Shown: positions 1 to 64,000 of the stretch, piece by piece
How positions within the stretch are numbered: position 1 is the first letter of the stretch
How the letters are laid out: every line of letters starts with the position of its first letter
Assembly (NCBI GenBank): GCA_019828565.1
Contig: JAHDYR010000038.1
Coordinates: forward strand, 574,735 to 638,734
DNA: 64,000 bases
Source: Carpediemonas membranifera BICM
Taxonomy: Eukaryota; Protista; Fornicata
Direction of reading: 5' to 3'
The notes under the pieces: generated by a model
The model's input: the letters and a program-made list of their open reading frames with translations, nothing else
Databases searched by the model: none
What the model was told of the DNA's origin: nothing
Program-made: the position numbers and the translations under genes

Positions 1-651
1 CCCGACTTTCAAAAAGAGAACAGAAATGTTCTCCGCGTCATTCTGTCTCCTGGCGAGCAGATGATCGCGATCAAAGACTCGATGCTCTCCTACATCGGCT
101 CTCTCAAGTTCAAACACAAGGGGAAGACCATGAAGAAGGTCCTGGCCATGGCACTCACTCCTGATGCCCATGTTCCCCTGATGACTGTCACCAACTACTC
201 TGAGACCGAGCACGCAGCCATATTCTTCTCCCGCGGCCGTCACGTAATTCCCATGACTCTGAACGGGTCGATAATCGTCAACTCGAACTCTCTACTCTGC
301 TTTGACCCCGTTATTGACTACGAGATCAAGATGATGAAGAGCGTCAAAACAATCGTTCGTTCCGGTCTCTTCCAGCTCTTCCTTAACGGACAAGGGAGGG
401 TCGCACTTGTCGCCCCAACCATCCCCATCACCATGCGAGTCAAGCCCGACAGACCTGTCAGAGTTGACGTCAACTGCGCAGTCGCTTGGTCGGCATCACT
501 CGATTTCACTTTCAAGTTTAACTTTACGAAAAAGGACTTCATCGGTCTGGGGTCTGGAGAGCAGATCCAGCTCGAGTTCTCAGGCGATGGCTTCGTGATG
601 GTCGCAGCTACAGCCAAAGCACCCGTACTCGGCGGCTCCACGCGTGGCTAA
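1..651 (+). CDS. AIM24-family (TIGR00266-like) protein, 5'-truncated by the window edge
   Basis: Frame is open from base 1. Contains GLFQLFLNGQGRVAL, VDVNCAVAWS and GSGEQIQLEFSGDGFVMV, typical of AIM24 C-terminal motifs. AGTAAA follows the stop. Confidence 0.7.
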   Translation, partial: PDFQKENRNVLRVILSPGEQMIAIKDSMLSYIGSLKFKHKGKTMKKVLAMALTPDAHVPLMTVTNYSETEHAAIFFSRGRHVIPMTLNGSIIVNSNSLLCFDPVIDYEIKMMKSVKTIVRSGLFQLFLNGQGRVALVAPTIPITMRVKPDRPVRVDVNCAVAWSASLDFTFKFNFTKKDFIGLGSGEQIQLEFSGDGFVMVAATAKAPVLGGSTRG

Positions 652-774
652 ACGTAGTAAACTAACCCATTAAACACTTATAGTATGGAAGTAGATCACA
701 GCAATCTCGATGTTGGCCCTTCCGTGCTGGGTCCACGTGTCGCCAGCCTATTTGCGACATACAGAAAGATAAGT

Positions 775-2276
775 TTATGATTGAGGGGTTGGGTCGATGT
801 CGACCGGGATGATGTATGTCCACCTTTTGGGAGCCTTGCACTTGACAAGCTCAGCCACCCCATCTGACTCATCCACCCATTCGAACCACTGGCCGGTGGG
901 GCCGCAGAAGCGGAGGGGGAATTTGCTGAACGCTGTCGCCTCAATAGGAACCATGGTAAGATTGTCATCGTCGTTGCAGCAGTGGGTTAGACCCTCAGTG
1001 ACCCAGACCATCCGATTGAAGGCACAGAAGAACCCCTTGACCCTCTCTGGGAGCCGGAGCGGGGTGGGTGTGAGGCAGAGGTCGTCCTCACGGCATCGAG
1101 GCAGCAGGCCCGACTGGGCGATATGAGGGAGAACTCCACCAGCGAATAGCAGTTGGCGGCCACTGAGGAAGACGTTGAATTCATATTCAGAGGTCATGAT
1201 CCGGTCGACCCTGAAGGGCAGGTCGACGAAGCCAGAGGTCTCATCCTCGTGCCCGAGTCCCAGCTGGCCTGTTGCCCCCGCTGATCACATGACGATCGCC
1301 CATGGAGAGGATTACAGTCCAGATATCATGCATGATGTGATCTGGGACAAAGCTAGTGGGCACAGCGACTGGATGGAAGAAGTATCTACTCTCCTCCTCG
1401 ACTGGGCCGACATACCATTCTGGATGTCCACCAGCCATGACAGTGCCGACCGAAGAGAGGAGAACGTCCGATCTCTCTTCATCGACACACCAGACACCAT
1501 ACTGTGCTTCTCCCAGGTGGGCAGGCTGGCCTCGAGCGCGGCGACCTTGGGGCAGGCGGGGAAGGTGAGGCGGGTCGGGTCGTTGAACCTAAATGACTGG
1601 AACCCAAGCTGGCTACGTCCGTTAGTGCCCCAGCCCCACAGGCCCTTGGGTGTCCTGGTGATGTGGCTGAACCCGTCGTTGTAGACATCGAGGGCCCTGG
1701 GCATCCTGGCCCTGGTGAGGGCGGTGTGCTTGGCAGTGTCGAGCATGAATAGGCGGCCCATGTACATGCGGTGGTGGTAACATCTGTCGTGCCCAGGGCT
1801 CTGATAGCTCTCGCCGTCCTTCTCGGCGACGTTCAGCGTGAAGAAGAACTTGCGGCAGAGGAACCAGAGGCACTTGGCCTCGGGGGTGAGAGTCTTGCGG
1901 ATCTTGTCGTGCATCTCGGTATTGTATGGAAACCTCTTTTGAGCCTCCTCCAGCACCCCTGTCCTCGAGGTCGGGGTTGGCCCCGCCACCCACCAGACAC
2001 GCCCACACCACGCCCTGGTTCAGCGTGTGCAGGGCAACCGGGAGCTCCTCGCCATCCGCGAGCTCGACGTTCATGGACAGTGGGGGGGCCGCTGGTGAGG
2101 ATCGAGCGGGCGCGGTCGAGGAGGGCTTGCGCGGATGGTTTGAGAGGGGGCAGCTTGGAGAGCGTGGCGATGAGGGATTCGAGAGAAGCGACGCTCGTTG
2201 GTGTAGAAGTGCTCTTGTTGTTGTGGATCGAGGGCATCTGCCCGTCGAAGTGCCTGACGTAGGCGCACTGGATCAA
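775..2276 (-). pseudogene. Frameshifted member of a lineage-expanded RCC1/BLIP-II-like repeat family (true pseudogene or assembly-error-broken gene)
   Basis: Consecutive minus-strand ORF pieces (1833-2276, 1622-2074, 1312-1989, 1241-1438, 775-1197) join into one protein. It has the RCC1-like GLWGWGTNGRSQLG and the motifs ELADGEELP and WFLCRKFFF, shared with the ORF at 63478. Its C-terminus is shared with 34425-34667. Confidence 0.6.
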
Positions 2277-3125
2277 GGATGGGATGTCCCCGGAGATGGA
2301 GGCCGTTACAACGAGCGAGGCGCGGAATGCGGTGATCAGCGCATCTCAGATGGCAGATGGCGAGGAACTAGCGCTGCTCATTGGTTTCAGCGCTCAGTTG
2401 CCCAAATTCTGACTGCCGTCTCGCCGACCGCCAACGCCACCCACCGCGAGCCGCGAGGCACGACCCCAGCGGCCACAGATCCAGTCAAGTCTGCAGTCAG
2501 AGTCGGCGTGAGTCACATTCGCATCAGCAATGCCAGATCTGTCTCCCCAACCAGCCAAGGCCTCGAGTTGAGTCCAACGCCCGACTCCATTCAAATTTTC
2601 ACAGCCTACAGCCTCTGCTCGAGTGCGCTGACAACATCGCAGACGCGGATATCGTTAGTGTCTCCCGCAAACGCCACAAATCTCGCAGAAGACAGGCCCA
2701 GCGAACCAAGGATCTCGCCCGACAGAAATCTGTGCTTCAGTATTGCGGCGTACACTCATCACGCGCACCTGACACGAGACGACCGTGGTTGACCGCTTAT
2801 TGACTGTGACTTGTGGATGAGTCTTTGACAAGGAGAGAGCGGTACTGGAGCTTTCCTCGAAGGATTGCGGTAATCCGAAGCAGACAGTCATTTTGTTATA
2901 GTATAGCGTACCTAGATATAATCTTGTTAAACACACACAGTTGAGGAGAATGTCTCTTGCGGGAGGCAGTGTATCGATGTGACAGGTCGACGTCTGAGTC
3001 TCATTCTCGCGCCGCCTCTTGCAGGCCGTTAAGCCGGTTAGATTCAGGTTGATCTTGTATATGGCCAGGTATGTAACATGTAACTCGTAAATCAATGGCA
3101 GATCGTCTGAGAACAAGTGTTGCCA

Positions 3126-4958
3126 ATGTCCGAGCAGCTTGATCCGTCCAAGTACCGCGAAAACCGCATCAACCAGGTCAAGAGCATGATGGCTGAGAAT
3201 GTGGAGGCCTATCCCCACAAGTACCCCCCCTCAGGTTGAAGGCGAAACCAGAGATCTCACTCCCGTCCCCGAGATCAACTTCCTTTGCGGCGATGTTGCT
3301 GCTGAGGGTGCTGAGGAGTGCTCTGTTCTTGAGAATGGCCACATCGTCATCCCCAACGGCCAGATCTTCGAGGCCAAGACCTTCTGGGTTGCCGGCCGCG
3401 TGGTCAACAAGCGTTCTTCTGGCAAGGCCATCTACTTCTACGATCTTCAGGGCGACTTCTACGGCGGCAAGGATGCCACACCCGGCGTTCCCCTGACGTC
3501 TCTCCTCCCCAACCCTGACGGCGAGGGTGTCATCGACATCTCCCGCATCCAGATCTTCGCGTGGAAGAACTACTGGGAGAACAAGACCCCCGGCGCGTTC
3601 AAGGCGTTCCACGACTCCGTCCGCCGCGGTGATATCGTCGGCATGCGTGGCCACGCCGGCCGCACCAAGAACGGCCAGCTCTCCGTGTACGTCAAGGAGA
3701 TGACCATCCTCGCCCCCTGCCTCCAGATGATGCCCCAGAACGTTGTCGGCAAGGAGATGTTTACGGACAAGGAGACTCGCTACCGCATGCGCTACCTCGA
3801 CCTCATGGTCAACTCCAAGGTCCGCGACACCATGCGCGCCCGCAGCCGCATCGTCTCTGCCCTCCGCACGTTCCTTGATGAGCGCGGCTTCCTTGAGGTC
3901 GAGACCCCGATGATGAACGCCATCCCCGGTGGTGCCACCGCGAGACCATTCGTCACCCACCACAACCACCACGACATCGACCTCTTCATGCGTATCGCCC
4001 CCGAGCTTTACCTTAAGATGCTCGTTGTCGGCGGCATGGAGAAGGTCTACGAGATGGGCCGCCAGTTCCGTAACGAGTCCGCCGACTTGACCCACAACCC
4101 CGAGTTCACCACTCTGGAGTTCTACTGGGCCTACGCGGACTACAACGACCTCATCACCCTCACCGAGGAGCTCCTTGAGAGCATGGCGCTGATGATCCAT
4201 GGTAAGACCGAGTTCGTCTACCACCCCGCGGATGGGCCGTACGCCAAGACCGGCAAGACCATCTCCTTCAAGCGCCCGTTCAAGCGCGTCTCGTTCATGG
4301 ACGGCATCCAGGAGGGTGTCTTCGCTGAGGTCGACGCGCTCATCGCCGAGCAGGGTCTCACCGACGAGGCCGAGATCGCGGCCCTTCGCGAGGCTAACAC
4401 CCTTCCCTCCCTCGCTTTTGCCAACTCTGATGCCGAGGAGGCCGGCCGCCTCCGCCTTGTGGAGATCTGCAAGGCCCGCCACATCCCCTGCGAGGAGCCC
4501 CACACGATCCCCCGCCTCCTGGACAAGATGGCCGAGAAGTACATCGAGAACAACGCCTGGGACCCCGTCTTCCTCTGCGACCACCCCGAGATCATGTCGC
4601 CCCCTGGCCAAGTACCACCGCGCCAAGCCGGGCCAGACGGAGCGCTTCGAGCTGCTCGTCTGCCAGCACGAGCTTCTCAATGCATACACGGAGCTCAACA
4701 ACCCCGTTGTCCAGCGTACCAGGTTCGAGGAGCAGGCCGCGCAGAAGGCGGCAGGCGACGACGAGGCGATGTACGCCGACCAGACGTTCCTCAACTCCCT
4801 GGAGTATGCCCTGCCTCCCACTGCCGGCTGGGGCATCGGTGTGGACCGCCTTGTGATGTTCCTGATGGATCAGTGCTCGATCAGAGGTCCTGCTCTTCCC
4901 GCTCATGAAGCCGGAGATTGCCCGCCGCGAGGAGGAGAACGTCAACCAGGAGGAGTAA
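3126..4958 (+). CDS. KARS1: Lysyl-tRNA synthetase (class II, cytosolic type), with three apparent frameshifts
   Basis: ATG 3126 gives [20 protein letters not shown], then [62 protein letters not shown] and VLLFPLMKP. Frame changes occur at C-runs 3224-3230 and 4600-4604 and near 4885. Stop TAA is at 4956-4958. Confidence 0.95.
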
Positions 4959-5200
4959 ACATCATTCGGTTAGCTGGTTGTTAATATATCACGGAGTGAG
5001 GGTGATTACGTCGTTATGCGCGAGAATTTGTTGGCATTTCACGTATTTAGTCCATCTCCATCACGCAGCCATTTTCGTCTATAAACGTGCCTTGGCATTG
5101 GCCAGCAGATGGGGGTTGGTGGGACCTGCGACGGCCCTGCCGGGCTGAAAGTTGGCCCAGTCTGGTGCACTTTAGCACAGTACGAACGACTTCGCTCAAT

Positions 5201-5953
5201 ATGAACGCTGGCGACATACTAGAACCAAAGATTCAGAGCCTTGAAGGATTTGGACCAATATACACCTTCGACACTATCGATTCGACGCAGATCTTCACTC
5301 GTCAGTACGCTGCCGAGCTGCCGTGCCCGTGCGCGGTGACCGCGCGCCAACAGACCAGAGGGCATGGAAGGAAGAACCGTGCTTGGCGTTCGCCATTGGG
5401 ATGTCTTTGTTTCAGCCAGCTGGCCAGAGTAACGCCCCAGGTGAAGGACGTTCTCTTCTGCCTCTCGCCCATGATCTGCGTCTCCATCGTGAAGTACCTG
5501 CGTACACTCCCCAACAGCGGCGATATCTCAGTGAAATGGCCGAACGACATCTACGTCAACCGGCAGAAGCTCTGCGGCCTCCTCGCGGACGCCATCTCCT
5601 GCGGCAACGAGCTCATGGTCGTCGTTGGCGTCGGCATCAACGTGTCCAATCGCGACGACCCGCCCGGGTCTGCGTGCCTGGAGTCGGTCCTGGGCACGAA
5701 GATCAACATGGCCGAGCTCCTGGCCACCCTCGTCAAGCTTATCGATGACCTCCTCCGTGCCCCGATGAGCGTCGAGGACCTTGTCGCGCAGAATTCCGAC
5801 CTGATGTGCGAGTCTTTCTTTACTCTGCCCAACGACGAGACGATGTACCGCGTCGTGAAGCTCACACGGGACGGCGGGGTCGTTACACAGGTCGGTCACG
5901 TCGGTAGAGATAAGCTGCACGACGCAGAGTGGCATTTTGACGATGAGGCGTAG
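5201..5953 (+). CDS. birA: Biotin-protein ligase (BirA/BPL catalytic domain)
   Basis: TIDSTQ, QTRGHGRKNRAWRSP, KWPNDIY, KLCGLL and GVGINV motifs. Confidence 0.9.
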   Translation: MNAGDILEPKIQSLEGFGPIYTFDTIDSTQIFTRQYAAELPCPCAVTARQQTRGHGRKNRAWRSPLGCLCFSQLARVTPQVKDVLFCLSPMICVSIVKYLRTLPNSGDISVKWPNDIYVNRQKLCGLLADAISCGNELMVVVGVGINVSNRDDPPGSACLESVLGTKINMAELLATLVKLIDDLLRAPMSVEDLVAQNSDLMCESFFTLPNDETMYRVVKLTRDGGVVTQVGHVGRDKLHDAEWHFDDEA

Positions 5954-6291
5954 TGAGTAGGTCCAAAATTCGGTAAAATTCTTTCTGTTCCTTTCTTATG
6001 TTTGCAGTTGCCTTGCGATGTCTCCCCTGGCTACACGCCATACACACTCACTGCCTATGTTGCTCACTCGGCCTATGTGTGGAGGTCGACTGGCTTGGTT
6101 GAGCTCTGCGTGTCTGACTGAGTTCGCGGTTCTCGATCAGATGCCGGAGTGGTAGTTTTGCGAGCGATATGGGAGCGGGGCATGCGTGGAGGGTAGACCC
6201 GGGCAAGGCCCAAATCAAAGGCAGAATTTGAGTGATTTTTTGCCAACGGATCGGGAATACCGCTTGCGCAGGATCTTTCAGACTTAAAACA

Positions 6292-6861
6292 ATGGCATAC
6301 GAGATGAAAGCGGCTATGCAACGAAACAAGGCTCTTAGAGAGCAAACCGCCAAGCTGGAGTTCGAGACACAGCAAATGGCAGCTTCACTCATGATCCTGA
6401 AGCAGCAGATGCGCGTAACAAAGAGCAAACGCCCCAATAGTGGCACTTTCTGGAAATCCGACCGTCCAGGAGGCTCAGTGACTGCTCCCAAAGCCCCCAA
6501 GGCGCAGACGTTCCGAAGCATGTCGCCAGCTCCCCAGCCAAACACACTACCGCGACCAGCAGCAACGAAACCTCGTAGTCCACCGCATATGGTACCCACA
6601 GCCACCCGGCAGCCGCCCCGTCAGCCTCCACCAGCCATGGTCAGCACCGGTGTCGACGCCGGAGTCGGGGATGACGAGAGGCTCCCGCTAAGCCCTGCCG
6701 GCCCTCCAGTGACTATGGCTGTGGGGCCAGATGAGCCTACGATGGCTGTTACGGAGATGGGTGTCGGCGAGCGGGAGACCAAGGGTCTGGCTCGTCCGGC
6801 AGCGTCATATTTCGACCAGCTCATGAGCGCAGCAATCTTGAAGAAGCTCAAGGAGGAATGA
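6292..6861 (+). CDS. Hypothetical protein (N-terminal coiled coil, Pro-rich)
   Basis: ATG in acaATGG context; the 189-aa ORF fills the gap between neighbouring genes. Confidence 0.6.
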   Translation: MAYEMKAAMQRNKALREQTAKLEFETQQMAASLMILKQQMRVTKSKRPNSGTFWKSDRPGGSVTAPKAPKAQTFRSMSPAPQPNTLPRPAATKPRSPPHMVPTATRQPPRQPPPAMVSTGVDAGVGDDERLPLSPAGPPVTMAVGPDEPTMAVTEMGVGERETKGLARPAASYFDQLMSAAILKKLKEE

Positions 6862-7062
6862 GAGACCTGTTTGAGCGTTGTATCACTAAATACCCACGCA
6901 TTCATCCATGCCAGTTGACGAGGGAGTTGGTGGGAGTTGCCATAATCGACGCCGCACAGGGGATACCTCGCCGATCAGTGTCTCTACAGGACAATGAAGG
7001 CGGCATTCGCCCCGTCACAGACAGGCCGCAGGTTATGTCCCAACTCGCGTCCGAAACCGAGC

Positions 7063-8277
7063 ATGGACGTTGTCGACAAGAGTGACATTGATTACTCGAT
7101 TTTCAACGCAAACCTTGAAGTTCTGGCTGTGATCGTCGACAAAAAGGACACCGCCAAGGCCAAGAAGGCTCTCCTCAGCAATATTACGCTCAAACTCATA
7201 CACAGAGTGAACGTGCCACCAATTAGACCAGATAAAGAGGATACCACTAAGAATCAGATCCTGCTGTCGAAGGAGAGCACCGAGGAAGCCATCAACGCCG
7301 CGATGGAACCCACAGGCCTCACCTTCACCGTCTCCAAGTGCACAGTGGCGCTGGACTACTCAAAGCACGACTACAAGCAAGCCCTTAAGAAGCTTCTCCC
7401 CGCCGGGCTCGAGCTCCCCCTATCGTTCGAGACTGTTGGCCATCTCGCCCACGTGAACCTCCTGGATGCCCACGGGCCGCACCGCTTCAACATAGCCAAG
7501 GTGTTTCTCGACAAGCACCCTAAGATCACAACAGTGGTGAACAAGACATCGGAGATCAGCAACGAGTTCCGGGTTTTCCCCATGGAAGTCATCGGAGGTC
7601 GGCCCGACTTCGAGGTCGCAGTCAAGGAGGGCGGGTGCACGTTCCAGCTGGACTTCAGCAAGGTCTACTGGAACTCCCGACTGGGGACCGAGCACCAGCG
7701 GCTGGCTGGGGAGATCACGGCCAGGTCGCCCGGCAAGGCGGTCGTAGCCGACCTGTTCTGTGGAGTCGGCCCATTCGTGGTCCCGCTGCTCAAGGCTGGG
7801 CACGAGGTCTACGGCAACGATCTCAACCCGGACAGTGTCAGATACATGGAGATCAACGCCAAGAAGAATGCCCCGGAGGCCGTGCGCCGGCTCCACCCCC
7901 ACCTGGGTGACGCCAGGGCTTATATGAAGGAGCTGATCGCCCAGAGAGTCCCAGTGACCGACGTCATCATGAACTTGCCTGCAATGTCGCACAAGTTCGT
8001 GGACGTCCATGTCGGGGCATACCAGAGGGGCGACCCCCTGCCTGTCATCCATGCTTACGTCTTCGCCAACATTGAGGCCGATGACCCACACACTGACGAG
8101 AATTTCCAGAGAGTGGCCATCGATCTTGTCAAGGCAGAGTTGGTCGGGTCAGCTTCGACTGAATCTGTAGATATGGCTGCCCGAGTCATCAGAGATGTTG
8201 CCCCCAACAAGAGGATGGTGCTCGTTGAGTTCATGGTGCCAGATCATGTGGGATACTCCACCAAGAGGGCCGAGTGA
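7063..8277 (+). CDS. TRM5: tRNA (guanine-37-N1)-methyltransferase Trm5
   Basis: SFETVGHLAHVNL, DFSKVYWNSRLGTEHQRL, DLFCGVGPF, NDLNP, IMNLP and RDVAPNKRM motifs. Confidence 0.93.
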   Translation: MDVVDKSDIDYSIFNANLEVLAVIVDKKDTAKAKKALLSNITLKLIHRVNVPPIRPDKEDTTKNQILLSKESTEEAINAAMEPTGLTFTVSKCTVALDYSKHDYKQALKKLLPAGLELPLSFETVGHLAHVNLLDAHGPHRFNIAKVFLDKHPKITTVVNKTSEISNEFRVFPMEVIGGRPDFEVAVKEGGCTFQLDFSKVYWNSRLGTEHQRLAGEITARSPGKAVVADLFCGVGPFVVPLLKAGHEVYGNDLNPDSVRYMEINAKKNAPEAVRRLHPHLGDARAYMKELIAQRVPVTDVIMNLPAMSHKFVDVHVGAYQRGDPLPVIHAYVFANIEADDPHTDENFQRVAIDLVKAELVGSASTESVDMAARVIRDVAPNKRMVLVEFMVPDHVGYSTKRAE

Positions 8278-8735
8278 TGTTAAGGGTATGAGGGAGTCTC
8301 GCGGTAAATGTTACACATGGTGTTAATCACGTAAATACGGAGCCGGCGAGGTATTGTGGAACTGTTGTGGCATGCGAATCTGCCGGTGTGGCTCGGGCAA
8401 CTTAAGACGAGGGCCCCAAACTAGAGACTGAGTAAATCTTCGTCTTTCGCGCCCAGCGAATACGGCGGCACCCTTATGCATTTAACGCTCGGGATGTGGG
8501 TAAACCAGGCCCTCATCACTGGCGTCACGGCCAGCTGCTCACTTGCACCACTCCCTGCCACACCGTGGCAGCTCGGTGCCTCCGGGATCCTACTCGCCAG
8601 TCATTCCGCTTTCTGGTGAGCTGGGGTAGACTTCCAGATTTCGAGATGGATCGATCGATGTCTGATTCCCATTAGCGATTCGATGCGTATCAAAAGTTTT
8701 GCCAGATCTGCGCAAGAACAGACAACAAGTTCATT

Positions 8736-9491
8736 ATGGCTCGCAAGGCTTTTGTTGGTGGCAACTGGAAGTGCAACGGCTCCATGGCTGATATCCAGCG
8801 TCTCACTGAGATGCTCAACGCCGGTGAGTACCACGACAACGTCGAGGTCGTCGTTGCCCCCACCATGCTCCACATCCTCCCCGTTATGCAGGCCCTCAAG
8901 GTTCCCGTCGGTGTCTCCGCCCAGAACTGCTACTTCGAGAAGTCCGGTGCCTTCACTGGCGAGCTCTCCACCGAGATCCTCGTCGACGCCGGCCTGAAGT
9001 ACGTCATCCTCGGCCACTCTGAGCGCCGCCACATCCTCAAGGAGACCGACGAGATGATTGCCAAGAAGACCAAGAAGGCTATCGACTCTGGCCTCACCGT
9101 CATCTTCTGCATTGGCGAGCTCAAGGAGGAGCGCGAGACCGGCAAGACCGAGGAGGTCTGCTTCCGCCAAATGGAGGCTGTCCGCGCCGTCCTGTCCGAG
9201 GAGGACTGGAAGAAGGTCGTTGTTGCCTACGAGCCCGTCTGGGCCATCGGCACCGGCCTCGTCGCCACCCCCGAGCAGGCCCAGGAGACCCACAAGGCCC
9301 TCCGCGCCTGGGCCGCCGAGAAGGTCAGCAAGACTGTTGCTGAGGAGCTCCGCATCATCTACGGTGGCTCCGTCAAGGGCGCCAACGCCGAGAGCCTCTG
9401 CACTGAGGACATCGATGGCTTCCTGGTTGGCGGTGCCTCCCTGCAGCCTGACTTCATGAACATCCTGAAGGTCACCCACGAGAAGAAGTAA
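8736..9491 (+). CDS. TPI1: Triosephosphate isomerase
   Basis: FVGGNWKCNG, ILGHSERR, AYEPVWAIGTG, YGGSV and DGFLVGGASL motifs; strong codon bias. Confidence 0.98.
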   Translation: MARKAFVGGNWKCNGSMADIQRLTEMLNAGEYHDNVEVVVAPTMLHILPVMQALKVPVGVSAQNCYFEKSGAFTGELSTEILVDAGLKYVILGHSERRHILKETDEMIAKKTKKAIDSGLTVIFCIGELKEERETGKTEEVCFRQMEAVRAVLSEEDWKKVVVAYEPVWAIGTGLVATPEQAQETHKALRAWAAEKVSKTVAEELRIIYGGSVKGANAESLCTEDIDGFLVGGASLQPDFMNILKVTHEKK

Positions 9492-9597
9492 ACACTTTAT
9501 TTTGCAAACAAGCGGTTGCCTTACTGATTGTGTTCTGCACTCACACTTCACCGATGGCATGTGAGCACTGAGTGTGTGGTGGTCCGCCAGAGTGCCA

Positions 9598-11019
9598 GGG
9601 CTTGGGGCAGAAGGCGCCATACACACGCATGCTTGCTATCATGCGCGAGTGCGGCTGCAGCGGCGACAGTTGCTACATTGTGACCGACTTGAACCGACTG
9701 CTGGAGAAATTTGTCGATTTTGCGTACGGAGAAGCATGCCCAAATGGACACATATTCTCCCGTTTGATAGCAGTAGGGCCGCTTTTTGTGTTGCTAAACA
9801 CCCTCATTATCCGCTTATCGCCATCGGAAAGACTGATCACTTCGTTCACCTTGTGCAGCTTGACCTGGATGCACCCGAGGAGCTCTCGATGTCGCCAGAG
9901 CGGAAACGCTCTCCGTGGATCGTGAAGTGGCATCCGACAGCCATCGACCGGCTTGTAGTTGCGGACCTCAGCGGCAAGATCACACTCTACACCATCCAGG
10001 GCCTTCCCTGGGCGGCCACGTGGGTGGAGGAGGTCAGCTGGCAGCTTACAGACCAGAACTACAAGTCTGCCAGCCCGACATCGCTGTTCTTCCATCCCGT
10101 TGACCCCAGCTACCTCTTCGTGTCGACCCACAGCGCAGTGTACCTCATCGACACCACTGTGGATCCCAGTCACGGGCTGACCGAGATCGAGGGGGCCGAC
10201 AGACTGTTCACGTCCACTACCACGGTGCGGACGTCAGGCTACCACCTCAAGCTCAGCATCGACGCGCTTGTCCCCTTCGTCACCGCCCGCAGCAGCGGGC
10301 TCGTCGCCGCCGTCCGCGGCCAAGACTGGGTTAGAGGGCATGAGCGCCACATGGCGCAGGACACATACATCATCCCCTACAAGTTCGCGGGCAAACCGAA
10401 GACGCGCTTCGACGCAGCCTCGTGCTTCATCAGCCGGACCGAGACGATCCACGAGAGCTCGCTGGTTGTTCACAACGGTCTGCTTGCAGTTCAGGGTCAT
10501 GCTGCTGAGAGCGCGGTCGAGCTGCCCCAGGCCTTCCCACCGCTGCCCGAACCAGGCAAGGTCCCCAAGACGATCGAGCAGATGGAAGAGGGCCTCTTCC
10601 GGAAACTCGAGGAGGCCGAGGCATACCCCGCGCTGCTGGTGGTCGACCTCGAGGCCGTACAGGGTATTGGGCCGCAAAAGCCAGCGATGCAGAAGATCGA
10701 GCTCGACTATCGCAAGCCCCACCCAACCTCACTGTGCTGGTGCGGCGACCGCTTGGTGATCGGGCCGACCCGGCTTGGGGTGAATGTCTCGTTCCGCGTC
10801 TTCGATGCCAGCAAAGGCACCCTGGTGGAGAAGCCGCCGATGAGCACCCCGCAGTCGGAGCTCGACGGCTCCCACATGTCGATGCTGTCCGATGGCTTCC
10901 ACAACAGCAACACCTTGGAGCCGGCGGGGGACGATCGGCTGATCTCGGCCACCCCCAACGGCATCGTGGCCATAGCCTTCGTTGACAGCAGCGAGTGAGT
11001 GTACATATAAATCGCAGCT
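9598..11019 (+). repeat. 1.42 kb direct duplication, copy 1 (partner 26453-27874)
   Basis: Identical at offset 16855 except two substitutions seen near 10056 and 10069. Confidence 0.95.
9629..10998 (+). CDS. WD40 protein, AMBRA1/DCAF-like N-terminus (copy 1); predicted intron 9724-9773
   Basis: Removing GTACG...TAGCAG (50 nt) joins MLAIMRECG..FVDFA in frame to RAAFCVAKHP. KRSPWIVKWHPT and SLFFHP resemble AMBRA1 RRTPWCVTFHPT and SLAFHP. Confidence 0.6.
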
Positions 11020-11227
11020 TTATGTGTCTTAGCTGACGTCAATATGGATGTGCATTGCGCAAATGTTACTCCAACGCGAGATTTAGTTTGCACCATTTTT
11101 GCCGGCAGGGCATTTCTCTCATTATGCAGGTTAGCGAGATAATATGCCAACTTGATCAAAGCAGTGGCAATCTGTCCTATGAGCGATTATTCATTCTTGT
11201 TGCTCTGTTTGTATGCTCTGCTACCAA

Positions 11228-11306
11228 AGATGATTATCCTGTGGTTCTGAACAATAGGTAATAACAAGATCTGTGTGGAATTTCTTACTTCTGACATCTC
11301 TTCTGA
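11228..11306 (+). ncRNA. Candidate box C/D snoRNA A
   Basis: C-like ATGATTA, then CCTGTGGTT-CTGA (antisense to LSU ACCACAGG) and TTCTGACATCTCTT-CTGA (antisense to LSU GAGRUGUCAGAA). Boundaries uncertain. Confidence 0.45.
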
Positions 11307-11400
11307 CGGATAGCATCATTCTCATTCTTATACAGCCTAGTGCTAAGCTCGAGATGCGCTACGCTCTTCTCATCAATCATTTTTATCAGTTTGTCGGTTC

Positions 11401-11463
11401 GCCTGTGATGAAGAAACCCTGTGGTTCTGACAAAATGTGAGGACACTCTTTCTTGTCTGAGGC
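11401..11463 (+). ncRNA. Box C/D snoRNA B
   Basis: GCC-T-GTGATGA(C box)..CCCTGTGGTT-CTGA(D')..GTGAGGA(C')..CTGA(D)-GGC, with a terminal GCC/GGC stem. The D' guide is antisense to LSU ACCACAGGG. Confidence 0.7.
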
Positions 11464-11500
11464 TACACTCTTCTCTTATCAAGACATCGTTTGTATACAC

Positions 11501-11568
11501 CGGGAGTGATTATACGCGAACAATCGCTGAACTGATCCGTGTAGATTTCGCCAGCTCACTATGACCCG
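11501..11568 (+). ncRNA. Box C/D snoRNA C (double guide; predicted targets equivalent to yeast Um2921 and Am2946)
   Basis: CGGG/CCCG terminal stem and GTGATTA C box. GCGAACAATCG-CTGA is antisense to the A-loop GAUUGUUC; CCAGCTCACT-ATGA is antisense to GUGAGCUGG. Confidence 0.7.
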
Positions 11569-11658
11569 CCATCACACATCTTCTTACTCAGAATTCGCTT
11601 TCACATCATCTGTAGGCTCCAATAAACATCCTAGTTAAAGTGCACTGACGAAGGCGAG

Positions 11659-12172
11659 ATGAGCATTGGTGGCTCCGCTCCAATCCCATCAGTTGTTTTA
11701 TTGCATGAAGCGTTAAGACAGCTCCAGGAGTACGAAACGGCGCTTTTATCAGACGAGGAACGTCTTCGCCGATTGAAATATGGCAAGGAACGTCTTGAGA
11801 CTGAGAAACGGGAGCTTCAGACAAAACTGATCAACGACAGGTCCAAAGAGCTCATGATAGAGCAGAAGCGCAGCGTAGACTCTTCTGCAAGCTTCCAAGA
11901 GCTTGATGTCGCCGCCACCCTCATGAAAGAGCTTGACGCATGCCGAAAGAAGGAGAATAAGCTGTTTGTATCTCTGCCAATCGCGTTCACACAGTAGGAA
12001 TGAGCTCGTAAAAACTCGCCAAGAGCTGACAATCGCCCGGGCCCAGCTCATACCGCACACACACAAGGCTGCACCGGCGCCCCGGACACCCGATCCACCC
12101 CAGACGAGGGCAGACGACGGGGCGCTGTTCGAGGAGGAGTTGTGGACACCGGTGCCCACCCCCACGCTTTGA
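11659..12172 (+). CDS. Coiled-coil hypothetical protein; intron 11964-11994
   Basis: Removing GTTTG...CACAG (31 nt) joins ..KENKL to RNELVKTRQEL in frame. Confidence 0.65.
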
Positions 12173-12316
12173 GCTGCCTCGACTAAGTCGTGACAACCAA
12201 CGACCACACCGGCCGGCGCCGTGCTACAGTAAACATCCCTGCCCTTCTCATGCCCAGGGGCTTGTCTACTGGCCGCTGTCGTGTTCCGTGGCAATCCTGC
12301 GCACAACACCCAAGCG

Positions 12317-15300
12317 ATGAGGTTGGTACTTGGACTCCCTCTTGCCATCACTGCATCGAACGACGGAGTGTTCTACTCTCTATACAAGCACGCTATCACG
12401 CGCGAAAGCTGTGAAACTCTCGAGCCGTCCGTCCACACAACATTGCCCGTGCCAGCGACAGAATATGCGACAATAATCGCGCCTGACGAGCTGAATGCGC
12501 TTATATATGCGAACTATATCGACGATCATGTCCACGTTGAGTATCTGCCCTTGTCGGATGACCCCATTCCAGAGGCGTTCGACATCCCAGCTCCACAGCC
12601 GACGAGCCCCATCACGCTGTCACTGGGCCCCACAGATGACGATCTAACACACATGTTGTCCGTTTCATGTGGTAACGTCGCCGTAGTGGTCATCGCATCC
12701 ATCGAGGATGACGCAGACACACTCGCCACAGTCACCGTCCCCGCCGCATGCACACGGGCCGCGCTATGGCCCTTAGACGACGAGGTACACCTGGCGACTG
12801 TCTCTGGCAACCGGCTACTGATCGCATGGAACGTACAGGACGACCTGACCGTACCCCCGCTCCCAGAGGACCTCGAGGCCCTCCCAGACGCTCACTGGCG
12901 CCACCACACCACATCAAAGGGTGCTGTAGAGGGTGTCACGGCCTGTGACGGCCAGGTGACCCTGCTCAACCGCAGCATGCGGATGGCTTCCACCACCAGT
13001 CGCCGCAAGAAGAAGGTCCCCCAGCATCTCCCAGTGGCAGACGCAGTGGTCGCCGCTCACGAGCTGCGGGACTCGACGACGGTGTACTATCTTCACGGAA
13101 TCTCCGCGGACTACGGCCTCTTCAACGTCCGAATCCAGGGCCGAGCCGTGGTTCCCAACCCCCACGTGACAGAGGCGGCGAAGGACTATCTCAAGGAGGA
13201 TATCGTCAGGGCGTGTGCTATCACTGGTATCGCGTGCTGTGCTGCCCCCGATGCGCCCGTTATCGTCGTGGCTGGAGAGCATTCGCTCCTGCGCTGCTTT
13301 AAGGGGGGCGAATCAATCCGGACAGACCCTGAGCGTGGCGTGGAAGCCGCCCTGACATATGTCGCGTCCATGCCGCGGGCCGTGTCTGGGTCCTCTGCCC
13401 TGCAGAACACCGTGGTGCTCTCAGCAACCGATCGGACACCGACTGTGCAGCAAGTCGCCATGACTCGCGGTGGAGACGGTACGCTGTTTGTCAGAGCCGT
13501 CTATGAAGACAGTGACATCCGGACCTTTGCGGTCGATGACGGCAAGGGCATCTGCAAGGCAAGGGTTCATGTCCCTCAAGCCGTCGCCGCCTGCCTCGTT
13601 GTCGGCCGGACCCTGGTCAGTGTCGCCCCGGGCACGGTGGAGACGCTGGCCTTGGGGTCGGGCGACTCATTCGCAGTCGAGTTGGTTGGCACGACGACGG
13701 GGCCGCCTTGTGCCGCGGGCCGGACAGTTTTCGTACCCACGACGGAGGGCGTGGCGGTGGTCTCCGTCGAGGATGACGGTGATGTGACCCTTGTAGAGAC
13801 CATCCCTGTTGACGGCGCAGTGTATGTCTCCGCGACCAAGGTCGAGTCTGGGATAATCCTGGCCGTGGCGTCAGACGCGAAGATGACGTTGTTCAGCGTA
13901 TGTGTGCCCGCCTCGGCCATGACCATCCTCACTGCTGCCGTAAAGTGCACCGGGCCGCCCAACCCAGCGGCCTTCGCACCCGTGGTCGCCTGCCCAACGG
14001 CCCGCGGGTTGACGGTGGTAGACTGCACCGACGCGGGTGTCAAGGTCCGCGAGTACGGCCTGTCATCGTCAGACGGGCCGCCAGTGAAGGCTGCCTGCCT
14101 CCGTCGCAACGGCGATATCATGCTTTTCGACGACGTTGTGCATCGCGTGCTGGCGCGACCGGACGGCCAGACGCTTCAGGACATCGGTACGATCGAGGAC
14201 ATCATCCTTCATGGCCCCGAAGGCACCAAGGACCGCATCAAGCCCCTCGCTGTCGGTCCAGAATTCGACTGGGTTGCAACAGCGGGCGGCGTCCAGTTTG
14301 GACACATCATGCCTGAGGTGATTGACATAGGCATTGACCTGACCCCCGCCATGCAGGTCGCCGTCTCTGGAGACTGGTCGCTGGCCGCCATCCTCGACGA
14401 CGCCCTTTACGTGGCCGACATGGCGCCCACCTCGTCGCCGGTCAAATCAACCGCCGCAGACCCGTGGGCGACAGTCTCCCCGGCCTCTGAGTCCACTCCA
14501 TGGGCACACACACCCTCCACTGGCCAGGGTCCTATGCGGGGCTGGCTCGAGGGCACGTTTGATGGCGTCGGGGCGAGAGGAGCAGGCCCGCTTGCTGTTA
14601 GCGGTATGGAGCCAGAGCTGAATCCGCTGGATGAAAGCGTCAGTGAGATGGAGTCCGTCCAGGGCGAAGGCGAGAAGGAGCCGGAGAAGGAGCCGGAGCC
14701 TGACGCAGCCGATGTGCCGACTGAGCCCGAGTCAAAGGCCACCGAACAGCCAGAGATCGTGCCTGAGCCAGAGAAGGAGCCATCAACGGAACCAGAAAAG
14801 GAACCTGCGAAGGAACCAGAGCCGGAACCAGAGCCGGAACCAGGACCGGAACCCGAGGCTGAACCCGTTCCCCCTTCGCCCAAGCCCGAGACATCGGTAG
14901 AGCCTGCCGTGCCGGACGAGGAGACCAAGGCGGAGCCGGAGCCGGAGCCCCAAGTGAAGCCCGAAGATAAGCTCCAAGAAGGGTCCCAGGAAGCCGAGGC
15001 CGAGCTGACCACGGAGACGCTGCCCGCGCCCGTCAGAAGCGACCTCCCGTCCCACGCCGCCGAGCCTGAGGTGAGCCCGGAGTCGAACACCATCGATGAA
15101 GGGGCACTCCAGGAGCATGTCGCCGAGGCGTGCGGGCGACTGGAAGACGTCGTGCAGAACGCCATCCAATCCTGGGGACAGGTTGCGGCATCCATGAAGG
15201 TCAGCGGGTCTGCCAACATCGTCGGCCTCGCCCGCATGATGACTGACAACTTCCGCACTGTCATCGACAGACTGTCGGAAACGATCGGCGAGCCCGCCCG

Positions 15301-15415
15301 GACGGCCCAGACTGAGGCTACAGCGAGTCAGGCCGATTTACATACAGTCGATCCGGCCCGCGTAGCCTCTGCGATGAGGGAGCTCCAGCGGGCCCTGGGC
15401 ATCGACTTGTCCTGA
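12317..15415 (+). CDS. Large hypothetical protein (beta-rich N-terminal region, Glu-Pro repeat linker, C-terminal helical domain)
   Basis: Uninterrupted ORF of about 1030 aa; EPEKEPEP repeats at ~14670-14950; AGTAAA after the stop. Confidence 0.75.
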   Translation: MRLVLGLPLAITASNDGVFYSLYKHAITRESCETLEPSVHTTLPVPATEYATIIAPDELNALIYANYIDDHVHVEYLPLSDDPIPEAFDIPAPQPTSPITLSLGPTDDDLTHMLSVSCGNVAVVVIASIEDDADTLATVTVPAACTRAALWPLDDEVHLATVSGNRLLIAWNVQDDLTVPPLPEDLEALPDAHWRHHTTSKGAVEGVTACDGQVTLLNRSMRMASTTSRRKKKVPQHLPVADAVVAAHELRDSTTVYYLHGISADYGLFNVRIQGRAVVPNPHVTEAAKDYLKEDIVRACAITGIACCAAPDAPVIVVAGEHSLLRCFKGGESIRTDPERGVEAALTYVASMPRAVSGSSALQNTVVLSATDRTPTVQQVAMTRGGDGTLFVRAVYEDSDIRTFAVDDGKGICKARVHVPQAVAACLVVGRTLVSVAPGTVETLALGSGDSFAVELVGTTTGPPCAAGRTVFVPTTEGVAVVSVEDDGDVTLVETIPVDGAVYVSATKVESGIILAVASDAKMTLFSVCVPASAMTILTAAVKCTGPPNPAAFAPVVACPTARGLTVVDCTDAGVKVREYGLSSSDGPPVKAACLRRNGDIMLFDDVVHRVLARPDGQTLQDIGTIEDIILHGPEGTKDRIKPLAVGPEFDWVATAGGVQFGHIMPEVIDIGIDLTPAMQVAVSGDWSLAAILDDALYVADMAPTSSPVKSTAADPWATVSPASESTPWAHTPSTGQGPMRGWLEGTFDGVGARGAGPLAVSGMEPELNPLDESVSEMESVQGEGEKEPEKEPEPDAADVPTEPESKATEQPEIVPEPEKEPSTEPEKEPAKEPEPEPEPEPGPEPEAEPVPPSPKPETSVEPAVPDEETKAEPEPEPQVKPEDKLQEGSQEAEAELTTETLPAPVRSDLPSHAAEPEVSPESNTIDEGALQEHVAEACGRLEDVVQNAIQSWGQVAASMKVSGSANIVGLARMMTDNFRTVIDRLSETIGEPARTAQTEATASQADLHTVDPARVASAMRELQRALGIDLS

Positions 15416-15751
15416 GGAGGGGTAGTAAACATAATAGTGCTCTGGAATGAACGCTGGCAGTGTACCTTTGCGAGCTCTCGGACACGCGCGCCTGAGAGTC
15501 GTTTTGAAAGAGTCGTGATTTGAGAATCAAGATCAGTCTGCTCAGCAGGATAAGGCCTCCTTGATCGCCAGACGAGACTGGCGCGGGAAGGAGACGAGCC
15601 TCTTCAGCCTTGCCGATGCCTCCGTGTATCAATCATCAAGCATCAGCAAACAAGCGCTGCGTACCCTAATCCGCAGAGCACAAATCCCCATCGGCAGCCT
15701 GCCATAAATCTCATGTACGCATATTACGCAAAGCCCCTCCTCGTTGCCTTC

Positions 15752-16078
15752 ATGGGGAAACGCCAACGTGAGAAGCAAGCGAAAGCGAGAGCGCATGCAA
15801 TGCTTTTGAAGCCAAGAGAAAAGCGCTCCGAGAGCAAGAAGCCCGGTTCTTCCACCGGTCACGTTGTTGAGATCAATGAAGCTTTGTGGCGCCCCGCAAA
15901 GATTTCTGCCACTGCTGATGTGTTTAAGGACTGCAATAAGATGGGTCTTGCCTCTTTTGAAGTGTTTAATCCCAACGGAGAGACCGAGGACGTTGAAATG
16001 GACCTTGAGCAGTACACATTCATGGACGGCGAGGAGTTTGAGGTCTCAGAGGGCGAAGAGGAGGTCCAGGATGCGTAG
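15752..16078 (+). CDS. Small hypothetical protein (basic N-terminus, acidic C-terminus)
   Basis: MGKRQREKQAKAR..., coding-like composition. Confidence 0.55.
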   Translation: MGKRQREKQAKARAHAMLLKPREKRSESKKPGSSTGHVVEINEALWRPAKISATADVFKDCNKMGLASFEVFNPNGETEDVEMDLEQYTFMDGEEFEVSEGEEEVQDA

Positions 16079-16329
16079 TCACGTTACATACCTTATGCTT
16101 GATGCAGGCCACACTTTCTTTCTCAACAATGACTGCACAGCCAGCTCATAGATGGTAAATTGCTGGTCCATCCGGGCGTCCGCTGATGTCTTCAGCATGG
16201 ATATGCGGCATGCAGGATGACATGGGGTGTTGCTCAGACCCACATCACCCCTGGACAGACTTAATTTAACAATTCGCGCTATCCTGCGTCCTTTTTCGAA
16301 GAAAATTGGGTGTTCTCGTTTTTCGCGGA

Positions 16330-16986
16330 ATGAGAATGGAAGCCGTTCGCTCGGTCTTGCAAAAGGTTGGTTTGCGGTGGTTCTATGCCATTTTCGCGGT
16401 TCATATTGTGCTTATTACCGTGACTTTCGTCCTTTGCTCCCTACAGCTATCATTTGCGGAGGGGCTCGCAGCAATCTTCGTCTCCATTAACATCATTCCA
16501 TTTGTGCTCATAGCAATGCCATTCTATCGCAATTCATCACAGCTATTTTCGATCCTCGCGATGGTGTTCTACATCTTCCTTGGTCTCTGCACCCTCCAGT
16601 CGGGACTCGCAGCTGTAGCACTGTACGCCGCGCAGCTACCCTCATTATCATCGCGCAGGGCCACGCTCCTGGGGACATGCGGCGTGTTCATCTCGAGCGC
16701 CCTGATGTCCTCCATCTATCTTTTCAACACTGGCATTCTTCTGCACGCGAAGGCGCCGGAGTCAACCAAACCGCAGCTATTCAAACAGCGTATGGCCAAA
16801 AGCGCGTCATCGATTAATACAACCCGCAAGCGCAGATATCCCCCAGGGTCAATGGCATTAGAGGCAGTGCAGCTCGGCCAAGACATGACCGAAACCGCGG
16901 CGACGGAAATGAGTTCGGCCAGGGCACACCCGTTTGCCGTATTCGCGGCGGCCCGGCCTAGGGACTCACCCAAGCTTAGTAGCTAG
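16330..16986 (+). CDS. Predicted 4-TM membrane protein
   Basis: Four hydrophobic stretches followed by a hydrophilic tail. Confidence 0.6.
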   Translation: MRMEAVRSVLQKVGLRWFYAIFAVHIVLITVTFVLCSLQLSFAEGLAAIFVSINIIPFVLIAMPFYRNSSQLFSILAMVFYIFLGLCTLQSGLAAVALYAAQLPSLSSRRATLLGTCGVFISSALMSSIYLFNTGILLHAKAPESTKPQLFKQRMAKSASSINTTRKRRYPPGSMALEAVQLGQDMTETAATEMSSARAHPFAVFAAARPRDSPKLSS

Positions 16987-17210
16987 ACCCCGGCGGCCCA
17001 GGGGCTGGCGCAGCAGCAGCTAAACTATTGTCAGCGTCATGAATCGCACTGTTGTTTCTCTCTGGTGTTTAGGCGGACGGCTGAACGTGGAGGGCGAGTT
17101 GAAATGGCTTGAGCTATAGCTATACCCACCTACACCTTGCTGGAGTCGCCTTAGTGGTTCGGGGCGACGCAGAATGACGACCTCAAATCCGAACAAGCAC
17201 GCACAATCTC

Positions 17211-18149
17211 ATGGCACCGCTGATTGCGCAACGGGGCGGTATCGATTGCCACCCAACACAGGTTGATCTTGGAAATATCCCACAACGGTCCTCTATCAAG
17301 AGTTCGTCTCTTCTTATCGTTGTTCGGCGCGGAACGTTATTTGCTCGCGACCTATCTGTTAGCTGCGATAATTCAGACGAAATTCTTCTCAAACTCACAC
17401 ACACAGGTCTTGCACACAAGGTAGATGTGACATTCCGTCCTTCGAGCCCCGGGCATTTCTCGACGGTCATTCGACTCACCACGAGCAAGCAAACCGTGGA
17501 GATTCCGTTCACAGCTCACGTGCAGGCGCCCAAGACTCTTCCAGAGGCATACACAAAGGCTCGCAGGAGGTCTGTCTCCCGGGTCCCTCGCAGACCTTCG
17601 GGCAGGAGGTCACCTCCACTTCGGGGTATGCTGCCGAATGAAGAGTTCACAGAGGCAGATGGCATGGCCCTTAAGACCTCCATCGAGCAGACCAAGGTCC
17701 AAGGACTGAGGAGTGATCCCGAGGGGCGACCCAAGGCAGTCTTTGACGCGGACAACCAAACCTGGGTGCCCGCCGAGGAATCGAAGTTCATGGACCCTGA
17801 CGAGGAGCTCACACTGAAGATGGACGCGAGTATCTCCATCGAGGAGGACGGGAACGGAGACCCACGTCTCGTCATTGCGTCCAGGCAGGACTTTGGCATC
17901 GAGGAGGAAGATTTCGACGACAGCATCATCGAATGGGGGTCCGACGAGGATGAGGAGGAAACGACTATCAATATGGGTAACGGCGACGCATCTTTTGAGA
18001 CGGCAAAGTATTATGAGCCTGATCCAAGATATTGGGAGTCGGTCAAGTCTGACTGCAAGGCGTTGACAAGCAAGGCGGAAGATCAGGCTAGTGATGTCCC
18101 AGATGCTGATCGCAAGGCCATGAGGTGGGGTCAGCTGCTGGAGCAATGA
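17211..18149 (+). CDS. Hypothetical protein with N-terminal Ig-like (ASH/PapD-like) domain
   Basis: PTQVDLGNI..VDVTFRPSSPGHFSTVIRLTT..VEIPFTAHV pattern; acidic C-terminal half. Confidence 0.55.
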   Translation: MAPLIAQRGGIDCHPTQVDLGNIPQRSSIKSSSLLIVVRRGTLFARDLSVSCDNSDEILLKLTHTGLAHKVDVTFRPSSPGHFSTVIRLTTSKQTVEIPFTAHVQAPKTLPEAYTKARRRSVSRVPRRPSGRRSPPLRGMLPNEEFTEADGMALKTSIEQTKVQGLRSDPEGRPKAVFDADNQTWVPAEESKFMDPDEELTLKMDASISIEEDGNGDPRLVIASRQDFGIEEEDFDDSIIEWGSDEDEEETTINMGNGDASFETAKYYEPDPRYWESVKSDCKALTSKAEDQASDVPDADRKAMRWGQLLEQ

Positions 18150-18328
18150 GGCAGGGTTATGGAGCGATAGTTATAAAGTTTCTAATGTGGAGCAGCGTAG
18201 ATTGGTTGACTCAAGGTTGTAGTGGTGGACTTGGATTTGACTGACCATTTGGATGCGGTCAAAATATGGTGCAGATTAGCGCAGAGGACTATCGCCCTTG
18301 TCAACGTTAAATCTCATCATCTCTTCAC

Positions 18329-18368
18329 TGTGCTGCGCAGGATTAGAATTGTTGAGTCCAAAACACAC
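18329..18368. repeat. Dispersed ~40 bp motif TGTGCYGCGCAGGAT..GAAT..TTGAGTC.AAACA (copies at 18329, 20347, partial at 45896)
   Basis: Direct comparison of the three sites; all in the same orientation. Confidence 0.75.
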
Positions 18369-18389
18369 AGTGATCCAAGCAGCATCAAG

Positions 18390-20075
18390 TTAATGATAGC
18401 GAGGAAGAGCACCTCTCTGGGAGTCGTAGTGGAAAGGAGATTGCTCTATCTGATCTGAAGTTGTATCATAGGTGCACCAAAGGATGTTCTCGCTGGCGCT
18501 CTTATCTCGGTGAAAGAGATTGAGAAGTGTGTCTCTCTGCTCAGGATGCCGACGAAGCCGTTCAACGCGCCATGGAGCTCCCTCGCACGCGGGATTCTGG
18601 CAGAGCATGGTGCGGTGTGTGTGCACCACACGTCTGAAGTGTGCTTTGCAGTGTGGGCACACGATGGAAGTGCGAAATTCGGAGACCATCGTGACAGTCA
18701 CGACGACGTTGTGCCGGAGCATGATGCCAGGGAGAGCTCGAGCAAAGTGGCGGTACGGTGCACAGGAGGGAGTGCCGGCGGAACCGAACAGTGCAGCCCC
18801 ATACGCGACTTCGAGATGAATGGGCTCCGGGGGGCGCCCGCCGAGATCATCCAGGAGTTGACGTCCAGCCCGGGCGAAGTGCTTCAGGCGCAGACAGTGA
18901 TTGGCAAAAGTCGCCCGGCGGAAACACTTTCTCGTCCCCTCGTTGATGATCTGAACGATGTTCTCATGGACAAACCTAATCGACTGTTTGAGAGCCTCTA
19001 GACTTGTCGTTTTGAACGATGCTGCGCTCATATTCACGCGGAAAGAGGGGGTGGCAGTGTAGCCACACTTAGCGAGTACGCCAGATACACTCTGCCCGTC
19101 TGGGCGGCGGATCGTGTAGCCGCCCAGCGACCGAGCACCAGGGTCGAAGCCCATGAGAGCTTGAATGTCCGGGGCAGGAGTAGCCTCGGCGTCATCCTGA
19201 CCGAGCCGAGCCCGCTTGTTATTGCTACCCTTTTTGTACGTGGGCCGGTCAGCCACCCGACCGCCACGGTATTTCTCGCGACCCACCCAAACCGTCACAG
19301 CAGCAGAGACCCCGTCAGTCTTCACAGAGAGCACTCTGCGAAGTTTGGTGATGTCGCCGTGATCACGCTCGTATCTATCAACCTGCTCAGTGGTCAAGTT
19401 CTTAGTTGCTGACTAATTCACGTGCACACGCAGGCGCCTCTTCATCGCTGGGGTGAGCGACATATAACCGTACTCGATGGTCATGAACCCAGGCCTGACC
19501 GGTGCCATCGGCACGAACGGAACGAGCTTCGGCTCTGGCAGGGCCTGACTGAGCTCGAGGTTCACGGCACGAGTGAGTGTGACCAGCTTGGTCACTGCAG
19601 CACTCATGCGCGTGACGCACGACAGCACGCCGACGAGGGCCTCGGCCACGGTACCAGTGCGACCCACCCGTTGCCCCTCGGGCAATGCATGCATTTGAGG
19701 ATGATGCATGCCATGATCGGCGGCTATGGCGGCAACCTCAGTGTCGAGCTCGCCTATGGTGTCGAGACAATCCTGTCGAACACCCGGCCGATCATGGAGG
19801 AGCGGACGCACCCGTTCTAATCCAGCACGAAGACGGGTCAGGTACCCGGGTGACGCGCGCGAGAGCCAGACCCGGGTGGCTGTGGAGTACTCACCCAACC
19901 AGCTCTGAAATGGAAATGCAATTCCAACGTAGGCTTCCCTGAAGTCCCGGACGAGTGGGGTTATGTCAGGGTCCCTCCACATCGCCAGGTCGCCAATCCA
20001 CCTGCACCGATCCGCTGCCTTTGCCTTCGACACCTTTTGCTGAGCAATGACGATCTGCTTAAGGTAAGGTAAGGT
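18390..20075 (-). mobile_element. Fanzor (eukaryotic TnpB/OMEGA RNA-guided nuclease) gene, interrupted by one in-frame TAG at 19413-19415; 5' end apparently truncated
   Basis: ORFs 19413-20033 and 18390-19397 are in the same frame. Motifs: PFVPMAPVRPGFMTIE, SVKTDGVS, RuvC-I GFDPG, VAYG, RuvC-II VSEFRTS-CPHC, CQNPAC and RuvC-III HRDKSASENI. Confidence 0.85.
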
Positions 20076-20087
20076 ACCTTACCTTAC
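20060..20087. repeat. (TAAGG)3-TA-(CCTTA)2 inverted microsatellite; perfect 24 bp palindrome at 20064-20087
   Basis: gtaaggtaaggt|accttaccttac read directly. Confidence 0.9.
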
Positions 20088-20666
20088 GATCATTTCTTTT
20101 CAGGGTTCATCAGCTAGCAGCATCCCTCAAAACACAAGAAACCAGCATCATACAACACAAAGCGTCTTTACTACTGCTACAACCGCTTTCCACCACTTGT
20201 GTCTCTCACAACAGACTAAGATGACGAAGACGACACGAGCTTCAGACGCCGGCAATGGACGACAGATGAGCGCGTAACAGACGAGCACAGACGCGAAAGA
20301 AGACAGCAGCGTTCGACACAGGGCTGAAGTGGGTGAGTGGAGGTAGTGTGCCGCGCAGGATACGAATACTTGAGTCTAAACATAAAATGCTCAACAGCCA
20401 GAGGAGCGCCCAGCTCGGCCCAGGGACGGCGCATGCTCCCTCCGACCCTCGCTCGTGATCAGAACTGGGCCATCCGAAATTTAAATTCATCGCTCTGCCC
20501 ACCAGTCAGCAGACCTCCAGCGTGGGTGAGACAGCTGTTCCCCCCGACTAATGTTTACTACATTGCGGACGCAGTGGCTATTTCAACATCATACAAGCGG
20601 GGCATGACATGTTACCCAACCGGAGCTTTAATCCAAACCCTCAACAATCAATCACACGCCCCAATC

Positions 20667-21353
20667 TCACTCGTACGCCATAACATACTCCATCCTCTCC
20701 TTCCCACACTTGCCGCACCATCTAGTGTCCCGGAAGAGCCTCACGCCGCAGTAGCAGCAGAACTCCATCAGGCCTGGGGGCACAGCCACCCTGCCGGGTC
20801 GGCCGGGTCTCGGGTCGACCTGGTGGGCATGCCGCGGCTCTTCATGCTTGACAGGCTCGGCGGGGCGGGTCTTGTGGTCTGAGTGATACTCATCAAAACC
20901 CACTTCGTCGGAAAATGATTGCTCCTGGTGGTGGTCATAACTCGCACCGTCATCGTCATCAGCTGCGTTTCCGCCACTATCACCACCATCACTATACCAG
21001 CCGATGCTTTTCCCGTGTCCGCGGTCAATGGCTTGGTTCACTAGCGAGTCCCCAGCCTCAGAGAAGTCGGGCTGTCCCTCAGCATACGATTCTTCGCTGT
21101 AGTGCTGCGTACTCACGCCATGGTCTAGGGTATGGCGGCCCTCATACGTCTCCTGGATCTCTTCGGGCGGTGGGGCAGGGCGGGATGGGACCGCCTTGGG
21201 GCGATACGGTGACTGGCGCTCTGGGGAAGCAGTGGAAACTGTGGTTACTTCCACCTTTGGTGGTGTCGATCGCTTGTACTGTGGAATGGCGTGGTTGTTC
21301 TTGGCTGTTGCTTGCCGGGCGCTACGAGTATGGTGCTTCCTGCAGGACTTCAC
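20667..21353 (-). CDS. Hypothetical protein with C-terminal double-CxxC zinc ribbon; true start probably upstream (~21443) via a short intron
   Basis: FCCYCG..WCGKCG at the C-terminus; the frame stays open upstream of 21353 without an ATG. Confidence 0.55.
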   Translation of the reverse strand: MKSCRKHHTRSARQATAKNNHAIPQYKRSTPPKVEVTTVSTASPERQSPYRPKAVPSRPAPPPEEIQETYEGRHTLDHGVSTQHYSEESYAEGQPDFSEAGDSLVNQAIDRGHGKSIGWYSDGGDSGGNAADDDDGASYDHHQEQSFSDEVGFDEYHSDHKTRPAEPVKHEEPRHAHQVDPRPGRPGRVAVPPGLMEFCCYCGVRLFRDTRWCGKCGKERMEYVMAYE

Positions 21354-21813
21354 GTGAGCAAGAAACTCAGCATTGTCTGGTGGTAGCTTGATTGAGCAAA
21401 AGTGGCACGTTCTTGATGGAGGCTTTGATCGTATATATCTCCATCTTGTTGCGCACTACAGGTGTGAAGCTGGTCATTGATGAAGATGACATATAAGAGC
21501 CGACGATGAACACCATTACCAGCCGATACAAGTGTAGCAGTGAATTTAATGTGGAATAGAAGACAATGAGACGACGTGTGAGCGATTGTGATGTTTGCAG
21601 CTGTGCTGACGTCCACGAAGAAGACGCTTTGTGGAAGCCCTGGAGAAGACGATCTCCCTACCGACTTAAGACGTGAGTAGGAGGGAGACAGGGCAGTGTT
21701 GCGCAGTATAAACACATTGTTTGACCCTTCAATAGCACATTCACGACGCCTTATCCTGCGAACACAATAATTTCTGATCAACCCTGATGTCCGCCTATCT
21801 ATCAATCAACAAT

Positions 21814-22665
21814 ATGGAACGAGCAGCAAAACTACTGAGTTTACGCGCTCCGAAAGAAAATTCTGGCGAGGATGACACACCAAAGCAAACGCGGGTCTTG
21901 ACGAAGATGGAGCTGAAGCAGAAGGCACAGAAGGAAAGGTACAAGATGGAATTCGAGCAAGACCAGCGCCAACGCGAAAAGCTTGTCCAAGAAGCTGCCA
22001 GACGGAAGAACTTGGCGTTTGAAAAGAACCTCACCGCGCTGAAGCTTGAAAGAGAGGGCTTCATCGAGGACATGAAGCGTCTAGTCGAGGAATACGACAA
22101 AGAGGTCCGCCGCCGCAAGAAGGCACTCCACAGCGAGTGGGAGCAGCAGGTGTTTGACCCGATCCAGTCCCGCATCCGGGAGAAGGTCGCCCCCCGCAAG
22201 GAGGAGCTCATGAAGCAGAAGAGGGAGCTGTACGACCAGTACCTCTCCACGGTGGCCCGGAAGAAGGTCGGCGGGGTCTACCGGGACATCCTCATCGACG
22301 ACTATGACCCCCTCAAGTGGAGGGCCGAGGACACGAAGGCGAGCGTGAGGATCGACGACCCGCTCGACAGACCCCTCCGTAAGATGGTCACGGAGCACGT
22401 TAAGGTCGGTCTGCCCAAGCCCAGGAAGCAGGCGCCGAGGCAGACTGTGCCCATCGAGCGGTGGGACCACCCCGAGACCACGGGCCTCATCGGGGTCGTG
22501 GTCGAGAAGACGAAGGAGCCCAACCCCATGAGCAAGAGCAGCGTGCGGATCGACCACTACGACGTGCCCCGCGGCAACGAGCATGCCCGGGGCGACTTCC
22601 CTGCCGGTGGGAAGAGTATCAAGCCGCAGCCGGACAGCGTGGCCAGATTAATGGGTCAGTCATGA
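21814..22665 (+). CDS. FAM228-like coiled-coil protein (probably ciliary)
   Basis: LHSEWEQQVFDPIQSRI and VYRDILIDDYDPL resemble FAM228 motifs. TGTAAA follows the stop. Confidence 0.55.
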   Translation: MERAAKLLSLRAPKENSGEDDTPKQTRVLTKMELKQKAQKERYKMEFEQDQRQREKLVQEAARRKNLAFEKNLTALKLEREGFIEDMKRLVEEYDKEVRRRKKALHSEWEQQVFDPIQSRIREKVAPRKEELMKQKRELYDQYLSTVARKKVGGVYRDILIDDYDPLKWRAEDTKASVRIDDPLDRPLRKMVTEHVKVGLPKPRKQAPRQTVPIERWDHPETTGLIGVVVEKTKEPNPMSKSSVRIDHYDVPRGNEHARGDFPAGGKSIKPQPDSVARLMGQS

Positions 22666-22766
22666 CGAATGGCATCTGTAAACGTGCTTCGTCGGGCGGA
22701 GGGTAATCAGATTGGAGATCTGAGTGGTTGATTGATCCTTGTCAAAGACATCGAAAAGCGACAAAG

Positions 22767-23531
22767 ATGCCGAAACAAGATACTCCGCAGCAAGTACTGG
22801 CCGGATTGACATCTAAGAACCAGTTCACAAAGACCGGCACCACAATTTGTGGTGTTATATGCAAGAACGGCGTGGTTCTCGGCGCAGATACCCGGAGTAC
22901 TGCTGGCGACATCGTTATGGACAAGAACTGCGAGAAGATCCACTATATTGCCCCCAACATCTACTGCTGTGGTGCTGGAACCGCCGCGGATACCGAATAC
23001 ACCACGGAACTCATTAGCAGCCAGTGCAAGCTCCACCGCTACAGAACCGACCGCGACACGCGCGTCGCCACAGCCAAGACGATGCTGACGCGCCACCTGT
23101 TCCAGTACCAGGGCCATGTCTCAGCGGCCCTCGTCCTCGGTGGTGTCGACGTCCTTGGCCCCCATCTCCACACCATCTACCCCCACGGGTCGACGGACAC
23201 TCTGCCCTTCGTTGCTATGGGGTCAGGCTCCCTCGCTGCCATCTCTATGCTGGAGCAGGGTGACGCAGACCACCAGGGATGGCGGCCGAACATGGAGGTA
23301 GAGGAGGCGGTGGATCTCGTCAAGAGAGCGATCCACGCGGGTATCTTCAATGATATGGGGTCCGGGTCGAATGTGGACATCTGTGTGATCACCAAGGATG
23401 AGGCTGGCAAGATTGCCGCGGATTACCGGCGCAACACCGACATTGCCAACCCCCGCAAGTACCGCAGGGATGTGCCCTATAAGCTGCCCGCCACGAGGCT
23501 GGTGGAGGTCAACGGGGATATGGACATGTAA
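22767..23531 (+). CDS. PSMB7: 20S proteasome subunit beta-2 (PSMB7/Pup1)
   Basis: [41 protein letters not shown] and [10 protein letters not shown] motifs. Confidence 0.96.
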
Positions 23532-23584
23532 ATCTAAGGTACAAGATGACAGGTGGTGTGTACGGTCGACGGTAATTCCCCGTC

Positions 23585-23928
23585 ATGTCCAACATCGCGT
23601 CCATCTACGGCCTGGTCGGATCCTCGAGGCCCCCGCCTATCACGCCTCCAAGTGTGGTGTCATCAACTTCACCCGCGCCGTCGCGGCTGAGCTCGCCAAG
23701 TACAACATCACGTGCAACGCCATCTGCCCCGGCTTCTTCACCACCGAGCTGACCGAGAGCTTCATGGAGACCGAGCTCTTCGACAACTACTGTAAGGCCT
23801 CCGTCCCCATGCTCCGCTGGGGCAAGGAGGGCGAGATCAATCCCGGCGCCATCTTCCTGGCCAGCGAGGAGGCCTCGTACGTCACCGGCATCGCCCTCCC
23901 CATCGACGGCGGCTACACTGCCGTTTAA
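23585..23928 (+). pseudogene. C-terminal fragment of a classical short-chain dehydrogenase/reductase (bacterial-like)
   Basis: NIASIYGLVG, a frameshift near 23625, then YHASK, NAICPG and YVTG..LPIDGGYTAV. The TGxxxGxG Rossmann N-terminus is absent. Confidence 0.75.
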
Positions 23929-24079
23929 GTTTACGTTGTAAAACTCAGCTCAGCGGTGAACGCATTGCCCAGGCCGACTGATTCTTCGAGTCAAGACCCT
24001 GCCGCTTCACGAGTCGGCGCCACATGATCAAGCCGCGGACCACTGCCATTGTCATTCTTACCCATTTACTAGCCTTACC

Positions 24080-25192
24080 TTACTGGGCGAGGGACAGGAC
24101 AGACTGTGACATGTCCGCGCTGCCGCCGAGGACGTAGACGGCACCGCTACTGAGGCTGACACCAGTCATCATGATCTGGCTGCCACTCATGCCAACGCCG
24201 TTGACGCGCTGAACAACCCAACCAGAGGGGGAGGTCGCTAGCACGAGTCTGGTGACGGCCCAGGTGTTCTTGGTGGTGAGGCACGTGAGAGAGACTTCGA
24301 TGGTGTGGGCGGACAACACGACGGGAGTGGCCTGGACGATGCCCTTAGATACGATGCCCATGGAGGCGACAGGCTCAAGCATGGCGTCCGTCAGGTCGAG
24401 TTTGAAGTGTTTGAGCTGGTTACCATCGCGCTCGAAGATGACGAAAGAAGGGGCAGCGGTCATGTCCTCGCTGATCTTCTGGTAGACGACTGCGCCGAAG
24501 CCCGCGCAGTTTTCGGAGTCGGGGAGGACGAACTCGGGCGGGACTGAGATGGTCTGGGTCTTGGTGTAGCCGCCGTGGGAATCGGAGACAGCGACGATGG
24601 CAGTGCCATTGGTGTCGATGAGGAGCATGTCGTCGTCGACCAGCTTCATCGCAATGGGCTCATTGTCCACCTCAATGGACACAGTCTTGGCAGCTTGCAG
24701 CTTGCCGTTGACGCGGAAGGCCCCTGAAAGCTGACCAGTGGAGTCGATGCTGAGCACAGCGTCTTCCTTGAACACGGCGGCGGAGGCGTAACCGTTGGCA
24801 GGCAGCTTGCCGTTGGGGATCAGTGCTTTGTGGCCCGAGCGCTTGTAATCGAAGACTGCGGCTTCGCCGGTCTCCATGTTCGTCGCAGCCAACATGAGGT
24901 AGTCGCGGGAGATGACCATCGGGATTAGCATGCCGTAGTTGTCGCCCGTGATGGCCTCGTTCTTGGACCATGTCTTGCCGTCAGCGGAGGTGTAGATGTA
25001 GACTTTCGTGTTGTAATCGCCTTGCATCCAGTTGGCGACGGCGATTGGAATCATATCGTTCGTGCCAATGAGGGGCGCGGGGAAGAACTGGCCGTCGGGG
25101 TTGCTGCTGGGATCAGTGGCAACGGTGATGGCAGAAAAGCAGGAAACGCACGCTACAAGAGCCACAAGGGCAAAAACCCTGAATGTTTGCAT
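24080..25192 (-). CDS. Secreted hypothetical protein (signal peptide, beta-propeller-like)
   Basis: MQTFRVFALVALVACVSC signal peptide; AGTAAA downstream on the minus strand. Confidence 0.75.
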   Translation of the reverse strand: MQTFRVFALVALVACVSCFSAITVATDPSSNPDGQFFPAPLIGTNDMIPIAVANWMQGDYNTKVYIYTSADGKTWSKNEAITGDNYGMLIPMVISRDYLMLAATNMETGEAAVFDYKRSGHKALIPNGKLPANGYASAAVFKEDAVLSIDSTGQLSGAFRVNGKLQAAKTVSIEVDNEPIAMKLVDDDMLLIDTNGTAIVAVSDSHGGYTKTQTISVPPEFVLPDSENCAGFGAVVYQKISEDMTAAPSFVIFERDGNQLKHFKLDLTDAMLEPVASMGIVSKGIVQATPVVLSAHTIEVSLTCLTTKNTWAVTRLVLATSPSGWVVQRVNGVGMSGSQIMMTGVSLSSGAVYVLGGSADMSQSVLSLAQ

Positions 25193-25645
25193 GAATTGCT
25201 GTAGTGTCGCCCGACTTGGAGACAGTTATATCCTGTATCTCTCAGATATGCTCAGATTTTGATTATTTATCGCCCCTGGCGCTGGTCTTTCCAACCCTAA
25301 CCCGTTGAATACCCGCGGCACCCCCAAGCGGAGGCTGGGCTCGCATCGGGAATCGCGAAGGGATGGTGAAGAAAACACGTTGGCTAGAGTGACAGTCCTC
25401 TGTCCTATTCTGCACCAAACTTCTGCACCGATGCAGCGCCGAACGCGTCATTGGCCAGCGCCAGCCATCTGGCGAACGAAGAAAGCGACGTCCGTTCGTT
25501 GTCCGCTCAATGGCTGAAGACTCCACAACCCCCCGGACCCTCGCCTCACCCGATTGGTGGCAACGTGAGTTGGCCGAGTCTGTCATCGTGGCATGGTTGC
25601 AACTGCCCAGATCGATGTGACTCTGGGCAAGTCGACAATTCGCCA

Positions 25646-26266
25646 ATGACCACTGCGCAAGCAACAAAGAGTTGCATCACCTTACAAGGATCAGCTCAGA
25701 TCGTGTCTGAGTACCTTGAATGCGCTGTTGAGAACATTCTTTTCCTTCGAGGTGTTTTCCCTGACGATCATTTCACAAGGAAGCGTCTGTACGAGCTCAA
25801 CGTTGTTACAACCTCTGATGAGTCACTCAAGAAGTATCTGAAAGCCAATATCGCCACCATCTCTTCGTGGATCGAGAGTAACAAGGTCGAGCGTCTTGTT
25901 CTCGTCCTAGCAAACTCCACCAACGACGAAACGATCGAGCGCTGGGAGTTCGACATCAAGACTGACGCCCAGGCAGAGAATGACGAGAGTACCACGTCCG
26001 ACAAGCCCTTGAAGGAGATCCAGAAGGAGATCCAGGCCGTCGTCCGACAGATCACGACCTCGTCGACATTCCTCCCAACCATTGAGGTACCGTGCAGCTT
26101 CGACATCATCCTCCACACCAAGCAGGGCCTCGAGATGGGCAACGAGTGGGAGATCAGCGCCCCCAAGACCATTGACGGTGCAGTCGAGGTCAAGTTCAAG
26201 AGCTTCGACACCAAGCTCCACAGGGTGGAGACCGGCGTCTGCTACAAGCCCTCGGATGACTTGTAG
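25646..26266 (+). CDS. MAD2: Spindle checkpoint HORMA protein Mad2
   Basis: ITLQGSAQIVSEYL, ILFLRGVFP, ERWEFDI, IQKEIQAVVRQIT..TFLP and SFDTKLHRV motifs. Confidence 0.93.
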   Translation: MTTAQATKSCITLQGSAQIVSEYLECAVENILFLRGVFPDDHFTRKRLYELNVVTTSDESLKKYLKANIATISSWIESNKVERLVLVLANSTNDETIERWEFDIKTDAQAENDESTTSDKPLKEIQKEIQAVVRQITTSSTFLPTIEVPCSFDIILHTKQGLEMGNEWEISAPKTIDGAVEVKFKSFDTKLHRVETGVCYKPSDDL

Positions 26267-26452
26267 GCAGTGTCAGTGCCACCCACACTGCTTGAACTCG
26301 TCTCCATAAACTGTCACGGAAATATCGAGCAGCCCTTAACACTCATAGCAAAGTCAGGCAGGGCATGATACGGTATACCTGCTACCCCTCCATAGGTAGC
26401 TGCGGGGCATAAGAATGGACCATCAATCCAAGGTCGGCCATGGCATGCCGCG

Positions 26453-27874
26453 GGGCTTGGGGCAGAAGGCGCCATACACACGCATGCTTGCTATCATGCG
26501 CGAGTGCGGCTGCAGCGGCGACAGTTGCTACATTGTGACCGACTTGAACCGACTGCTGGAGAAATTTGTCGATTTTGCGTACGGAGAAGCATGCCCAAAT
26601 GGACACATATTCTCCCGTTTGATAGCAGTAGGGCCGCTTTTTGTGTTGCTAAACACCCTCATTATCCGCTTATCGCCATCGGAAAGACTGATCACTTCGT
26701 TCACCTTGTGCAGCTTGACCTGGATGCACCCGAGGAGCTCTCGATGTCGCCAGAGCGGAAACGCTCTCCGTGGATCGTGAAGTGGCATCCGACAGCCATC
26801 GACCGGCTTGTAGTTGCGGACCTCAGCGGCAAGATCACACTCTACACCATCCAGGGCCTTCCCTGGGCGGCCACGTGGGTGGAGGAGGTCAGCTGGCAGC
26901 TTACAGACCAAAACTACAAGTCTTCCAGCCCGACATCGCTGTTCTTCCATCCCGTTGACCCCAGCTACCTCTTCGTGTCGACCCACAGCGCAGTGTACCT
27001 CATCGACACCACTGTGGATCCCAGTCACGGGCTGACCGAGATCGAGGGGGCCGACAGACTGTTCACGTCCACTACCACGGTGCGGACGTCAGGCTACCAC
27101 CTCAAGCTCAGCATCGACGCGCTTGTCCCCTTCGTCACCGCCCGCAGCAGCGGGCTCGTCGCCGCCGTCCGCGGCCAAGACTGGGTTAGAGGGCATGAGC
27201 GCCACATGGCGCAGGACACATACATCATCCCCTACAAGTTCGCGGGCAAACCGAAGACGCGCTTCGACGCAGCCTCGTGCTTCATCAGCCGGACCGAGAC
27301 GATCCACGAGAGCTCGCTGGTTGTTCACAACGGTCTGCTTGCAGTTCAGGGTCATGCTGCTGAGAGCGCGGTCGAGCTGCCCCAGGCCTTCCCACCGCTG
27401 CCCGAACCAGGCAAGGTCCCCAAGACGATCGAGCAGATGGAAGAGGGCCTCTTCCGGAAACTCGAGGAGGCCGAGGCATACCCCGCGCTGCTGGTGGTCG
27501 ACCTCGAGGCCGTACAGGGTATTGGGCCGCAAAAGCCAGCGATGCAGAAGATCGAGCTCGACTATCGCAAGCCCCACCCAACCTCACTGTGCTGGTGCGG
27601 CGACCGCTTGGTGATCGGGCCGACCCGGCTTGGGGTGAATGTCTCGTTCCGCGTCTTCGATGCCAGCAAAGGCACCCTGGTGGAGAAGCCGCCGATGAGC
27701 ACCCCGCAGTCGGAGCTCGACGGCTCCCACATGTCGATGCTGTCCGATGGCTTCCACAACAGCAACACCTTGGAGCCGGCGGGGGACGATCGGCTGATCT
27801 CGGCCACCCCCAACGGCATCGTGGCCATAGCCTTCGTTGACAGCAGCGAGTGAGTGTACATATAAATCGCAGCT
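26453..27874 (+). repeat. 1.42 kb direct duplication, copy 2
   Basis: Matches 9598-11019. Confidence 0.95.
26484..27853 (+). CDS. WD40 protein, AMBRA1/DCAF-like (copy 2); predicted intron 26579-26628
   Basis: Near-identical to 9629-10998; followed by TGTAAA. Confidence 0.6.
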
Positions 27875-28070
27875 GTAAAGTGCAACTGCTACGGCTTGGT
27901 GAGCCAGGCCTCCCTGCTGGTGGGCATGTCGGCTGGGTCGACCTAGGACAAAAGAGTCGGCAACGAGGGCCACGCAGCAGATAGCTGACCCTGGTCGGCC
28001 AGCTGCCTGGGGTTGATGAGGCCAGAGTCCATGACTCGGCGTGGGGTTGCCGCAGTTTTGTCTCATTGAA

Positions 28071-29213
28071 ATGGTTGGACACACAACAGAGCTTCTAACA
28101 AAGCTGACGGAGATCAAGCCATCTGAAGCTAGCAAAAATGCCGAGTTCGTTACGATCTCCTTCATGGATGTCGAGGATGAGTTCCAGGAAGGCGATAACA
28201 CTCCTCCAAGTCCAGTTCCTCGTGTTCCGCGTCATTACAAGCTTGCTACTGGGAAGAGGCCGCTTAGCTTCCCGCAGCTGACCTCCTGGCCTTCATGGCT
28301 TGTCCGCTACGCCTATCTCAAGCTACATCCCGAGCTCAAATCGCTCACACAAGCACATACTCTGCTCGAGGCCCCCTCTCGCGCTGTCCTTCACGACGGC
28401 ATAGTCTACGATGCCCCCGACAGCACTGCCCCGTCTCTAGTTACTGGCCACGGTCCTGTCCTATGCGCCACGAAGCTCGGCTCCCACATTCTCTCTGCTC
28501 ACGCCACCGGCCTGTGCCTCTCCGCCCCCAACAGCTCCTCCTCGGACGACAGGTTCGTGCCCGTTGAGCTCACTGGTGCGCGGATGCTCAGTGTGCACAA
28601 GAACACCACTCTCGTTGCCGTCGCACGCGTCTCGGGCGTGAGCGTTGTCGACCTCGACACATCAAACGCTTCGTACCTGCCTGTGCGTGCGCACATCGCT
28701 GCCTTCTCCCCTGATGGCTCAATGATCGCGATGGCCACAGCCTCTGGCGTCTGGTTGCACTCTCTCCGCACCGCGCGCCGTTCTTTCTTCCCCACCCAAC
28801 GCCCGATCACAGCGATGGTTTGGATAGAGTCTGCTTTGGTAATGGCCGAGCATGAGTGCACCACGCTTGAAGTTGCCGTGGCGAATCCGAAGACGCTCGT
28901 GCTTTCGCCCATTGGCGGGCTGGGTCTCCAGCCAGTCGCCCTCGGGGGCGCTGTCCTTGGCGGTGCAGTTACTAACCTTGTTTATGCAGATAAGGTGCTC
29001 CATGTAACTGCTGGAATCAGGGCTGGTGGGCGAGCACATGCCTCGCTCATTTCGATGGTTGTCTCCATCGACGCCGTGCCCCGAGGCGTGGTGATCCGGG
29101 CAGGCGGGACCACAGACCGGGTGTGGGGTGACGTGGTTCCACAGCTGTCGGCTGCCCCTGGCGTGCTGTGCTACCTGCTGGACGGGGAAGTTATGTCGGT
29201 GGATGTGCTGTAG
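28071..29213 (+). CDS. WD40-like protein (possibly a divergent Aladin/AAAS)
   Basis: AFSPDGSMIAMAT and repeated beta-strand blades; the specific orthology is weak. Confidence 0.5.
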   Translation: MVGHTTELLTKLTEIKPSEASKNAEFVTISFMDVEDEFQEGDNTPPSPVPRVPRHYKLATGKRPLSFPQLTSWPSWLVRYAYLKLHPELKSLTQAHTLLEAPSRAVLHDGIVYDAPDSTAPSLVTGHGPVLCATKLGSHILSAHATGLCLSAPNSSSSDDRFVPVELTGARMLSVHKNTTLVAVARVSGVSVVDLDTSNASYLPVRAHIAAFSPDGSMIAMATASGVWLHSLRTARRSFFPTQRPITAMVWIESALVMAEHECTTLEVAVANPKTLVLSPIGGLGLQPVALGGAVLGGAVTNLVYADKVLHVTAGIRAGGRAHASLISMVVSIDAVPRGVVIRAGGTTDRVWGDVVPQLSAAPGVLCYLLDGEVMSVDVL

Positions 29214-29470
29214 ATTGTTGGGAGTTCTCGCATTGGAAATTAAAAGCATCAGGCGTCCGTTGGCGTTCCCCTGGTACCTGGTATGGCCACAGCAGCGAGT
29301 GTCGAGTGCCGAGAGGCGCCCTTGAGGGTCTTGTGCAAAAAATCTTCCACATCACATGGACGAATGGGAATTTAGGAACGCATGGCGCGCGCGAATGAAC
29401 GAGTTGCACGTTACAGACAGGCTTAAGGTTTGTATTCGGGCTGATTCTCACTCAGACCCAGCTCAGGCAG

Positions 29471-30610
29471 ATGGTATTCACGGATGAGCTCACATACAGC
29501 TCAGGAATGCGCGAGGAGCTTACAGATGACCTTTCTCTGGCCATTAAGCTGATACAGGACCTTCAGGATTCGCTCTTTCCCCGCAGTGCGTCAGTATTAA
29601 GCGCCGAATCCGGGGTCAACTCTCCAAACCGCCGAGACCTTGCCGATAAGCTGAAACTCAGGCTTCCAGACCTCAGCACAGACCATCCTCTGCTCCTACA
29701 GCTCGCTACTTGGCTCCAGAGGAAGGCTGATGACTCACTCAGCAAGAGCCTCCAGGTCTCCCCAACCCTGAAGGCTGTGGGTGTGAACACGGAAGCATCG
29801 CCTGACGTATCTGCTGTTCAGCAGAAAGAAATCGAAGAAAAGGTCACGGCTCGTCTGCGAGCCAAGTTTGAGAACGAAAAGCTAGTCGCAGTTGCCCGCC
29901 TCGAAGGAATCATGGAAGGCCGCGAGCAGCAGCGGGTCGCTGAACGGATTGCAATGGAACAACGCGAGAAGAACCGCGAGGAGAAGATAGCGAGGCTTGA
30001 GGGCGAGCTCTTTGCGTTGCGGGATCGGACATCCAGGATTGCCTCTGAGGCGAAGACATTGCATGATGACGCCGAAGCTCGGAAAGAGAAGCTGGCTGAG
30101 AGTGTTGCTGAGGTTGAGCACGCGTACTACAGCTTGCAGACCAAGATGAAGCACACCTCACCCACTCCTTCGCCCCGCGTCCCCCAGCCATCACCAGGCC
30201 AAGAAGAGCCGAGACCCGAGCAGGATAGCCGCCCAGCTCCCCTGGTAGCATCGCCCGACAGTGACAAGGAAATGATTACATCAACTCCAATCCAAGTCAC
30301 CCCGGAGGTACCCCGATCTGCAGAGCTCCCTTCGCCACTGTCCGCACCAGTGCAGAGCAGTCAGCCCAAGTTACGGATGGGATCGGTGCTGTCTGCTGGC
30401 TCCTGGGCGGTCCCAAGTGCATCCAAGGTTCATAGTGGGCGATTGCCTGAGATCGTCCCGAGTGTGAGATCATCAAATGTTGTAATCGGCCAGAGTCCCG
30501 CAATTGCGACTCCCACGATGGTCACTGAAGTGAAGCCAGAGCCCGAAGACGCTGGGCAGTTTTCCGACCACTTTGAGGATGAGACGGTCGAGGAGATTGA
30601 CAGCGATTGA
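29471..30610 (+). CDS. Coiled-coil hypothetical protein
   Basis: 379-aa ORF with a heptad-rich E/K/R middle and a Pro/Ser tail. Confidence 0.7.
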   Translation: MVFTDELTYSSGMREELTDDLSLAIKLIQDLQDSLFPRSASVLSAESGVNSPNRRDLADKLKLRLPDLSTDHPLLLQLATWLQRKADDSLSKSLQVSPTLKAVGVNTEASPDVSAVQQKEIEEKVTARLRAKFENEKLVAVARLEGIMEGREQQRVAERIAMEQREKNREEKIARLEGELFALRDRTSRIASEAKTLHDDAEARKEKLAESVAEVEHAYYSLQTKMKHTSPTPSPRVPQPSPGQEEPRPEQDSRPAPLVASPDSDKEMITSTPIQVTPEVPRSAELPSPLSAPVQSSQPKLRMGSVLSAGSWAVPSASKVHSGRLPEIVPSVRSSNVVIGQSPAIATPTMVTEVKPEPEDAGQFSDHFEDETVEEIDSD

Positions 30611-31571
30611 GATTTGATGTGATTATTGAGCGGTCCGTCAGATTGGATAGCGCATCAAGAGAGTGGTACAGTGATACACAGCGGGGTAAAGATGGTAGCA
30701 TGGCTTTATTGGCGCCCGGACTCATGGGGATAGTGATTTCGGCCATCGACCGATCCGCACAACGTAAGTGAGCGGAGATGCTTGAAATCATCATTGGATT
30801 TCTCTCAGTTGGATGTTAGTGATCGTTGAGGGCGTTCAATAGGCATGTGTGTGCCAGCGCCAGAGGCATGGTTGGGGAAATGTGCGTGTCAAAGTTTGAA
30901 GAAGGAAATGTGAAGGCAGAAAGCAAGAAAGAGCAAAACTAAAACGCTTGATTCGTTCGGTGTCGTGCCTTGCGCAAGAATTGAGCCCGAGGCAGCTGCT
31001 AAGTTTTTCCCAAGGCATCTTCCAACTTTTCATCTGCCATCCATTTGACCACCCAACTCAGCCCACAAAACGGGATAAGAGGCACTATACCGACCTCAAC
31101 AGCAGCCAAGGATCCTGCTGCCCAAATTTTGACCGGACCTTTTTTCAATATTAGTGGGGTCCACGACAGAATCGAGGCATATGCGCGGTCCCAGCAAAAT
31201 AGCTTGGGTTGGCTTAGCCCGCAATTGACCAGCAAGAGCCCCAGATAGAGATGCTCTCTTGTCGCGCCAGCTATCACGGGATCTGAATTGTCAGTTTTGC
31301 TCTCGGACTGGACCTGCAGATCGAGTGAGTTCATATCTCCAGATTAGTTGTAACTTGGTTAAATATTCTTGTCGAGTGTGGACAGTTTGTTGGTTTTGAT
31401 GATCTCATATCCTGGTGTTGGCGGAACTTTGATCTGTCCTGACCGACCTCCTTATCGTCCCAAGATCGCGACTGGACAATATTCCTCCGAATCCATGTTT
31501 TGGATTGGAGGTTTTGCATACCGATACCGTTGTGGTTGAGTGCAGAATAAGGCACGCATTGAAGACAAACG

Positions 31572-32156
31572 ATGGAGCAGAGCCTGTTCAAGCCCATCCA
31601 GCGAAAGATGCCAGATCTTTCTTCCATGATGCCAGAATTGGTGAATCGTGTGAAGATTATGGCGCTCGGGGACCCAGGAGTCGGAAAATCATGCCTCATC
31701 AAGCGTTTCTGCGAAGGCCGCTTCCTTGAGAAGTACATCTCGACGATAGGAATAGATTATGGTGTTCGGGAAGTCCGTGTGGCAGGAAAGTCCGTCAAGG
31801 TGAACTTCTGGGACGTCTCAGGCCATCCCCAGTATCTCGAGATCAGGAACGAATTCTACGGCGACAGCCAGTGCATCATAGTCATCTACGACGTCTCCAA
31901 CCGCCAGTCCTTCTCCAATATCGGCAAGTGGTTGACCGAAGCGGTAGAATGCGGCTTCGACCAGGCCCGCTCGTCCATCGTCCTCGTTGGTACCAAGACT
32001 GACAAGACTAGAGCCATCTCCACCGATGAGGGCAAGCGGCTGGCTGAAACCAATGGCTTTGCGTTCTTTGAAGCCTCAGCTAAGAGCGGCGAGGGTGTGT
32101 CCGACATGTTCACCGCCGTGTTCCAGGCCGTGTGCAAGAAGGCGTGGGCTGAGTGA
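31572..32156 (+). CDS. RJL: RJL-family Ras-like GTPase (DNAJC27/RBJ-like, no J domain)
   Basis: GDPGVGKSCLIKRFCE, TIGIDYGV, NFWDVSGHP..EIRNEFY (His at the catalytic Gln position), TKTD and EASAK; no CAAX. Confidence 0.85.
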   Translation: MEQSLFKPIQRKMPDLSSMMPELVNRVKIMALGDPGVGKSCLIKRFCEGRFLEKYISTIGIDYGVREVRVAGKSVKVNFWDVSGHPQYLEIRNEFYGDSQCIIVIYDVSNRQSFSNIGKWLTEAVECGFDQARSSIVLVGTKTDKTRAISTDEGKRLAETNGFAFFEASAKSGEGVSDMFTAVFQAVCKKAWAE

Positions 32157-32401
32157 TAGGCCATACACAGCTACTGTGCAATACCACTGAGTGATACATC
32201 AGGGCCAGTCTTGGCCGCCGGGAGCCTGACCCAGGTGTTGGCCGGATCTGCCATGCCCCGCGAACCGCGAACTACGGGGTTGAATACGTTCAAAAGTTGC
32301 ACGCCGTCTCACTCTATCCTCCGGTTTGCTTGAATTCTGCTATTGATACTCCATTTATGGTTTATGGGCCCGTCATGTATGGTCCATGACAGGACGGGGG
32401 A

Positions 32402-33277
32402 ATGCTGAGAACCGTGGCCTATAGACACTTTTCGACAGCGTTGTTTGCTGACAGTATCTCTTCGTCGTTATCTAAGCTTACAAACGCTATATCTAATGTT
32501 ATTGAGCCGGAATTTGAGCCGTTTGCGCAACTCTCACTTGAGAACGTTGATTTGGACGTCCCTGAAGAGGAAGAGGAAGTTTTTTCTGCCGAGGATGCAC
32601 CTGAACATAGCGCCATTGCGTATAGACCGGGCCCCCTTGTCGCTGTGGGCCGTACATACTCTCCGGGGCTCTCTCCCGCCCGCAGACGCCTCTACAAGGC
32701 CCTCTCGCTGACCCCGATCGTCGGGTTCTTCTTTGATCGGTTCCTCTACGATCAAGACGACAATGAGGGATGGCTCAAGCTCGGTAACAGTCAGTGGGGC
32801 AAGGGCACGGAACTTGGTATCAACGTCGGCCTCGTGTCCGCGTGGATCCCGCAGTTTGTCGCCCAGATCATGGAAGCGTACTTCATGAACGACGTGGCGA
32901 CGCTCCGTGAGTGCTGTGCCGACGGAGCTTTGTCTATTCTTCTGCAAGGCTTGAAGGAGCAGCGAGACAAGCACCTCAGCGTACAAGGGCGCACTTACCG
33001 TATCGGCACGACTGACCTGGCCCGCGTTGGCGGCGACGACAGGCCCACGCTGACCGTGAACTTCACTCTGAGCCACTTCTTCCGGGTCAACGACCCTCGG
33101 GGCCACTGTCTCCATGGGAGTAAGAAGGGCCGCGACTACACGTACACGGCCACGATCTCCCCCGAGAAGGGGCAGTGGGTCGACCTGACTGAGGGCGACG
33201 CCAAGGAGGAGGTGCGGTGGATGCTCACCGACATACACGCGGAGACGGTGGACTACGTCGCGAACAAGGAGGAGTAG
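32402..33277 (+). CDS. Tim44-like protein with putative mitochondrion-related-organelle presequence
   Basis: N-terminus MLRTVAYRHFSTALFA; IMEAYFMNDVATLRECCADGAL resembles the Tim44 C-terminal domain; W-x-L-x-D near the end. Confidence 0.6.
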   Translation: MLRTVAYRHFSTALFADSISSSLSKLTNAISNVIEPEFEPFAQLSLENVDLDVPEEEEEVFSAEDAPEHSAIAYRPGPLVAVGRTYSPGLSPARRRLYKALSLTPIVGFFFDRFLYDQDDNEGWLKLGNSQWGKGTELGINVGLVSAWIPQFVAQIMEAYFMNDVATLRECCADGALSILLQGLKEQRDKHLSVQGRTYRIGTTDLARVGGDDRPTLTVNFTLSHFFRVNDPRGHCLHGSKKGRDYTYTATISPEKGQWVDLTEGDAKEEVRWMLTDIHAETVDYVANKEE

Positions 33278-33473
33278 GGTGGCATCTGTTATAAAGTCTA
33301 TCCGAGGAATTCTTGGAACGAAGAAAAGTAATTGGACCACAAGAATGGCAGACGAGACAATCATGATGATATCTGTACGACAAGTGTGTCATGCCGTCAA
33401 CTGCTGGGCCATGGCGACCTCACGTGACTCGGTTGACTCCGCTGTGTTCTTGCCCAAATCGAGAAAGTGTCTG

Positions 33474-34332
33474 ATGCAGCGTGAGGACATTAAGGAGCAA
33501 ATAAGCAAGGTAGAAGAGCTCAAAGCAATCTATAGTAGTAAGATTGAGTATGTATTTCCTCCAAACCTCACACAGAGAGATATCTAAGCGCACCGCCGAG
33601 ATCGGTTTCTCAGAGGCAGTTATAGCCTTGAAAACGGAAGCAGATAACGAAATAGCTGTGTGCACGAAGGTCCTGCGCGACATGGCTCGTATCCTCACCC
33701 AGTTCGACCGCGTTCCCCCCTCGACAGCCCTGCCGTGCGCCGCCACACCGGGCACAGTGATACTAGCCCGTCTCCCGGACGTGGGCATGGTCCCTGCCTC
33801 AATTAGAGTTCGCTACAGTGCGATCAAGTTCAGTGTTTCGTTTATTGGGACCGAGGCCGAGGGCGAGGTCTTCCTCAGCGAACTGAGGAACCCGGCCCTC
33901 GAGAACAGCGGCATGGACCCCGCAAAGGGCCAGGAGGTATTCGCAATTACGCCCAGCAGCGTCAAGTACATCAAAGCGGAGTTCCTGGAGTGGACCCAGT
34001 TCCCTGAGGCCCGAGTCACAGTCGCCGGGCACACGGTCCTCGCGCCGTTCGTAGTAATGGCCACGGATGCCATGGCGCAGTGGGTGGCAAAGGGGAAGGT
34101 GACAGTCAGTGCAGATGGAGTGGCCCAGGCGAAGGCAGCGAAGAGGAAGGCGGAGAAGACGAAGGCACCCCACGGGGCTATGGAAGAAGTCGTGGCTGTG
34201 TTGCAGGGCGGGCATAAGAGCGCGCTAGACTCACTGAAGGCCAGTGGAAAGGCGGAAAGGCAGACTACTGCTGCAACGAACGCCAAGCAGGTCGCCGCGT
34301 GGAAGAAGTGGCAGAAGCGCAGCAGGACTTGA
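33474..34332 (+). CDS. Tudor-domain protein, SPF30/SMNDC1-like; intron 33548-33575; start uncertain
   Basis: Removing GTATG...CACAG (28 nt) joins the frames. N-terminal helix, Tudor-like FSVSFIG..EVFLSELR and C-terminal KQVAAWKKWQ. Confidence 0.45.
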
Positions 34333-34424
34333 TTGACTTTACATGATATACGTCGCGTGTGATGAGCTCGACGGTCCAGTCCCGCGTGGCGGTCAGTTGG
34401 CGTCTGCGGCGGGTAGCGATTCTC

Positions 34425-34667
34425 GGATGGTCTGGGTGACCGAGGGCGTCACCCACTGCTACTTTGGAATGAAGCGTGAAGCGTGCTAGCATGATCCCTG
34501 TTGAGGCGACAGAAGTCAGGTTTGCCCTCAACAGACTCCGCGACTCCACCGGCCAGTGGTTTGAACTGGTGGGCGAGGAAGATGGGGTGGCTGAGCTTGT
34601 CGAGTGCAAGGCACCCAGATGGTCGGTGGACATCATTCCCGTCGACATCGACCCGTTTCACCCATAA
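34425..34667 (+). pseudogene. 3' remnant of the RCC1-like repeat family
   Basis: MVWVTEG and TGQWFELVGEEDGVAELVECKAP..IIPVDIDP are nearly the same as the C-terminus of 775-1197(-). Confidence 0.75.
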
Positions 34668-35429
34668 ACTTCATGTGCCCTCTCTGTCTCCCACCGTCAT
34701 CATCCGTTCAAGCATTGCCTCCGAAACACTGCCACCCTCTCCACAAGCGACATTACCCCGGTCCATTGTCGCCAGGTACAGACGGTGAGAGGTATAGCTG
34801 GCCCTATACCATCTCTGCCTTCTCTCCTTCGATCCGGGTGGCCATCAGAACTGAATGAAGGCGCGGGCGATATCGGAGGAAGGGTGCATTGCAAAGTGGA
34901 GGCAGAGAATGAATCGTTTATGGAGATTTGAGGTCCTTGATGTTGTTATATAGGGCTGTTGCGCCGCTTTGAGCACTACCCGACGGTGAAACATTCGGGA
35001 AGCTTCCAAGGCGACGCATGGTATAGCAATCGATTGGCGACAACCATTTTGTTGTTAAAAGGTTCTCATGGCATCGAGAGCAGCTTTTTCGATAAGATGT
35101 CTTTCATCAAGCGTTTTTTTTCATGCAAACCTTTTCTCACATTTTTTCATACAGTCTGCGAAGTCCATCCCGAGGAGGCCCCGGCACACGATGGGCGTGG
35201 CCGGAGCTCACTGGAGCTCACTACACTCTCGCTCTCAGGCATTTATCACAAGCTACAACATCTAGAGGTCCCAGCATATCCACGGATTGCCGAACGCGCG
35301 CACACGACGTGGGTCCACGGTCGCGCCCTGGCTCATCAGCTGGCCGTCGCGCGTCTCCATCAGCCCCTTACAAACGAGAAGTCATAACCTGCACCACACT
35401 GACGACGATTCATTAATCAACCTCAAGCA

Positions 35430-36107
35430 ATGGCGAAGCTCACCGCTGAGGCCTGGGAAGAGAAATATAACCAGCTTATTGCGTACAAGGATCAGATGGG
35501 CGAGCTCAAGCGAACCAACGCGAAGCTTAAGTTCGATGCTGCCAGTGGACGTGCTGATGCGCTGTACAAGGAGATGAAGCGAGATATCTCAACCTTTAGG
35601 AGCAACATGACCATGTACAGGCTAACGAGCACCCAAGTTACTGGCATGACGAAGAAGCTCGAGGACGTTCGCCGCACCATCCTCCACATTACAGGCACGA
35701 CGACCAAGCCCACAGGCCCAGCTCGCCAGCGGAAGTCCACATACGAAGAGACCGAGCAGTCCCGGGGGATGGACAACGCCAGCATGCTGTCGTACCAGCA
35801 GGACGAGCTCAAGGGCCTGGACACTCACCTGGATGCGTTGCACGACACCGTTAGGACTATCAGGATGACCAGTGAGGACATCGGGGACGAGCTAGACCGG
35901 GGGGATGACATCATCGACGAGACATCTAGCTTGATGACGAAGCAGACAGGAAAGCTCGGCAAGGCGACCAAGCGCATCAAGAAGACGCGCCGTATCACCA
36001 AGGGTGGGCTGTCCCTCATCTGCCTCAACGCGTGCGTCTTTCTGCTGCTGATCATCATTTTCCTCAGCGCCCTATTCATCCCTTCGGGATGGCCCGTCAA
36101 CCATTGA
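35430..36107 (+). CDS. Qc-SNARE (syntaxin 6/8-like)
   Basis: QQDELKGLDTHLDALHDTV..IGDELDR SNARE coil plus a C-terminal TM helix. Confidence 0.8.
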   Translation: MAKLTAEAWEEKYNQLIAYKDQMGELKRTNAKLKFDAASGRADALYKEMKRDISTFRSNMTMYRLTSTQVTGMTKKLEDVRRTILHITGTTTKPTGPARQRKSTYEETEQSRGMDNASMLSYQQDELKGLDTHLDALHDTVRTIRMTSEDIGDELDRGDDIIDETSSLMTKQTGKLGKATKRIKKTRRITKGGLSLICLNACVFLLLIIIFLSALFIPSGWPVNH

Positions 36108-36253
36108 TGCTAGATGTAAAGTTTTTGTTTACAGTACCGTGCAGGCAAGCCCCTATGCCTTCCCTTGCAGGTCAGCGTCCAGGCAGCCCAGTGAAGAGCT
36201 TTGTGCACTTTATGCTCACAATTCCTTCAAGTGCTTTCCAGATTTCCTGTGGC

Positions 36254-38020
36254 ATGGGCACGACAATAATGATGTCTAGGGCGAACGAACCGAAGATTTT
36301 CGCGGCTAGGGAAGCGGAAGCGGATAATTTTCTCCACGAGTTCCGCTCTTTTCGCGATGCCCGATTCTCCATTCTTGCCTCGCAGCAGGATGCGTCCACG
36401 CAGATGTCAAACGGCACAGAAGAGTCCTTTTCACAGACCAACTGGGTACCAAGCGTCAACGACTGCACCCAGTACCAGCTCCCCGAGTTTTCCCAACAGG
36501 ACCTTGAGTCCCGCCTCAACGACCCCGCCCTCTTCCAGTTCATCAGCCACGCCTCTGACCAGGTAGAGAGTGCACTATTCCAAAACGAGAGAGACGTTTG
36601 GGGCCCCTTTTTGACGAGAGACGAGGACGACGACTTTGAGCTCGGCGGCGGATCTCATACAGGTCTGGAGGAGAAACAGAGCTTCTCACACCTCGCAATC
36701 AGCAAGGGGAAGATGCTTTCGTGCGCCAGGTGGATGCCCGGCCACAAGGACGGTGCTGTCGCTGTCTCGTGCTCAGACGCCGTGCCCTTCAACGTCCGGG
36801 CCGGCTCGACCATCCCGGAGGACGCGCATGTCCTCATCTGGTCGTTCAAGGACCCGATCAAGCCCCTTGCCATCCTCGTGGCCCCCAACAATGTAGAGAC
36901 ACTCGAGTTCTCGCCCAACGGAACACACTTAGCGGGCGGACTCAGCTCGGGCCAGATTTGCATATGGTCGGCCGAGGAGGCGATTGCTACGACAACGGCA
37001 GACATACCTATCGAGCCCCTGCGGATGTCGTCCCCCTTTGCCATTGCATACACGCCGTTTGGTCACGTTGGGCAGGTTACGGCACTCACATGGCTTTCCA
37101 ACACCACATTCGTATCCGTAGCTGACGACGGCACGATGTGCACCTGGGATGTGGCCAAGGAGGTCGACGGCATGCTCGTCCCCACGGCCCAGACCGCTCT
37201 CATGGAGGGCGAGGCCAAGTTCTTCCCCACCGCCGTCGCCACCACCCGCATAGCACATCAGTTCGACCTCCCCGAGGGCTTTGCAGACGCCGAGGAGTTC
37301 GTCCACTCCCGCCGCTGGGCCGAGCTCGAGCACGGACACCGCAGGAACAAGTCGAAGGCAGACCCCGAAGCCGAGCCCCCCGCCTGCACAAACATCCTCG
37401 TGGCAGGCTTTGATGGAGTCATTTCACCCCTGCCCACGGCCGTCATCGCAGGCCCGCAGCTCCGCCTGCCCAGGCCGTTCAACGCCCACGAGGCGGAGGC
37501 CCCCATTCTCTCGGTCCAGCCGGCCCCTCTCGTGCGGTCACTGCTCCTCACATGCACCCCAGTATCCTTCTCCATCTGGGACTCGGGCGTCCCGTTCCCT
37601 GTCTACACATCGCCGCCGATGCCTGGCATGCTGACGGGCGCCATATGGTCCGAGTCCAGGCCTGCTGTGGTCATTGTGTCGCGCGTTGACGGTGTTGTTG
37701 ATCTGTGGGATCTGCTGGATCGGACGCACGAGCCATATATTTCCTCGCCGGTCGCGATGTCGGCGATTACCGCGCTGTCTTATGCCGTTAAAGTGCGTTG
37801 TCCCGATGCAACTGGCCGGGGCACGCATCTCCGCGACATCATTGCTGCTGGCGACGACAAGGGAGCGCTACACGCGCTCGAGGTGCCCAAGATTCTCTCG
37901 CAATATTCGACCGCAGCCCACACATCTACCCAGGGGCGGCAGAAGCACGAGCTCTCGGTGTTGGTCCACCATGTCGTCAAGGAGGTCGAGAAGACTGTCT
38001 ACGTGAAGCAGTGGCAGTAG
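36254..38020 (+). CDS. WDR63: Axonemal dynein intermediate chain, WDR63/DNAI3 (IC140)-like
   Basis: LIWSFKDPIKP, AGGLSSGQICIW and WSESRPAV..VDLWDLLDRTHEP motifs. Start uncertain. Confidence 0.75.
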   Translation: MGTTIMMSRANEPKIFAAREAEADNFLHEFRSFRDARFSILASQQDASTQMSNGTEESFSQTNWVPSVNDCTQYQLPEFSQQDLESRLNDPALFQFISHASDQVESALFQNERDVWGPFLTRDEDDDFELGGGSHTGLEEKQSFSHLAISKGKMLSCARWMPGHKDGAVAVSCSDAVPFNVRAGSTIPEDAHVLIWSFKDPIKPLAILVAPNNVETLEFSPNGTHLAGGLSSGQICIWSAEEAIATTTADIPIEPLRMSSPFAIAYTPFGHVGQVTALTWLSNTTFVSVADDGTMCTWDVAKEVDGMLVPTAQTALMEGEAKFFPTAVATTRIAHQFDLPEGFADAEEFVHSRRWAELEHGHRRNKSKADPEAEPPACTNILVAGFDGVISPLPTAVIAGPQLRLPRPFNAHEAEAPILSVQPAPLVRSLLLTCTPVSFSIWDSGVPFPVYTSPPMPGMLTGAIWSESRPAVVIVSRVDGVVDLWDLLDRTHEPYISSPVAMSAITALSYAVKVRCPDATGRGTHLRDIIAAGDDKGALHALEVPKILSQYSTAAHTSTQGRQKHELSVLVHHVVKEVEKTVYVKQWQ

Positions 38021-38501
38021 GGGATGGTGTTGTGAATAAATCGTTGTATCAGCGGTGATGTAGTGAATGGTGGTGTAGGGCTGGATGATAGGTATGTGTG
38101 AGGACTGCGCGGGACACATCATGATGTGCCGTATCCGAGGCAACTATTGAGTATCAAGTGCGAGACCACTGGCAGGGTTCATGTGCGGTGAACCTTCCTG
38201 ACCCACGCTCGAGTCGATTTTCATACAGATCCTTTGTCCCTGAAGGCATGCTCGATCGACACTGCGAATCGTATCAATTTGTATGTGCATTATGATCACA
38301 TAACCGGTCCCACTGGTCCAACGTTGTCAGCGGCCCGACCTGGCTAGCCCAGGAGCGGAGCAGCGAGTAACGTTCGCGAAACGGGAGTAGATGTCGTAGT
38401 TGCCACGGATAATGGCGATGGCTACGCGCTGGTACAGGGCTGTAGGTGACCAGTCCGCGAGCCTTATCCTGCGTGACTCCGCCTCTGAGGCCGGAGGCGC
38501 A

Positions 38502-40100
38502 ATGCAAGCATCGCAGGAAAGTGATGACGATCAGGTGACTGTAGTGTTTTCAATTGCTGCGTGGAAGGCTCTTGGACGTGTAATTGGCTTTTCAAGCAAG
38601 ATCTCTGAAGACATTTGCTTCGTATTCTACTATAACCCTCCTTCTCGCGGATTGAATCCTTCTTCAACTGGGCCAGTGATGGCTACTCGCGTTGTTCACA
38701 GCGGAGAGACTATCTTTGCCAACGTAGCGTACCAAACGAAGTTCTTTACCATGATCAACATCCGTGAAGACCTCCAACCGACGCCCGCGGATCCCCTCTT
38801 CTACTGGCTCCCCGCCAAGGCGCTCCAGACACTGTTCACATACCGCCAAGACATGGAGGAGATCACCCTTCACCTCACACCCCTCTCGTTCACGACTTGC
38901 TTCCAAGTATCTGACGGGTCCGCTTCCATCTCATACGCCGTGCGGTGTGTGGACCATGATACGTACCTAGCTCAAGCCCACTACGCCAAGCGGCAGTCAG
39001 ATATCCCCCAGGAAGGCGACGAACCGACGCCCACCCTCTCCGTCGTCCAGGCCCCGCCGGACTTGCTTAAGACCCGCATGGCGACGATAGCCTCGGCCAC
39101 TGGGTCAAGCATGTCGGAGGCGAGCACGGTACAGTGGACGTGGGCCCAGGACGGCCTCACACTCCAGCCTGGGGGCGGGTCGACCATGTGCGAGAGCCAG
39201 GTCGGCCATGACGTGTTCAGCGGCGCGTTCGTGGTCGCCCCGGCCTCGTTCAAAACAGACTTGCCCTCAGTAACCGCTTTCCTCGCCATGTGCGGCCATT
39301 TACATACAATGCTGCCCCATGTAACAATCAGCTTCCTCCCGCCCCCCTCGTGTGCCGTCCTCACCGTCTCCCTCCACAACGTGGTCGAGATCGACCTCGT
39401 CTTGAGCACGGAATACGTCGAGATGTCCCACCGCCGTCTGGGGTCGACCGCCCTCACCATCACCGGCCCCAACACCGTCGGCCGCACGCCCGTCCTCGAC
39501 CAATCCATGCTCCCCCAGCGGCCTAGTGCTGCGAACACACCCGTGCGGCCGGACCTGCGCCAGGCAGTGAACACGAGCGGGCTCAACGCCACGCATATGT
39601 CGTTCAACAACCAGTCGTTCCAGGGGGAGATGGGGATGCCCCAGAGGCCGCAGCCCCCGCGCCGACAGCAGCAGATGCCCCCGCCCGCCCCACAGACCGC
39701 GAACACGCCGCATATGGCGGCCAACATGCTCGGGGCTGGGCTCGGGCAGTTTAGTGCTGGGCCTCCGGTGCTGTTTTCCGGACATTCTACTGGCCCCGCG
39801 CACTTTAGGCAGGCTGCCCCCAGGAAATTTACCGAGATCGGGGGCGGGGTGACTCCAACGACTCCAAGGCCACAGCGGACCCCAGCGGAGGAGTACGACC
39901 GGCCAGACCCCCGAGCCACGCCAGTGCCTAAGCGGACAATGATTGAGTCGACCCAGATCTCGGACGGGCCGGTGCAGCAAGAGAGCTCGCGTGTTCTGGC
40001 AAGCGCGTCACAGAATTATTCGCAGGTTAACCGTATGAGAGCAGCAGCACTGCCGGAGCTGAATGCGATGTTCAGTGATAGTGACTATGAGAGTGACTAA
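38502..40100 (+). CDS. Divergent Rad9-like 9-1-1 checkpoint clamp subunit with a disordered tail
   Basis: KALGRVIGFSSKISEDI at the start, FLAMCGHL and LVLST closing a ~300-aa clamp-sized domain, and a long tail ending FSDSDYESD. Confidence 0.5.
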   Translation: MQASQESDDDQVTVVFSIAAWKALGRVIGFSSKISEDICFVFYYNPPSRGLNPSSTGPVMATRVVHSGETIFANVAYQTKFFTMINIREDLQPTPADPLFYWLPAKALQTLFTYRQDMEEITLHLTPLSFTTCFQVSDGSASISYAVRCVDHDTYLAQAHYAKRQSDIPQEGDEPTPTLSVVQAPPDLLKTRMATIASATGSSMSEASTVQWTWAQDGLTLQPGGGSTMCESQVGHDVFSGAFVVAPASFKTDLPSVTAFLAMCGHLHTMLPHVTISFLPPPSCAVLTVSLHNVVEIDLVLSTEYVEMSHRRLGSTALTITGPNTVGRTPVLDQSMLPQRPSAANTPVRPDLRQAVNTSGLNATHMSFNNQSFQGEMGMPQRPQPPRRQQQMPPPAPQTANTPHMAANMLGAGLGQFSAGPPVLFSGHSTGPAHFRQAAPRKFTEIGGGVTPTTPRPQRTPAEEYDRPDPRATPVPKRTMIESTQISDGPVQQESSRVLASASQNYSQVNRMRAAALPELNAMFSDSDYESD

Positions 40101-40247
40101 ACACGCAGCATGACTTGGCTTGGGTCAATTTTTACCAGTCAGTGTCCTGAGTATCACTTGATGTGAGACGCTTTGTGGCCAGCTTTGCCGTGCTTGGTCA
40201 AAAATCTCCATATTTTTTTCTTGCAAAAAAGCCAAGACTTTGTACAA

Positions 40248-40727
40248 ATGGCTGAAGACGCTGGCGTTATCCGCATTAAGCTTTCCGACGGTGAGATCGT
40301 TGAGTATGACAAGAACCGCCTCATCGAGGAGTCGAGATTCTTCGCTGACGCTTGCGCTGGTTCCGAGGGCCCCCACGAGATCCCTGTAACCACCGCTATC
40401 TGGGGCAAGATCAAGTCCTGGCTTGATGTTCCCCGCTCTGACGACAACAGTGAGGATAGCGAGCTTCGCCGTTTCGAGAAGACCATGTTCAACGCGAACA
40501 ACCAGCCCGAGATTTTCGGCACGATGATTGCGTCCGACTTCCTCCAGATGGACCTCCTCACCGATGCTGGCATCGACTTCGTCGCCAACATGATGCGTGG
40601 CAAGACCCCCAAGGAGCTCCGCCGCCTCTTCAACATCCCCATGGACTGGTCTCCGTCGGAGATCAGCGAGCTCAAGGAGAAGTACCCCTTCCTCAAGGAC
40701 TCCGACGTGTTCGACCCCGTGGACTAA
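40248..40727 (+). CDS. SKP1: Skp1
   Basis: IRIKLSDGE, MIASDFL and VANMMRGKTPKELRRLFNI motifs. Confidence 0.88.
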   Translation: MAEDAGVIRIKLSDGEIVEYDKNRLIEESRFFADACAGSEGPHEIPVTTAIWGKIKSWLDVPRSDDNSEDSELRRFEKTMFNANNQPEIFGTMIASDFLQMDLLTDAGIDFVANMMRGKTPKELRRLFNIPMDWSPSEISELKEKYPFLKDSDVFDPVD

Positions 40728-40962
40728 ATATGTGAAATTGCATCATTCATTGACTTGAAGACAGCCCGAGCTCGAGAATCAGAGCTTGTGGTCAAATGGC
40801 GCTTTGCTGTGGAGCTTTACCTGGGTCTTGTGCCCTAAACCACGGACTTAATGATGAATTTTGGATGCATAACAGTCAGCCCAGACCTCATCCCATTGAA
40901 ACACCTGCCCAGGAAGACGTTGGGCGATGATCACGTTTTGTCAGATTTGGCCACCTCACACG

Positions 40963-42309
40963 ATGAACACCGATGCCGTCTTTGGAGGCGCAATTGACTG
41001 GCATACGCCGAGTGATACGCAACACAAACGAGACATAGCCAAGAAATTGCTAGCTATAGAGCCGCCAAACTTTTCCAAGCCCTCAACAGAAGACCAGGCT
41101 CACAAGCAGCCCGAAGAGGCTGCTAATACAGACACTTTCAACGTGAAAGACATATACTTCGACAAGGACAACTGGGACAGCTTCTCGAACTGGCGCAGCA
41201 TCATCCTTGATGAAGCAGCGAGGATCCAAAAGGCCCTCGCTGAGCCTCCAGTCGTCATCGAGACGACAACAGCGTCTGTACAGGCAGATGAGGACGAGGG
41301 GCCAGTCATTGCCCGGTCTGCGGCAGTGCAGGTGGACGCGCCCATCGCTCCAGCCGCGGAGCCGATACTGGCAGACGCCACAAGCACAGAGCCCGAGCCT
41401 GCCCCGCTCGCAGTCCTGGTCGACGCCGTCCCCCTCCGTGGACCTGACCCCGCGCCAGTCCCAGCACAAGTCACCTGCATTGCTCCAAAGAATGTGCCCC
41501 GAGTGATCGTCGAGACCATGGCTGTGTCGGTGCAGGCGGACGAGGACGAAGGGTCTGCTCTCACCCGCAGTGCCGGTGTACAGGCCGACGCGCCTGCCGC
41601 AGCCATTCCAGGGGTCGGTTCGAGAGTCGAGCCGGAGTCGACGCCCGTGGTCCATGTGAACAGCAGCCCGCCCCGGATTCCGGAGCCGGAGCCTGCCAGC
41701 GCCAGAGATGCCGAGCCACCAGTACGCGAAATATCGCCTGAACCATCACCCGTGGCTTCTCCTGAGCTTTCTCCGGATCCTGAGCCATCCGCACTCTCGC
41801 TCCCGATCGACCCCCGCTTCGCGGACATGAGCATCGCCCAGGTCATCGAGCTTCTACACGCCTCCCCCCTGCTCGCCCCCTCCCCCGCCTATGAGCAGGC
41901 CGAGCACACAGCCGAGCCTGCCCTGGCCCACGAGAGCCCCGTAGCGGCACCAGAGCAAGAGCATGGCGATGAGACTGACTCTGAAACCAAGTCGGAACCC
42001 GCGCCTGACAGGCACAGACAGGCAGAGTCAGAGACCGAGGTCGAGGCTGAGTTCGAGCAGCAGTGCCCTGTTGATCCCCAATCCGAGCAGGGCTCCGACG
42101 ATGTGCCGCTCGAGTCGACCGCGAGGTACGTCGGCGAGATTATGCGACTGGCCCGTGACCAGGTGGATGAGGCGGACGCGTTGCTACCGGGGGTGGCTAG
42201 CCTGCTCGACTCAACCGACTCGCTTGAGGACATCATTGCGAGACCGCTTGACCCGGAGGCCGAGGATATTCGGCGGAGGGTTGAGGGACTTCTCAATAAG
42301 TTTAGATAG
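40963..42309 (+). CDS. Hypothetical Pro/Glu/Ala-rich protein with an internal duplication
   Basis: ET..xSVQADEDEG..RSAxVQxDAP unit occurs twice (~41250 and ~41505). Confidence 0.65.
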   Translation: MNTDAVFGGAIDWHTPSDTQHKRDIAKKLLAIEPPNFSKPSTEDQAHKQPEEAANTDTFNVKDIYFDKDNWDSFSNWRSIILDEAARIQKALAEPPVVIETTTASVQADEDEGPVIARSAAVQVDAPIAPAAEPILADATSTEPEPAPLAVLVDAVPLRGPDPAPVPAQVTCIAPKNVPRVIVETMAVSVQADEDEGSALTRSAGVQADAPAAAIPGVGSRVEPESTPVVHVNSSPPRIPEPEPASARDAEPPVREISPEPSPVASPELSPDPEPSALSLPIDPRFADMSIAQVIELLHASPLLAPSPAYEQAEHTAEPALAHESPVAAPEQEHGDETDSETKSEPAPDRHRQAESETEVEAEFEQQCPVDPQSEQGSDDVPLESTARYVGEIMRLARDQVDEADALLPGVASLLDSTDSLEDIIARPLDPEAEDIRRRVEGLLNKFR

Positions 42310-42446
42310 GCGGTCTTTGTGTAGTATAAAGCTGGCAGGACCTGCGTGGGCCCTCTATTGCTGTCTGCTGCGCGCTTGGCAGGGTTGACGATGCTTCAGT
42401 CGCCCGGTAGGAACAACACTGCTGGAATTTTTTTACTGGACAAACG

Positions 42447-43950
42447 ATGCACCTCCAAATTGTTCTCTGCTTCCTCATCCTCGTGGCGGCAGAGAAGGTG
42501 TGCGTGACCTCTGTGTTTGGTGATTCGCTCTGCACAGTGAACTCTCTCAGTTCGTCCTCTCCTGTTGACTTCTTACTCAGTATCAGACGTATTCTCGTCC
42601 GAATACAGCGACCCAGGTATCAAAGACTACAACGACATAAGCAGCGACGTCAGTAATGCACAGCAGGCATTCTTCGGCATCGATCAGATGACGATTGTCT
42701 CTTCCTACGAGACTGGCTCCCCCCTCATCTCCTCTCCCTCGGGCTCCTCGTACCAGACGGTGTTCGCCATCCCAGGATCGTCATACACGTCAGCATGCAC
42801 GCCCTCCCATGTCATAGGCTTCGACGTATCCGGCTCTTCTGAGTGCACAATCGCTCTCACCGATCTGGCCTCGCAGTGCACGGCAAACGCGTACCTGGAC
42901 GTCAACAACTACATTGGACACATTGTGTACACTGATATTACTGCAAGCGCCACTGTGACAGTGACCCAGGGCACCACGTACACCAAGGACCTCACCACGG
43001 GCGTCATTACCGCCGCCGGGACGGCAGTGGCCCCCTCCTACTCCGCCCCGTCCTGTAGCAGCGCCATCATGGGGGGTACATACGAGATTACTGTCGGGGC
43101 AGCTGATGGTGCGATCTCGGCCGTCGTGTTCCACCCCGTGATCGCCACCCTCACGACGAGTGCCGAGAGGGCCGACCTCTCGTTCGAGTACGTATTCGTG
43201 AGCGATGACTCGACCCTTGAGGCCACGTACACGCCTTCTGGCACCCCTGGCTATGTGCCAGGCATGCCTGTCCGGGCCGGCGTGTCGACGGGCAGCGCCA
43301 TTGACACCACGGACCGATTCCTCACGCTCAGAGTCCCAGTAGCGAACGAAGACGGCACATGCCCCGCTGAGTCGGCACCATACGGCACCCCCCGGTCCAT
43401 GAGCGCTGTATACGGCCAGGACATCCGGTCGACGTGCACAATAAGCACAACTGCTGCCGCAATGGGGGCCGACTGCGAGGCATTCAGGGAGACCGCCCTG
43501 AACACGCTCTGGGGCGAGGACTCGAGCCAGGTGACACACATTGCGACATTCGGCAACAGCGACTTTGCCGACCTGACTGAGTGGGTGGCCATCGACAAGC
43601 CCAGCCTGCCCACCGTCTCAGCGGATGCTGGTTCAGAGGGCTACTGCACAGACGTCCCTGTCGCCATTGTTTACGAGCTGGTGGCGGCCAGGACGGGCGC
43701 GGTCTCCTCTCCGGATATCCGGATTGCCGCCGCCCAGATGACTGTCAAGACTGCGACGGTCCGGATCGGGTCGACCTCACCCTTTGCCCAGAGCACTGTG
43801 CCGGCCGTGACGCTGGCGTGGGAGGTACGGTTCACTGAACTGGACCAGGATAGGACTGGCAACGTGCTCAGCGGGGACTCACTCCAGGCGCCGTCGTTCT
43901 TGCCGACACTGCCCGCAGACATATTCTACCCCCTCAGTGGGAGCACTTGA
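42447..43950 (+). CDS. Tectonic-like ciliary transition-zone protein; intron 42550-42580
   Basis: A signal-peptide exon joins via GTTCG...CTCAG (31 nt). SGTPGYVPGMPVRAG, HIATFGNSD and LPADIFYPL motifs. Confidence 0.75.
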
Positions 43951-44335
43951 TGATATACATGAAATGTAAATACCAGTGTTTTCCGTCATTCGTCTTCTGC
44001 AACAGACAAGAACAGTGTTTTTCGCCGTCATCGACTCGGAATTCGAGCCCCCATGCACTGTGCTCGATCTCCTGGCACTGCCTAGGTACATACATGGGTA
44101 GGTCGGAGAATTGATGTGATCATTTTCCGGACAATTTCCGCGGAGCGTATGAGTGAGGAAAGGACCGAGCTTCTGTACGTGGCAATAAGCGCATATCCAT
44201 TTTACACAGAGAGGGGCTTGTAGAAACGCTCCAGCTGCGGCTGATGGAGATGGGTGGGAATTATACGAAGACAAGGAAACAATTGGCAGTATGGGAGAAA
44301 TTTGGATCATTATTCGGACCCAATATGACGTATGT

Positions 44336-45439
44336 ATGGCAAATACAAGCTTATGCAGTCTCGACAAGCTCCGTTTGCGCATAGACGAGCTCCAACGCAA
44401 CAGCGATCCCGCGTTTCTTGACGCCCTTCGACACGAGTTGGAAGGGACGAAAGAATCTCTGCGTCAGACACAAGAGACTAGTAGAAGGCTTACCAGCAAC
44501 CTTAGTGAATCGAAACGCCAGCTTGCCGTCCACAAGGACACAATCGCCGACCTTCGCGAGCGTCTCGTCGCGAGTGAGCGGTCTCGGGAGGCGGAAAAGT
44601 CCCGGGTAGAGGACAGGGAAGTCCGAATCAAGGAGCTAGAGGATCAAATCCGTGCGATGCGCCGCGAGCGTGCGGCCATGCAGCCCCCGCTCACGGTCCA
44701 CACGGGCTCTGGGACGGACGAGGTCACGACTGTGCCGGTGTTGGTGCAGACAGAGAGCGTGCGGATGGTGAGCGAGGTCACGGTCACAGAGGCCGCGGCT
44801 GAGCCACCAGCCGTGCCCCGGCCGCCGACGATCGAGACCAGGGAGGAGCCCGCCGCCACACCGCCACTGAGCCACACACCCGCCCCGGCCCTCGTTCCAG
44901 TGGTAGAGACAGCCACCGCCAGTGTCCAGACAGACACGCTCGCCCCGATGTCCCGCATGGCCTCCCTGGCGACAGAGGTCGAGGGCCCAGTCCAAGAGAC
45001 CAAGGCCGTCCAGGTCGCCCGGTCTGGCGCCATCGTGGGCAGCTGGATGCCAGTCCGGGGTCCGTTCTCGGATATCCAGGACCCTACCGTGCTTTCACTC
45101 CGACTGTCAGTTTATGATCCGACTTGGGTTGACTGCGCCCTGGCTGTATTCCTGCCGGCGCCCAGGACCCTTGTGTTTGAAGTACCGCTGAACTCCAGGG
45201 GCGAGGGGCATGCCGAGGTCAAGGTGGTCCTATCTGCGCGAGAGCTTCCCATGCTTTGCAAGGGGACGATTGCCACCATCCCCATGGCCCTGCTGTCCCC
45301 CAGTATCGGCCTTAAAATGCTCACATGGACCCGGGTGTCGTTGGACAAGACGGTGGGGCGGGACATGCCGATTGGACCATCGGACAGGGGCGAGGGCTTC
45401 GTGGAGGCGAGCTACAGGGTCAGGAGGCGGAGCGGGTGA
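44336..45439 (+). CDS. Coiled-coil hypothetical protein with a beta-rich C-terminal domain
   Basis: Long ORF with a heptad-rich N-terminus; start uncertain (44291 or 44336). Confidence 0.6.
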   Translation: MANTSLCSLDKLRLRIDELQRNSDPAFLDALRHELEGTKESLRQTQETSRRLTSNLSESKRQLAVHKDTIADLRERLVASERSREAEKSRVEDREVRIKELEDQIRAMRRERAAMQPPLTVHTGSGTDEVTTVPVLVQTESVRMVSEVTVTEAAAEPPAVPRPPTIETREEPAATPPLSHTPAPALVPVVETATASVQTDTLAPMSRMASLATEVEGPVQETKAVQVARSGAIVGSWMPVRGPFSDIQDPTVLSLRLSVYDPTWVDCALAVFLPAPRTLVFEVPLNSRGEGHAEVKVVLSARELPMLCKGTIATIPMALLSPSIGLKMLTWTRVSLDKTVGRDMPIGPSDRGEGFVEASYRVRRRSG

Positions 45440-46593
45440 GGAGGGGTGTTGTGGACAGCAGGCTTCACCCTATGTTACTAGCTGATAAACTTACTAGGAT
45501 TCTCTGGGTGGGGAGGTGATATGTCTTAAGCTGCCCGGTACGACTTTGGGGGAAGTTCTGGGAAGAACCCAGGGAAACACACAAGTCGCTTATGTAATTT
45601 AATCACTTGCAGCTTATCTACATGCGGCCAGCCGGGGCCAGCCACTCCGCTGGAAGGATCTCGTCGCTGTAGCGAGCATTAAGGTGCACCCTGTCTCTTT
45701 GAATCTAATCGTGACGGCTCTACCTCCAACCAATGATCAAGTAATGACCGACATTGCCACCTGCTCGATCCGGGTCTGGGGGGAAGCATGCAGCTGTTTG
45801 TTTGACCAACCAAGGTCGAACCAGACCAGTTGTTATCCATTCTTCCTGTTGCGCAGTATAACCACATTGTTCGATCCTTCAATGGCAGACTTCCATGTGC
45901 CGCGCAGGATTAGAATTGCTTAACTTAACCTGCACCTTGGTCAAAAAAAGAGAAAGAAAACGGACAGAACGATGGGAAACGCTGGAACAAGTTCACCCGC
46001 CATGCCGGATTTTGATACATCCCCCAAAGAGCAGGAGAGCGAGAGCCCCGAGTGTTCCAAGCCAATTGCTCCTCAGCGTTCCATGATATAATGTGGCCAT
46101 AAAAGAGTTCTTGCAGATGATTGAAATGTTTCTTCCCTGAATACGCACGTAGAGACCTCACCGCAAGACCACACACCCAAATGAATGGATGCCATGGCAA
46201 CAGCGGCAGCAACCCACGTCACTGGTTGTTTGGAGAGGTTGCAGCCCTGCCAGATCTACCACACAAGCCACAAGCATACGGCCACTGACAACCGCAGCCA
46301 GCCTGGCATCACAAGTCTTAGTTTCAATCCCATCACCCTTCAGTGTCAGATTCTGATCTGATTCAGCTTAACCATTGACCAGTCGAGCATGCAGTACACG
46401 TGCGTCACTGTCTCGGGCCTGTACGATGTGGCTGACGACGTCACTCATCTTACTGCGGCCAAAATATTTGGCGGCACAATCACAGGATCGCGTGCGGATC
46501 GGGTGGAGTCGTCAGCATTTAGCGAGCCCCGGTTGAGGTTGTTCTTTGACCCGCGGCGATTGTCTGTTAACCTGCGAATTGGATCGACGAGAA

Positions 46594-47185
46594 ATGGGGA
46601 CAACGAGCAGTACTCTTCACCAGGAAGAGCTTGAGGAGATTCAAATGGCGTCAAATTGTTTGTACCCTTATGCATTTCTCACGCAGTCACTCAGAAGGAG
46701 ATCAAGCGCCTGTACAAGCGTTTCAAGAAGCTTGACAAGGACTCGTCCGGTACCATCACTGCCGATGAGTTCCTAATGATTCCTGAGCTCGCTATGAACC
46801 CTCTTGGCCAGCGCATTATTTCTATCTTCGACGAGAACAAGGACGATAACGTCAACTTCCGCGAATACATCAAGGCTCTGAGTGTATTCTCCTCTCGCAG
46901 CGATAAGACGGATAAGCTCAAGTGTACGCCCCTTTCCATCCCTTTTACCCAGTCGCCTTCAAGATCTACGACCTCGACAACGACGGCTTCATCAGCAACG
47001 GTGAGCTCTTCCAGGTTCTCAAGATGATGGTCGGGAACAACCTCAGCGACACACAGCTTCAGCAGATTGTCGACAAGACGATCCTCGAGGCCGACACCGA
47101 CGGCACTGGCCGCATCTCATTTGAGGAGTTCGCCAAGGTCCTCCAGCCCACCGACATCGAGGCCAAGATGAGCCTGAGGTTCTAG
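46594..47185 (+). CDS. CNB1: Calcineurin B subunit; introns 46658-46686 and 46924-46952
   Basis: Spliced product [64 protein letters not shown]; four EF hands. Confidence 0.95.
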
Positions 47186-47573
47186 GGTTTAGGGGGGCTG
47201 GATTTGTACACATATGCTCTATACTAGATTAAAGTTGCAAGACTGATGTCATGCTGGTGCAAAGCCGCAGTGGACGATGACAACCCCCTATTCACTGCCA
47301 CAGCTCGGGAAAGGACTGGCAAGAGTCGATGAGAGTAAAGCATGCTTGGTATAGTCGGGAGCGGACGCAGTGTCGGATCCTGGCAGGATGGTGCGAGCAT
47401 GGGGTGGACTCGGTCCTGGTTGGTGAGAGTGGCAATGATTTGGGGCACTACAGCTGCTATGGGACGGGTCTCATGTTCGTGGCATCTGGTGATAGATATG
47501 GCGGTCGAATCATGTCTGAATTTCGCATCAGATCTCGCATGATCTCCCGACAACGACAACGACAACCAAAAAC

Positions 47574-48993
47574 ATGGCTGATTCTTCTATTCAGGGTATT
47601 TATGACGCTCTTAAGAGCTTTGAACGTACTAGAGAGCCCCGTTCGATCGAATGGCGCCGCGCCCAGCTCAAGGCTCTCAAGCACATGCTTTCCGCCGAAA
47701 AGGACGGTGCCCTCAAGGCTCTGAAAGAAGATCTGGGCCGCTGCGATACAGAATCGATCATGGAGTACAGTACCATCGTCTCCGACGTCTCCCACATCCT
47801 TTCCCACCTCCCCTCTCTCGTGGCCCCCCAATGTTCGTCCTTCCCCGTCCCATCACACAGCAGTAGAGCGCGCCATGCTGCACTGGCCGTGCGAGGCGTC
47901 CATTGTGACTGAGCCTCTCGGCACCGTCCTCATCATCTCCCCGTGGAACTACCCACTTTCACTTGCCCTACAGCCTCTCGTTGGGGCCCTGGCTGCGGGC
48001 AACTGCGCTGTAATCAAGCCCAGTGAGGTCGCCACTGCTTGTGAGAAGTGGCTTGTCGAGGCAGTACCGAGGTATCTCGACAAGCGCGCCGTCGCGGTCG
48101 TCCCGGGCGGTGTGGAAGTGTCTACCGAGCTGCTCAAGCTCCACTGGGACCACATCTTCTACACAGGCAACAGCGTGGTCGCGCGCATCGTCATGCGTGC
48201 CGCGGCTGAGCATCTCACCCCCGTGACCCTGGAGCTCGGCGGGAAGAGCCCAGTGGTCGTCGCCAACGACGCTGATATGAGATCTGCAGCCAGGAAGCTG
48301 CTGTGGGGCAAGCATCTCAACTGCGGGCAGACGTGCGTGGGCCCGGACTACGTGTTGACCACGCCAGACGCCTTTGAGCCGCTCAGCGCCGCATTCAAGG
48401 CGGAGTACGCCAAGATAGCGCCCTCTGGAGACCTCAAGGAGAGCAAGGACTACCCTCGTATTATCAATCATCGTCATACCGAGCGTCTGGCCGGCCTCGT
48501 GGCCGAGTTGCCCGAGACCATCGTCGGGTCGACCTCGGACATCGATGTCGAGGCGAAGTACATCCCCATCATCGTAGCGAAGGTCGATAAGACCCACCCC
48601 CTGATGGACGGAGAGATCTTTGGCCCGATCCTCCCGATTATCGTAGTTGACTCCATCGATGAGTCGATTGACTACATCAACTCGAGAGACAAGCCACTCG
48701 CCCTGTACGCCTTCACCAAGAGCAAGAAGACGTGGGCGAAGATCCTCGGCTCGACCTCATCTGGGGGCGCGGCATGCAATGATGTGATCGTGCACCTGTC
48801 GCACACCGGCCTGCCCTTTGGCGGCGTAGGCGAGAGTGGCATGGGCAACTACCACGGCGACCAGTCGTACCACACTTTCTCCCACCACCGGAGCGTGCTG
48901 AAGAAGGGCTCCATTGAGACGGACAAGATGCTGCGGTACCCACCGTACAAGCACTCCAAGATGCTTGATCTGTCCCTAAATCTGCTCAACTAA
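47574..48993 (+). CDS. ALDH3: Aldehyde dehydrogenase family 3; intron 47833-47860
   Basis: EPLGTVLIISPWNYP, LELGGKSP, GQTCVGPDY, EIFGPILP and PFGGVGESGMG motifs. Confidence 0.93.
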
Positions 48994-49235
48994 GCATGTA
49001 AAGCATGTAAATGAAAAGTCTAAGGAGACCTGGGCTGATAGACTTGAGGAATGAGGGACACGATTGGGATCATTGGTGGGAACGTGCGGCTGTCGACCCT
49101 GCTGGCAGCTAGATGCAGCGATCGCTGACTGACATGACTGATGGCAGAATAGCAGTTATGTGTCGTCTCCGTAAACCGTAAATGGCGACGAAATGACCTG
49201 TGCAGGTCTCCTGTAGAAGTATTTGACCCATTGAT

Positions 49236-50156
49236 ATGAAAGTTCTAGTTACTGGCGGCGCGGGCTTCATTGGTTCCCATGTTTGTGAGCATATGCTCCG
49301 GGATGGCCACACGGTGATCGTGTTCGACAACCTATCTTCTGGGAAGCTGTCCAACATCGATGGCTTGTTCAATCAGTATCCGATCTCGTTTATTAAGGGC
49401 GATATCACGTCGGAGACCGATCTTCAGCTCATTCCAGCTTGTGACGCCGTCGTGCACCTGGCGGCGGCGATCTCGGTCATCGAATCGATGTCTAACCCCC
49501 GCAAGTACGAGGAAACGAATGTTGAGGGTTCCCGCAAGGTCTATGAGTGGGCCAAGAGCCATGGGGCGACTACCATCGTCTCTGCGTCATCTGCGGCCGT
49601 CTACGGCGACGCACCCCCACCTCTCGACGAATCGGCGGCCAACGGCGGCCTCTCCCCCTACGCCCAGACGAAGTTCGAGATGGAGAAGGTGGGACGCCAG
49701 TTTGAGTCGTTGAAGTGCCACTACCTGCGCTTCTTCAACGTCTACGGCCCCCGGCAGGACCCGACGTCGCCCTACACTGGCGCCATCTCCATCTTCATGG
49801 ACAGATCGACCACTAACCGCGACATCACCGTCTTCGGCGACGGCGAGCAGACCCGCGACTTTGTCAGCGTCTCTGATGTTGCTGCGGCAATTAAGATGCT
49901 CATCACCACCCCCGACCTCGAAAGGCAGACCCTGAACGTCGGCACCAGCTCAACCATCAGCATCAATGAGCTTGTTGACATCATCCTCGTCATCACAGGC
50001 TCGAAGAGCAAGGTGGCCCACGGAGACGAGCGGGCCGGCGAGATCAAGCACTCGTGCGCCAACACAGACGCTATCCGCCGACTTGGCTGGGCCCCGAATG
50101 TGGAGCTGCGGGAGGGTCTGGGCGAGCTCGTGGAGTGGTTTGTGGGCCAGCAGTAA
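49236..50156 (+). CDS. NAD-dependent sugar-nucleotide epimerase (UDP-Glc/GlcNAc 4-epimerase-like)
   Basis: TGGAGFIGSH, SSAAVYG, YAQTK, RFFNVYGPRQDP and GDGEQTRDFV motifs. Confidence 0.9.
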   Translation: MKVLVTGGAGFIGSHVCEHMLRDGHTVIVFDNLSSGKLSNIDGLFNQYPISFIKGDITSETDLQLIPACDAVVHLAAAISVIESMSNPRKYEETNVEGSRKVYEWAKSHGATTIVSASSAAVYGDAPPPLDESAANGGLSPYAQTKFEMEKVGRQFESLKCHYLRFFNVYGPRQDPTSPYTGAISIFMDRSTTNRDITVFGDGEQTRDFVSVSDVAAAIKMLITTPDLERQTLNVGTSSTISINELVDIILVITGSKSKVAHGDERAGEIKHSCANTDAIRRLGWAPNVELREGLGELVEWFVGQQ

Positions 50157-50382
50157 AGCACAGCTTGAGAACAGTGGGAGCCGTTTTGAAGCCAGAGGCA
50201 ACCCGACAAGACGAAGATGGCAGGGGCGGAGGAATGTAACTCAGCGAACGTCTGTACAGCACTTATATAGACAGGCCCTATGTCACCCTTCCATGTCAAG
50301 ACGTGTCGCCACGTGGTTGTGACATGCTCGTGCAAGAAAAACTGAGCTTGCACGAAAAAAGTCATAACTGAGAGAAGACGTA

Positions 50383-50916
50383 ATGGCGAACAGTGCAACT
50401 CCTGCGGGCCAGAGGAAGCGTGTGAATCAACAGAGAAAGAACAAAAAGAGCAGTAACAAGCGTGACGTTATGAAGATTGTTGTCGTGTCCTCCATTCTCG
50501 TTGCTCTGCTCGGATCCGGCGCCGTCGGCATGATCCGCCAGGCGATCGGGACACGCGACCGCAGCAAGATGGTTGCTGAGGCCCAGCGCATCCGCGAGAA
50601 GGCTGCTGAGCTGGGGATCGACGATATGGAGAAGGTGCAAGCGCTGTATCGTCTCAACGTCACCATTGATCAGTATGAGGAGCTTTCCGTGAACAAGACG
50701 TTCGAGGAGGTCTACATGGAGCGTTTCACCGAGCTGCAACGCCAGGGCGTCATCCCCCTCCTTCCCGAGCAGGAGGAGATGATCCGCCAGCAGATGGCAG
50801 AGGCCATGGAGGCTGGTGAGATGATGGGCGAGGGTGTTGAGACTGAAGCTGACCCTCTAGAGGAGCCCGCGGTAGAAGAGGTCGTCGTTGAGCCCGAGGA
50901 GATTGTCGTCGAGTAA
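50383..50916 (+). CDS. Single-pass membrane hypothetical protein
   Basis: Basic N-terminus, one TM helix, acidic tail. Confidence 0.65.
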   Translation: MANSATPAGQRKRVNQQRKNKKSSNKRDVMKIVVVSSILVALLGSGAVGMIRQAIGTRDRSKMVAEAQRIREKAAELGIDDMEKVQALYRLNVTIDQYEELSVNKTFEEVYMERFTELQRQGVIPLLPEQEEMIRQQMAEAMEAGEMMGEGVETEADPLEEPAVEEVVVEPEEIVVE

Positions 50917-51010
50917 TCATAAAGGCGTAGCGATGGTTGCGTTCTGGGTGTGAGAGATGTGAGTGTCCTTGTGGCTAGTTTGCTACCGGTGCGTTCCGTA
51001 TTTCGCGCAC

Positions 51011-52423
51011 ATGCAATCAGTTCCGCGAGCACCTGGTTTCGAGCCAGATGAGCGGCGCTCCTACGACATATCAGCATACAGGTGCTACAAATCTTCAAAG
51101 AGCTTCCTGGACGGCCGGCATATGGCGCGATATTGGCACATCGATTCGTCCACCCGTTTCTCGGCCTCCTGCTTCACCAAGGACCTCCACGGCTTCGGAT
51201 GCTTCGTCCTAGGGGCATCTCAAGAGGACCGCGTCGTTGGTCCTGGCCGCGAAGGCCCTGGATCGATACTCATCCTCGATGTCAGTGGCGGCGAGTACAA
51301 CGGCCAGTGGACCATCGAGCACGGGTACGGCGACGTATACAAGCTCGAACCGATCCCTCAGACGAGTATGTTCGTCATCCATTCCAGTTCTTTCGCCGTG
51401 GTCGTCGACATCGCCCTCGAGGACGACCGTCTGCTCATGACCGAGGCCTGCGCCATCGACCCGCCCCCAACTGGCGGGGTCCACGATGACGTGGTCACTG
51501 CGGTGGGTCTGGTGGACAACACGGACTTCGGCCTGGTCCTGTGCGTGGGTACCCTGCTGGGTCGGGTCCTCGTCTACACCATGGCCGACCCCGCCGCCCC
51601 AGAACTCGTGTGGGCACTCGGGGCAACTCTACGCTACCCCATAGTGCAGATCTCTCCGCTTAGACTCGGCTTCTCCCTTGTGGACGCCGTTTCGTCCGTA
51701 TACAACCTGGACCTCAACCAGCCCGACAACTTCACCACCCCCGTCACCTCAGGGAGCACTACACACAGCCCTACATGCGCTACGACGGTCCGCATATTCG
51801 GGTGCGACCAGACCCTCGTGGGGCGAACGAGCTTTGGGCTCCTGCCATTGTCCTCGAATCTCTTATCCAAGCAGGGCATCGCACTCGCTCCCGCGCCGCT
51901 TTTCAAGATATTTGACAAGACATATGTCTCGTCTATCGCCCAGGTTGGTGAGATAATCACTATAGGCATGATGACGGGCGAGGTCCTTGTTGCTCACACC
52001 GATGGCATCCAGTTGACGATGGGGTACAGGAACTCCTGGGGCGTGACTAGCAGGAATAGGAAGGCGAGTGAGCGGTTCTTCGACTTCCAGCCGCTATACA
52101 GGGTTAAGCCGGACGGCAGCACGCGACACCTTGGATCACGCGTCACGACCGCGGATCGGATGCATCTTATCCCGTCCAAGATTGAGCACCGCCGTCTGAC
52201 GCCAGTGGGCAAAGAGATCACCCGCACGTTCAACATTCGGCAGGCCCTCATCGACCGGTGGGCGAAGGACGACCCCGCCGACCGCTCTCCGGTGACAACG
52301 GTGTGTGTGGGCGTTACCAGTGGGCCCATTCTGTCGCTGTCCGCGGGTCGGGGCGGGGTCAGGGTCATGGAGCTCCGGCTTGGCAGTGTGGCTTCTGGCG
52401 GTGGGGAGGTTGAGATGGAATGA
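51011..52423 (+). CDS. Hypothetical beta-propeller-like protein
   Basis: 470-aa ORF with WD-like blades (LCVGTLLGRVLVY, TIGMMTGEVLV). Confidence 0.6.
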   Translation: MQSVPRAPGFEPDERRSYDISAYRCYKSSKSFLDGRHMARYWHIDSSTRFSASCFTKDLHGFGCFVLGASQEDRVVGPGREGPGSILILDVSGGEYNGQWTIEHGYGDVYKLEPIPQTSMFVIHSSSFAVVVDIALEDDRLLMTEACAIDPPPTGGVHDDVVTAVGLVDNTDFGLVLCVGTLLGRVLVYTMADPAAPELVWALGATLRYPIVQISPLRLGFSLVDAVSSVYNLDLNQPDNFTTPVTSGSTTHSPTCATTVRIFGCDQTLVGRTSFGLLPLSSNLLSKQGIALAPAPLFKIFDKTYVSSIAQVGEIITIGMMTGEVLVAHTDGIQLTMGYRNSWGVTSRNRKASERFFDFQPLYRVKPDGSTRHLGSRVTTADRMHLIPSKIEHRRLTPVGKEITRTFNIRQALIDRWAKDDPADRSPVTTVCVGVTSGPILSLSAGRGGVRVMELRLGSVASGGGEVEME

Positions 52424-52721
52424 GGGCGGTGAAGGGTCGAGCTGGCTATCCGATCCGGCGGTCTTTTCAAAACCCCCATTCCGGCACCAACAATTTTTCC
52501 AAAAAGTACCATTATTCTTGCAGATCGGCTGTAAACTGAGAGAACAGACCATGCGTGTCGCATTACGTTCAATACACCCTTGTTCGCCCCTCCATGGTTT
52601 CGAGCACTTTAAGGTCAAGCGCAGCAAACGCAGATAGCAACTGTGTGTTCCGCCTTTGAGGAGGAACCCGGCAGCGAGAGAGTCAATATTACAAGATCGA
52701 ATCGAATCTGAAGCCGAAAGC

Positions 52722-53859
52722 ATGGCCCCAGAGCGTTTGAAGCAGCTAGTGGCACAAAAGGGCTTTGTGTGGATATATGATTACTCTCTCGGCTTCATAT
52801 ACCTTGCGAACGCGACAATTATGCCGCTCTACAACTATCTCTGCTACAGAGGCCACCACCATGCCGTACGCCCGTTCCCCTATCCTGTTACGTTCACAGC
52901 GATCCAGCTGTTTGCAACTTGCGCGTTCATGACCGTTGCCAACATCGCACTGCACTTTCTCCGCCCTCATCGCCATGGATCATCCTGGGTCCTCGGCAGG
53001 GGCCTCCTAGTCAAGCTGTATGCCACCTCCGCCCCACCACAGCTCACACAGCTCCATGCTCTTCATGCCAGCCGCTATATTCGCTGGGAACATGTCCATG
53101 ATGAACATGGGTCTGATGAAGACGTCCGTCTCGGTACACGTCCTCCTCCGCGGCTCAGAGATCGTATGGATCATCCTCATGGCCTGGATACTACAGAAGG
53201 AGAGGCCTAGGGTGCTCACGGTGGCGTGTATCGCCCTGCTCTTCGTCGGCACAGCCCTGGTCTCCTTGCAGCTCCTTCTATCAAACGGCCTTGGCTCGCT
53301 CGGCCTCGGGGCTCTCCTCATGAACATGCTGCCGACCATGATTGCCCCTGCTTACTCAGTCCTCCTCAAATGGACGATCCAGCGACTCAAGCTCGAGGGC
53401 TATCAGATGCATCCGACTGAGACAACCGCACTCGTCATTGGACTAACCGCAACCGTCATGATATGCCCCACACCATGGCTCGAGCCCGGGGCGGCAGTGG
53501 AGCTGCTTCACATCCACCTTCCCCTCTTCATTGTCCTATGCTTTGGATGTGTCTTAACCTGCACATTCAAATTTGTAATGATCGCGATGCTCGACCGCCA
53601 ACACGTGATAACTGTAGGCATAGTAGGCCAGATGAAGATCATCCCCCAGGTAATCATGGATGTGCTCTTCTTCAAGAACTACCCCTGCACCGTCCTCATG
53701 GTCCTTGGCACTGGCGTCAACGTCGTCGGTGCGCTGAGCTATGCAGTGCTGGAATGGCTTGGGCTGACGTACCGTGGGAATGAGCCGGTGCATAAGCCGG
53801 CGAGCACTGCGGATGACCTTGACCCGCTGCTGGGGGACGAGGGCAGCCTGAATGGGTAG
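52722..53859 (+). CDS. Nucleotide-sugar/triose-phosphate (SLC35/TPT) family transporter; intron 53018-53051
   Basis: FPYPVTFTAIQ and about 10 TM segments; removing GTATG...CACAG joins the two ORFs. Confidence 0.8.
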
Positions 53860-54151
53860 GGCCTGTGGGCATGGTAAACTACAGCGGTATCAGCTGTTGC
53901 GGATGGTCCAGGTTCCACCATCACTGATCTTCTATATACCATCACCCAAGTTACTAGCCGACCAACAAAGCAAGGTGAACACGGAAGGACCTGACCCAGC
54001 CAGAACGTCTGACCTGAGATGGCCGGTGTCTCAGGATAGGGAAGAGATGAGTTCTGCCCAGGTACCACTGCCTTACCACTGGGAGAAATATTGGGCGGCG
54101 ATCTCGCGAATCGATTTGCCAAAGAAGTCGCTTCGACAAAGAAAGCAGCAA

Positions 54152-54562
54152 ATGCAGTTCCAAGGAGGCGTTGATGATAAGGTTGTCTTCCTAGGCAAGA
54201 AGAACTACAACAAGAGCACCGCGAAGACGAAGCAGGATGTGGATGCGGCTCGCCGTGCTGGCAAGAGCGTAACCACGACCATGAAGGCCGCTGGTGCCAC
54301 TCAGGGCCGTGGCCTCGGGCCAGCAAACGCCAAGAAGATCGAGGAGACCGACATTGGCGCCGTCAAGCGTGTTTCCAGAGCCCAGGCTCAAGCAATTATT
54401 CAGGGCAGGAACGCCAAGAAGCTGACCCAGAAGGAGTTCGCGCAGCGTATGAACGTGCAGCCCACGGTCATTGGCGAGTACGAGACCTGCAAGGCCAAGC
54501 CTGACCAGCGTCTTCTGGCAAAGATGGAGAAGGTGCTCGGTGTCAAGATCCAAGGGCTGTAG
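54152..54562 (+). CDS. MBF1: Multiprotein bridging factor 1
   Basis: IIQGRNAKKLTQKEFAQRMN..EYE..KAKPDQRLLAKMEKVLGVK helix-turn-helix. Confidence 0.92.
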   Translation: MQFQGGVDDKVVFLGKKNYNKSTAKTKQDVDAARRAGKSVTTTMKAAGATQGRGLGPANAKKIEETDIGAVKRVSRAQAQAIIQGRNAKKLTQKEFAQRMNVQPTVIGEYETCKAKPDQRLLAKMEKVLGVKIQGL

Positions 54563-54663
54563 GATATAGGGCAGCGACACAGTAAATGCATCCCTCCATA
54601 TCCTCATCTCACTGCTACATGTTGGCGTGCCGCCTGCAGATTTATAAATCCAAATGGATCCCC

Positions 54664-55920
54664 TCAATCCACGGTCCGCCACCGGACCTCGTCGAACTCC
54701 TCCTCAAACCCGCGGGTCCCGTAGTATACCAGCTCATCCCTGACCATCGCCTCGGCAGTAGCAGGTGAGTCCTCGCCCTCGGCGTTCTTGATGGGAGCGA
54801 ACTCGTGCTCTCTGGCCACCATGATCACCCCGACCCGGTCAGCAAAAGTCAAGGAGTCAAAGATAAATTGCTCCAGCTTGTAGCCATTGGGAGTGGGCGG
54901 GTTGACAGTCTGTCCGGTCGCCTTGTCATAGTAGGGGATGGCCTTCTTGGCAATATGCCAGGGCAGCTGGTGAAGGGCGACCTTTTTGATGAACTCAACG
55001 GTAAACATGTGGTTCGCGATGTTACCGCATGAGAAGAGCAAATTCCCATCTTCATCCGTGGCCTCGCGGAGGTCCTGCGGCAGCTCGGAGTACTCGGCGA
55101 CCACCGTGCCAGTCCCGTTGCGGCAAATGACGCCAATCTTCTCCTCAGGGCCCCGCTTGGGAATAGCCTTCAGCGCCGCGTCGTATCCGTGAGTTACAAA
55201 CTGGCCGACGAGTTCTGGGTCGCATATACGTGTGAGTGGGTTATCAACGGTAAACACGTGGATGTACCTCACCCCGCGCCGCTCAATGTCAAGCCAGGCT
55301 GTCGATGTACCAGGGCCGTTGGGCCCGTTGAACAGAGCGGAGTAGAGCCCGCCGTTGCCGTCAGCTGCGGTGACGAGGCTGTCGGGACCAGACTTGAGCG
55401 GCTGATAGTCGAGATCAAAGCATGGCACCTCGCCCTGAGTGAAGAAGACCACCTGTGAGGGGTCGAGTCCGAAGAACGGCGAGTCTGTCCTACACGCCCC
55501 GGTCTCGAAGAACCGTCTCGTCTCGGCCTCGTTGTCCCTGCTGCACATGACATAGTAGGGGATCACACCGCGTGCCTTGCGCTGTAGAGCAAGGATGCGC
55601 ATGGCCTGGATCTGGAATATGGAGGGTGTGGTGTGCGCGACGCCGATGGTGAAGGTGCCCTTTGGCTTATTGCAGCCTAGCCTAGTCCCCATGCCACCGG
55701 CCATCACAACCGCGGCCACATGGCCTTCTTTGATCTCCTCAAGGCCAATTGTGTACTGTTTGTTGGCTACGGTCGAATAATTCACCGTGAGGAAGTCGTC
55801 GGAGGGGAAAGGCTGGTATTCAGCCATCTTCCCGGAATCAATACGATCGTGTTGTTGCCGGTGGATCAGTCTGGCATCAAGCTCGGCAATTGAACAATGT
55901 TCTTTTGCGAGCTCGTCCAT
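54664..55920 (-). CDS. UAP1: UDP-N-acetylglucosamine pyrophosphorylase
   Basis: MAGGMGTRLG..PKG, DGNGG, VDNPL, EYSEL, KLEQFIFD and EFAPIKNA motifs. Confidence 0.93.
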   Translation of the reverse strand: MDELAKEHCSIAELDARLIHRQQHDRIDSGKMAEYQPFPSDDFLTVNYSTVANKQYTIGLEEIKEGHVAAVVMAGGMGTRLGCNKPKGTFTIGVAHTTPSIFQIQAMRILALQRKARGVIPYYVMCSRDNEAETRRFFETGACRTDSPFFGLDPSQVVFFTQGEVPCFDLDYQPLKSGPDSLVTAADGNGGLYSALFNGPNGPGTSTAWLDIERRGVRYIHVFTVDNPLTRICDPELVGQFVTHGYDAALKAIPKRGPEEKIGVICRNGTGTVVAEYSELPQDLREATDEDGNLLFSCGNIANHMFTVEFIKKVALHQLPWHIAKKAIPYYDKATGQTVNPPTPNGYKLEQFIFDSLTFADRVGVIMVAREHEFAPIKNAEGEDSPATAEAMVRDELVYYGTRGFEEEFDEVRWRTVD

Positions 55921-56200
55921 AGGGGCTTTACATAATATGCGAACTCAACCAATGACTTTTCTGTCTAATCTGCACTATGGCGGAAGAGACCAGCAGGGCG
56001 CCGCCCCAGACATGCGAGTTGCAACTGATCATAGGGATCCATGTGGCTTGTGTTCTATGCTGACATGTAGAATACATCCCCAGTGCAGTGACTGGGACCA
56101 CTCATCAGCACGCCCTCATCTCGTTGCCGTACATCAGGATTGTCTCAGTTCTGTATCAGAGCCGGAGTCAAGTTCTATTTGCATTCCACCCGCTCAAGTC

Positions 56201-59200
56201 ATGTCGCGTGACGACTTCATTTCGCCAACCACGATGAATAGCGGGGAACCGCCGGCTGTTGGCGCTAGTAAGCGACTAGCCACGCAATATAGTTCCATGC
56301 AAGATGAAGAAGAGCTTACAGAACTTGAGAAGGTTCTGGATGAAGCTGGCATCAGTCCGGCCAAGGTTTCGTCGGTAGCATCCACGCTGGAGCGTGACTT
56401 CGAGATCGAATCGAAAGAAGATCTTATTATCCTCCTTTCAGACGAGAAAGGTTACGAATCCATCGCCAGTTCGATCAAGAGGCTCAATACTGTCAAGCTC
56501 AGAAATGCCTTGCTTCCCAGCGTGCCGGAGAGGCCCCCCGAGGCCGCCGTCTCTGCCCCTCCCCAGAACAAACCCTCCACTCCTGTCTGGGAGCGGCTCG
56601 AGCGGCACAACCAGGGGCCCGAGCCCACGAAGCCCGATACCACGACCAAACACGCCGCACAGGGAAACAAGAAGAAGATGAAGAGTATACCCATCACATC
56701 CTCGAAACCAAAGGACACTACGCCCATTGTCGTCCCGATGTCCGAGGTCGACCGCAGGTTTGGACGCATTTACGCCGCTGCGGGCATCCTGCTGCTCAGG
56801 TCAACCCGGGCGTCAGGCCCACAAGCCATGTTCACAGTAGAGTATCGCCGGGCGAAGTGGCATCATACGGAGACGACCCACCTCCCGGGGGGGCAGAAGG
56901 AGATGAATGAGACGGTCAGAGACACCGCGGTTCGGGAGTTCTGGGAGGAAACGGACAAGGTGATCGCCCAGAGCGTCGTTCATGACGCCCTGGGCAACGC
57001 GGCGTGCCTGTACCTGCCTCAGGGCCGCTATGTCCTCTTCGTTGCCAAGATCTCGGCCACCTCTCCCCTGAATGACATTGTCAAACTATTCAACCAGCGT
57101 CGGTGGCACAACCTGGAGACCTCTGCCATCGGTTGGATGCCCGTCACCTGCTTGGGCCACAGCTTCAGAGGGAAGCCGCCGTCCGACTTTATGAAAAAGA
57201 TCATGAGTCACCTCCGGGTCCGGGAGATCATCAAAGACCCGCCCCAGCCTGTCGATGCCGTCAAGGCGCCATCTACGCTGCTCAAGAAGATCTTCAGTCG
57301 GGTTGACGCAATCCTCTCGAATCCCGAGAGACATCTCCTTCCCGCCGACTTTGACCAGGCGCTGAAGCCGATCGTAGTGAAGGTCAAGGGCCCCATCGAG
57401 CAGCTGGACCCGGCCAGCGCGCAGTATAAGGCTCTTGCTGTCCACGTATCCGGCCACCCCGTTGCCGGCATCCGTGTAGTGAACGTGCCAGCCCGGCAGG
57501 CAGCGTACAGCAACTCCAGCGGGACTGAGAAGAAGCCGCTGTTCCACGGCACGCCACACACTGCCAACGCCACTGCGATCAGTCTAGGCGGGTTCGACCT
57601 CTCAATCGTTACCAACGGGCGTGCCTTGGGCAATGGGGTGTATACTGCCGAGAACATAGCAACGCCAATGGGGTATGCTCGAGGGTCTGGCTCGATCCTG
57701 ATGTTATCCGGCAAGCTTGACGGCCAGACCAACAGCCAGGGCCGGGTGCATGTTTTCCCTGACCCCAACAAGGTGCTTCCGACAGCCATATTCGACTTCT
57801 CCACAGTCTATGATGCAGAGTCGAGGGAGCTTGCTGAACTAAGGAGACAGGCTGAGAGAGAAGAGGCTGAGTACGCCCACATCGTGGCCGAGGCGAGGGT
57901 GGCCAAAGGCCAGTTCATCGCCGACTGGTCTGCCGCCTACACCCGCCTCAAAACCCAGGCCCGCGAGCTCGAGGCCAGGCTCAGCGCTGTGAAGAGCGGA
58001 CCCGGCGGGGTGCCCGACTCGCTCGTCCTCGAAGTCCAGGCCGCTTATGCAGAGCTGGCCGTGTTGGACAACAGGATCCCGATATGTCTCCACAAGGACC
58101 GGATTCTCTCAGCCATTCGAGACAGCGACGTGCTCTTCGTGGAGGCAGCCACCGGCAGCGGTAAGAGCGTCATGCTATGCCAGTACGCCGCGGACAACCA
58201 AGACGCCATCGTTCCGGCCGACGCCCTGCCGTCCTCGTACGCTTCGCGGGTCTGCGTGCTTCAGCCGAAGAGGGCCAACGCGGAGAGCATTGCCCGCTAC
58301 GTCGCCCGGCTCAGGAACACAGTGCTGGGTGGTGAGGTCGGGCTGCACATGGGCGGGGGCGTTCATGTTGGCTCAGACGACACTCGGATCGACTTCATGA
58401 CCCACGGATACTTCTGTAATGCTGCGCAGGTGCGGGGTTTCCTCGGAAGCTACCACACAATCATTATTGACGAGGCGCACGAGAGGTCGGTGGACGTCGA
58501 GTTCTCACTCGCAATCATCACCCGTTACTTGCGCCAGATCGCTAAAGCCCGCGCTGACGATCAATCTGTCCCTCAACACCCGCTCAAGGTCGTGATTGCC
58601 TCTGCCACCCTCCCCGAGGCCGCCGCTTTCATGAACTCCATTATTCCGAGAGGTCATCTCAGCTCGCACCTTAAGGTCGGCTGTCTCACGGTATCCAACA
58701 GACCATTCCCGATATTCACCATGCCGAGGCCCCTGCCACTAACCGCTGACACTGCCGCGGGCCGAGGCCAGATCGCCCAGTCGGCGGAGGGCCAGTTCGT
58801 CCTGACCAGCGCGATTGTCTCAAATCTTTTAGTAGATCACGCCGTATCTATTGCGATCGAGGTTCTCCAGCGGTCACAGTCCGGCGACATCCTCGTCTTC
58901 CTCCCCCGAACACGAGACATCCGCTCAGCCCTGTTCTCAGCGTATAAGCACGGGGACGTTGCTGCCGGCTCCCAGCGGTACAACTCGTCGTTCGCTTTCA
59001 CATGCAGGATACGACCAAAGGCAAAGCATGGTGAGTCGGGTGCGAGGCATGAGAAAGAGCTCAAGAATGGCAAGAAGGTTGAGTTCCTGGAGTTCAGCGG
59101 GGGTCACACGTCGTCTGAGCGGCAGTACGTCCAGTCGCACCCCACCGACACTGCCGGCCGGCCCATACAGCGTGTGATCTTCACCACAAACGTCGCGGAA

Positions 59201-61825
59201 ACGGGCCTGACCTTCCCTGACCTGCGTTTCGTCATCGACTCTGGCCTGGAGAACGCGGTCGTGTATGACCATGCCGCAGACCTCCACTTCCACACTGTTG
59301 CGAAGAGCTCGCAGGCATCGCTTGAGCAGAGGAAGGGGAGGGCGGGGCGGGTGGCGGCGGGCACGTACATCCCGCTGTTCTCGGAGGAGGACCTCGCAAC
59401 CAGGCCAAAAGAGCGGCCGTCGGTCGCCGAGACGGGAGACCTGACGAACGTTATCCTGCGCCAACTAGTCCAGCCAGACCTCGTCCTCCGGGAACCGATC
59501 TCCGACGAGGTCCGCGGCGCTGTGCTCCGCCGCATGGCCGTGTTTGGTCTCCTGGCTGACCCCCAACCCAACACCGTCGGGTCCTTCGAGCTGACGGCTG
59601 CGGGGCAGTTTGTCGCCAGGTACGGCGGTCAGTTCAGGACCGCGCTCTTTATGTTCGCCTGCAACCAGGTCGGCGTGCCGCTCCAGCTGGCCAGCGCAGC
59701 CGCAGCTATCATCCAGAACAACAGTGCTGCTGAGAAGCTGCTCAGAGCTTTCTACGACCTCGTCGACATCAGTGGCCGCGCTGCGGCGGCGGAGAAGAAG
59801 GGCGACAAGACATACTTCGAGGCGACGGCTACTGGTCCAGGGTCGCGGTTCAGCAGGGAGCGGTCCAAGACGCTGCTGAGGTATCTAGACAGGGGGTCTG
59901 ATCATATCACGGCCGTGCGGCTGCTGCTGCTGTACTCGGAGGCCGTGGCCAGGGATGCCGATGTACAGGTTAGTGCCAGGACCGCGGGTCAGGGCAAGAT
60001 CTCCCAGCGCGAGCATGTGGTCGACCTGCTCGGCGTCGGCCAGGAGATCCTCGACGAGCTCCTAGACCTTATGAACGACAACCAGGCCAAGTGCTTCAAG
60101 CAGCGTCTGCTCGGAACCGCTGAGATCATCGACGCGCAGGTTAGGACTGAGGATGGTGAGGAGGGCGTTCCCGAGGAAGACGCGGCGGACGGAACAGGCG
60201 AGGAGGCCAAGCACGGCGCCAGGTTCAGGCCCGACCAGGCCCTCCCACCCTTTGTCCCCACCCCCGCCTCAAGCGCGCTGCTCAAGCGCGCCCTTATCCA
60301 GTCGCACGCAGACCATGTTGCTGTCCTCCTCCAGCCAGGAAAGGCCAACGAGGGCCTCTCCTGTGTACCCCTGCCGCAGCTGGGGGACCACACTGATTTG
60401 ATCGCAGCATTCCATGCCAGTGCCCCCAACGGCGGGGAAGACACTCAGGCCGACATCCACGGCCGGTCGATCACGGCTCAGGGCTCTGCGCCCTCCGACA
60501 CTGTGGCTGTATACTCTCAGATGATCAGCATCGACCGCAACGCCAGGCCGCGAGTGTCCATGCTGACCCTGTGCGATGTCAACGAGCTGGCAAACAGTGT
60601 CCCAGATTGGGCCAAGACGACTGTGACTCGGGTTCTTGAGTCGCACCGAGTCGCCAGGACTGTGGGCATCAGCAAGGCCAAGTTCCACGCCCTCGTCAGA
60701 GACAGCCACAGGCTGAGGCGCGACCTCGAGGCCAAGTTTGGGGTGAAAATCGACCTGGCTAGCAACGGCGGGGCGGCGACGCTGACACTGTATGCCCCTG
60801 AAAGCTACATCGCCGACGTAACCCGGCTAATCCAGACGCACATCGGGCGTGAGTTGGCCGAGGTTGAGGTCAAGTTCCGGCTGGTGCCTGGGGCTGGGAA
60901 GAACGAGGGCTTCAGGACCGCTCGGGGCAAGCTGGTCGACCCGATAGAGCAAATCATCGCGGACGCCACAAACTCTCAGTCTGGCGAGCACTGCGTGTCG
61001 GTCAGCACGCGAGACAACCATCTAATGGTCAAGCTCTCCGGGGTGGGTATCCAGGCCTCGCCGATGGTCACCGCGTTCGTCAACAACATGATGGAGAAGT
61101 GGCTAGCTGAGACAGGGACGCCAGCAAGCAGAGATTCCCAGGCGATGGAGGACGCCAACCACTATCTCCCTAACCTCGTCATGATCACTTCAAAACAGCA
61201 GCCGCAGACCTCTAATCCGATGGTACAAGTAGCCCATGCCATAATCTGGGGAGGGTTCAAGATTTACGGTGGATTTGTAAGGGATCATGTAATTCGTAAC
61301 GAGCGGGCAAACGACATTGACACAGTGGCGCCTAAGGGAATGGACGCCCGCGCGGCATCCCAGCAGCTGTGTCAGATCATGGCAGGCCTGGGCTATCGCC
61401 AGAATGGCTCTCCCAAGTTCTACAACGCAGTCAAGATGCAGTTCCAGCGTGGCGGGACCGTGATCGACATCGACGTCACCGAGGACACCCTCCTCGGCGC
61501 CTACCCCTTCGTCGACTGCGACGTGGGTAACTTTACCGTGAGTTCGACTGGACTCGGGCTGAAGCGGGTCTGGGCGGGCGAGAATGACTGCTCTGTGGCC
61601 TCGGCGATCGCCCACTGCCGCGCCAAGCAGTTCGTGTTCTTCTGTCAGCCGAACAACTTCTCCCGTATGCACGCTAAGTACTTTGGGAGGGGCTGGACGT
61701 GTGTCAATAACTTCCCGGCCAGCGTCCTGCAGCAGTTTAAGCCTCAGCACGACCTGTATATGCCGGATAAGGCGTTTTCAAGGGATTACTCAATCCAGCC
61801 GCCTGGATGGCAACCCACGATGTAA
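56201..61825 (+). CDS. Multidomain protein: SAM-like + NUDIX + PARP-type ART + DEAH-box helicase + KH-like + class II nucleotidyltransferase
   Basis: NUDIX box GGQKEMNETVRDTAVREFWEETD (~56890). ART motifs LFHGT..GFD..GNGVY..GYA (~57540). Helicase motifs ATGSGKS, DEAHERS, SAT, LVFLP, TNVAETGLT and QRKGRAGR (58145-59350). NTase motif YGGFVRD..DID..IDV (~61265). The ORF's upstream extension overlaps UAP1, so ATG 56201 is preferred. Confidence 0.88.
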   Translation: MSRDDFISPTTMNSGEPPAVGASKRLATQYSSMQDEEELTELEKVLDEAGISPAKVSSVASTLERDFEIESKEDLIILLSDEKGYESIASSIKRLNTVKLRNALLPSVPERPPEAAVSAPPQNKPSTPVWERLERHNQGPEPTKPDTTTKHAAQGNKKKMKSIPITSSKPKDTTPIVVPMSEVDRRFGRIYAAAGILLLRSTRASGPQAMFTVEYRRAKWHHTETTHLPGGQKEMNETVRDTAVREFWEETDKVIAQSVVHDALGNAACLYLPQGRYVLFVAKISATSPLNDIVKLFNQRRWHNLETSAIGWMPVTCLGHSFRGKPPSDFMKKIMSHLRVREIIKDPPQPVDAVKAPSTLLKKIFSRVDAILSNPERHLLPADFDQALKPIVVKVKGPIEQLDPASAQYKALAVHVSGHPVAGIRVVNVPARQAAYSNSSGTEKKPLFHGTPHTANATAISLGGFDLSIVTNGRALGNGVYTAENIATPMGYARGSGSILMLSGKLDGQTNSQGRVHVFPDPNKVLPTAIFDFSTVYDAESRELAELRRQAEREEAEYAHIVAEARVAKGQFIADWSAAYTRLKTQARELEARLSAVKSGPGGVPDSLVLEVQAAYAELAVLDNRIPICLHKDRILSAIRDSDVLFVEAATGSGKSVMLCQYAADNQDAIVPADALPSSYASRVCVLQPKRANAESIARYVARLRNTVLGGEVGLHMGGGVHVGSDDTRIDFMTHGYFCNAAQVRGFLGSYHTIIIDEAHERSVDVEFSLAIITRYLRQIAKARADDQSVPQHPLKVVIASATLPEAAAFMNSIIPRGHLSSHLKVGCLTVSNRPFPIFTMPRPLPLTADTAAGRGQIAQSAEGQFVLTSAIVSNLLVDHAVSIAIEVLQRSQSGDILVFLPRTRDIRSALFSAYKHGDVAAGSQRYNSSFAFTCRIRPKAKHGESGARHEKELKNGKKVEFLEFSGGHTSSERQYVQSHPTDTAGRPIQRVIFTTNVAETGLTFPDLRFVIDSGLENAVVYDHAADLHFHTVAKSSQASLEQRKGRAGRVAAGTYIPLFSEEDLATRPKERPSVAETGDLTNVILRQLVQPDLVLREPISDEVRGAVLRRMAVFGLLADPQPNTVGSFELTAAGQFVARYGGQFRTALFMFACNQVGVPLQLASAAAAIIQNNSAAEKLLRAFYDLVDISGRAAAAEKKGDKTYFEATATGPGSRFSRERSKTLLRYLDRGSDHITAVRLLLLYSEAVARDADVQVSARTAGQGKISQREHVVDLLGVGQEILDELLDLMNDNQAKCFKQRLLGTAEIIDAQVRTEDGEEGVPEEDAADGTGEEAKHGARFRPDQALPPFVPTPASSALLKRALIQSHADHVAVLLQPGKANEGLSCVPLPQLGDHTDLIAAFHASAPNGGEDTQADIHGRSITAQGSAPSDTVAVYSQMISIDRNARPRVSMLTLCDVNELANSVPDWAKTTVTRVLESHRVARTVGISKAKFHALVRDSHRLRRDLEAKFGVKIDLASNGGAATLTLYAPESYIADVTRLIQTHIGRELAEVEVKFRLVPGAGKNEGFRTARGKLVDPIEQIIADATNSQSGEHCVSVSTRDNHLMVKLSGVGIQASPMVTAFVNNMMEKWLAETGTPASRDSQAMEDANHYLPNLVMITSKQQPQTSNPMVQVAHAIIWGGFKIYGGFVRDHVIRNERANDIDTVAPKGMDARAASQQLCQIMAGLGYRQNGSPKFYNAVKMQFQRGGTVIDIDVTEDTLLGAYPFVDCDVGNFTVSSTGLGLKRVWAGENDCSVASAIAHCRAKQFVFFCQPNNFSRMHAKYFGRGWTCVNNFPASVLQQFKPQHDLYMPDKAFSRDYSIQPPGWQPTM

Positions 61826-62272
61826 ATACGATATGTAAAGGTAAGACACGGATAAACCGTAAAGCTCATATAAATGCCTGTAAACCCATTAAATACGTAA
61901 ATGAGAATGGCAGGCAAGGGTCGACCGGGAGTGATGAGACGTTACAGCAACCGTCGTCGCCGGTCTTCAGCTTCACATCGTCGGAGAGTCCATGCGTTGA
62001 TTACTCGCTCAGCCTGCAACCATTCTGTCTGAGCTGGAGTCCGCTGGGTCCTGTCGTTGGCGGTCATCGTGCGAGGTTCTGTGAGATCGTCAAGAAGAGA
62101 CTCAGTTTCACGCTGAACCACGTCTACCAGTCCAACAGCAGCAATATGCTGCCATGGACGTGCTGGTGAGACTGCATTCTGGCCAAGGAGTTCTTTGTCA
62201 TGCGGGCAGACTTGTGAACCGTAACGGATGGTGCCCGAACAACGTAACACACCGACCGATCGTATATGATGT

Positions 62273-63307
62273 ATGTATGGACACCACATTCGCCTCTGCG
62301 ACACAATGCCAACTCTGCGAGAGTCGCCCCACTTCGGGCAGTTCTACGTTGCGGAGTGCGAAAACCATGGTCTCGTAGAACGAAAGAAACAACTGATGAA
62401 CGGCACAGCATCTCGCTTTGCAGACCATAACTGCCCAAAGAACGTGTGGACAATCTTCTCATCGACCACCCAGCCGATTGTGGCGAAGTTTCCTCAAAAG
62501 CCCCTCGAGGAGGTGGTTGCTGCCGAGTTCTTGACCCGATTCGGCTTCCAGAAACTCATTTATCACGTCCACGGAGCTGCCAGCGAACAAGCTGCGCGAA
62601 TCCGCTCGATTATTGGCTTCGGCGTCCCCCGCCGCGCGACGCTCATCATGCCCTACATCCAGGGTCTCTCTCTAGCAGCGTACAATCACTCAGGCATCAT
62701 ATACGAAGCAGAGCAGCTCGGCGCCCTTGCCATCTGCGACTGTATCCTCAACAACTGCGACCGACTTTCCGTGCTCGTCGACCATGCCGGTAACTATCTC
62801 AATATCATTGGGGTCGGCCACAAGCTGGTCCCCATCGACAATCACCTCATTATTCCCGCTGAGTCAGCTGAGCCTGTGTTCCAGCGGCGACTGCTCTCTC
62901 TCGTTGAGGATGTTTTATCCGACGGCGGGCTGACTGACGCGTCCACGTCCTCCCGGCCACTCAAGCCGACAGAGCTCTCGCCCCCAAACCACCCGATAGG
63001 CCAGCTAGTAGCATCCGTCAGCCAGTTCTTCGCCGCACCGCCCAATGAGATCGAAGCCGCCATCCGCCGAGGAGCCCGCTCAGCCTTGGACACTTTCAGG
63101 CACATGCAGGTTGGTGACTTCAAGCGACTCGAGATGGACGTGCTTCGACTTGTGGGACACACGTCGTTTGCTGGCGAGGACCTTGGCTCTCTCCTCGGCC
63201 AGCTCAGGAAGGCCCATGGCGTGGTGCGGGCGGCGAGAGACCGGGTTGGTGGGTATGACGTGAGAGAGGTTGATGTATTGCTGGAGGCGGCGATGGCGAT
63301 GGCCTGA
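62273..63307 (+). CDS. Atypical kinase, actin-fragmin kinase / PI3-4K-like catalytic domain
   Basis: IVAK, LIMPYIQG, DCILNNCDRL, GNYLNII and VPIDN motifs. Confidence 0.7.
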   Translation: MYGHHIRLCDTMPTLRESPHFGQFYVAECENHGLVERKKQLMNGTASRFADHNCPKNVWTIFSSTTQPIVAKFPQKPLEEVVAAEFLTRFGFQKLIYHVHGAASEQAARIRSIIGFGVPRRATLIMPYIQGLSLAAYNHSGIIYEAEQLGALAICDCILNNCDRLSVLVDHAGNYLNIIGVGHKLVPIDNHLIIPAESAEPVFQRRLLSLVEDVLSDGGLTDASTSSRPLKPTELSPPNHPIGQLVASVSQFFAAPPNEIEAAIRRGARSALDTFRHMQVGDFKRLEMDVLRLVGHTSFAGEDLGSLLGQLRKAHGVVRAARDRVGGYDVREVDVLLEAAMAMA

Positions 63308-63477
63308 TTAATGTCCGGTCGTGTTGAGTTGAATTGTAAAGTTTGGTAATAGTAGTGTTGAAGCAGGGGTTGAAATAGGCCGGCTTGAATATCTTCAAGT
63401 GTACATCCCGCATATTGCGGTCCTGTGACGGGCTTGGCAGACGCCAATAGTTCTGACGCAAAACTGCGAGCCACAGC

Positions 63478-64000
63478 ATGGCAAGGCGAGAGGAATTCTA
63501 TACTCAGTTTCATAGAATCCTCTTATTAGCACGTGGGATAACACAAGATGAGCCTGGAAACATCCCCAGGCTGCTGAGTTCCGTCCAGAACCTCCCGGAT
63601 CTTCCTGACGTTGAGGTCGAGGCCCTCCGCAACTCGAACCACTCAAAGGATGAGTTCCTAGAGAAGCTAAAGGCTCTGTCCGAGGAATGCAACCATGTAG
63701 AGGAGCTTTCAGAGACCAACTTCGCTGCCCGCGACGCTCTCTGCAAAGCGATCGAGACCCTCGAGAAACCGCCAGTAACGATCGACATCCCTCTAGCGGA
63801 CGGCGAGGACCTCCCCGACACCATATACACACTCCACCAGCGCACGATTTGGGCGATCATGCGCTGCCGCCAAAGCAAGCGGGCACAGGCCTGGACGGAC
63901 CCCGCTTGGTTCCTCTGCAAGAAGTTCTTCTTCGTCCGCTGTGACGCCAAGCAGGCCGAGGCAGTCACATGCACACATAAGCTGAGCCACACGCTTTACC
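63478..64000 (+). CDS. RCC1-like repeat-family member, 3'-truncated by the window edge (absent from the ORF track)
   Basis: Open from ATG 63478: MARREEFY..IDIPLADGEDLPDTIYTLHQRTIWA..AWFLCKKFFF, homologous to the gene at 775-2276. Confidence 0.75.
   Translation, partial: MARREEFYTQFHRILLLARGITQDEPGNIPRLLSSVQNLPDLPDVEVEALRNSNHSKDEFLEKLKALSEECNHVEELSETNFAARDALCKAIETLEKPPVTIDIPLADGEDLPDTIYTLHQRTIWAIMRCRQSKRAQAWTDPAWFLCKKFFFVRCDAKQAEAVTCTHKLSHTLY

Follow-up and report, generated by a model that had tools for sequence, protein, structure and literature searches.

Carpediemonas membranifera encodes, in a single reading frame, a Nudix hydrolase, a PARP-fold ADP-ribosyltransferase (ART), a DEAH helicase, KH-like domains and a C-terminal nucleotidyltransferase (NTase). 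Because this layout, here called type A, recurs in distant protists and often lies beside partner genes of the same family, it suggests a so far undescribed protist RNA-surveillance system, probably antiviral. To our knowledge, the antiviral defence of protists is poorly known; type A is a specific, conserved candidate system in which each chain carries four enzymes open to testing, and its partner genes were identified by gene clustering, which is rare in eukaryotes. The initial annotation had named no characterised protein with this combination, and our full-text literature search, whose coverage of key comparative work was incomplete, gave no description of the architecture either.

The gene lies in a window of 64,000 nucleotides from a 24.24-Mb assembly of 69 contigs. 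Its ORF (Table 1) encodes 1874 aa from the ATG at 56201 with zero internal stops, in keeping with the uninterrupted ~1875-aa frame first proposed, and sits in a stop-free plus-strand frame that spans 55781 to the TAA at 61823-61825. In the public annotation, the protein begins at Met33 (P0001, 1842 aa). We rejected a longer ORF from a GTG at 55787, which overlaps the opposite-strand neighbour; GTG starts are a table-11 artefact. The GC3 of the ORF (0.75) is similar to that of the adjoining genes. Four contigs from a public run matched 56722-61830 with zero mismatches; the gaps between them fall within domains, and all junctions from Nudix to NTase are bridged. Positions 56201-56721 had no contig coverage and none of the contigs or long reads spans the full ORF, as might be seen if the frame were an assembly artefact or a chance read-through across several genes. 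Such an origin is extremely improbable: the contigs bridge the domain junctions without differences, at least 20 unrelated proteins share the domain order, and two contigs of 6.2-6.3 kb (L037 and L039) each hold one full-length type A frame. The homologue architecture excludes an artefact. The final contig stops 5 bases past the stop codon, and depth climbs toward the 3' end in a transcript-like manner. Because the RNA nature of this run is a guess and the two runs are one data set, transcription of the ORF is suggested rather than shown. Directly downstream, a 344-aa atypical kinase-like ORF (62273-63307, + strand) has actin-fragmin/PI3K-like motifs by eye, with no Pfam match and no sign of belonging to the type A system.

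The protein begins with a tentative SAM-like segment that shares 35% identity with the N-terminus of the homologue P0047; Atlas SAM rows score only 0.77-0.82, and hhalign gives 4%. Many homologues carry a Macro domain between this segment and the Nudix domain, which is absent from the Carpediemonas protein. A full Nudix box had been claimed, and a Pfam match (aa 216-258, E 3e-6, over the cut-off) bore it out. The box fits GX5EX7REUXEEXGU except that the last Gly is Asp, and its G, R and EFxEE are kept across 18 homologues. By profile comparison, MTH1, DIPP, ADPRase and viral g5R/D9 all matched at similar weak scores, and no substrate class stood out. The H..Y..Y signature claimed for the ART is likewise present, and 22 homologues keep H449, Y481 and Y492 without exception. 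V516 occupies the Glu position of PARP1 and aligns with the Ile of PARP12; this column is Val, Ile, Met or Trp throughout the homologues, a feature that sets them apart from poly-ADP-ribosylating PARPs. Searched as a piece, the domain gave a Pfam PARP match (PF00644, aa 423-499) of E 6e-5, under the cut-off, and the best PDB matches of its profile were PARP12 (E 4e-9), PARP14 (E 1e-6), PARP10, tankyrase and ZAP. Given Val516 in place of Glu, and PARP12 and PARP14 as the nearest solved matches, we assign the internal ART by sequence to the mono-ART type (H449-Y481-V516), as originally supposed. The predicted coiled-coil linker that follows is the least conserved segment (15% mean identity).

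All of the DEAH motifs reported for the helicase were located (GSGKS 652-656, DEAH 757-760, SAT 801-803, QRKGRAGR 1043-1050) and are invariant among type A homologues; Pfam (DEAD, aa 636-807; Helicase_C, aa 951-1051) and PDB matches to HrpA and Prp43 (E 1e-31 to 1e-24) agree. HA2 was matched by Pfam in the homologues P0008 and P0013, and not in the Carpediemonas protein. The HA2/OB region has a conserved GDHxT motif, and the OB fold, placed by position only, is probable. Of the KH-like segments proposed earlier, the domain assignment stood through the homologues, since KH_1 is over the cut-off in the aligned region of P0044 and P0047; the GxxG loops are present in homologues but degenerate in this copy. 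The region also gave a vigilin KH match at E 0.3. A single-sequence AF2 prediction of aa 1401-1874 (pLDDT 35) was unusable.

On the evidence of its model, the C-terminal domain belongs to the Pol-beta superfamily and has a class II-like head, with GGFVRD at 1690-1695, D1705 and D1707, a third acid at D1758, and N1777. A search with aa 1641-1874 returned 126 matches among 1.84 billion representative proteins, the one search from which we judged the family absent from prokaryotes. In a 77-row alignment, G1690, R1694, D1695 and N1777 are invariant and the metal-binding Asp residues are kept in 76, 76 and 72 rows. The AF2 model (pLDDT 94.3, pTM 0.89) matched class II CCA/A-adding enzymes and bacterial poly(A) polymerase (PAP) by Foldseek (E 6e-5) and their head and neck by VIA (Z 9.3-9.5; Z 9.5 over 164 residues). 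Alignment, model and fold searches agree on the GGFVRD..DID head first noticed in the sequence. Pfam left the NTase region of the Carpediemonas protein unmatched, below the PF01743 cut-off. The label CCA/poly(A)-type, by contrast, holds for the fold and not for the specificity: the motif B/D positions read xVDCD(V)GN and xRLxKY instead of RRD/EDxxR, and the body and tail are missing, the protein ending ~100 aa past N1777 and the model aligning over head and neck only. We rejected a housekeeping CCA role, because RRD/EDxxR are lacking and canonical CCA enzymes are separate genes in this genome. There are two near-identical, intron-containing genes of this canonical kind (G000:C2:214k and C6:407k; L031 and L032), and they keep RRD and DDPLR.

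The nearest relatives of the NTase are phage Gad2-like and giant-virus NTases. Gad2-like phage clusters scored 0.96 in the Atlas (188/256 features), phrog_1614 was matched by 50 of the 77 family members, and uncharacterised Mimiviridae and pithovirus proteins were found among viral structures (BFVD, E 4e-8); TM values against Gad2-like and giant-virus NTases were 0.54-0.64 (0.54 for Gad2-like phage). Gad2 is a phage anti-Gabija (anti-defence) protein, predicted to contain an NTase domain (bioRxiv 10.1101/2023.05.01.538930). The NTase family, which has no Pfam match of its own, connects host proteins with enzymes of giant viruses and of phage anti-defence. Because the NTase-only tree is mostly unresolved, we claim no donor or direction of transfer. 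Our scan of viral contigs gave one weak giant-virus NTase and no close copy; on the giant-virus contig L081 (4596-7196, + strand), a distant NTase with a similar head motif occupies an 867-codon frame. In the ESM Atlas, a similar NTase fold (TM 0.70) occurs in rotifer clusters of PARP and PARP-helicase proteins, and the family may reach animals.

The initial annotation had called for a search for the same architecture elsewhere, and we found at least 20 homologues with ART-DEAH-NTase, most with Nudix as well, and no close viral copy. Domain order is kept at ~25% identity, and nine homologues add Macro domains in front. The named sources are Kipferlia, Eukaryota sp. TZLM1-RC and TZLM3-RCL (which we take to be skoliomonad metamonads), Ochromonas danica, Pedospumella, Aphanomyces stellatus and Choanoeca perplexa. 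Type A is conserved across supergroups, with a wide but patchy distribution over metamonads, chrysophytes, an oomycete, a choanoflagellate and metagenomes; its descent within metamonads is apparently vertical (tree support 86/90). A word-index homology search returned only the protein itself, one chrysophyte protein and HrpA-like helicases, a blank that the limits of the method explain.

A second family, type B, ends in the same NTase and reads La/RRM-DEAH-KH-RING/IBR-ART-WWE-WWE-NTase. In a helicase tree, types A and B form separate clades, each with 100/100 support. Carpediemonas has one copy of each; its type B paralogue (2551 aa, La-DEAH-RING-ART-WWE-WWE-NTase) is on contig C6 (L009:1589-9244, + strand), and further type B genes occur in Pedospumella, Lagenidium, Aphanomyces, Paulinella, Chilomastix and TZLM1-RC. 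The C6 gene is followed directly by retroelement ORFs that have a tyrosine recombinase and an integrase (L011). Shorter NTase carriers combine the domain with PARG and WWE, many WWE, ART and UIM, kinase and ART, RING, RRM, CSD or LRR, bringing the partner domains overall to Macro, WWE, PARG, ART, RING, UIM, RRM, CSD, LRR and kinase.

A family gene adjoins type A in 6 of the 11 loci with flanking DNA, on five type A branches (Table 1). We counted as family genes type B, PARG-WWE-NTase, WWE-NTase, ART-NTase-UIM, and a stand-alone NTase or degenerate type A; branches were counted on a quick tree, and several flanks are short. At locus L019, three adjacent genes share the same C-terminal NTase, and the two partner NTases are nearly identical at their ends; a further large exonuclease-helicase gene follows them. 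The degenerate copy at L015 (5544-9887, - strand) is head-to-head with P0061, which has lost its Nudix. The degenerate copy has a different Nudix, an ART and helicase without catalytic motifs, a KH and no NTase. In Pedospumella, the type A and type B genes are numbered consecutively. As a rough estimate, the chance of adjacency in five of ten loci is below 1e-7, but tandem duplication of the NTase module could itself create neighbours. Since types A and B are old separate clades and yet are adjacent in a metamonad and in chrysophyte-like genomes, their adjacency points to an old linkage. They are unlinked in Carpediemonas, TZLM1-RC, Aphanomyces and Lagenidium, and no partner gene was found near the Carpediemonas type A locus or the C6 paralogue. 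We rejected a reading of L035 as a type B split into two genes, its RBR helicase falling outside the type B clade.

Table 1. Features of the Carpediemonas type A gene (window coordinates) and arrangement of family genes at other loci.
Feature	Location	Strand	Basis or remark
Whole ORF (type A architecture)	56201..61825	+	Alternative starts Met12 (56234), Met33 (56297)
Tentative SAM-like helical domain, aa ~38-105	56312..56515	+	Resemblance to P0047 N-terminus
Nudix hydrolase, box aa 231-252 (56891-56956)	56753..57220	+	PF00293 over cut-off
PARP-fold ART without catalytic Glu	57383..57805	+	PF00644, PARP12 match, H449/Y481/Y492/V516
Predicted coiled-coil linker	57818..58066	+	Sequence
DEAH/RHA helicase RecA1+RecA2, motifs I, Ia, Ib, II, III, IV, V, VI	58073..59425	+	Pfam, PDB
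Winged-helix/ratchet (HA2) and probable OB with acidic insertion	59426..60610	+	Homologues; GDHxT
Two degenerate KH-like domains	60632..61105	+	KH_1 in homologues
Minimal class II-like NTase, head and short neck	61163..61795	+	AF2, fold search, 126 homologues
Type B head-to-head with type A	L012		
Type B tail-to-tail with type A	L014		Type B without NTase
Type B head-to-head with type A	L019		TZLM3-RCL, GCA_040285805.1; PARG-WWE-NTase just downstream
WWE-NTase head-to-head with type A	L020		88 bp
ART-NTase-UIM beside type A	L035		Then RBR-DEAH helicase
Degenerate type A copy beside type A P0061	L015		Then stand-alone NTase
Stand-alone NTase	L015:4302-5489	+	

Compared with known systems, type A is a true DEAH helicase, Nudix protein and mono-ART, and it falls outside the macro-PARPs, CCA/PAP enzymes and RBR helicases. 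By analogy, it would work most like the animal PARP12/14-DTX3L set. It shares the H-Y-hydrophobic ART with PARP12, PARP13/ZAP, PARP14 and PARP9-DTX3L, and the KH, Macro, WWE, RRM and RING modules of these antiviral mono-ARTs recur across the type A/B pair. Unlike them, type A is found in protists, has clustered partner genes, combines its ART in a single chain with a DEAH motor, a Nudix and an NTase, places the ART before the helicase instead of at the C-terminus, and has no CCCH fingers. The Carpediemonas protein also lacks Macro and WWE domains, and with its internal ART falls outside the macro-PARPs and ZAP-like PARPs. With class II tRNA nucleotidyltransferases and bacterial PAP, the NTase shares the head and neck fold, GGxVRD, and DxD plus a third acid, but it has no RRD, EDxxR or body and tail, and identity is 10-15%. 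Its similarity to Gad2 (PF26128) is visible only in Atlas features and structure. Gad2 and the giant-virus DUF5769-like minimal NTases are for the most part free-standing viral proteins, whereas the type A NTase forms the C-terminal part of large host proteins. Plant-type RBR-DEAH helicases (DEAH11/12) have in common with type A the predicted DEAH-OB-KH layout, to which type B adds a RING/IBR likeness; type A has no RING/IBR and no Cys-rich region. The canonical RBR helicase that adjoins the type A cluster at L035 lies outside both clades.

The domain set and order, the intact catalytic motifs in all four enzymes and the clustering with same-NTase partners are established. From these sequence features, we read type A as a putative cytoplasmic RNA-surveillance protein, an RNA-triggered ADP-ribosylation/nucleotidylation conflict machine that is most likely antiviral, and we give this reading a probability of roughly 0.5. 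The KH domains and DEAH motor would bind a target (foreign or aberrant) RNA or RNP and move 3'->5'. The NTase would add one or a few nucleotides to the RNA 3'-OH, both a mark and a loading tail for the motor, and the H-Y-V ART would mono-ADP-ribosylate RNA phosphate ends, as PARP10/11/15 do on RNA ends, or bound proteins. The Nudix, with the Macro domain of many homologues, could trim ADP-ribose or caps and so make the mark reversible or edited. The type B partner would read the mark via tandem WWE and couple it to ubiquitin via RING/IBR, with the PARG-WWE-NTase and ART-NTase-UIM genes as further modules. In humans, phosphorylated RNA ends are modified by PARP10/11/15, and the resulting mark is taken off by Macro, PARG and NUDT16 (PMC6582358), which makes the ADP-ribosylation chemistry plausible.

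The PARP12/14-like ART, the viral conflict-type kin of the NTase, the patchy spread and the gene clusters speak for the RNA-surveillance or immunity role that the initial annotation had proposed. Domains gained and lost, together with degenerate copies (L015, P0061, P0013), are in keeping with a conflict system. Against one stand the single copies in Carpediemonas, without the expansion typical of immune genes, and the unlinked A and B genes of several genomes. The proposal that the machine is self-contained is probably wrong, for type A usually adjoins a WWE/RING partner bearing the same NTase or occurs with one in the same genome. More tentatively, these genes might form an ancient, clustered multi-gene innate immunity of microbial eukaryotes, in which an RNA helicase sensor triggers a new nucleotide mark: mono-ADP-ribose that is extended or rewritten by a Gad2/giant-virus-type NTase, read by WWE, coupled to ubiquitin by RING/IBR and erased by Macro, PARG and Nudix from within the cluster.

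The degenerate KH GxxG loops of the Carpediemonas copy also speak against the surveillance reading. We only infer the RNA 3' end as acceptor, because the CCA RRD motif and the body and tail are gone from the NTase; some NTase carriers (PARG-WWE-NTase, ART-NTase-UIM) have no RNA-binding domain that we could see. Within the same conflict role, the NTase might instead act on ADP-ribose, NAD+ or protein, a possibility that we hold with low confidence. It could transfer an NMP onto a ribose hydroxyl of ADP-ribose, re-adenylate the phosphoribose left by Nudix, or AMPylate protein; the composite mark or signal would be read by WWE, and the helicase would be an RNA sensor that switches the NTase on. 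In favour of this reading, OAS-type NTases can adenylate NAD+ and ADP-ribose, and WWE recognises iso-ADP-ribose, a product that a mono-ART is unable to form. Nearly all recognisable NTase architectures, including some without RNA-binding domains, join the domain to PARG, WWE, ART, Macro/Nudix or UIM, and rotifer PARP clusters carry a similar fold. The missing CCA motifs are those that specify ribose and base, and Gad2, which is the closest relative with a name, acts enzymatically in some way to inhibit a protein complex. On the other hand, the best solved folds for the NTase are all RNA-3'-end enzymes, types A and B place it in one chain with DEAH, KH, La or RRM, and RRM or CSD is present in other carriers. 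The NTase is so regularly paired with domains that read or erase ADP-ribose that activity towards ADP-ribose or protein is about as open as the decapping or tailing first proposed. Activity on ADP-ribose would be new chemistry; tailing of RNA would bring ADP-ribosylation and ubiquitination together with tailing in a single pathway, with implications for how animal PARP12/14-DTX3L immunity arose.

Type A might also serve housekeeping RNA repair or quality control, with Nudix, ART and Macro cleaning blocked RNA ends by a Tpt1-like logic, the NTase restoring lost 3' nucleotides, the helicase freeing RNA from stalled RNPs and RING partners removing stuck proteins. Single copies with all motifs intact and apparently vertical descent within metamonads would suit such an enzyme, and phage repair systems, in which NTases restore RNA ends beside ligases (PMC7824862; PMC9503650), offer a precedent. 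We nevertheless regard this role as unlikely: with only those 126 representatives the family is absent from most sequenced eukaryotes, the ART is PARP12-like and not Tpt1-like, the genome already encodes canonical CCA enzymes as well as numerous further DEAH helicases, and no ligase or nuclease was found among the neighbours.

We also noted four microbial-type PARG domains in Carpediemonas (G000:C68:261557, C26:717053, C67:581228 and C68:583473), which are possible erasers. None is joined to the type A/B NTase, and two lie in long frames (1991 and 1518 aa).
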